Assembly: GCA_051362555.1 (NCBI GenBank)
Contig: CM120641.1
Span: 11,656,001 to 11,720,000 of the forward strand
DNA: 64,000 nt
Direction: 5' to 3'
From: Lingula anatina
Taxonomy: Eukaryota; Animalia; Brachiopoda
Shown here one piece after another: positions 1-64,000 of the stretch. A model generated the notes under the pieces. The model made no database searches and was not told the origin of the DNA. It saw only the letters and a program-made list of their open reading frames with translations. How positions within the stretch are numbered: position 1 is the stretch's first letter; the number at the start of each line of letters is the position of its first letter. The position numbers were made by a program, and so were the translations under genes.

Positions 1-999
1 AACATAAAACTCAGGTACAACTGTACAGTGCCAGACTGATATGAGCTAGATATATTTATAAATAGAACAACCCCGGGAATCAGATTTTTCTACCTGGACT
101 CTTTCTGCACTTCTAGAGCTTTTGACCTCTGAAACTTGCTTCTTTTTCACATACAGCATACACAGGCCCTATACAAAGGTTTTTATCATGTGTGTGTGTG
201 TGAGCTTGAGCACATGTGCCTACATATGTCTAAGAGAGAAAGAGAAAATAATGGCCAAAGAAGTAAAATTAATCAAATATACATAACTACAGGTCATCTC
301 ATTAATTGAAATATAAATTAATTTTCAAAGACAAATACATTGTAGAATTTCTGAAATTGATATAAAATAGATTGTTCTTATTGTGCTAATAGCTCTTGTG
401 TGCATTCTGCAACCATAGCAACTGTAGGAGAAAAAACTAATAATAGGCATAATCACCTCACATTCAGTTAATTTGTAAAAAAATGTTTTTCGGAATTTCC
501 TTGTGTGAAAATTAAAAATATAATATGCATAATATGCATAAGCAAAAATACTAATTGTAAATTAATTGCAGAGAAATCTAATTCAAACTGACATACTACA
601 CCATAGGATAAGAGATAGTTTTAATGTAAAATATCATCACCTGGAAAACAATTACAGATAGTGATATTCAGAGATATAAGATATTGGTTATAATATTTTG
701 ATAAATCCTGCATGAGAACTCTTATAAAAACATAAAACATTTTTCTTTTAATATTGGATATATCACTGTGCCGTTAACTAGTATGTTTAATCACTGAAAA
801 CGTGCTAGTACACTGTAGAAAGATTGCATTAGAAATGAATGAACAAACTGGATGTACGAGTATTCAGTTATCCGTGATCCAGTCTATATAGTGAAAAATA
901 ATACGAGTCAGTTCAAAATGGACACGCTCCAGCTAAATTTAAAGCATCCTGTAAAAGATTAGAGCAGCTTAGTTCAGTTTTTCCTGTTTATTCGCTTAC

Positions 1000-1332
1000 C
1001 AGTATTCTCCCAGTCATCGTTTGACCAGAAATCAGCTCGCCGGCCCAATCTTTGGCCTCCGAGACCCATCCTATCTCTGTCTCCGTCGAATTTTTGCCGA
1101 GAAGATGTTTCTGTGGACTGCTCTTGGAGTCCAGCTGTGCATTCTGTCTCCGTGCACAGAGTATTACCCCGACCCTCCACAACAGAACGATGATAAAACA
1201 TGTTATAAAACTGAGGATACTGGACAGCAGGAATACATAGTACAGCCGATCTTTACACTCCAACAATTCGGGAGCGCTGGTGGTGGATAGGGTTAGCACT
1301 GTTGTTGTTGATATATTCGTTTCATTAGACAT
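1000..1332 (-). CDS. KCNMA1: Calcium-activated BK/Slo1 potassium channel alpha subunit, first coding exon (gene continues beyond the left edge)
   Basis: Translation has an S0 TM helix followed by GWVSEAKDWAGELISGQTMTGRIL, the Slo1 S0-S1 signature; GTAAGC donor starts at 999. Confidence 0.9.
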
Positions 1333-1984
1333 GTCTAAAAACAATGTGGACTTCCAATTGGTATAATTCCATCAGCATGGCGTGGTCTTCGTCAATCCGA
1401 GAATTCTGATCTCCTTCTTGTTACAACTACGATCCTTCTGTTTACGTAGTTTCAAATGACCTGTGTGCCTTAGAGAATATGAATATTCATGACTGCTTTA
1501 ACATTAGCAACCATCACCGCTAACTAGCACAGTGTCATATTAGGATGACTTAGACCAGCTAAAATTAGACTCTGTGCCACGCACTGTCCCCATTCGATCT
1601 GCTCTGTAAGATCATTTAATAATATTTTGAGATGCAAAACAATATTATTAGAAATCAAATAATGAAGCACTATCGCCACCTATCAGTAACTACATTAAGC
1701 ATGTGCTCTTCAGATTGGTCCCTTAAATCAGGTTAAAAGTGGTGACAACTACGCACATTTTTTTGTAAGGTAAGTAATATAAAATTAAAGCAGAACTATA
1801 AAATAATTTGATATTTATTATGAAGGACTATAAATAAAATAGGATATTTTGAAAAACAATTGTGTTTCAAAGGTTGTGCCGGCACGAAACAAATGAGGAA
1901 TCAGTCACGTAAAACATTTCGGGAAAGGTGAAACTGAAGAAGGACAGGTAACAACACCAGCATAGAGCTTGGAACAAGATAATA

Positions 1985-4253
1985 ATGAGTGGTCTTCGTG
2001 TCTTTGGCCGCTTTCAAGCTGTTTTAAGGAGCCAGTACGTGATTACCAAAAGCATTAAGAATCCACGAACGGTGAGTTGAGTGACTTGAGGTAAGTTTCT
2101 ATACCGGTACTCTTGGGATTTGACATTTCTCCACCCCAACCCCTTGAATAAATTTATTTTTAAAAATAAATAAATAACTAAAAACAATAATTAAAACATT
2201 AAAAGTTAGTTGCTATGCTAATTAAACACGTTTAAAATACAAAAACATGTCTACCGACCCCAGTCACCGCTTGGCAGTTTAGTGAATAAAATTACTGGTA
2301 GCTTTACCCCCTAGCAGGGCCACAGATAATTTTTCATTCAGGTATTCACAAATACTTCTCTAAGGTCTTTTCTGTGCACTTTTCTGTTCTGTTACATATA
2401 ATTTATATCATCACTTAACAGGTCTCAGGCAGAGAGTAGTGTAGTCTTAGGTCTTATCATTATGCCACATAAACTGAAATATCTAGGGCCTCAGAAGACT
2501 TCTATACTAATATGGTGCATTATTTTTTTGGTTTAAAAAAATAAACTGTAAAATTAATAAAAGGTAGCATCATCCCCAACATGACTTTTTTAAAAAGACC
2601 TGAAGCATTTCAGGAAAGGATGATCAAAGGTTTGTTAGAGAAAATTAGCATCACCCAATGAAAATTCATAAAGTATGACTTTTTTCATGGGGGAAAGATC
2701 ACGCCAGGTATCTCTAAGAAAGTCCAAATAAGAAGTAAAAGATGCTATAGATATCTTTATAAGAACATCAGACAATACTTAAAATATTTAAATTTAGATT
2801 CAACAGCGAGTTTCTGTACACATATATAAGAAATAAGCTTCATTTATTATGATTTTGTTTCAGGTTCACAGTTGTTCTCTAAATCTGCAAAGACATGCTG
2901 GTGGGTGTGCCAGAGAGCCATCTCCTATCATTTTCGTCTCAGCCAATGGACAGGAAAAAGGAAGTAAAAAAATAAACACAGAGTATGAAGAGGAAATATG
3001 TAAGAGTGAGAAAGTAGTGGCATCAGAGAGTAACACTTCATGTAGGCATGTAACAGAACAAAAAGGTCCTCCTCCCTCTCCATTGTCCCAAAGTTCATCT
3101 GCAAACTTGGATAGTGGAACAAAGGCCAGAAAGGTACAAAGCAAGAGAGGTGGCAGAAAAAAGGCACCCGTTTTCTGTGATCCACCTTTAACTAAGGAGT
3201 CTCTTAAGGTAAGATATGATTGGTTTTTTCTTTGTCTGTTAAATAAACAGCCCCAGATGAATTGAAACAGTAGCCATTCTATTTTGTATTTTTAAAGCTG
3301 GAGATTACAAGCATGGAGCAGTGATGTCAAATAAGAAACTAATTACTGTGTATAAGATTCTTAAAAACTGTTTTTCTTTTTCAGAATGTGTCCAGTGTAT
3401 GTGCAATTGTGTTTGGTTACTATAAGGTATATGCAACAACTATGGGCCGCAATCTTTCTCTGAATAACATGGTCACTATTGATGTATCAACCGCAGTGAA
3501 GGAAGCGCATTTGCACCAGCGGTTGTTGAGACAGGTACTAGTTGGTTTCTTTTCTGTGACAAGTTGGTTTTTGTGTAACAGCCTACACTTTTCAAATGAC
3601 TAAATACCATTAGTTCCACACCCAGCAGGTACATTGTGGGATAGTCTTGAATTCAATGAACATTTTAGTTATCAAAATTGACCTATGTCATTTCAGTGAA
3701 TTTGTAACATGATTTTTAATTTTTTCTATAAAGTAGCATTTTCTTTTTATTTTGGTTGTAAACTTTGTTTTGTGTATGTATGATTGTAAATTTATGTCAC
3801 CATCTATTTCAGGTCTATAATTCAATTCTACCAGAACTTCCTATGTCCAACCTGTATGTGATGGAAACTCAAAATTATGTGTATAAAACCTTAAAACGAA
3901 TAAAACCTCAAATTCACATGCAACTTGTGGAGTGCACGCTCAAAACTGTATTAAGTCAACAACAAAGACATTCAGAACATCCCGTCTACTTTGAATCTAT
4001 ACCAGGGCTGGTTAACATGAGATTTGGACTTGTCCAGGATGGTGTACGCATGCCTTGCAAAACTATAGTCGAGGAGATATATAATGAAGATTTGACAGAT
4101 ACAGGGATTAAAATACCAAACTTTATTTATACAGAGTATAAAAACATGAAAGACATTGACAGAGAATTAATGGGATCTTGCATTCTTTTGGGTGCTGCAT
4201 TTTGGAAACATGGCCTGGAGTTAGAGAAGGGGCCTTCCTACTCACTCACATGA
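1985..4253 (+). CDS. TEFM: Mitochondrial transcription elongation factor (TEFM)-like protein, 340 aa; exons 1985-2071, 2864-3208, 3385-3534, 3813-4253
   Basis: All GT-AG phase-0 introns join in frame. Arg-rich, acid-free N-terminus looks like a mitochondrial presequence. PPLTKESLKNVSSVCAIVFG, LPMSNLYVME, QLVECTLKTVL, RFGLVQDGVR and ELMGSCILLGAAFW resemble the TEFM resolvase-like domain. Confidence 0.7.
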
Positions 4254-4952
4254 TTTTCTTTGGTGGAAAGAGTTGTACATACCTTGCTGATGAATCCTAC
4301 TTCATGCATGATGTGCATGTGTGACAGATGCATCATTTCTGGATCTTTTGTTCATGTTTTACAATCATGTAAATTAAAGATACTCTGTATCTCTGTATTT
4401 TCTACCTGGTGAATCATTGCTCTTTCTCTGCACTAAGATTTGATGTTTTATTCCATTTTAGATTTAATAATTTAGTTTTAAATGACTGACCTGTCATTTA
4501 GACTATGAGGCCCATATCAACATTTACCCCTTCAGTTCATATTAATATCACCTTTGCAGTTTGCTTACAAAATAAATTTTAATTTTTTGTTTGGGGCTTC
4601 TGTAATAGTTTCCTTATTTCTTGCTATATAGTATGTAAGTATGTAAGTATGTGCATGTACCTTGGTGAGATAAAAGAATTTGACAAAGGTCTGATTATAA
4701 TTAAACTTTATTGTAATATTAATTATGAAGCTATAAAACCAACATTTGGGGCATGATTTGAAGAAAATAAAAACATCTGACACTATCACAAGCCAATTTT
4801 CTCCTGAAATGGCAAAATTATACACTTCTAAAATTTACAAGCTAAACCATCACTTAAAGGCGTTTCCATGCCTGTTAAAAGTAACATAAAAAGTACACGT
4901 GGCAAATCCCAAGCAATTTCTCTCGTAAATCCAAAGCAGTCAAAGTGAAAGG

Positions 4953-7900
4953 TTATGTTTCGTCACCTAAACGTTGCGTGTGTTGCTGAGGAGTGACGGG
5001 GGTTGGAGCATACATAACAGGGGGAGTGGTCCCTGGCATCTGCTGAGAATAACTCCCTGTTCTTCCAGCCAGTGAACCCCCAAGACTGGAATAACTGACA
5101 CCAAGTCTGGCTGGGGAGCCATTGATGGGGGCATGGAGGTCTGCCTGACTGTCAAAAATAAATAAAAAATTGTTTAAAAAGTGACCTCTGTGTTCAGTTG
5201 CTCACAGTGGTTTCAAGTTTTTTTTTTCAAAATATCCTTGAGAAGAACAAGTAAGCATACAGTAATGTACACATACATACTGTTCACACTTCAAAGTTAT
5301 AAATACTTGCTACACCAGACTCTTTGTGTTTACTCTTTTGCCTTGCAGGAATACTTAGACAAAAAAGATTGATGTGTCTGAACATGGAACCCATTTCACT
5401 TACTTTCCACCTGTGCTCTTTGACAAATCCTCCTCACTGTCATACCTTCTTGGGTTATCAAAGAAGTAGGCACGGGGGCTGAGACCTTCCACTGATGCAT
5501 CAGTCAACAGCTGCAAAGATTACATACACAGGTGCACCACATTCACTCCTACTTTTTTTTAAAGCAGTGCAAGATTAATTGTCATGACATCTGGGCAGGT
5601 ATAACTAATGAACTAAGGTTACTTTAATATTAAAATATTACACCATAGTATGACCAAAAAGAAGCAAAGAAAATATTTTCTATAATTTTATGGTTGCAGA
5701 TTTGCCAACTTTAAAGTTAGTTCATGAATGAAGGTCATTTAAAACTGACACTGTTCTTAAACTACTTGTACATCAATAGAAAGAATACTCACGGGTGTAG
5801 TTTGGGGTCGCTTAACACGGAAAAACATTACCACTACAAATGTTGGTAAAATCTCCCACACAAAGAGAACAATACCAAAAGACAAGTATGCATATCCCTT
5901 GGAAAGGTTCACTTGATCTGCCTGTTAAATTATAAAGTAGTACAATTACTGTCTCAGGAGAGTACACTGATTTAAAAAAGACTTCCACTGGCATTGTCAA
6001 CTAAATATAGTGTGTGAGAGTATTCATACTCAGATGACACTGATAAATTATGTAAAAATAATTTGATTATACTGATTAACCTATCATGATGTAAATAACA
6101 GTAAACAGACAGCAGTGAGGAACTATTTTTAAGCAACATAATTATGATACCATAATAATTTTAAATCATGTAATTCAAAATTTCTAAAAAATTGCATCTT
6201 ATTAAAGTAGGTTTTAAAACTATTTTTCTTTAAAATTTAGAACTGAAGTTTAGGTGATAGGTTGTTGATTCAGCTGCGTATCAGAGATATTTTTGGATAG
6301 TCTTCCAAATTATCTTTATTTATCCATCCTCCAATTTTGACTGTCTTCTGACAGAAAAAAACTAGATGCCCGTCAATGTAAACTTGAAAAATTCTGACCA
6401 TCTTCTGGAAGACTCAGAAGACGGCCTGTAACGAATAATGCAACATTTCTCTTTGCAGTGACTTACCTCATCTGAAACATTGACCCAGTCATAGCCAAAC
6501 CCAGGCATCTTTTCTATATTACATATTGCAATGACATTATACACAACTCTAGAAGTAAACAACACAACAATCACCACACAGGCTGCCATTGCTTGCCACT
6601 TGCTGGTACCCTGAAATACAAAGTACATGAATATACACTTAACAAAATATCTCAGTGAACATTTCTTCACATTTACTTTTTTTTCACCAACAGATGTTTC
6701 CCAGGAATGAAAAATGTCCACTGTCATTACCGTAAGTTTCCACTTGATTTAAAAATTAGAGGCTATTTTTGTTCCAGTCACCTACTTAAAAGAGTAAAGC
6801 AGAAATCAGACAGTCCAAAGATCATTTACAAAGAAATCTGCAGAGACTATAAAAATATAAAAAACAACTGTGAAGTCATGGAAGTAAATCACAAACTCCA
6901 TTATCATCTCCCTCAACTTGTTGCTCCTGCCCAACAAGACTATGACATTATATTCACCCTTGGTCACCTGTGAGGACCTGAATGTTGGGTGTCCCCCCCC
7001 CCCCCCCCCCACCCCACCCCCAAGATCCCAGGGTTACATGGAGCCACCTTTCTCATGAAAATGCCATTTTCTCTCAAAGCAGAAAACCAGTGTCAGGAAC
7101 AATCATAAAGAGGTTTTGAGATACGAATAATAATAATACAGGGTAATATGCTTTTAAATAACAAAGCAGATTAACCACCTTTTCAGTTCAGTAAATAACT
7201 TACCTTAGCTTCAAGGACCAGGTTAGCTGATGACATCCTGGAGATTTTGTATATACACACAGCCAAGGCAATGGCAAAAATGAGGAATAAAGCTTCATTT
7301 ATGATCACACGAGCAAGGATGATATCTGTATAGTCAATGTTTTGATCAAGTTCATCATTTTTTGTTAAAACTGCTGCAACAACATTTGTAGTAATGAAGA
7401 CTATCACTGCCACAATGACTGCAGCCCACAATGGCTTCCTAAAACAAACAAAATATGTTATCACAGTGACACTGCAATCACTACAAAAAAACAGAGCAAT
7501 TTCCACATTTATATGTAATCTTATTTTGTATCTTACTATTTCAATTTTATCTCAGGCATCTATTATATAAATATATCAGTGGACATAACAACAGAGGACA
7601 TCATTATTTTTGAGACCCACACAAAAATCATTCCACGTTATAAGATTCTTCATTTTGTAAAGAACATCATATGATAGATGCTGACTTACTTGTATCTGTT
7701 TGGTTCATAGCGTGCTCTACACTTGAAGCAAACCTGAAAGACATGTCAACAAATGATTAGTTTAATAGAGAAGAGCATGTTCTGGAGGGGGGGGGGGATT
7801 ATTGGGTTACAAGTATATACCACTTTATTAACCTTACCTTTAAGAATTTGCAAAGGTTTCAAGCAAACACCACCAAAAAATAAATAAATGAATAAAAAAC

Positions 7901-8756
7901 TGTTAGTCCCCTTCCCCTTGTCTACAGCAGTTTCTATACTGGTACAGGTACTAGTACATGAGTACATATGGTGAACATAGCCTGTACTACAGGGTGGTAA
8001 ACAATATCTGTCCAGTGGTTTCAACTACGAAACTACATGTAAGCAAAAGAAGGAGAGCATCTTTCTTTGTGATTCAGCATAATTATATCCATATACTGCT
8101 GTATGTTTGCATTATTGTGACAAGTTACTTGTTTTCAAAACAACAAGAGAACAGTATCCTTGCATGTTACTTCTTTCTAGCATATTATGGCTAATAAATA
8201 AACTGAGAAAAAACAAATAAATTTGAAAGGTAATACTAGTAGCCCACCCCCACTCCAGTATTTCTTATAACTACATATTTCATTAACTTGCAAGTTTAAC
8301 TGACTTAACATTAAACGTGGTAAAGAGACGAAAGAGTGTACTTACCTGAGCAAAGAAAAGGACCAACAAGCAAAGAGTAATGAACTGGATACATACAGGA
8401 AAACAAAATAAAATCCAATACGGTACTGGTGACAAAGTGTTCGCAAGGACGTAGTTTTTGTAGTAAAATGAAAACAGTGTAGTTCTTATTCCTGACCAAA
8501 TCAAACAGAGAAACAGAAATACTGTTTGGTAGCTCAGTCGCTTATGTCTGTACCAGAAAATCATCCATAACTGAACGTACACGAAGATAAACAACAAGGA
8601 ATAAAGCACCGTGTAGACCACTGTCAAGTCAAGCTGTACCTTGGCATCTAATGCCGGCTGTATGGTTATTATACCCGATGGCGTAGTTGTTTCAAGACCA
8701 ACATTCCTTCGACCTACTACGGAAATCCCACGGTAAATAAAATCTGGATAAATCAT
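4953..8756 (-). CDS. GPR137: Integral membrane protein GPR137/TM7SF1 family; exons 8756-8346, 7733-7690, 7438-7204, 6610-6467, 5921-5793, 5510-5404, 5148-4953
   Basis: Motifs [47 protein letters not shown] and [15 protein letters not shown]; seven exons join in frame through GT-AG introns. Confidence 0.93.
6282..6428 (-). mobile_element. Degenerate copy of the MITE family seen at 38773-38952
   Basis: Reverse complement shares the ccgtcttctg..tcttc..gaaga.ggtcaga..tttcaagtttacattgacgg core with 38773-38952. Confidence 0.6.
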
Positions 8757-8987
8757 TACGACATTATTTCTGTTGGAAGGCGTAAAGCTGTACCCTGGAA
8801 GTAGCTTTGATCCAAAATACTCTTTTCTGTGTGAAGGTATGAAATGGCATTTTGATTTATAAATGTGTCCTAGCGAGGTCGTGTGCCGTTACATAGTGAA
8901 AATCCACCAACGAAACATAATGAGCCAGGTAATTACCCTCTACCCCGTATTTATCAGGGTTTTCCCCAGGACTAGGGGTACAGGATG

Positions 8988-9251
8988 CAGTGGCAGATTT
9001 AGGGGGGTGTTGAGGGGGGTCCTGACCCCCTTCGATTTCTGAAAAAGATCACACCAATGCATTAAATGGCCTCTTGAAATTAGAATCTTGACTAGCTGAA
9101 TCATAGTTCTAAACCGTACCAAATAAAATACCTCTAAAATACCAAAATTTTTCGGGGTCCCTTAACCCAACGCCAAGGGGGGTGGGGGTGGAAGGTAGGC
9201 TTCGCATCCGAGGACCCCCCTTCAAATAATCTTAACCTGGATCCGCCCCTG
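8988..9251. mobile_element. Non-autonomous DNA transposon (MITE) with CAG...CTG termini and 5-bp TSD GGATG
   Basis: Ends cagtggcagattt and ggatccgcccctg, with ggatg on both sides. Confidence 0.7.
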
Positions 9252-10038
9252 GGATGTCCAAAAATCAATGCAGTCAAAAATGTTAAATTCTGAATTTGGT
9301 CACCGATTAATCCGATTTACAGGGAGTCTAACCCAAGTAAGTCCACAATTTATTCATTATTTATTTATTTTAAAGTTTTTATTTTGCCTTTTTATATTAT
9401 TTACAATTTTCTTTAGGCAGGTAGCTTTTTATTAGGCCTATTATATTATTATTTTTTGTATATGTGAACTGAATAAAATCGGTCTTTTTAAATGCCTCCT
9501 TTTTAGAGTGGCACATATGATATTCCTTACATCAACATCACCCAGTATAAAACAACACTGCAAATTTATCTAATTTCTGCACTTAATTTTGAACTTTTAA
9601 AAATAACATACTCACGTAGGCCTACGTGGTGCTAGAGTCATTAAATAAAACAGCATACAAAATTTTGGGTAAAATATTTGCAAGAACATCATTTTGACTG
9701 TATGTATATTTCAAGTTCTAACTCAAATGATCTAGTATGAGGAGATGATGTATGCAAGATGCCCTAAATGACCCCGAGATACTAGTAAATGGGAAGGCCT
9801 ACATGAAGATATATAGGACTTTGATCAAATAATAGTACCCCGAATAATATTCCGAAAAGGCATAGATCATTAAGCATCATTATTTTCAGTTGATATTTCC
9901 ACTGTTGACACGGTGTTCATAATTTAATTACCTCATTTATTCTCAATTCGCACACACGACAAATTTTATTATTAGGCCTACTATCATTTTGCAATAAGAG
10001 AGCGCGATCATTTTTCATTTTCTTAAAAGTTTATATAT

Positions 10039-10041
<3 letters not shown>

Positions 10042-10078
<37 letters not shown>
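10042..10078 (+). repeat. (AAT)n microsatellite
   Basis: Direct reading. Confidence 0.95.
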
Positions 10079-10079
<1 letters not shown>

Positions 10080-10147
10080 CCCAAAAGCTAGACGTCGTGT
10101 GCATAAATACGTTTTGTAAACAAAAATGAGTAGATGAGTTTTTCAGA

Positions 10148-10179
<32 letters not shown>

Positions 10180-11197
10180 ACGACATGTGCTCAAGTCGGT
10201 TAAAGTGATTTGCTTCTTTGTCAAGTCATGTAATATTACTATTGATCCCGTATATTGTCGTTTATACCATCCCCGGTGTAAACGGCCAAGATTGCAGTAG
10301 CAGCGGACTCTGGATGTGACAGCTGTGACTTGATAATTTGCTCAACAGACGCATTGGTCACTGACGACCTGCTGAACCGTGATGGAGTTTTAAAAACTTG
10401 CTCCATGATAGTTTTATCTTCACACATGTGAATAATTCTCCGAACAAAATTTACACAATAATCGCTTTAGTTTTTAAACTAAAAACTTTTTTAAGATTCA
10501 TATGAAGTTAATTTTTTCAATTAAACCCACCGTAAAGTTTCAAATACCATAACGAAAAGAAATTCTAAAGGGCATCATTCCATATTTCCCGAGAGATGAC
10601 ATCTGGACGGATATTTTTTGCTTTCTTTTGTGCTATATACACTGTATAACCTTCGGTCGTTTTTGACAACTCATTGGAATAACTGCGTGTGCAGCGGTAC
10701 ATTAATGCACCATACATTACTACTTTACTTTGGTGGTCTTTTTACGAAGTGGCGGGACAGATAAAAAGGTCAATTTACGACTAGAAATTTGAAGAAAGTG
10801 CAGTTTTAAATCCGTTTTACATTGTTGATCGAGTGAATGATTTGGTTTATACCAATTCGGATTTATTTGAGTGGCATAAGAAACTAGTAGAACTGGTTAA
10901 TATCCGTTATAGGTAATACACGTTCCCGATACGTACAGGTAATTTTAAATTTCTTTTCAACTATATATAGAGTTTTCAATGATTCAATTTTTAGTAGGTA
11001 ATAGCACTCTTGTAAATTTATTTTAGTATTTCATATTTTTTTTAACATCAGGTAGTAGCTATGGAAAGGCTATTTCCCTTACCACGAATAAAATCCTTTT
11101 ATTTATTCAATGGAAATGAAACACGAATAAACTGTATTGATCGCACCAAACAAGAAAATTATTAGCTCTGAATGACCTGAAGCATACATTGTATATA

Positions 11198-11441
11198 CAC
11201 ACACTGGACAATAGAAGTGTCACCCCCTGAATCAGAGTAGGCCCAATCAAAGTTATAATGCCTGGTCTACTTATAATGTGACTAATGAGTATAAAACCGC
11301 TGTACCATGGAATTGTAATGTTGGTCTTTTTGTGAAATTTGATGTTAATAAAATGATACCAGGAGCATATCATTCCAAAGTCATTTATTTCCCCCAAAGT
11401 ATTGGTTCAGTAGGGGTGACACTTCTATTGTCCAGTGTGTG
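11198..11441. mobile_element. Tc1/mariner-type MITE, 244 bp
   Basis: Perfect 29-bp TIR cacacactggacaatagaagtgtcacccc / ggggtgacacttctattgtccagtgtgtg, flanked by TA on both sides. Confidence 0.85.
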
Positions 11442-11857
11442 TATGTATATAGCCTACCCGTACGAAAATGCAGTAGTATCGAAGTAGCAAAGTAGCAAGT
11501 TAACGCAGTAGTGGTGTGGAGCATATTTGCAGTAGAATTGCAGTATAGCCTACTGCAATTCTACTCCAAAAAGTACATAGGATTGTACAGAGAAGAGCAC
11601 TAATGCAGTAGATTAGCAGCATAATAGGAGCATGTTTCAAATATGCTAATTAGCTTCCAAATCGAAGCAGATTTGAGGCATGTTTGCAGTATGATTGCAG
11701 TAGTCTACTGCGCTGGAGTACAGTCCCGCCAGAAAGTCCCCTTACCAAAAGGCCTCATGGTCTCCCAACCCTGCCCCGTATGGTCGAACAATAGAGGCCG
11801 CATGATAATTACAGGGTAGGGGAATTGGCAAGTAATACTGATCGGGCACCCAAATTA

Positions 11858-12063
11858 GGCCCCTTTCCCAGAGATTAGATCGCTCTACTTTAGATCGACC
11901 TAACTCCCTGGGGGTTCACGCTAAATAGCTGCGGGCACGAAAGTTAATTACCCCCTTACTGCTTGTAGTAGGCGGGACTGACATTTAAGCCGGATTATCC
12001 GACAGTAATCTAGTGAGACTCCCCGTGGGGATAGATCGATCTAAAAGCTCTGGGAATACGCCC
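11858..12063. mobile_element. Probable MITE with imperfect inverted termini
   Basis: ttcccagagattagatcg at the left mirrors agatcgatctaaaagctctgggaa at the right. Confidence 0.45.
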
Positions 12064-13814
12064 ACAGTTGGTTCAACAAACACGCTCTGCTCCTTCTTAA
12101 TTGCCTCACTTAAGTTTATATTATAACTGATGCAAAGAGAGTCCTTCGTTGTATTTCTTTAACACTTAGTAAATTGCCTGTCGCGACACTTTATGGTCTT
12201 CATTTTCCGTTTGGGCGGTGATGTTTTTAAATCGCACCCCTTGTTCTCGGAGGCCGATGATACGCAAACGTACATAATCGCTAAGAGGCTTCTTGGAATT
12301 GTGATGATTTGGAAAATTTGAGTGTCGATTTATACCGTTAACTTGGCAGGTAACACGATGGCACAGAAATCAGTAATATAAACATGCCATATTATACAAA
12401 ATACTTACTGGCCATTTAGGAAGTCCAGATAGACAAACAATCTTGTTGACACGTGTCAGGTGATTGATAATTAGGTAAAATTGAATAGTTTGAATTGAAG
12501 AGCGTCATCGCAATGTTAACATTAATTTTAGATGACGCGTGTCACACAGTAGTGATTATGTAATAGTCAAAGCTTCAGCACTGTGTTTACCCGGCAAGAA
12601 TAAAGCTAACCTGAACTGATTGTTAATTAATGTGAGATGACACGTGCCAAACAGTGAAGTTAACCCGAAAGATTGTAATCCAGCTTTTTAAATTAATTTT
12701 CTTTGATGGTTTTAAGTATGAAGAAAGTTTTTGGTTAAGTTTGGAGTAAAGGTCGTGAACATTAACTATTTTTATCGTTTTGAAGTACATAGGTGCTGCG
12801 TTAATAGAGAAACATTTGTATCAAAATTTAGGCTAATTTCTTTAATAACATTTTACGCGTGTTTAATTATAATTCTTCCTACTTTGTGTGCTGCAGAACC
12901 AAGGAGTCAGTCTTTCGGCCGGCCACCCTTCACCTTGTCAAATAAAGAAATTTTTGATATTCGATAACGGGCCAGTTTATTACTCAAACAACTGACAAGT
13001 CTTTTTTGGAAAAAATACATTCCATCCATGAACAAAGCAAATAGAAATATCAGGACCTACTATATAAATAAAGTTTCATCGTGTTTAATAAATATTACAT
13101 GTACAAGTACGAGTAGTGTTTTATTTGATCTTTCATAAATTCATAAATTCATTTATTCAGCTCTATGTGAATTCAATCAATTCATAGCCAAAATGTACAC
13201 GAAAGTTGCTTTCATCACCGAATCTTTTTGGTAAAGTCATTTTTAAAAATCATTGTTGGCACGTTCTTATACTTAAAATCTCCGTATCAGAGTAGAGTGA
13301 TCAATGTAGAGTGAAGCCACCGCGCATTAAAGGTCAATTAACGCTTGGACGAACACTTTATTGCGACCACGCTCAGCTTCGATCTTTATCTCATCGAGCT
13401 AGGGTTAGGCTCTTTTGCTAGCAGAAATTAAGACACGATAATTATCCGACGGGGCAGGGCATGGTACTATTGTTAACAGAAACCAAACAACGCATGGATG
13501 ACAATGTTATTTCCATGGTTACCGCTCCAGGCCGTATGAACAACCCGCAGCGACCCGCAGAGTAAGTATGGACTTTCCGGCGGGTCTGTATCTACTTCGT
13601 TTTCGTGCGGGTAATGTTGCTAAACGGACTAAACTGATCAACTGATATTGTTGTCAACATCGGTCGTAATTGACACTGGGGCATAAACTGTCTTGAAACT
13701 TGATATAAGCAAGGGCTGCAGCCGTGAAATTTTAAAACCAGTGGTACACAAAACATGACGCACTGAAGGGCTGAAAATCTAGCAGTTCTGTATTTGGCAC
13801 AAGGATCATTTCCG

Positions 13815-16800
13815 ATGGCTAACAAAGTGTTCTTTTTTGTCCCGAACATCATAGGCAAGTGATTTTCTTCTGGCAAATTGTAATTTTAAACAATGATTAT
13901 TTAAAAGATTTAAATAATGAGTGACGACCTAACATATTTACTGCGGTATTGTTTGTACATTTAAAAAGTAACTTGTAATGATGACCTAATAGCGACATTG
14001 CAGCCACGTATTTTTGAACGCCACACATATCTTTGTATACACGAGTTTCATTTTAAATATAGGATACCTCAGAATAGGTATTGCATTGGTTGCATTTTGT
14101 CTTATGCCTTCAAAGCAATACGCAGCATTCTGGCTGTATATAGTAAGCATCTCTCTGGACATGGTTGACGGACATTTTGCAAGACATCTTCAACAAGGTA
14201 AATGGTTGCACCAGTATTATTTTCATGACAGCAAGCAAAACTAACGGTTTTAGCTACATTAATGAGTAATATTTGTATTTATATTATACATTGTTTTGAT
14301 AGGCTACATGTAAGAATATTAAAAAAAATAATAATAAAATTGAAAACGTGCATAGTTTCAGTGTTTGGGTCTCTGCTGGATATGCTGATAGACAGATGTA
14401 CTTTGCTATGTATGCTGACTAGACTTGGTCTGTGTTATCCCAGTTACGCAAATGTGTTTTCTGCTCTTACGTGTTTGGACATATCCAGCCATTGGATGTA
14501 CATGTACAGGTGTGTTCTTTTTAAGTTTTATTGAAATGGATTTAAATAATTTTACCAGTAGAATAAGGTTTTAAAAAATTCCACCCATACCAAGCATGTT
14601 ATGTGTAACTGTACACAGAATTTGCTCATATCTAGCGTGCTTTTAGTATTTAATGGTATGCGCAAAATGTTCTCCTAATTCGCATCATTTTCACTTATTA
14701 TCACTTTAATGACAAACTATCAGGCGCAAACTGAGGTAGTCAGGCTATTACACTAGGTCAAATGCACATCAAGTATTAAAAACATAACATTATTTTTGGG
14801 ACGTCATGCCCAGACACCTGTTAACCACACTAATATTGCCAAAATGATGGAATATTTTGGAAATTAGAGGTATAATTATGGTTTCAAAGCTCATTGTGAT
14901 AATTGCCACAAAATCTGTTATGTATACATGAACATGTAGCTTGTTGAAGCATTGACTAATAAACAATTTTCAAGTTACGAAAGTTACAAGTTACAAAATT
15001 CCTTGAGTAATTCAAAATAAACGTTATAGGTTAGAGTTGTGTGCCCTGTATAACATATCTGGGCAGAATGGCAAGCCAATTGTACACTTATGGCGCAGTA
15101 TCTGGTATTTGCTGTTGTAAGTCAATTATGTTCAGCACATTTAAAAGGTGTCAATGTCTTGTCTTAAAGCCAAAGAGAGAGCGCTTGGTATAATTTTTGT
15201 GGATGTGGTGCTTTGCGCCCACGCAAACAAAAGAACATTGCTGTTCTTCAAGGAACTGTTGGTAAGATCGTTTAGCGGCAGCGAACAAAGCAAAGTACAC
15301 AACCCGTAAAACTAAAACTTGGAAGAATCGTATACTCTACCAGATATGTCGCCAAAAGAGAAAATTGTCAGCATCTACTCAGAGGGACAATGGCACAACC
15401 ACAGCAAAACCCTGGCTGCCAAAGGATCAGACAACAGCAGACTTCTTATTCTTGGCCTGGACCAAGGTGTACTCATAAGGAAACTTTTTGGACCATCAGT
15501 AGAAAAACCGCCGCTAGGAATGGACCCGACAACCTCATTGCCGTTAAACGCGTCATTTGCAGGCATGTCGTTTTCTGATGAAGCGAGATTTCTTGGTGTA
15601 GTTAGCAAATATACTGTACTTTGAACATAGAACATGAAATACTGATAAAAAAAATAATATGCTGGTTGAATAATAATAATACTGCACAGTTTGTTAGTTT
15701 TAGCTTATTGTAATCGCAAATGTAATATTTTATTGCAATATTCTATCATTTTTAACAAGACTGCAAGAATGCAAGAGTGCCGGAATGTCAATGTAGGCTA
15801 CAAACAATAATTTGCTTCAGATTAAGAAAACATCAGACAATTTCTACAGTGGACCTTTAAAATAAACAGTGGATTTTTCTTTTCGCCGTGTATTTGAAAT
15901 ATTGAGTGGGTTTATAAATGACACATTGAGGAAAAGGTGATATGTTCGCATTTTCATTTCTATACTGTGCGATGTTCAAGTGATTTTATATGATATTCAT
16001 AGCATGAAACTTGAAACTAAATTTATGAATGTTTCCCCTCTAAATAATGATGTACTAGTAGTTGGATCTGTTTGAAAGCGAGAAGAGAAAGCGTGTCCAC
16101 TGTACTGTATGACGCAGTCCAAATCATTTTTGATGATTTTTGATTGATGTAATTTCAGTTCAGTTTTGCTTGGTTACAAAAGTCATAAAATCGTCGATCC
16201 TGAGATCGGTCCCCTTCTGATGCTTTACTACGGCAATCCGGTAAGACTTTCGACCTTCCGAAGTAAATGTTTTGTTTTCGCTGGAGTTTGTTTTTCGGCA
16301 TATGAGTGTGTCTGTTTCGTTAGGCATATGAATTAGATTGTAAAATTCTTATGGTTTTTTGTATATTTCCAGCAGAAATACATGTATTTCAGAAAAACTA
16401 TAACTGCAGAATCTAAATATTTGTACTATACATGTTGATATTCATCCTTACAGAATCCATGGTGGAAATTCCTTAATTATGTTTTCGATTAAAGTCAATG
16501 ATTTTATTTCTTACATTATCATATGTTATATATTCTTCATTAGCTTTTTCTAGATGTAGTATTCTACGGCAGCATGACTTTTTTCGGCTTGCTTTACCTT
16601 GTAACCATCACCCCAGGACCAAGAGGTGAGTACTGCCAAAAGATAAGATGCATATATTTTATGTAATATAATTAGTGTGGTCTTCTGTGGGTCCCAGCAT
16701 AGATTTTCCTTTCATTTTTTCCTTGTAAGATCGGCCAGCAAAATTAATTTAGGTGACCAGAAACGACATGATAGGATAATCTATAATTCGTTATGAGTAG

Positions 16801-18934
16801 TAAATGAAAGACGGTTGGTTGGATAGAGTCCGTCTTTCTTTTTATGTACAGACACAGATGTGTCTGTACATATAGCCATCATCTGCGTCTGTCGTCGTCG
16901 CCGTGCACTTTCACCGATAACACGATAAGTGAAGAACCGTTTTATCTTTTGGCTTGAAACCTGCAGAACTGATGAATATTCATAATACGCAGGTCGAGTT
17001 CGAAAATCAGCATGATTGGGTCATTTTTAGGGAAGTTATGCTGTTTTTTCACTTTTTTCAGCATATATGCAGCACCGATAACACAATAAGTGGAAAATCA
17101 TTTTACTTTTTGGCTTGAAACTTACAAAACTGATGAATATTCATAATTAGCAGGTCAAGTTTGAAAATCAGCATGATTGGGCCATTTTTAGGGGAGTTAC
17201 GCAGTTTTTTCACTTTTTTCAGCATATATGCAGCACCGATAACATGATAAGTGGAAAACCATTTTACCTTTTGGCTTGAAACTTGCAGAACTGATGAATA
17301 TTCATATTACGCAGGTTAAGTTTGAAAATCAGCATGATCAGGTCATTTTTAGAGAAGTAATGCTGTTTTTTCACTTTTTTCAGCATGTATGCAACACCTT
17401 GTGCTATATGATGGTACTGTATGGATGTCAGTCTATAAAATTGTCCCTTGGGTGATCACTAATTAAATTAAGGTCTATAAAGTCACTTGCCTACTCATTA
17501 ATTTTCAATTGGCCATTAAATGAGATTACATAAAACACTCGTTGAGATTTCCCTGTAAAGTCCCGTAGGTTTAGCTCTCTTAACTGTGTCACATTTAATT
17601 AGGATATGGTGATAATTATGCAGATAAATGGTGTTTAATATTGCAAATAAATTTACAACAAAAAATGTGTTATGCCAACATGCTATAGATGAATAACAGT
17701 GCCTTATTTTTCTCAAACTTGGTGGGGTTATTCATATCAAGTTAATACAGCTAGATTAAAAGTTTGAATAGCAGCTTTATTGGAATTTTTTACATGTTAT
17801 TTAAAAAAAAAATTTAAATTATTTTTCAAACACCAGCATCTTCAAAATGTGATTTTTAACTCCCATCCACCAGAAGTGCTGTGCATTTTCTTTGTTTCCA
17901 CATGAGCAATTGTATTGGTTTTTTTATGTCTTTAAACATTATGTAATATTATTTTATACACTGTTATCATTGTTCACATATTGTGATTTCCATTATGTGA
18001 ATTTGAACTCTTGTGGTCTTGAAACTGTAATCTTATTGCAGGGGCTGAATGAGACTGTCTTCTGGGCCTTCTGGGAGATAGTCAGATTTTAATGTTTACA
18101 TTGACGGGTATCTATTTTTTCTGTTGGAATACCATCAAAAATGGAGGATGGATCAACAAAGATAATTTGGAATACTGTCAGAAAATATCTCTCCTGTTCA
18201 CTCCTGTTATTGACCATGTTATCTGTTGTTCATGATTAAAATTCAGTGTTGATTGACAGTATTATTTATTATTGCATCAAAATTGACAAAATGACCTATT
18301 TTTTACATATTTATTCAAATATTGAGACTTTCATCATGTGAATTTGAAGTTTCATGGTCCTGAAACTGTAATCTTATTGAAGGGGTGGATTGAGACCATC
18401 TTCTGGGTCTTCCGGAAGTCAGTCAGGTTATTAAGTTTAAATTGACTGGTATCTATTTTTTTTCTGTTGGAAGACCATCAAAATGGAGGATTGATCAAAA
18501 AAGATACTTTCGAATACTGTCAGAAAATATCTCTGGGTCCGCTCCTGTTATTGACATGTTACCTGTTGTGCATGATTAAAATTCAGTGTTGACTGACAGT
18601 GCTATTATAAGCATTATTTGTCATTGCATCAAAATTGAGAAAATTACTTTTTTTGCATCTTTATTTTCTGTTTTTTGTCTGTACATTTGACAGCTTTGCT
18701 GCCTTGTTTCAATAAATATGTGTATTTAGAACTTTATACCCTATATTGTGCCAACCGTAAAAATAACAATTGTATCGTAATTGCTTTTATTGTTGTAATG
18801 TAGTTCCAGGCAGTGCATGGGGAGTTTGGCAGCTGATCTGCGTTGCATGCGCCCCAGTGGAAATTGTACAAATCGTAATAAATCTGAGCATGCTTCACAC
18901 TGCAAGTTTCCGTATGGCTGCCATTGACACATAG
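13815..18934 (+). CDS. CDIPT: CDP-diacylglycerol--inositol 3-phosphatidyltransferase (PI synthase)-like, divergent; exons 13815-13854, 14063-14197, 14356-14509, 16159-16240, 16544-16625, 18804-18934
   Basis: VFFFVPNIIGYLRI N-terminus, CDP-alcohol phosphotransferase motif DMVDGHFAR..FGSLLDMLIDRC, LDISSHW, SHK and MAAID C-terminus. Six exons join in frame; intron 1 uses a GC donor. Confidence 0.85.
16838..18709 (+). mobile_element. Helentron-associated non-autonomous element (HINE/DINE-like) with internal tandem repeats of about 152 bp, in CDIPT intron 5
   Basis: 5' palindrome atgtacagacacagatgtgtctgtacat, (GTC)n tract, tandem core repeats at about 16910-17400, 3' subterminal tgtctgtacat plus hairpin cagctttgctg. 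Same family recurs at 57-62 kb. Confidence 0.75.
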
Positions 18935-19510
18935 ACATAAGCTGACGCGTGTGAGACGTCGTCCAAGCAGCTTTAACCCATGCTAAAGAAAATGCAAGAA
19001 TGGCCAATCAGAGATCCAACACTTCAACCTTGTTTGTGTTCAGTACCAGAACCATTGCAACATCAATGTACCACCTGTTTCGAGAACTATGGACTCAAAG
19101 CGTTCATGTACCAGATTTAATACCTTGAAGTGGTATTACACGAAATTCCAGTGCGGTAGGAAGGATTAACTCAGTTTATTGAAATCTTTATGTTGGAACG
19201 TTCTTTACCAAGTTTATATTGGTGTAAAGAGTAATAATAGGTATTCATAAAACTAATTAGACAACACTCTATTTGTTGTGCACGTTGGTGAAAAATGATT
19301 GGTGAATTCCAAGGAAATAAACGTGTTCTTTCTTTTCCATTGATGGTCGTTCTTCAGCGTATATTTGTGCATGTATTCAATCAAAGTGTATCAGAGCCAG
19401 AAAAATGACTTAAATATCGGAATGCCCGCTGTCAGTAATTGTCCCCAGACATAGTCAGATATCTTCAGATAATAATTTGGAACCACCTCATAACCGCAAC
19501 TCCCAAGCGG

Positions 19511-20718
19511 TTATTTCCCTACAATGGCAGGCTGTCGACAGTCACCTTAAAAGAATAAAGAGCATAACAGTGTATTTTGAAAAAGTCAAACCATCACAGG
19601 CTTTAGCGCAAATCCTGACGCATGTCAAAATAATAATACATTGAAACTTATCAATGGTGTTTTGGAAATTTTCCATCACTTGAGAATGACATTACTTTGA
19701 GAAACCAAAACAGAATATTTAAACTTCAATATTGCTTACTTCCAACATTCAGTACGAAACTGGAATCTTTCTTAAACAGATCAGAACCGTCCAACTTATT
19801 GATTTGCAAACGGTATCCTCTATGGCGTATAAAGTACCCAGGAAAATTGACAGACTCGTATGCAGTGTACTCAGGAAACCATTTATTTTCTCGTACGAAA
19901 AATGTTGAGTCCTGAGCAAAGATGTGCGAATTTCTCGGTCGGCTTGAGTGCTCCAGGTGTAATTTATATCCGTAGTGACGTAAAAAGTATCCCGGATGGT
20001 CGTAGGATTCAAAGGAAATGGTGTTTGGTTGCTCTGTGAGACCCGGGGTGATGATGCGGAAAAGTCGCTGGCCGAGCTCCGTCATGATGTAGGCCTCGCC
20101 TTTGACATCATAGCCCCACGTGTACGCTGGGTAGTTTTGTGATCTGATGTAGTATACTGAGAGAGTATATGAATAATAGAGAATTAATATCATGTATTAA
20201 ATATATAGAATTAGCTACATACTGCACAATGAGCGCCTAACCATACAGACAACGTTTTTTAATACAGACCAAGTATTTAGAGTGCATTTTTCATTTGAAG
20301 AACATTTGGAGGGGACATTCCTTGAAAAGGCGTTTGATCAATAGCCTACTTTCCTCTAAAAGGCCCATTATCTCAAAACACTGTATGCATATATGCTTTT
20401 TTAAGGTTTGTTTTGGAGTTCGACCATATTTCTTATTAAGCCGTTATTACCATAGACAGCGGTCTTGCATTTCGGGGTTTTAATTACAACTAATCCTATT
20501 AAAATGTTATAAACACACGATATGCGTTTCTATTAAATAATTAAATAAATAAATAAATAAATAAATTAGTTAGCTTGCCTTGAGTTTTCGGTCAGTCCAC
20601 TGACTACCCCTGGCTATGCCAGAGTGAGTGGAATTCACGATGAACAGCTTAACTTACCTTGTCCATGTGCCATGGAGACACACAAGAGCAAAGCAAAGTA
20701 CCACGGCACTTGCGGCAT
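19511..20718 (-). CDS. Secreted stand-alone AbfB/CBM42 (arabinofuranosidase-B carbohydrate-binding) domain protein, copy 1, 170 aa; exons 20718-20658, 20156-19740, 19545-19511
   Basis: Signal peptide exon MPQVPWYFALLLCVSMAHGQ; repeated SFESYDHPGYFLRH / AYESVNFPGYFIRH and F..DSTF motifs typical of AbfB; last exon DCRQPAIVGK*. Phase-1 introns join in frame. Confidence 0.85.
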
Positions 20719-21593
20719 GTCTGAACCCTGGAACCAGCAGGGAATGAATGGAAAAGGGACAAGTTCAAGTCTAAATATGAACGAACCATCCTTCAGTTCA
20801 TAGTTAAATAGACAGGATTAGTAATCCAGGGTAATCAAACCAAATGCATGTCTGCAGAAGGTCGTTGCCAAGGCGTAATTTTGGTGTTATCTCCGTGAGA
20901 TCCTTCACATATTTGACACCACAGACGCTGATTCTCACCGCCCAGTCGTGACACCCTTTCGATTTTTGTTTGTGGTGTTTTAGAAAGACGTTTCACTAAT
21001 TAAACTGCTAAAATTGTATGTCTTTACAGTTATATATCACTCACTCAAGCATTTCCTTAAAAAACGCACTGACTGGGTTATAAACAGATGTACCTAAGGC
21101 TGTTCCTGCCTGTAGCCTGTAGCCCGTGTATGGAGAATAAAGATGTAAGGAAACTACAACGCTGGCTACTGTGTTCATTTTATTCATCGTTCACCTACAA
21201 AATCAGCAACCAACCTGGGTTACACAACATTTATCTCCTAGGAAGAAACATATTGTCTCAGACCAGGGAGGTCTGAGGCTGGGGCAATTACATCAAGTTT
21301 AACTGAGTGAAGAAGGTGGTATCTGAAACTAACAGGAAAACACTCTTATGTTTGTACACGTTACTGGGAGATTGTTGGTGAATTCCAGTGAAATAACGTG
21401 TTCTTTCTTTTTAAGTGATGGTTTGTTTTTGAGTGATGTTTGGATGTGTATGCATTAATGTTATTAATCAAAGTGTATCAGAACCCGAAAGATGACTTAA
21501 AATTGAGAATATCCACTGTCAGTTGTCAGATGCCATACTCAGAAATCTTCAGATTATTTTTGGATCCCCACCATAATGACAACTCCCAGGTGG

Positions 21594-22829
21594 TTATTTT
21601 CCAACAATGCCAGGCTGTGGCAGGTCGCCTTAAAAGAAAAAAGATAAAAAGTGTATTTTGAAAAAAAAAGGAACTACCAAAGATTTTAGCGCAAACCTTG
21701 ACGTATGTCAAGTGAATAGTTTTTTTAAAATGTACACCCCATTATCACCATTAAACGTTGCTTTTGGCAATTTTTCATCACCCGAGAAAGGTACATGTAT
21801 GCCATGTCTTGAGAAATCAATATTGCTTATTTAGGAAGATACTACAGGTTTAAGAAACTTCACTATAACTTACTCCCAGTAGTCAGTATGAAGCTGGAAT
21901 CCTTCTTAAACAGATCAGAACCGTCCGACTTATCGATTCGCAGACGGGACGAACTGTGGCGGATAAAGGACCCAGGATAATTGACAGATTCGTATGCAGC
22001 GTACTCTGGAAACCATTTATTTTCCCGTACGAAAAATGTCGCGTCTTGAGCAAAGATGTGCGAATTTCTCGGTTGGCTAGAATGCTCTAGGTGTAATTCA
22101 CCCCCATAGTGACGTAAAAAATAGCCCGGTTTGTCGTAGGATTCGAAGGAAATGGTGCCCGGTTGTTCTGTGAGACCCGGGGTGATGATACGAAAAAGAC
22201 GCTGGTCGAGCCCCGTCATGATGTAAGCCTCGCCTTTGACATCATAGCCCCAAGAAGAGGCTGGGTAGTTTTGTGATCTGATATAGTATACTGAGAAAGA
22301 ACGTGAAAAATACAGAATTAATATCATTATCAAAGATATGGATCGAATTCGTTTCATAATGCACAATTTACAAAGTGTACCCAATCATACAGACCTAGTT
22401 TTTACAGTGTACATGTATATTTTTACTGAAGAACATTTAGAGCGGCGTTTCAATGCCAACTATTGCTATTACAGGGCCGTAGCCTCCGGGGGGGCAGGGG
22501 GGGCAGCTGCCGCCCCTGGAATTTGGAATTTTACACACCACACCCTCCCCCCTCGGTAGCTTCGCCCCCTCGTGTCCGCTTACTGCCCCCCCTGGCATTT
22601 TGCTCAGGCTACGGCCCTGTATTAAATGTTTTAAACATAGGATATGCATTTTAATTAAATGAAAACATTCTAGTCTGTCCTTTGTGGTTTCAGCTAGACC
22701 ACTGACTACCTCTCAGCGATGCAAGAGAGAGTGCATACACGATGAATAGCTTTACTTACCTTTATCCGCTTGTCCGAGCGTCATGGAAACGCACATGAAC
22801 AAAACAAAGTACCACGGTGTTTGGAACAT
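21594..22829 (-). CDS. Secreted stand-alone AbfB/CBM42 domain protein, copy 2, 173 aa; exons 22829-22760, 22290-21874, 21628-21594
   Basis: Tandem paralog with the same exon structure: MFQTPWYFVLFMCVSMTLGQADK signal exon, 417-nt domain exon, DLPQPGIVGK* last exon. Confidence 0.85.
22472..22619. mobile_element. MITE in intron 1 of AbfB copy 2, 5-bp TSD TATTA
   Basis: TIR cagggccgtagcc / ggctacggccctg; not seen in the copy 1 intron. Confidence 0.75.
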
Positions 22830-23300
22830 GTCTGCACCCTGGAATCAGTTAGGAATGAATATAAAAGGGACAAGTTTAAACCTAAATATGAACCATACAA
22901 TCTTCAGTTCAGGATTATTAAATTAGGCTTACCAAACCAAAGGCATATCTACAGAAGGCTACTGCCAAGACGTAATATCCGTGAGAACCAGCGCGTATTT
23001 GACATCCCAGACGCTGGTTCTCACCGCTCAATCGTGACACTTTTTCAGTTTGTTCGACTAAAATAACCAATGAAATTGCATAAGGCTTTTCAGTTAAATG
23101 TCACTCATACAATTATTTCCTTTGTCGTCATACTGCTTGGGTTACAATGTATATATACCTTAAGCAGACTTCGCTATTGGACTACACCTTATATTTCTAC
23201 CTTTGCATCACAATTATTTGAAACCTATGCAAAAACAACAAGCTAGAGAAACCCTAGTGTTTTACTATACACATGCTTATTACTGCACCACCTGACAAGC

Positions 23301-24168
23301 GGTATCAGGACAATTCCCCCCGGACGATTCCCCCCCGAATAATATATATTTATATAATTATAAATAAATTAAATAAAATATAAATAAATAAATTAAATAT
23401 AAAGTAAAGAGTACAAAGTTCAAATCTTTTCATCCATTTTCTGAATATTTCTTAGTGTGATGATGCAACTGGAGGATAAATAATATTAATTTCATTAAAC
23501 AAATTACTTTCATGGAGTACAAGTACATAAAATTTTCAAGATAGGAGTACGGAACATTTTATTAATAATCTGATCAAAGTATATCTCCAGGAAAAGGAGG
23601 GTAAACAGACGTTCTCATTCATCCAGGTAACCCTTTGATGAATTAACTGTTACTTTTAATTGCTTTATTACCCCACCCCCCCTTGATTGAGTAAGTCTTG
23701 AATCAAGGTGCACCTCTAGATAGAGGTGTGGTAAACAGATTGTCTCGTTTATCCAGGTATCCCTTTGACTATTTGTCACTTTTAGTTGCTTGACCACTAC
23801 CCACCACCCACCACACTAAAAATATTAATAAAATATCTGTTTACCCGTTCATCTGTTTACCCCACCTTTACCTGAAGGATAAGTGGTTATACTTTGATTA
23901 GATATTAAATAAATCTTTCTGTACTTGTAGGCTACTCAATGAAAAAGGAATTTGTTATAAAAGAATTTGTTTCATGATGAAGTTGTATTTTCACACTAAA
24001 AATATCAATAAAAAGTAAGAAATGTTTTAAACTTTTCACTTTCTACTTTATATTTGTATATAAATATCTATTTCTTGGGGGGGGGGGGGGATCGTCCGGA
24101 GGGGGGGGGGGGGGTTGTCCTGGGAGGGGAATTGTCCGGGGGGGGGGGGGGGGAATTGTCCTAGAATC
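23301..24168. mobile_element. Mutator-like non-autonomous element with 8-9 bp TSD (c)tgacaagc
   Basis: Long imperfect TIRs (aggacaattcccccc.. / ..ggggaattgtcctag) and duplicated ctgacaagc at both flanks. Confidence 0.75.
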
Positions 24169-24908
24169 CTGACAAGCCTTTCAAATTATTTTTCTTTTGA
24201 ACTTTTTTGGATTACGAGCAAATGAAGTCAATTTGTGACCCTACTGTCTTGACATAAACCATCACTGATAAGCGAATACTTACCAAAGCCTTGGTTATCA
24301 ATTATCTGCATTTCTAGAGATAAAACCCAATGAAGAAGTTATATGTTTAGACTACTACACGTAATATCTGGTCTTATGTACAGATAGTACTTCGTCTTCG
24401 ATAGCTACAGAGTAAGACCAGGTCAAGTTGTTTGATAACTTACTTATGATGAACTTGCTCACATTCAAGGGGAAGGGTGTTATGTGATTGAATATTACAT
24501 TTAAGTGATGTTTTTTTATGGATCCAAATTGTCGATGATGAAAAAAATGTTCATATGTCTTCGCATCGACAAATTGCAGGCATTTACACCGTCGGGAATA
24601 AGAATTTCAGAATTTTATTTTTTATTTGCATAATGACGGTTACATTCTCCAGAAGTATGCTTTAGATATAAGATGCTGTCCCATATATCTTTACTGATTA
24701 AAGACCATTAATTATTTGCTTAGTACAGACAACATCATTTGTCTATCAAGAAATGGAGACAGTCGACGCACTTGATCATAGGCTTGGGCCTGATCGCATG
24801 ACACACAAGGATTGTAACCTCAACGAGACGGACGAACTTTGATGTGATATCTTTTGACAAACTAAGGATTCATCCATCTCGAGGAGGGCGACCGTCTGTC
24901 TGGTAGAA

Positions 24909-27900
24909 ATGGCGCTGAAAAAATGGTGGATGGACCACAAACACGACATGAGGCTGGTCATCACAATAGAACCCGCCACGTTTCTCTATATATTGTCTCT
25001 GTACTGTTCCTGGCCCGCAGCCCAGGCTCTTTACATCGAGAAAGTGTGCATGGGCAAATACAAATCAGAAGAAATTTGTAGCAATCTAACGTTTCACGAC
25101 GTGGAGAGAGACTACGTCCAAACCGAGAGCTCACGCTGGTTCTTTTACAGCATTTGCCTAGAAACATTCCCGTCAATGATTGCAGCATCTTTCATGGGAT
25201 CTTGGGGCGATCAAATAAATCGTAAAATACCTATAGTCATCCCGATTATTGGTCTACTGATAATGCACTCTAATTTTCTTTTGAACTCGATATTCATTGA
25301 CTGGCATCCCGCTTTCGTTTTGATAAGCTATTTCTCCTCGGGTATTCTTGGGGGCATTGCGACGTTTTTGCTCTCAGCCTACAGCTACGTGGCCGTCGTG
25401 TCAAAGGGGAACAAAGAGCGCTTGGTTCGAATCAGCGTCACCGAAGGTGTCCTGCAACTGGCCGGAGCAATAGGGTTAGGCATCTCTGGTCTGCTTGTGG
25501 AAAACTTTGGGTTTCCTGCTACCTTCGGAGTCTCCACTTCTTCCGCCGCGGTGGCTCTAATTTACACATTGTTGTGGATAAAGAATCCAATTTCCACAGA
25601 AAGCAAGGAGCAGGAGGCGATGTCAAAACAAGAACGAAATCTCTGTGCAAGATTGTTCGATTGCAACCATTTCATTGACTCCATGAAATGTTTCTTTGTT
25701 AAAAGAGAGGAATATCGCAGACTTATATTATGGCTGTCTCTGATAACTTTAATTCTGACAAATTTAACAATTGGAGGTAAGTGGATGACTTACGGAGAAA
25801 ACCAAGGTCTCATCGTGGACATACCAGAGTACACGTTTTTCTGTCAGAATCATAAGTATAAGTTCAGAACGATAATCTTTAAAAACAATGATCTTTTAAA
25901 AAATTGGTTACAATATATCCCCTGTCTGTTTTCTTCTCGTGGAAATGAATAGGTGGGCGTTTGGAGTGTAAAACATACTTGTTGCTCCATGACTTCTTTT
26001 TTTGTTTCAGCTGCAATGACTCTTACTCTATTATTTCTGCGATATGTGGTCCCAGGCTGGAACTTGACCCTGTACGGTATCTATGCTGCCTTGAAGAACG
26101 TCATGATGATGATAGCCCTGTTCCTTTTCATGCCTGTCGTGAAAAAGCTGGCCCTGGATGACACCACTGTGGCCATCGTGGGCCACGTAAGCGCCATTCT
26201 TGGAGTGGTGTTGCTGGCTTTCAGTCGATTTATCTGGATGGCTATGTTAGGTAGGTGAGCCGTTAAGGAAGGCATGCAAGTATTTTTATTTCAGTTTATT
26301 CATGTAACTTGTGGTATAAATTATTGAAATTAATATTATTTATATTTTTCATTCGAAGCCACGCATTGAAACCTGATGATACAAAATACTGAAAAACTCG
26401 TGTTAAGAAATCTGTCAATATATTTCAGTGCCTTTTGCGAACATGCTGTCGGCGTTTAGCAGCACAGCGCTCAGGGCAGTTGTAGCAAGAATGGTTGGAA
26501 AACACGAACAAGGCGAGTCTCTCTCTTTCTCTTTCTCACTCTGTCTTGAGAGACTTGAGAGCTCACACATCAAGAATCAAAATGAGAGGAGACATTTTTT
26601 TTTTGGCTTCAACTTCCTAAATTCAATTTTTTAAAATAAAATTTGAAATTTGTGAACATTTTTCAGGAGAACATGAAAAAGTGCCTTTTCTTTCCTGAAA
26701 TGTCGGGGCCCAAACCAGCCACTTTATTTTGGAATGTGGTTGAGGAGACTCTGGAGCCCTGGGTCAACATGACCCAGTACATGCGTGAAAGTATAACGGT
26801 TTAACACTTAATGATGATATATTGATATAGCTACTGATACCATTCTTTGATTAATCGGCGATTAATGAACTATGCAGTCCGTTTTTTTTTCACAGGCAAA
26901 GCGTTTGCATTCGTTGGAAGCGCCCAGTCTCTGAGCGTCCTCTTGTCAAGCGTCATCTTTAATAACTTGTATCCAGAGACGCTGCATTTCTTCCCCGGGT
27001 TAAGTTATCTGCTATGTGCAGTACTTCTCCTAGTGGCCATAGTACTAACAATGTAAGTACATTGTATGTTTTAAACTTATATTTTGAAAACCTGGAATGG
27101 TGACTGACTTATTCGTTTTTTTATCCGTTGCTTGATACTAGTAATTTCTTTCTGCTATTATTATTATTATTTTGTTTGTTTGTTTGTTTTATGAATAACA
27201 TTTGCTGGTTGTTTATTATCCTGGACGTGTTAATATTAAGACAATTTATACAATTTTTATGCCTCAGAATCATTCGGTTCCGTATGCCCAAACCAGAAGT
27301 AAACGATACAATGAATAGCACTGCAACGCTAGACAAATCAGGTAACTGATACATGCATGCTTACTTTTTATTTATTGTCGTATATGCTATATGCACGTTT
27401 ATGTTTATCACACCGTTTATCTGTACCAGTATTTGAAAAACTGTTTTTTTTTTAAAGTCGTTGAGTTATATGTATTTCTTTTATCTTTAAAGAAAGGGGA
27501 AATTGTCCAGTTCACACTTCATTTAATTTTCGGTTTGTGTCCTAATAGGCCTATAATAACGGAATAACGGTGAATGAATCTAAAAGCCCCATAAAACGGC
27601 CTTAGCGTACCATATTTATCTTCTAGACACTATTAGTGAACAAAGAGATAAATTCACTATATATATATATATCTACTGACATTTCCCTGGCTAATTATGT
27701 GAATATTTCTGGCCATCTACAACAATGACACAGCATGGACGTCATCACTCAGGGGGCCTCTGGTGGGGCGTCTGGAGAGTACTTATCTACCATTAAAACT
27801 CTGTTTAGTATCTTAATGATTTTTTAATCGTTAAATGTTGTTTTTAGACTTTAAATGTTGTTTTCCTGAACCTACTGTACCTACCACGGTTTTCTATGTC

Positions 27901-27987
27901 ATTTTAATATAAAGGTTAGTCTGTCTTCCAGTTTCAGCTATTGCAATGAATGAAGTCATTACAGATGTGGAACAATACCCAGTCTGA
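24909..27987 (+). CDS. SLC46 family (proton-coupled folate transporter/SLC46A3-like) MFS transporter; exons 24909-25776, 26011-26250, 26429-26512, 26896-27052, then 27268-27349 (stop) or 27268-27341 plus 27932-27987
   Basis: ITIEPATFLY, KVC..C, GSWGDQINRK and EQGKAFAFVGSAQSL...FNNLYPETL motifs with a 12-TM-like pattern. Intron 3 has a GC donor; the terminal exon is ambiguous. Confidence 0.85.
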
Positions 27988-28555
27988 ATGGAAACAAGTT
28001 AACACTGGAAGGAACGGGGTTTTTACCTGTTGAGTCCTAAACGGTTATATACTGGTTACATTACTGGTTATATACATAAATGTTATCGGTCGTAACAATT
28101 AAGTAACTTTATTAATTTTGTTGCAAAATAAACATATGAAAAAAGCAAGTGAAAAAATTAAGTTTGATCAAACTATACTATAGACCTAAATATCAAATTT
28201 ATATAACAAGCAAAAAATACACTTTTGGATTGTCTGAGACTTTTAAATAGTTGTATTCCTTTTTTTCATGAAAATAACATGAAGAGACTAAGAAATAAGA
28301 TGCTTTATGTCTTTTTTCAACATTGATTCTTTCAACACTTTAATCAAAGAAACGGTTCACGTACAGTGTATGGAGTAAAACAAACAAATTAAATAGATAA
28401 TTTAAAATACAAAAATAACCCAACTACCAGTAGAGGGTAGAGAAACAGGATTCATGTTCCTTGCAAGGGAGTGCGATGTTGGAGAAAATCGAACGATAGA
28501 TTTTCAAGGTTTCCTACAAATAATTAAATGAGTGAATAAATATAGAAACCAACAA

Positions 28556-28586
<31 letters not shown>

Positions 28587-29284
28587 ATACAATGTCCAAA
28601 GAAAATTATAAAAGCAAAGACAATTATAAAAGCATAGCTTACAATACATCACTAGATATTAGGCCTATTTCCACTAACGCAAAGGGCGTACGGGCGAATA
28701 ATATTTTTAATAAAAAGAAAGAAAAAATTGCTCCATGTAACAAAGTCCGCCTCGTTTTATTTATTTATCCTTTAATTTCCAATATCGGTATTGAAATCAA
28801 TCAGAACATTGTAAAATACTATAATAGCAAATTAAGACAAAATAATTTAAACAAAAAATAGCGGAAAACCTTAATTTTCATCCTGATTGAAATGTATTCC
28901 TATCCCGCCTTAAAAAATACTCTCTACGAAGAGTGACTAAAAAACTACAAATTAAGAACTCAAACACGTGATTTATGAAAAAAAATTAATATATTGGTAT
29001 ATCGATTCGTGGAGATTAGGCGAAATGTTAAAATTTCCTGAAAAATGTTCACAGCATAACAAAAACTGTAAAGAAATAACATTTTGTGTTTTTTGTGTTT
29101 AACACATTGCATATTTCAGACATTCAATGTATTTCAATCACGTAGCTCGCTTCAATTTGACACAAGAGGAAAATATCGACTTTGATCCTCCTTTGATCAA
29201 ATAATGTATAACTTTACATAATGTTGAAGTTTTACTCCTCGTGGGGCCTTTCTTGTGACCTTGAACTTTCACACATGTTTCAAA

Positions 29285-32200
29285 ATGGCGGAGCCCAGCA
29301 GCGGAGATGGAAACGGAGATAAAAGTGCAAATTGTGATGAAGTGAATGGGATTAGCGCTAAAGTTGTATCAGAAGAGGACGCAAGACGTGCAGAGGAATT
29401 AAAGGAAAAAGCAAATGAGTTCTTTAAAAGTAGGTAGCACTTAGAAAGTCTCTGCTGGGAAGCTGAGTCTCTCTGTCACTCAGTAGGCACTCACTCACCC
29501 CTGTCACTGACTTGGATCTGCTTTTTTGATGAATTTGAAACTATGAATCTATATAGGATGTCACAGAACTGATTTATTCAATTGCAGTGTACAAATGTTT
29601 GAAATCTTATTTCAAGTCTAAATTCTCTTATGGATGGCACCCCGTATTGTTACTGTATCTTTTGAACTTAGTTTAAAATTATTTTAAACCTTAGAAAAAT
29701 GCCATCCATCAATCAAACTTTCATCAGTGACTCTTGAAAATAGACTGAAGGAAAGAAATTAACAAATTGTTATGTCTCTGTTGGGGTAACATGTGTGAAT
29801 GAATTAATTTATGCACAATTTTGTACAAAAGCACTGTATGAATAAAGTTTTTTATTTAGGTCAGAAAAGTAGAAAGTTTTAAAAGTACCCATTGTAGATT
29901 TTCCTGTGAAAAAAGCATAACTAATAAATTTCCTGGGTAAACAGTATCCTTCCACCACCCCCTCTTCTCCCGACTAACCAATCTCTGTTTTCTTCCCTGA
30001 CACTTGCCATAACTCTGAAACAATCTGGGAAATTTTTAAAGTCCTGTCAGATGTGGCCATCACTTTAAGCAGATTGGGCACAATTCAAAACTGCTACATT
30101 AATTCATGACAGTTATCTGTTAGAGATTATCAAAAAGTACAACTTGCCCTGAGATAAGTTTAACAAGAAGTGTTATTTTGTATTTGTAAATTAAAAAATG
30201 TTTTTAAAAAGTCTTACATTTTGCCCTTTTAATTTCAAAGATGAAAATAGCTTATTTAACTAGAACATTGTTCAAAGGCCTGTTTTATTATTTATTTTTC
30301 AGAAAAAGATTATGGCCAGTCCATAACATACTACACAGAAGCTATAGAATTGAATCCCTATGTCACTGCTTACTGGGGCAACAGAAGCTTTGCCTACATA
30401 AAAACAGAGTGTTATGGCTATGCCCTAAATGATGCCAGCAAGGCCCTTGAATTGGACAAAACTTACATTAAGGTGAATAGGCCAATGCAAATAATAGGCC
30501 AGTATTAGGTCATTATATATCTCATGAAAATAGATGACCATTATTTTAGCTTCTGGTTCTAGAAATGCATTGAAAGAGGAAATTATTTTCACAAAATGAG
30601 TTTGTGACAGTGCAGACAAACATTTTGCTAACTTTTAAGAATGTAAAGCTCATAATATTTTAGTTAGTTTGAATTGCATATTCAGGTAATACCTGTATTT
30701 AATTTGGTTTTCTCAATCACCAGTTATTTGAGCAAGGACAGTTGATTTACATTTCGTATTGATAATTGTGTACATAACTACCAGGTGGAAGTTATCAACA
30801 AAATTGTTAATGAGGTATGAATTAGATGAGTTAAACACAAAAATGTTTATACAAATGTATTTCCACAAGACCAGGAGTCAGTATTGTACATAGTGGAATC
30901 CATTTCATCAACTGAGAAATTGAATGTGTTACATTTAACTGAAGATTTACACTTTTTGATGTTCATATCAGGCCTACTACAGGAGGGCATCTGCCAACAT
31001 GGCTCTTGGAAAGTTCAAACTGGCTTTGAAGGATTTTGAAGCAGTGAGTGGTCTTTGTTGATACTCTTCACAATCACTATATGATTGAATAAATCTCAAG
31101 ATTATTGCATGTTATTTTATGAGGATGGTGTAAATTAAGTTTTGTTTACAGTTTTAAACCTTATTTTATACTGTTACACATACTAAAATTTGAAAATCAG
31201 TATATAAAGTTCCTCTCATATCTTAATGTTATATTAAAATAATGTTAAACAATTACTTAGAAAAAAACATTGCATAAATCCTTATTTTTCTTTTATTTTT
31301 CAACTTTTCAGGTGACAAAGGCCAGGCCAAGTGATAAAGATGCTCAAAGAAACTATCACGAATGCAATAAAATTGTGAAGAGACAGGCCTTTATGAAAGC
31401 CATCAGTGTGGATGACCATAAGAAACCTGTGGCTGTGACAATTGAGGAGGAATTGGCCAATATGGGTAATTGGAAGATGCATACAATAATTACCTTTTTT
31501 ATAAAATAGATGAAGCTAGTTTGCATGATTTTTTTATGTGAAAAGTAAACAATTATCATATTTAGAGGTTATGATTTGCAGCCATGTTGTTGAATTTCCC
31601 ATCTTTACAAAAAGAGTTCTTTCAATTATGTTGCACTTGAATATCTAGCAGTTTTGCAAATTCTATAAAGAATTAATGACAGCAAACTTTGATATGTTTG
31701 TTAAAATGCTATTTGGAATTTAGTAATTGAGGATGACTACCAGGGACCTTGTATAGGAGAAGAGGGGATCACATTACAGTTCATGAAAGATCTGATAGAA
31801 ACTTTTAAACAACAGAAAAAATTACATAGGAAATATGCTTATCAGGTATGGAATTAAACCTCCCAGTCATTGAATTTTACTTCACTTTTTTGTGTAAATT
31901 CTTTGTCACTTACCATTTTGTTGACATTATTTTATTGTTTGTGTGCAATGTAATAAAATATTTGATGTTGTAAACTTTGGACTGCATAAAAAATCTTTTT
32001 GTTTTAAGTAAACACTAAGCTACAGTAATTTTGCAGTTAAGAATGCTTTTAAAATTTCTTCCAGATACTAGTTGAGGTTAAGAAAATATTTATGTCTCAG
32101 GCGTCATTGGTGGATATAACAGTGCCAAAGGTATGACCATACAGGATGGGAGCTGTACAACATATGTTTATCATAATTTTATAATCCGAATAAATATTCA

Positions 32201-34543
32201 GAATTTAGCTGTGATTGATCATTTTTACAAATGATATTTTCATAACTCATTTTGAATTTTATTCCATTTTTTTTATTTATTTAAATGTTCAATCCTTACT
32301 AATTGTGTTCATGATTTTTTTTCTTGTAAATTCAGGGGAAGAAGTTCACAATATGTGGTGATGTCCATGGCCAGTTTTACGACCTGCTGAATATATTTGA
32401 ACTGAATGGGCTCCCCTCAGAAGAGAACCCTTACGTATCTTTTGATGTTTTTTTTTTTTTTTCAAATAATAACATAGTTGATTGCCATAATAATTACAAA
32501 AACTAAAGTAATTTTTATTTATTCAAATGAAAATTCACATTATTTAATGACTAACCAGTGATGAGCTAGCTTCAAACTAATGCTTGTAACAAGACTTGCG
32601 TATCAGGTGTATGAAATTGTTAAAAAATAGATTATGACATAACAGTGTTTATAAAAATGAAATTATATATTTTAAAGAAACCCCTGTATTGATGTATTAT
32701 AAACCTTGACTGTTGCTCAGCTGTTTAATGGAGATTTTGTTGACAGAGGCTCCTTTTCTGTGGAGTGTATACTTACATTATGGGGATTTAAACTTTTATA
32801 TCCCAGTCATTTTTATATGTCAAGAGGTAAGTTTTATTTTCTGTATTTAAAAGGAATGCTTCATTTTCTTAATTTTTTTGCTTGAAATGTGCATGTATTT
32901 TACAATTGTTGCTTTTAAGAATATTATTCTAATACCATAACATAATTATGTTTACCAGGAAATCATGAGAGTGAGACAATGAACCAAATGTATGGTTTTG
33001 ATGGAGAAGTGAAAGCAAAGTATACTAATCAAATGGCAGAACTTTTCACAGAAGTTTTCAACTGGCTACCTCTATCCCACCTGATAAATGAAAAGATTTT
33101 AGTAAGTTGCACACCCTGTAATACTTAACAAACATTCCATTGTCCTACAATACAGATAGAAATGTAGGGTTTGTTAGTTTTCATAAATTTCATAAAAGAC
33201 GAGTTAACATGAATCAAATGGTAGCATGGCAACCTATGTAAAAACAGTTTCATCTTGAGGCAAGCCTATCTCAGAAGGACATATGTAAACTACACATCAG
33301 TAAGTTTTAGCACTTTTATCTTGTCCATAACATTTTGATATTCTGATTAAAACGTGATTAAGTGACTTAATCTAACTGTTAAGGCAATGCATGGAGGATT
33401 ATTCAGCGAAGACAATGTGACATTGGATGACATCAGGAAAACAGACAGAAACAGACAACCTCCAGATTCAGGTAACAAAACTGACCTTCATTAAAAGCAT
33501 AGCTAGTGGAATTTGAGATACAGAGTCAAATTAATTAGACAATTTTTTCAGGGGTAGTTTGCGGCAGTTTTTAAGATCTTCCCAGCTGGCACCTTGTGGA
33601 CTATTAACCAGCAAACTGAGTATATTTATATGTCAAGATGCAGTTGACTATTTTTAATGGAGTGAGAGATTTCTAAGCAGTGGGGAAACACCTTGATATC
33701 CTTAATGTGTTCCAGGTATTATGTGTGACCTGCTTTGGTCTGATCCACAGCCCCAGCCAGGTAGGTCAGCCAGCAAGAGAGGGGTCGGCTGTCAGTTTGG
33801 TCCAGACGTCACAAAAAAATTCCTTGAGAACAATAACCTTGAATATATTGTCAGAAGCCATGAGGTGAAAAATGAAGGTTATGAAGTCGCACATGATGGG
33901 AAGTGCATCACCGTTTTCTCAGCACCTAATTACTGGTACGTTGGTTGGAAGGTGGGAAATTATTAGTTACTTAGGGTGGTGTGTGCCTGTAATGTAAGGT
34001 ATTAAGGTGATACAAGCTACTAAGTTGTGGGATTAAGGCAATAAAAATAAAAAAATCATTCACATAGTATTCAGCTTTATTCATGTAACCAGTCGTGATT
34101 TTATAGCCATGCAAATAAATTTACAATTCAAAACTGACATCGATGTTTCAGTGATACCATGGGTAACAAGGGGGCATTTATAGTTATACGAGGAGATGAT
34201 CTTACTCCACAGTTTACATCCTATGAGGCTGTGGTAAGTGAAGTGTGCCAGCTTTTACTGCATTATTGTTATCACTTTATTACTTGTGAATAGATACTTA
34301 TTTTAGGATAAAGAATATTTGTCTGAAAGAAGTTACACAAATAAAACCATATATCAGTTTAGATAGGGAGAGATCATTCAAGTTAAAACTGTCAGTTGAA
34401 TCAATTAAATATTGTTGCTATTCTGCAATGGTTTTTGCACCATAAATACATTATTTACTAGACTAGCTTTTCTTTTTCTTTTGCAGCCACATCCAAACGT
34501 CAAGCCCATGGCATATGCAAATTCACTGCTGAGCATGTTTTAG
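29285..34543 (+). CDS. PPP5C: Serine/threonine protein phosphatase 5; exons 29285-29429, 30303-30472, 30972-31043, 31312-31465, 31724-31845, 32065-32130, 32336-32434, 32721-32826, 32959-33101, 33384-33471, 33716-33935, 34152-34233, 34487-34543
   Basis: N-terminal TPRs ([40 protein letters not shown]), PPP motifs GDVHGQ, GDFVDRG, RGNHE, SAPNYC, and C-terminal [12 protein letters not shown]. Confidence 0.97.
32435..32720 (+). other. U12-type (minor spliceosome) GT-AG intron in PPP5C
   Basis: 5' site GTATCTTT, branch point CCTTGAC about 10 nt before the AG, no long polypyrimidine tract. Confidence 0.75.
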
Positions 34544-36453
34544 ATCAACATTTCAACATCAACAGAACTGAATAGGATTTTCCTTCCATTTTCATAACAC
34601 TTCATCTGATCTTCCATTATATATATCTCATTGAATGGATTCACAGAAAATAACGTCCCATTGGCAGTTACCAAGATTGCATAAGAAAAACAGCTGAAAC
34701 AGCTGATATACTATGTTTCCAGCCATTTAATACTTTTAATTTACAGTTAAGATTACCTAGCTCTCTTGAAACAATTGTGTGAAGTTCCTGAAAATTCAGA
34801 AGTAAAAGTAATTGTGTAAATTGTATTTCTGATGGTATCCCACAGATGGAAACATGACCAAGTAGATAATTACAAACAGACCTTGAGAATCATCAGATTA
34901 TATTAGAATTGTCAGCAAAATAAGTCGATGTAATCGCAAAATTATTGTAAACGCAATTTTTTTTATATATTTATTTATTTATTCATTTATCTTTTTTTTT
35001 TTTTTTGGGGGGGGGGGGGGGTCCCTTAGATCCAAGCACAGTTTGTCTACCTTATTATCTCATCGTTGGTCAGTTTCCTTTTTTCATGAAAGAAGATGGA
35101 GAAATCCTCTATGATTAATTACGGTGTTACCATGGTAATAAAATAGTGATACAAGTTATTGAAAAAATCTATTGATCTCAGGCCATCGTTGACTTATGGG
35201 TATTAAAGTGTACACTAATTAAGATTGTAAACAATACAAATCAAACAATGATGCTTCAGGCATATCTGTCTTCAATTTTAAATACCATTTACTATCAAGA
35301 GCCTTAGAGTTGGGAGCACGAATGCCAAAATTGACAATTAGAGGCACAATTTCAGTGCTCGATGTAATATTAGTAGCCACAAGCACAGTGTCAAAAAGGG
35401 CTGGCGATTTGTCCAGCTTTCATCCAGGTCTCTGGCTGTTCACATGTGGCTTCCTTTATTAAACCCAGGACTATTTGCAATACGGCAAAGATACCAAAAA
35501 CAGCATGTAAGCTCTTTTGATGACAGTTTCCACCAACTTGCATATATGTTTTCATGGATTTACTTTACCTTTAGAAAAAATAACAAAGAAAAACAATAAA
35601 AAGCACCAAGCAAATCAAACTTAAGTATTCCTATAATCTACTATCCATACTGTATATTAATACGGTAATGCAGCAATGAGCTCTCAACAATCTCCAGCAT
35701 GTGTATATGGAACAGGTAGGTGACCGTTTTTGGCCAGCTTTCATAGCCTTGTGCTCGTGGCTGCTAATTTTACATTCCTGCTATGAAATCATGGTTCAAA
35801 TCCGAGTTGGCAAATAGCTTATCCATTTACATGAACCATTTGAGGATGTTTTGCATGTTCTTAAGGTAGAACTTTAGTCCCAATAAGAACATACTTCATG
35901 AATATTCTTGTTGGTAGAGGCATCCCTATGGGCAACCTAGGGCTAGTAGTTGATGACAATGGAAATTATTTTTTGCATACTATTGAAATAAAGAAATTAT
36001 TGTGTCATTGAGTGGTTGAGAGTTGTAATACAGTTTGATATAAAGCATCTCATAACATAAAAAATACCTGTATGTATTTTTTATTGAAGGAGGGTTTCTC
36101 ATGCTGCAATACTGCATGACACTGTCTGGTGAGATGCATAGAACAAAAAATCTGAGCGTTGAAGATTACCCTCTCAGAGGTCTTTAACTGTTACGAAATT
36201 GTACAAAAGACCCCTGTTCTCTTTGAGGTGATCAGATGGTCCATGTTTCTCACAGACATACCCTTTGTATTTCCCTTTCATACAATTTTGTAACTGCCAG
36301 CATAGAGAAGAGCTTAGTACGGTAGAGGGTACATAGACTGCTTATAATGGGTGTGATCAGTCTAAGAAAGTCACATAACTTGTCCCACAGAAATTTAGTT
36401 TTCACTACAAAGTTGTGTTGAGTCTGTGTCGAACTTTGTCATGCCACCTATGA

Positions 36454-38607
36454 TTATTCACAACTTAATGCCACCTTGACTGCAGATTTGATATCTTCCT
36501 CTAAGACATCCCTGTTGGATTTTGAGACCTGAGAAGAAAAGGTCAATAAAGAAGTCACAAAGAAAATAAATTACTTCATAAATATTTCAGGCACCTTAAA
36601 GTCATGCTGTTTTCCTTGATATAATTTTCAAAAGTAATCTTATTATTTGACATTCAAATTAACTAAAATTCAGAAGTTGAGCAAACTCAGCTTGACTTGT
36701 AACATGATGTTAGCATATCTCACCTCGAATAATTTGGCATCATGTCTCTTTCTCAGTTCTTCCACTAGGTGAATTGGTTTGCCTTTGGCTATTGGAATTG
36801 TTGCAAAAACTGTGACTTGAGGATTACTAAATAAACTTCTCACCAACTGAATAAATGGCTGACTAAACATTTCCATTTTTCCAATTTCATCAATAACCAT
36901 AACACACTGCCCTGTATCCTGAAACAGAAGCCACTAAATTAAATAAAAAAAATAGTAGTTGACTATTACCACAAGATGAATGTAAGACGTAATATTCATT
37001 ACTTCCTTTCATTGAAAATAATCACAGAAAAAATAACTTTGTGTGCATCACAACAATGCTAGTTTTGTGATTTTCATTAATTGTGAATAAGTTATCCAGT
37101 TTGTTCTGTCTTTAGCACTCTTGTTTTCTATTATTAAGTCTGCTAGTGTTGTTAATGCCGAGTGAAAAAACGCATACTTTACAGTATTGACACAGAATTA
37201 TCATTGGCGGAATTGATGGATGGAGTTCTGGAGTTTTTCAGTACAGTAAGTCTCCCAACTAGAGTCATTTTGAGGAAAACAATAAAATTAGTAAATTATG
37301 AACTCATCTTAAAAATCCGTACTTTGTTAAAAAGAAAAATTCACACATAAGTAAAGATGGTTGCGTACGTGTACCTTTAGCCTGAGAGCAGTGAGTGCTG
37401 TCTGTTCAAATGATGCAATGTCCACCACATACTGACCGACCCTTAGCTCCCTCTTCCCACCAGGCTGGTCAGCCCTGAAAATGTGGGCTCAAACTGTAGA
37501 ACAGATGGAATCTTTCATGACATTTTCAACTCTAATTATAACCATGCCAATTCTATAGGTCAGAGACCTCTGCAAGCATTACTTTTCTTAATAATACTAG
37601 TAGACTTCTTAGTCACAATAACTATCCCGAAAGATGGTTCCAAAGAATAAAATTTCTGTTCCAGTTCTTGTAAACTATGGAAAGCCATTAGTGATGGTGC
37701 ATTAGCAAACTGTCAGGTAGGCTGTTCCATTTTTCAATTACTCTGAAGGATAAAGAAATTATAGTTCTTTTTTTAAACTGGTTTCTTTTACACAGATTAT
37801 GCACTGAAGATCTTGAAAATGCCTATTTAAGTTAAAACAATTTTATAAGGTCTTGTTGTTGATATTTTCATGTACTGTTAATTAAAAATAAAACAGAAAA
37901 CCTTTACTCAGTACATAATATATAGCTAATGGTCTGTAACCTAGATATGGGGAGGAAAAGTAAGTAAAATAATATATGCCATGACTTGACTTACTTTACT
38001 CTAGACAAAGGTGCTCTGATTCCATGTAGAGTGATCACATCAAAACCGATTCTTCTCCCTTCAGCTCTGACTTCTTCTGTGTAAAACCCTTGTAAGGCCA
38101 CACCAGCTGATTGTTTTAGGCTGTCACATACCTTGCGAACAAGAGTAGTCTTCCCTACTCCTGACAAAGAGAAATTAATTTAAAAATTAGATATATAATC
38201 TACATGCAGTTTTCAGTTGCATGTACATAAGTACCAGTACTACTCTGCTGTAGTAGTATATTAGTAAATTTTTCTCACACTGATAATTTTACTTGGATGC
38301 AAGTATCTGCATTTTCTCGTATCAATGCATATTTTTATTTATTTATTTATTTTTATTATTTATTTATTTATTTATTTATTTGCATTTCTGTTACATTATA
38401 CACAATTATTTATAATTTAACGATATTAATATGATTGATATTTAGCTACAAGCATGAGCCTGGCTTTAAGTTCTCTGACATACAAAATACAAAATGAAGC
38501 GTATTTCTGTACTTCTAAAGTGTACATTGTAGATGTAATTATTAGCGCTACGACTTACCTGGTGGTCCTGTGATGAGTATATGTCTTAACTTGGTTGACG
38601 ATGCCAT
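36454..38607 (-). CDS. NTPCR: Cancer-related nucleoside-triphosphatase; exons 38607-38559, 38160-37995, 37474-37375, 36918-36724, 36528-36454
   Basis: Walker A ITGPPGVGKTT, GFYTEEVR..GRRIGFDV, RVGQYVVD, Walker B VIDEIGKME and ATIP. Confidence 0.95.
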
Positions 38608-38772
38608 ATCAGGATTTCTGAGAAAACACCGTGACAAAAATCATCCTAGGACCTGCTTGCATACTAGTACGACGAGTGCAGCGTGCACTTGTTTTCATAG
38701 GTGTAATGGCTCATAGATGGCAGTGGGTGTCAAGATGTGTGTTTCTGTCAAAAGAACTTGAAGGAAAGAGAT

Positions 38773-38952
38773 CAGGGGCGGATTTAGGCCGTCTTCTGGG
38801 TCTTCTGGAAGACGGTCAGATTTTCAAGTTTACATTGACGGCCATGACATGACGGATATCTTTTTTTTTTCTGTTGGAAGACGGTCAAAAATGGAGGTTG
38901 GATCAATAAAGATAATTTGGACTGTCAGAAAATATCTCTGGATCCGCCCCTG
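38773..38952. mobile_element. MITE with CAGGGGCGGAT TIRs and 5-bp TSD GAGAT, upstream of NTPCR
   Basis: gagat|caggggcggattt ... ggatccgcccctg|gagat. Confidence 0.8.
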
Positions 38953-39250
38953 GAGATAGTGAAACATCTCAAGAGATAGTGTAACATTGTTAGTAAATCA
39001 TTCACGCTAAATGCATTCATTGTAATTTCTAATGCCAATTTCAATATTTGAGAATCGACGATGAATCTTGCCTTGGCTTTAGAAGAAGGTCAGGTCAGAA
39101 GATGGAGGAAACGGCATCACAGGCCACGAGAAATACTGAAAATCCAAACGGCAACACAAGCCAGTCGCTTATAGATGGCGCAGCGAGTTCAGGTGCTAGT
39201 AAATATGTCATTTAACAAAAATCTGCAAGGAGAAAGGTTTGTGCTATATA

Positions 39251-39283
<33 letters not shown>

Positions 39284-39505
39284 CTTTGAGATTGCAAACA
39301 ATGAGGCCTATATATTCGTTGTTCACATTTTTTTCTTGTCGGGCGGTAGTTTGTAGGCTATGTGTTTTGGGGTTTGTTTTTTTTTCGAAACGTGAATGGA
39401 AGTGATGTTGTGACTTAAATCAAGTAAATTATTGAAAAAAGTCCCAACGTATCGAACTCTGTTTCATTTCCCTCTAGTGTCAGAGCTCTGTCTTCCCAAA
39501 ATGAC

Positions 39506-39545
<40 letters not shown>

Positions 39546-40195
39546 TAGGAAACTTAAGACTTGTAACTGCTCTCGCGCCTTGTCACTCCCTCCGCATTTG
39601 GTTCCTACGTATACAGTATAATGTGCTTACTCGGAATTTGCAGGCAAAACGGCATAACCGACCAGGATGTTTTTTCCTATCAAATTTATTATTATTTAAA
39701 AAAATGTTTAACAACGCATTGTTAAATCTTGGTCTCCTTTTCATATTCATGTTTTTTTTAAACATATTTCCGGAAGTAGGCCTATATCCTACATGTAGGG
39801 CCTACATGTAGATCCACCGCTGATCAATATTGCAGTGCGCTGCTGTGCTTACACGGTGGTAAAAAATCGGATTGAAATCTATGGACACCCCAACAGCTTA
39901 TTAATGTCATCGTCTTTTAATAAAAAAAATCTCGCAGTCGGCTTTCGTCGAGTTGGAGATTACAATTTTTGAAATACGGTATTTGCCGTAACTTATCGGT
40001 CAAAACAGGGTTTCGCAATGCATTTTATAGTATAGGCCTACAGTAATTGACTTTGACAGAGGACGATATGTTGTTTTGCAGACCTTAGAAAAGTGACATT
40101 GACCGAGGCGCAGAAAAAGTTGATATCAGTTTTCAGCAACTTTTCTGACATAAAAGAAACATTGATCTTAAGCAAACGTCTTTATATGCTAGCTG

Positions 40196-40239
<44 letters not shown>

Positions 40240-40917
40240 CATTGGTCAAAATGGTTGTCAAGTGCTCGAGAGTTTGGATTCTTGATCCTGTTAAAGGTTT
40301 TAGGTTTCTTGCTTCCACTATAATTCTTAACCATTTGACATTGCAAATGCCAAGTATGACCACATGTCAACGGGTGTGGCAGCTACAAAGTAAATGTAAA
40401 CATGTTGGTATTTGGGATATAAAAACATGTTACTAACTTTGGCTGTAGCGGGGGGAAACCCCGCGTAGGTGTACTGTAAGCTGGTGACAAACCTCGTCAC
40501 TAGCAATATAATCAAAATTGCTTTGGAAAATCCCAGTGTCACATGACACGGCAGATGGCTGGAAAAGCCTTGTGTACTTCTACAGTGTAGCTTTCACATC
40601 TAGTTGTTAACTATCATAAGCATATTGTATAAGGAAATGGACTAGACTGTAGACAATGGAAAATACACACACGTTTTGTACTAGTAGGCCCCCCACTATA
40701 TCATGTAGAATTTCTGTTTATTTGAGAATAACATAATTCTGTTAATATGTGTATTTTCCTGGTAACGAATGACTTTTTACAGCACTATAGCTAGTTACTC
40801 GATTTTAAATATTATAAAAACCCATTTCACTAGATAAAACATCGCATATATCTCATCGTATTTTTGTGAGTACGTTACAACTGAATGAGCTCAGATGGTG
40901 GAAAGATACACAATTTC

Positions 40918-42874
40918 TTAAATGCTGCTAAGGTATTTGTGAACCAGGACATCAAAATCTTGCTGGCTCGGTATTTCCTTCTCAAGGGCTTTGGCAGTAC
41001 GTTGCAATAACTCGGTTATCTCAGTCCCCCTGTCACTAGCCACTATGGCAGCAGCCTCAACAAGGCCCCAGATATCAAAAGGCAAAAACACCAGTGGAAT
41101 GATTCCACCGACAGAATCTAAAACATTTCTCGGGACCTGGATACCTATTGCCCGTAAAAACAGATCGAGCAAATCTTCCCCGCCTGACGTGGCAACTGAA
41201 CGTCCAGTTTTGGTAATTGACCGAGTGCTCACTGCGGTCAGTTCCCCAGCCAGTTTCTGTGCTGTGATGATTGGTTTATACAAGAGATTAGAACCCACAA
41301 GGAATCCAATTTTACCCGCGTGGTGCATTGTAGATAATATTATACCTTTTCTGGGGACGTTGTGCATCTTGAATTGCTGTTTGATTTTCATAAGATCCTG
41401 TCTGCCTATGTGTTTTATAGTCTCAAACAGAATCAATATGTCACGTAATGCATTGTGATCTTTTTGTAAAACTTCATTGGCCTCCGCTTGCGCTGATGCT
41501 GAGAGAACAGAGCGAGCGATGGTGCTGCCACTCACAGTTATCCCACCACCTGCTCCTAATGCGGAACTGGCCGCTAATAAAATGAGAGACAACCCCGAGG
41601 TAAAGAATGAAGCGGCAAACCCTGCAGCGCCGAGTACTGCGGCAAATATTGAAGTGGAATGACCCGTGATTGTGGCGACACTAATGCTTTGATTGTGAAG
41701 GTGCAAATCGTCTGAGATGTCTCGTAGTTTTTGTATTGTAGCTGTCCTGCACGCTTTCCAAACACCGAACGTAAAATGTAGTCTTTCTACGAAGGAAGCT
41801 GGATTGGCAATGCACCTATAAATGTAAACGGGTTTGATCAGTCACATTCAGTGAACAAATGTATTCGCAGATTACCTTTCAGCAATTGTTTTTCTTCGGC
41901 GTAAATTATGTTGGATTGATATTTTTTCAGAGGTATGACGCACGTACGTCTAAGTCAGAAGTAAATTGTTTTAACTTGAGCTTATTGCAATATCCTTTTC
42001 GATCTTTCAATGAATCTTGAGGATATTACATGCAGTATCGTTCTCTTGTCACACCAAGCTGATGCAGGAGAATTCAGTCAAGTGTTTTGTGGGTTGTTTA
42101 CAAAAGTGCACTTTGCGTCCAATTCTCTACTAGCAGTGTATCTCACTCAAAATAATTAGAATCCCACTGACGTAGTTTATAACAATATGTGTTAATAAGC
42201 ATTCATGATAAATGTCAGATAGCTCAATGGACACGATACAATCCAAACAGCTAGGTTTACTTACAGTGTACTTACATCAAGCGTTCTCTTACGCAGAGAC
42301 GCACGCTCCACCAACCGAGATTCCTACGCGGATTCTCGCTGACTGTCATATCAACTGCGAAGGGACAGTCACCACTGGCTGCTATGGGATTCACGTTGCA
42401 ATTTTCGTCCGTTTGGCGACGGTACTCCAAAGCATTATCCTCTCTAAACACTTCTCTTGCACGAATTTGGCCATTTGGGTCTATTATTTCTACGACATAG
42501 AATGCATTTTTCTTGTAATAGGCGGCACATAATTGCAGACGAAAAACCCAACCGGGATGACCATCGTGTGAAGCACTCTGCACAGCAGTACTAGTGCTTT
42601 CATTCTCCATCTGTAACGATCTGTTCTCCGCTGCGTTGCTTTGGTACTGCTGAACGGCATATTGAATATTTCTTACATGTGCCCCATAGCTTGCATCTTG
42701 ACAACCATGACTTTCTATGGCCTGTTGGACTACTGTGCCTGGCAGTATGGAGGCAGTAACAGTAGGTGACACGCCTGTTCTGCGGTCGATAGTATGAGAA
42801 TCGCGTAAATGCAGTTCGTGTGGCGTTTCATTTTCGATTTCTACAGTAAATCCTGAAGTATGTCCAAGACCCAT
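40918..42874 (-). CDS. Myristoylation motif + actinoporin-like beta-domain + apolipoprotein-L fusion protein, copy A, 498 aa; exons 42874-42276 and 41815-40918
   Basis: Exon 1 ends TTG AT|GTAAGT and the acceptor tttacatttatag|G gives an in-frame ATG with no stops. Exon 2 has APOL motifs (IQKLRDISDDL..VATITG..FFTSGLSL..LGAGGG; VFLPFDIWGLV..TEITELLQRTAKALE). Confidence 0.8.
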
Positions 42875-42949
42875 TTCTCATCAGTCGTGCTCAGGTTTCC
42901 AAACACCATCCCGACTAAATCTAACTTAAACGTGGGTCGCGTATTCAGA

Positions 42950-43240
42950 TCTTTATATACTGTCACCAAAAATACCAGATTAGGTAGAAGTAAAGTGAAA
43001 TTATCCTACAAATCTTAGTAATTTATTGTGACTCGATAGAGAAGCTGATGACACGCCGCTTCTCACAAAGCGAGGCAAATTACACCTACGCAGGTTTTTC
43101 CCACAGAATCATACAATGGGGAAAACAGCTATATTGCGACACACACCTGGTTACGTTGGAAATAGCGATCAGCTTTGTTCTGGCATAAATTTGGAAAATC
43201 CCAGTGTCACATTACATGGCAGATGTCTGGAAAAACCAGT
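42950..43240 (-). promoter_or_regulatory. Promoter of APOL-fusion copy A: TATA box, IRF-like element, kB-like sites
   Basis: TATATAAAG on the minus strand at about 42951-42959; GAAGTAAAGTGAAA at 42987-43000; GGGATTTTCC at 43193-43202 (minus); further GGAAAAAC-type sites. Confidence 0.6.
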
Positions 43241-43353
43241 TTCTAGGAGCTTAAATAACAGTAAAGATTGCGCCGTGCTTGTCTCATAATCATGGTTATG
43301 GAGACTGTGAGATAAATCATTTCCAGTAGAAAGTAAGTGATCGACCTGTGAGT

Positions 43354-43384
<31 letters not shown>

Positions 43385-45502
43385 GACGGGGGGGGGGGTA
43401 TATACAATGAAGGTCGTTCCATTGTTATGTACAGGCACAGGTGTCTCTGTATATATCGTCGCTGTGATATTTTTGTTGTAACTCAGAACGCTAACGCACT
43501 GCTTACGTGCATAGGCCTACACACTGACTTTATTTCACGACACGTGGATACTTAATAGTAGGCATACACGTCGTGATCACATGCCACACATGAATATTTA
43601 TGAGGATACTATACAGTCACCTGCGTCTGTCGTCACCGGTGCCGTGCACTTTCATTGAGAGAGAGAGATAGAGAGAGAGGTGGGGTACCGTAGGAAATTT
43701 ATGTCTTGTTGTAACTGCTCTCGTGCCTTGTCTCTCTCTCCGCATTTGGTTCCAATATGTGCTTACTCGGAGTTTGCAGGCAAATTTTGAATGTTTTTTT
43801 TTTTTTTTTTTTTTACAAATCAATGTTAAATCTTTGTCTCCTTTTCATATTCATGTTTTTTCACATATTTCCGGACGTAGGCCTATGTCCTACATGTTGT
43901 ATCGAGACACACGTACCTGGTTACCATGGAGATGGGAAACCCCAGTGTCCCAATCGCAGTGCGCTGAGCTGTGCTTACACAGTGGTAAAAAAAATCGGAT
44001 TAAAGTATATGTACATTCCGATAGCTTGTTAATGGCATCTTCTTTTAATCAATGGTCTCGCAGTCGGCTTTCGTCGAGTTGGAGATTACAATGTTTGAAA
44101 TACATTGTTTGCCGTAACTTAACGGTCAAAACAGGATTTCGAACGCAATGCATTTTATAGTATACAATAATTGACTTTGATGAGGACGATAAGTTGTTTT
44201 GCAGACCCTAGAAAAGTGACCTTAGAAAAACTTGACATCACTTTCCAGCGATTTTTTTATATTAAAAAAACATTGATCGGAAGCAAACGTCTTTATACAC
44301 TAAGGCTGTCTGTAATTTTTTATTAGACATTGGTAACGTTGGTCAAAATGGTTGTCAAATGCTCGAGAGTTTGGATTCTTGATCTTGTTAAAGGTTTTAG
44401 GTTTCTTGCTTCCACTATAATTCTATTACCATTTGACATTGCATATGCCAAGTACATGTATGAGCACATGTCAACGGGTGTGGCGGCTACAAAGCAAATG
44501 CAAACATACTGGTATTCGGGGTATAAAAACATGTTACTGATTTTAGCTGTAGCTCGGGAAAAACCCGCGTAGGTGTAAGCTGGTGACAAACCACGTCACT
44601 AGCAATCAAAATCGCTTTGGAAAATCCCAGTGTCACATGACACGACAGATGGCTGGAAAACCCCCGTTTCTTTAATATAGCATTTTACGATTCTTGATCA
44701 GGGTTGACAGGTGTAAAAAATGCAAGAAAAATACGTTGTCTTGGAATCAATTATAGTATCAATTTATGCTTACTATCCCAAGTATCATGATGTATTGTGT
44801 TTATTAACCAGGAAATGTATACAATGGTATAAAAAAGATTATATTTAAATCTGAACTGCACACTTCTTATTCTTCAAATGTAGAGAAATAAAACCATGCG
44901 CACATTATGTTATTAAGTTTTCTTTGAAGTATATCCATTTAATACCATTTTATGTAACAAGTCCTTTAATTTTCTTATATATTCTGGACCATCGATAAAT
45001 ATGTAAGTGCAGAAGTGATCAAATGCGTATTAAAAAAAAAAGAAGTCCATAAACGCATTATTTAATTTGTGTTGACATTTAGAAGCAATAATGCATGTTT
45101 ATTTTGTCAAATGCTACAGGTATCAGTCAATACACATAATTCAAAGGGTGATAATTCTTTTTACAGTTTCACATTTTGAAATCTTTGTTAATTTAAGATT
45201 TATGTTATTCTCAAATAAACAGAAATTCTACATGATATACTAGTACAAAACATGTATGTGTATTTTCCATTGTCTACAGTCTAGTCCATTTCCGTATACA
45301 ATATATTTATGATACTTAAATAACACAAGGCCTACCTAAATACCCGGTAGCTGGTACCAGCTTTTTACAGCACTATAGCTAGTCACTCGATTATAAATAT
45401 TATAAAAACCAATTTCACTAGATAAAACATTGCATATATCATCGCATTTCTGTGAGTACGTTACAACTGAATGAGCTCTGATGGGGGGAAAGATATAATG
45501 TC

Positions 45503-47592
45503 CTAAATGCTGCTAAGGTACTTGTGAACCAGGACATCAAAATCTTGCTGGCTCGGTATTTCCTTCTCAAGGGCTTTGGCAGTACGTTGCAACAACTCGG
45601 TTATCTCAGTCCCCCTGTCACAAGCCACTATGGCTGCTGCTTCAACAAGGGCCCAGATATCAAAAGGCAAAAACACCAGTGGAATGATTCCACCGGCAGA
45701 ATCTAAAACATTTCTCGGGACCTGGATACCTATTGCCCGTAAAAACAGTTCGAGCAAATCTTCCCCGCCTGATGTGGCCACTGAACGTCCAGTTTTGGTA
45801 ATTGACCGAGTGCTCACTGCGGTCAGTTCCCCAGCCAGTTTCTGTGCTGTGATGATTGGTTTATACAAGAGATTAGAACCCACAAGGAATCCAATTTTAC
45901 CCGCGTGGTGCATTGTAGATAATATTATACCTTTTCTGGGGACGTTGTGCATCTTGAATTGCTGTTTGATTTTCATAAGATCCTGTCTGCCTATGTGTTT
46001 TATAGTCTCAAACAGAATCAATATGTCACGTAATGCATTGTGATCTTTTTGTAAAACTTCATTGGCCTCCGCTTGCGCTGATGCTGAGAGAACAGAGCGA
46101 GCGATGGTGCTGCCACTCACAGTTATCCCGCCACCTGCTCCTAATGCGGAACTGGCCGCTAATAAAATGAGAGACAACCCCGAGGTAAAGAATGAAGCGG
46201 CAAACCCTGCAGCGCCGAGTACTGCGGCAAATATTGAAGTGGAATGACCCGTGATTGTGGCGACACTAATGCTTTGATTATGAAGGTGCAAATCTTCGGA
46301 GATTTCTCGTAGTTTTCGTACTGTAGCTGTCCTGCACGCTTTCCAAACACTGAACGTAAAATGTAGTCTTTCGACGAAGGAAGCTGCGTTGGCAGTGCAC
46401 CTATAAATGTAAACGGGTTTGACCAGTCGCATTCAAAGTACAATTGTATTCGCGGCAATCATTTTTCTTCACGTCTCATCCTGATTTAAAATTGTTTTAT
46501 CATAAGCTCATTGCAAGAACCTTTTTCGGTCTTTCAATGAGTCTTGAAGATTTTACATGTAGCCTAGTTCTCTTGTCAAACCAGGGGCGTCGCGATAGTC
46601 CGAAGGTTCATTGGTCCGAAAAATAGTAAAATTTTCATCAGTGTTGTAATCAAGGGTTCATTGGTCCGAAGGTTCTATATAGTGAAAGTTCTAGAGTGAA
46701 CATTCGGACCCATGAACCTTCGGACTATTGTTACGGCCCCGTCACACCAACCTGGTCCAGGAGAAAAAAAGTTGAGTGTTTTGTGGGTTATTTACAAAAA
46801 TTCACTATGCGTCCAACTCGATCTCTGCTACATGTAGTAGGGTATATTAGAATCGCACTGACGTATGTTATAACGATTTCTATAAATAAGCATTCATGGT
46901 AAATGTCAGATAGTCCAATGAACACGTTACAATCCAAACAGCCAAGTATACTTACAGCGTACTTACATCAAGCGTTCTCTAAAGCATAGACGTACGCTCC
47001 ACCAACCGAGATTCCTACGCGGATTCTCGCTGACTGTCATATCAACTGCGAAGGGACAGTCACCACTGGCTGCAATGGGATTCACGGTGCAATTTTCTTC
47101 TTCTTTGCGACGATGTTTCAAAGCTTTTTCCTCTCTGAACACTTCTCTTGCACGAACTTTCCCACCTTGGTCTGTTATTTCCACGACGTAGAATGCATTT
47201 TTCTTGTAATAGGCGGCACACAATTCTAGACGAAAAGCCCAACCGGAATGACCATCATGTGAAGCACTCTGCACAGCATTACTAGTGCTTTCACTCTCCA
47301 TCTGTAACGATTTGTTCTCTGCTGTGGTGCTTTGGTACTGCTGGACGATGTATTGAATTTTTTCCACATGTGTCCCAAAGCTTGCATCTCGACGTCCATG
47401 ACTTTCTATGGCTTGTTGGACTACTGTGCCGGGCAGTATGGAGGCAGTAAGCTTAGATAGCACACCTCTTACTTGTCTTATTTGTTTTTTTGTTTTTTCT
47501 TTATCAGAAGGATCTGGTTGGTATAAATGCAATTCGTGTGGCGTTTCATTTTCAATTTCTACAGTAAATCCTGAAGTATGTCCAAGACCCAT
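45503..47592 (-). CDS. Myristoylation motif + actinoporin-like beta-domain + apolipoprotein-L fusion protein, copy B, 507 aa; exons 47592-46967 and 46400-45503
   Basis: Same phase-2 intron with conserved donor and acceptor; 626+898 nt open frame. Confidence 0.8.
46583..46740. mobile_element. Mutator-type MITE in the intron of APOL-fusion copy B
   Basis: TIRs gggg..atagtccgaagg / ccttcggactat..gcccc; imperfect 9-bp TSD gtcaaacca/gtcacacca. The empty site gtcacacca is present once in copy A. Confidence 0.8.
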
Positions 47593-47664
47593 TTTTCTTC
47601 AGTCTTGCTCAGGTCTCCAATCACAAGCCCGACAAAATCTAACTTGAACGTGGTTCGCGCATTC

Positions 47665-48000
47665 GGATTTTTATATACTGCCACAAAAAGACCAGATTAG
47701 GTAAACGTAAAGTGAAATTATCCTAAAGATCTAAGTAGTTTATTGTTACTCGATGGAAAAGCCGATGACACGCCGCTTCTCACAAAGCGAGGCAAATTGC
47801 CCCTACGCGGGTTTTTCCCACAGAGTCATACATTTGGGGGGGGGGGGGGGCGTACACTGTACATTTAGGTGTAATATGAGACAGAGTCTGTATTGCGACA
47901 TACACCTGAATAGGACGGAAATAGCGATCCGCTTTGTGCTGGCCTAAATTTGGAAAATCCCAGTGTCACATTTCATGGCAGAAGTCCGGAAAAACCCCGT
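47665..48000 (-). promoter_or_regulatory. Promoter of APOL-fusion copy B: TATA box, IRF-like element, three kB-like sites
   Basis: TATATAAAA on the minus strand at about 47669-47677; GTAAAGTGAAA at 47707-47717; GGGAAAAACCC at 47809-47819, GGGATTTTCC at 47952-47961 and GGGGTTTTTCC at 47988-47998 (all minus). Confidence 0.6.
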
Positions 48001-48706
48001 TTCTAGGAACAGTAAAGATCGCGCCCTGCTTGTCTTATAATCTGTCGCATTGTACGTATATCAGGTGCATATAAAGTTTTTTTTAAAAAAAAGAAAGAAA
48101 TGGAAAGCCCAGGTTTATGGAGACTCTGTGGGACCATTCCCAGACCCGTACTAACTGTAGATCGTTCTATCTCCGAGGGGATTCTCGCTCCCTTATAACT
48201 CCTTGGTCATGCTACATGTATCATATCACTACTTAAGGCTCGGTCACAACCGGACGCATGAATTTTAGGATCGCACGTCCCCCACGAATTTTGGGTACAT
48301 GGGAGACCGTTGAGTTCGTAGAGGTAGTAGTTTAAATGGAAAGGCGCAAGTCTTGACAGCATTTAAATGAAATTATTAGAAAGTAAATAATTCACCAGTT
48401 TTATCTTTTTTTTTTTTTTTTTTTTTTTTTTGCAATGGTAAACACCTTGCAATTTTCAACAAGGGCAGATATATTGCTTTAACTTTCCATTATTACATAT
48501 TTTCTGTTTTCCAAATGTAAAGAGATATAAGTAGCCAATCTGGATAAACCAAGTTCTACCTACCTACTGATCACAATTTTGGTTGTTGCCCAGGTAAAAA
48601 TGTTTGAATTCATTTTGATACATCAATAGTAAAATTGGTTGAATATGTGGAAATACATAAGACTTTGCAACCAAGATTTTATATCATATTTTAAATGATC
48701 AGTAAC

Positions 48707-48978
48707 ATTCTGCCACTCTTTTCTGAGGACACTGGTTGTCTTTGTACGACCAGCACGGCGCACTCTAAGGAAAAGGCGATTCTGTCTTCTTGGTGTGATA
48801 CGCGGACACCCTGGTCGAGGTATTGGAGTAGGTGCCTTTTTTGTAGCATTTCTTTGGAGGACTTTACTAACGGTTCCTGATAAATGTTGCATTGCCTGTC
48901 AATGGCTGTCCGTTTCTGTCCATTTTCTCTGAGAGCAAGAATCCCATAGAAAGCTGCGTTGCTTAGCAGTCGAACCAT
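48707..48978 (-). pseudogene. Truncated, frameshifted Tc1-like transposase N-terminal DNA-binding domain
   Basis: ILALRENGQKRTAIDRQCN / GTVSKVLQR..PRPGCPRITPRRQNRLFLR..RTKTTSVLRKEW fits the Tc1 HTH1, GRPR-like linker and HTH2 layout across two frames. Confidence 0.7.
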
Positions 48979-49355
48979 ATCTTCTCTAAGGTACCTGTCA
49001 AGTTTCAGAGCTACCCTTCATAGCTTCTCTAACTACACCCAAAAGATTGGCCAAACCCATGCGTTTTTATACAAGGGCAGAAATTGCCGAAAAGACTACC
49101 CCTCACATTTCTGACCACAGAACATGCAACTGCATGCATTAATTGTTTTGAGAGTTGTGTGGTAATTAGGTAACACACCAGGCTACACATGGAGTGACAC
49201 TTCAGTTTGAGATTTAAAGTAGTTAGAGAGAAAATAAATATTTTGTAGAAAATTAACTCGCCAAAAAATAATATTCCATATTAAGTAGTAACCCTGTATG
49301 TGTTATTTATAAACTGAAATAAAACTGTGTGTGTGCCCATGGAAACGTTTTTGTT

Positions 49356-49658
49356 CAGGGGCGGATCCAGGATTATTTAAAAGGGGGATCCGGTATTTAC
49401 GAATGACAGGTCGCGGATGGGGATCCAACCCTCGCCCCCCCCCCCCCCCCCCCCCCCCCCCTTTGGCCTGGAGCGCGCCCCGAAAAATAATTGGTATTTT
49501 ATTTTCAAAGGCGAACGGTGCCATTTGGTACGCTTTAGAACTATGATTCATGTGGTCAAAAATCTAATTTAAAGAGGGGACCATTGGTGTGGTTTTTGTC
49601 AGAAATCGGAAGGGGGGTCAGGAGCCCCTTGAACCCCTCCCCCCTAAATCCGCCACCG
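49356..49658. mobile_element. MITE with CAGGGGCGGAT-type TIRs
   Basis: caggggcggatcc ... aaatccgccaccg; related to 8988-9251. Confidence 0.65.
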
Positions 49659-50559
49659 TGTTTGTTCCTTGCCTATTTGGGCACATTTAAATATTAAAAT
49701 GTGTTTTTTGATATTGCTAAGAGTTTCTTAATTTCTGTGTCGCACCTCGATTTGATGTTAACGTGAACCCGGGGTATTTAAATTGGTAGGCCTATACTTT
49801 TTTTTTCTTCTCACCTTTGCAGCTAATAAACTGATAATGATTATAGATCTAGTCTATCGTTAAAATTCGCAATGCGCTAGTTGAGAACAAAATCGCCAAA
49901 CAAACTGCGCACGCGCATGATGCCGGATGTTACCCTCAGTGGCTTTACCTTCTTCAGTCGTGCAATAACTAACGTGGCACAAAATGATAAGCTGACATAT
50001 TTCGATCTGCAGACGGTACAAACAACACAACACCAGGTAGGGATCTTGATTGATTTCAATTTTGATTTGATAATTTTTCAGAAATGTGCGACATATTTCG
50101 TATGTAAACCAACAATCCCCTACAGGCTACAGGGTACCCTTGCAAAAGTTGCATTAGAGTAACTACAACCAGTAACCACTACTCGCACATTGTCATTGTT
50201 AACTTGATGTGGGTGTCACAAAATTTGGTAACCTTATGTAGTTGGATACAGGTCATACCTCCAGGAAACCTAATCCAATATGGCATTTGTTTTTCATACA
50301 AAAGAGTGATAAATACTAGACCTATATCTCTTGTCTTAGTCTTATTCTTTGATTATACAATATAATCATTACGAATTACGATTATTTATGTGAGAGCCAT
50401 ATCATGTTTAAAAGGTGTTAAATAAAATTAAATGAAAATTAGGTGAGAAAGATTTTTTTATTCTTTCTAATATTTTTATGATGGCACTTTTTGATAATAG
50501 TTATGATACCCTTTTAGCCTTAATTGAGCCTGAAATAAGAATCAGTTTGGGAACAGAAG

Positions 50560-51414
50560 CAGGGGCGTAACCAGACCTTTAAAAATTGTACGCACAGATT
50601 TGTAAAATTCCCAGCAAAATGTAGACTAACGCAAGAGATGAAGGACAGCGTAATTACAGCATATGTGCCACACATCGCAGCTTAATTTCCATTAATAATA
50701 AAATCATCATTTAGTCAGAAATATTCTCGCAATTAAAAAAAGTTTCAATATTCTTATTACCCAGAACGGTATATTTATTTAAAAGGAGGCTAGCTTCGCA
50801 TATGTGGAACCCCCTTCCAATAATCCTGGATCCACCTCTGAGTTGAACTAACATACGGTTTCATTCACCTTACATGTGGATGCATGGCTCCCAAAAAAAA
50901 CCAATTGTACGACACGACAGAGCTCTGATACATCTAAGTTTAATTATTTGTTTGTAAAAATTGCCCATGTCACCCTGTTAGTTTGGAGGGGTAAGCTGGG
51001 TCAAAATCCTTTGAAGCTTTGCAGGAAAAATTTTTCCTTTGTTTCTCTAGCTCCTTCTGAAACCTGGTGTCCAGATTTTATCTAGTGCCCCCAGGGTTGT
51101 GGGAGCTGCTCTTTGAAAATAACACTCAGGTAAAGGAAGTTTCAGTTAGATGGACAATTAAGATAGGACTTGTTAAGGTTACAGGCATTGTTTACCTAAG
51201 TTTGCAAGACCGGGGGGGGGGGGGGGGGGGGGGTCAGAACAATTGTGCCTATACAATTGATACAGAGGATTTGTACATACAGGTGACTTTAATAAGCAGA
51301 AGATTTTCTTTTATATTCCGCGAAAAATACACTAAATTTATATAAAATAATATCATGGTTGGCCAAAAAATTGTACGCACAGTGCATCCGTGCGTATGCC
51401 TAGTTACGCCCATG
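50560..51414. mobile_element. MITE with 5-bp TSD AGAAG in the putative SEL1L 5' intron
   Basis: agaag|caggggcgtaac ... gttacgccccatg|agaag. Confidence 0.7.
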
Positions 51415-51674
51415 AGAAGCATGTATCAATTAGTGATTAACTAAATAAATGAATTCAGCCAAATCATCATTTGCAAGAGTTCTGCTATGATTTCATTTAA
51501 TTATTATCAGTACTTTATTTCGATATAATCCATTATATATTAATGGGAATCCACAAATGAAAAAAGAGTAGAAAATACTATAATGAGTAGAGATGACAAC
51601 AGCAAGCCTTTTTGGAAGCTTTATGAATTTTTAATTCTTTTTCAAATAGGTGGTGCTTATACTAGATCCTCGTG

Positions 51675-63839
<12,165 letters not shown>

Positions 63840-64000
63840 GTAAAGACAATGTAGGCAATTTGTTTGTGTGTATGTGTGTCATGCTAATTTTGAAAAAATT
63901 TAGGTGAAAATCATTTTTGTGGCAATAAGATGCACTGTGGAATTTAAACATTTAAAGAAAGAAAGTGCTTTTCTTCTAGTGTCTGTGGATAAGGTATATT

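Follow-up and report, generated by a model that had tools for sequence, protein, structure and literature searches.

A tandemly duplicated Lingula anatina gene that may yield, by splice choice, a predicted aegerolysin-type domain either free or fused to apolipoprotein L

The window, a 64,000-nt stretch of DNA, contains a tandem duplication of a unit of ~4 kb, which was delimited by self-BLAST (~39516–43291 against ~43657–48042; span 39516–48042). Each unit carries one copy of a two-exon gene on the minus strand. The host is the brachiopod Lingula anatina; copy A exon 1 is 99% identical to the NCBI protein XP_013413780.1 (P0001), an "uncharacterized protein" annotated for apolipoprotein L (ApoL) only. 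In copy A, the coding part of exon 1 occupies 42276–42874 (599 nt, 199 codons plus 2 nt, covered by reads) and encodes a predicted aegerolysin-like beta-sandwich, followed by an intron at 41816–42275 (460 nt from the first donor, D1, or 449 nt from the second, D2) and by exon 2 with the ApoL domain at 40918–41815 (898 nt). Copy B has the same layout. Its exon 1 coding part lies at 46967–47592 (626 nt, 208 codons plus 2 nt, with RNA reads present), begins with MGLGHTS and encodes a predicted aegerolysin-like beta-sandwich with insertions; the intron lies at 46401–46966 (566 nt from D1, 555 nt from D2) and contains a high-copy repeat near 46584–46730; exon 2 runs through the ApoL domain to the stop at 45503–46400 (898 nt). 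Both introns are GT..AG introns of phase 2 with the 3′ end TTTATAG, and exon 1 ends on GTAAGT. The joined frames of 498 aa (A) and 507 aa (B) contain zero internal stops, and the initial annotation, which had claimed two intact tandem copies with a phase-2 in-frame joint, was exact in its coordinates and frame arithmetic. The P0001 model uses the same joint between exon 1 and exon 2 (D1). Between the copies, the exon 1 proteins are 79% identical and the exon 2 proteins 96% identical.

RNA reads from seven of the nine listed runs were mapped, each sampled at 6–30%. Both exons were covered and the intron was nearly bare in four of the seven (X6–X9), and the stranded run X6 placed the reads on the minus strand; X1, X2, and X4 gave no exon coverage in the 6% of reads sampled. 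Furthermore, run X6 contained 64 reads that matched copy A at ≥99%, together with loose ends that matched stretches specific to copy B. These two-exon genes are thus real, and copies A and B are both expressed.

The initial annotation gave each copy a single donor and thereby overlooked a second GTAAGT (D2), which lies 11 nt downstream of D1 in both copies; each of the two donors has 7–8 of 11 U1 matches. The tandem donors of copy A span 42259–42275 on the minus strand (D1 42275–42270, with a TAA at 42274–42272; D2 42264–42259), and those of copy B span 46950–46966 (D1 46966–46961, with the TAA at 46965–46963; D2 46955–46950). The TAA stop inside D1 is removed by D1 splicing, which gives the fusion, and retained by D2 splicing, which leaves it 7 nt upstream of the joint and would give a free domain of 200 aa (A) or 209 aa (B).

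Among the joints listed, which are those with at least three reads, the sole donor was D2. It was seen in 3 reads on copy B with 555 nt skipped and in 4 reads with 4 starts on copy A coordinates with 449 nt skipped, although these two counts come from the same run, X7, and are not independent. Three reads in X6 represented a third sequence type with a different joint spacing and the stop kept. The D1 joint was absent from those listed directly in reads. Because joints with fewer than three reads are unlisted, D1 was sought by fitting 150-nt reads to the printed read depths. In the X9 minus column, D1 appeared in 13 of 13 solutions and D2 in none, which probably reflects a single fragment; when 34 donor places were tried there, only D1 and one non-GT place fit. 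The X7 plus, X7 minus, and X8 minus columns each required one non-D2 joint that is compatible with D1 without being pinned to it, and for the X8 plus column, one of the five, the depth model found no fit. From the X9 depth fit and the NCBI model that uses D1, it is likely that both mRNAs, the fusion (D1) and the stop-keeping form (D2), are made. The D1 count rests on few reads, too few to fix the D1/D2 ratio, and the P3 RNA reads were mostly 90–99% alike, so that D1 and D2 reads may stem from different alleles or paralogs. The spliced fusion proposed initially is therefore upheld by the depth fit and the NCBI model, but not as the sole mRNA, since the listed reads show D2 only. Two other routes from the D2 mRNA to an ApoL product, read-through of the stop and a fixed frameshift, were rejected: the frame of ApoL is offset there, it has no AUG upstream of the joint, and its offset is different in the third form in X6.

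The fusion might be the only working product, with D2 splicing acting as a brake on a dangerous protein or as noise and the free domain being inert. We consider this rather improbable. The intron starts are identical between the copies at 52 of 60 positions, so that retention of D2 would need no selection, and the D2 mRNA would have a 3′ UTR that includes ~900 nt of ApoL frame left unused. Likewise, the third form in X6 keeps the stop with another spacing, so that no single frame is conserved beyond the stop. However, a stop just upstream of a joint escapes junction-dependent decay, and the D2 stop lies within this zone. It also falls exactly at the end of the complete predicted fold (residues 2–199), and free aegerolysins are the family's normal form as described in PMC9505663.

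The assignment of exon 2 to ApoL, for which the check had been named beforehand, was confirmed. Exon 2 scored 44.8 and 41.0 bits in the two copies against Pfam ApoL (PF05461), above the gathering cut-off of 25.9, and P0001 scored 34.9 bits. The match covers exon-2 residues 16/24–126 (in copy A, ~41745–41437) and 103 of the 298 profile positions. Hydropathy analysis revealed hydrophobic stretches at exon-2 residues 53–95 and 231–260. The first in-frame Met of exon 2 is codon 142, which lies 3′ of the Pfam stretch, so an AUG-started ApoL domain can arise only through the D1 fusion. P0001 ends at residue 431, without the second hydrophobic stretch; since the reads contained no coding indel at a share of at least 20% across four RNA runs, the full-length form stands despite this end. 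Selection was assessed with the 40 best supported of 245 variants, 36 of them coding. Of the coding variants, 10 of 17 were synonymous in exon 2 (p 0.005), and exon 1 had 9 of 19 (p 0.026), against ~25% expected; the dN/dS values between copies A and B were 0.28 and 0.40. These sequence comparisons indicate that the ApoL frame is under purifying selection.

Exon 1 was compared with known folds by several approaches. By ESM features, the top 3 of 30 matches were aegerolysin-type clusters (0.91–0.92, with 194–197 of 256 features in common; Pfam share of members 14–28%). An actinoporin cluster ranked fifth (0.91), and Nakanori and fungal lectin clusters were also among the matches. Feature recognition for exon 1 was 1766, below the 2300 mark, which weakens the feature evidence for an aegerolysin. 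When the ESM structure of P0001 was searched in the Atlas, the top row was a 128-aa protein from a cluster with 20% aegerolysin members, with 124 aligned residues and a TM of 0.76 by that row; the alignment spans P0001 residues 2–199, exactly exon 1. The row falls short of the level at which the tool would name a family. The feature and structure searches share one model family.

A profile was also built from 8 bacterial aegerolysins and checked against RahU, PlyA, and OlyA6; in the reference-set check, which is circular as regards exon 1, 8 of 10 rows were true aegerolysins. With this profile, the exon 1 frames ranked first and second of 42 ORFs in the window, and shuffles scored as high in 1 of 2000 cases for copy B and 18 of 2000 for copy A. 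After a proline turn, copy B carries a G-R-x-x-x-S-G-T strand-turn motif (profile positions 40–79), which is weaker in copy A and also visible in the RahU and AfIP-1A alignments. The hhalign match of exon 1 to the aegerolysin set was weak (probability 3%, E 0.013). Neither exon 1 nor its parts matched PF06355 (aegerolysin) or PF06369 (actinoporin), and no Pfam or NCBIfam cut-off was reached by exon 1, its top Pfam match being MspA, below the cut-off. MspA, 2B4, and phage tail-tip identities were rejected as sub-cut-off or compositional. AlphaFold models of exon 1 from 2 and 10 sequences were unreliable (pLDDT 34 and 37), and Foldseek and VIA fold searches with these models gave no usable match. 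In both low-pLDDT models and in the alignment with aegerolysins, the first predicted strand follows after only 6–8 residues, in agreement with the absence of an N-terminal pore helix noted at the outset.

Exon 1 is not filed as a Pfam aegerolysin or as an actinoporin. These model-based comparisons suggest that it very probably belongs to the aegerolysin/actinoporin superfamily, and that within it exon 1 is a little better placed near the aegerolysins than near the actinoporins, the margin by features being small (0.92 vs 0.91). The initial label "actinoporin-like" is thus retained at the level of the superfamily but gives way to a closer likeness to aegerolysins, to which the features, the TM of 0.76, and the motif point.

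Both copies start with MGLGHTS immediately 3′ of an in-frame stop. M-G-x-x-x-S/T is the N-myristoylation consensus, and this motif is present in A, B, and P0001, which also starts with MGLGHT. The first 23 codons show synonymous differences only, and there was no upstream splice joint among those listed. Eight bacterial aegerolysins (P0003–P0010) also begin with MG, so the MG start of exon 1 may be due to chance. The highest 19-residue Kyte-Doolittle mean in exon 1 was 0.99, so there is no hydrophobic segment that would point to a signal peptide; this agrees with the initial description of an MGLGHTS start lacking a signal peptide.

A homolog search for exon 1 returned only P0001 (1 of 316 candidates; 1 among 1.84 billion representatives). 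There were no matches among 88 pattern matches in prokaryote genomes or 553 in metagenomes, 2 matches at chance level in plasmids, and none in solved structures. For the ApoL part, only two Lingula proteins were found among 4635 candidates, a search that barely probed the range outside Lingula. When the whole protein was searched in the Atlas, the best three clusters shown were plain ApoL of 187–290 aa (0.76–0.77). In the full-text literature searched, which excluded subscription journals and supplements, no paper paired apolipoprotein L with an actinoporin or aegerolysin, and Lingula together with apolipoprotein L retrieved unrelated papers only. Within these searches, the fusion architecture did not turn up as a described family, in line with the initial annotation, which did not know it from described proteins. 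Judged by sequence, the gene joins two putative membrane-attack modules, each known by itself, in an undescribed combination that comes with a choice of splice donors, so far in one genus, Lingula.

This narrow distribution could also mean that the gene is a young chimera without a settled joint function, in which exon 1, a gene in its own right, came to lie upstream of an ApoL exon and the D1 product is a by-product. The lack of homologs beyond Lingula among the 1.84 billion representatives, a listed joint that keeps the stop, one truncated database allele, and P0002, a paralogous Lingula model (73% identical) that consists of ApoL alone with its own Met, would all fit such an origin. Yet the ApoL frame of these copies is open and under apparent purifying selection although it lacks an AUG that it could use by itself, and the four runs revealed no coding indel at a share of at least 20%; we regard a young chimera as very unlikely.

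The upstream regions were searched for promoter elements and for kB sites, the latter with the generally known kB consensus. A TATA-like box lies at 42954–42959 on the minus strand, 85 nt upstream of the copy A start, and has a counterpart in copy B at 47677–47672; reads also extend upstream of this box, which therefore does not fix the start site. The kB consensus site GGGATTTTCC occurs on the minus strand at 43193–43202, 328 nt upstream of the copy A start, and at 47952–47961, 369 nt upstream of the copy B start, in both cases within a conserved module of ~60 nt. On the same strand, this module recurs between the copies, with two kB consensus sites (44619–44664), and downstream of copy A, together with one further kB consensus site (40453–40534). 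The module has an invariant 21-nt core and is found both upstream and downstream of each copy. In the window, the consensus matched 10 times against 3.0 expected, a number reached in 0 of 100 shuffles, although the matches are not independent, owing to the duplication and to two sites counted on both strands, and represent about four or five independent sites. Nine of the ten lie within 40453–47961, around these genes. The matches are candidates for NF-kB control, a match in itself being no proof of induction.

The predicted domain arrangement resembles that of the aegerolysin two-component toxins (PlyA/PlyB, OlyA6/PlyB, Cry34/Cry35, AfIP-1A/1B; PF06355). In both, a small beta-sandwich, predicted in the case of exon 1, lacks a signal peptide and a long pore helix and is paired with a larger part that acts, or in Lingula would act, on membranes and is encoded next to it, and exon 1 has the region of the strand-turn motif and the predicted fold in common with bacterial aegerolysins. 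In contrast, the A and B parts in Lingula are exons of one gene and can form one chain, and exon 1, at 200 aa, contains insertions that total ~70 aa and scores below the Pfam cut-off. Aegerolysins are described as supplying lipid selectivity and recruiting a larger pore-making partner, often encoded next door (PMC9505663). Section 4 of the same article names five partner groups, and the Lingula B part, ApoL, is absent from them. Furthermore, the animal aegerolysins mentioned in the cited literature are those of insects, whereas Lingula is a brachiopod.

As for exon 2, it resembles the ApoL family (PF05461; human APOL1/APOL3, mollusc and nematode clusters) in its Pfam score above the cut-off, a hydrophobic hairpin, a C-terminal hydrophobic stretch, and the lack of a signal peptide, a feature of intracellular ApoL members. 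Unlike that family, the Lingula protein carries a separate N-terminal domain of a putative targeting type.

Taken as a whole, we consider it evenly balanced whether this duplicated aegerolysin-type and ApoL gene, by yielding a fusion or a free domain through splice choice, provides an infection-induced intracellular membrane-attack protein. The NF-kB-type sites observed would switch the gene on. D1 splicing, supported by read depth and the NCBI model, would then remove the stop and give the 498/507-aa fusion; alternatively, D2 splicing, whose joint was seen in reads, would keep the stop and give the free 200/209-aa domain. A myristoylated Gly, for which the motif is present, and the beta-sandwich may select a membrane by its lipids, as aegerolysin biology suggests. 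The ApoL helices might finally permeabilise the chosen membrane, in the way that APOL3 acts as a detergent on membranes rich in cardiolipin (10.1101/2025.05.16.654477). One chain would thereby realise the A-plus-B plan known from aegerolysin toxins, with ApoL as the B part, and the free A isoform may label membranes, assemble together with the fusion, or restrain it. More specifically, and only tentatively, the gene could be a one-gene two-component pore toxin in which an aegerolysin-type lipid sensor and an ApoL breaker are governed by an 11-nt splice choice and NF-kB control.

The membranes concerned might instead be the animal's own, with the protein acting on lysosomes that are damaged, on mitochondria, in the traffic of lipids, or in regulated cell death and not on microbes. 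The lack of a signal peptide would suit this role, as would the myristoylation motif, but the kB sites indicate defence either way, and aegerolysins without a signal peptide can be released (PMC9505663). After damage to lysosomes, human APOL3 also permeabilises the inner membranes of mitochondria (10.1101/2025.05.16.654477), and the aegerolysin targets described in PMC9505663 are sphingolipid/sterol membranes of eukaryotes, both of which are consistent with action on own membranes. On balance, we find this role unlikely.

Such a one-gene toxin, if real, would pair an aegerolysin with ApoL for the first time and would suggest that a domain dedicated to reading lipids can direct ApoL proteins to their targets. 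The gene would be a candidate effector for lophotrochozoan cell-autonomous immunity, in which a compact splice switch decides whether the binding domain is made free or armed. Its weight is limited, given that the gene comes from one genus so far and its function is predicted from sequence and models. The fusion bears on two questions, namely how ApoL proteins choose membranes and what role animal aegerolysin/actinoporin-like proteins without a pore helix play. With regard to the latter, exon 1 is placed by prediction in the same fold superfamily as the actinoporins (PF06369; mytiporins, coluporins), with the actinoporin cluster at 0.91 by features, and its sequence has an actinoporin-like aromatic pair in the matching loop, which we take to be equivalent to the actinoporin loop pair. 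However, it differs from actinoporins in having no N-terminal amphipathic helix, the first strand starting near residue 7–9, and no Pfam match. In the 27 mytiporins described in section 5 of PMC9645577, the porin domain sits at the C-terminus and is not joined to a further domain, whereas the Lingula domain is N-terminal to ApoL. Actinoporin-like genes have been reported in Lingula (PMC6231492 and PMC8778704, citing Gerdol 2018).

Codons 41-200 of the apolipoprotein L (ApoL) exon differed between the two tandem genes, copy A (41215-41694) and copy B (45800-46279), by a single synonymous base, and the flanks of this segment were far more divergent. This near-identity would reflect either recent gene conversion or assembly collapse. 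Among related sequences, the Lingula anatina NCBI model P0001 (XP_013413780.1), which has the same exon joint, ends at residue 431, reflecting either an allele or an assembly error. The Lingula model P0002 is an ApoL-only paralog on a separate contig, and its start falls where the window copies carry Thr. Furthermore, a third exon-1 sequence type was present in the reads of the stranded RNA-seq run X6. Two out-of-frame ATGs were located 35 and 7 nt upstream of the copy A start (within 42875-42910), the first of them in good context, and copy B had neither; translation of copy A may be reduced.

A tandem pair of short minus-strand ORFs (19726-20196 and 21863-22384) strongly matched the AbfB beta-trefoil sugar-binding domain (90 bits in each), and both ORFs had a hydrophobic N-terminal start, making them candidate secreted lectins. 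An IL-1 match in this pair was weak and below the cut-off. A passage of PMC13736523 names two Lingula IL-1 models and does not mention AbfB.

The window also contains an MFS transporter gene (24858-26258, plus strand). No Pfam match was found for the long secreted-type Gln/His-rich ORF (51666-54644, plus strand) or for a minus-strand exon (988-1371) that we take to resemble the BK potassium channel N-terminus. A repeat family with a unit of ~160 nt formed nested direct and inverted copies at 57200-62300 and 16830-17400, and a distinct high-copy palindromic repeat (46584-46730) was located inside the copy B intron.
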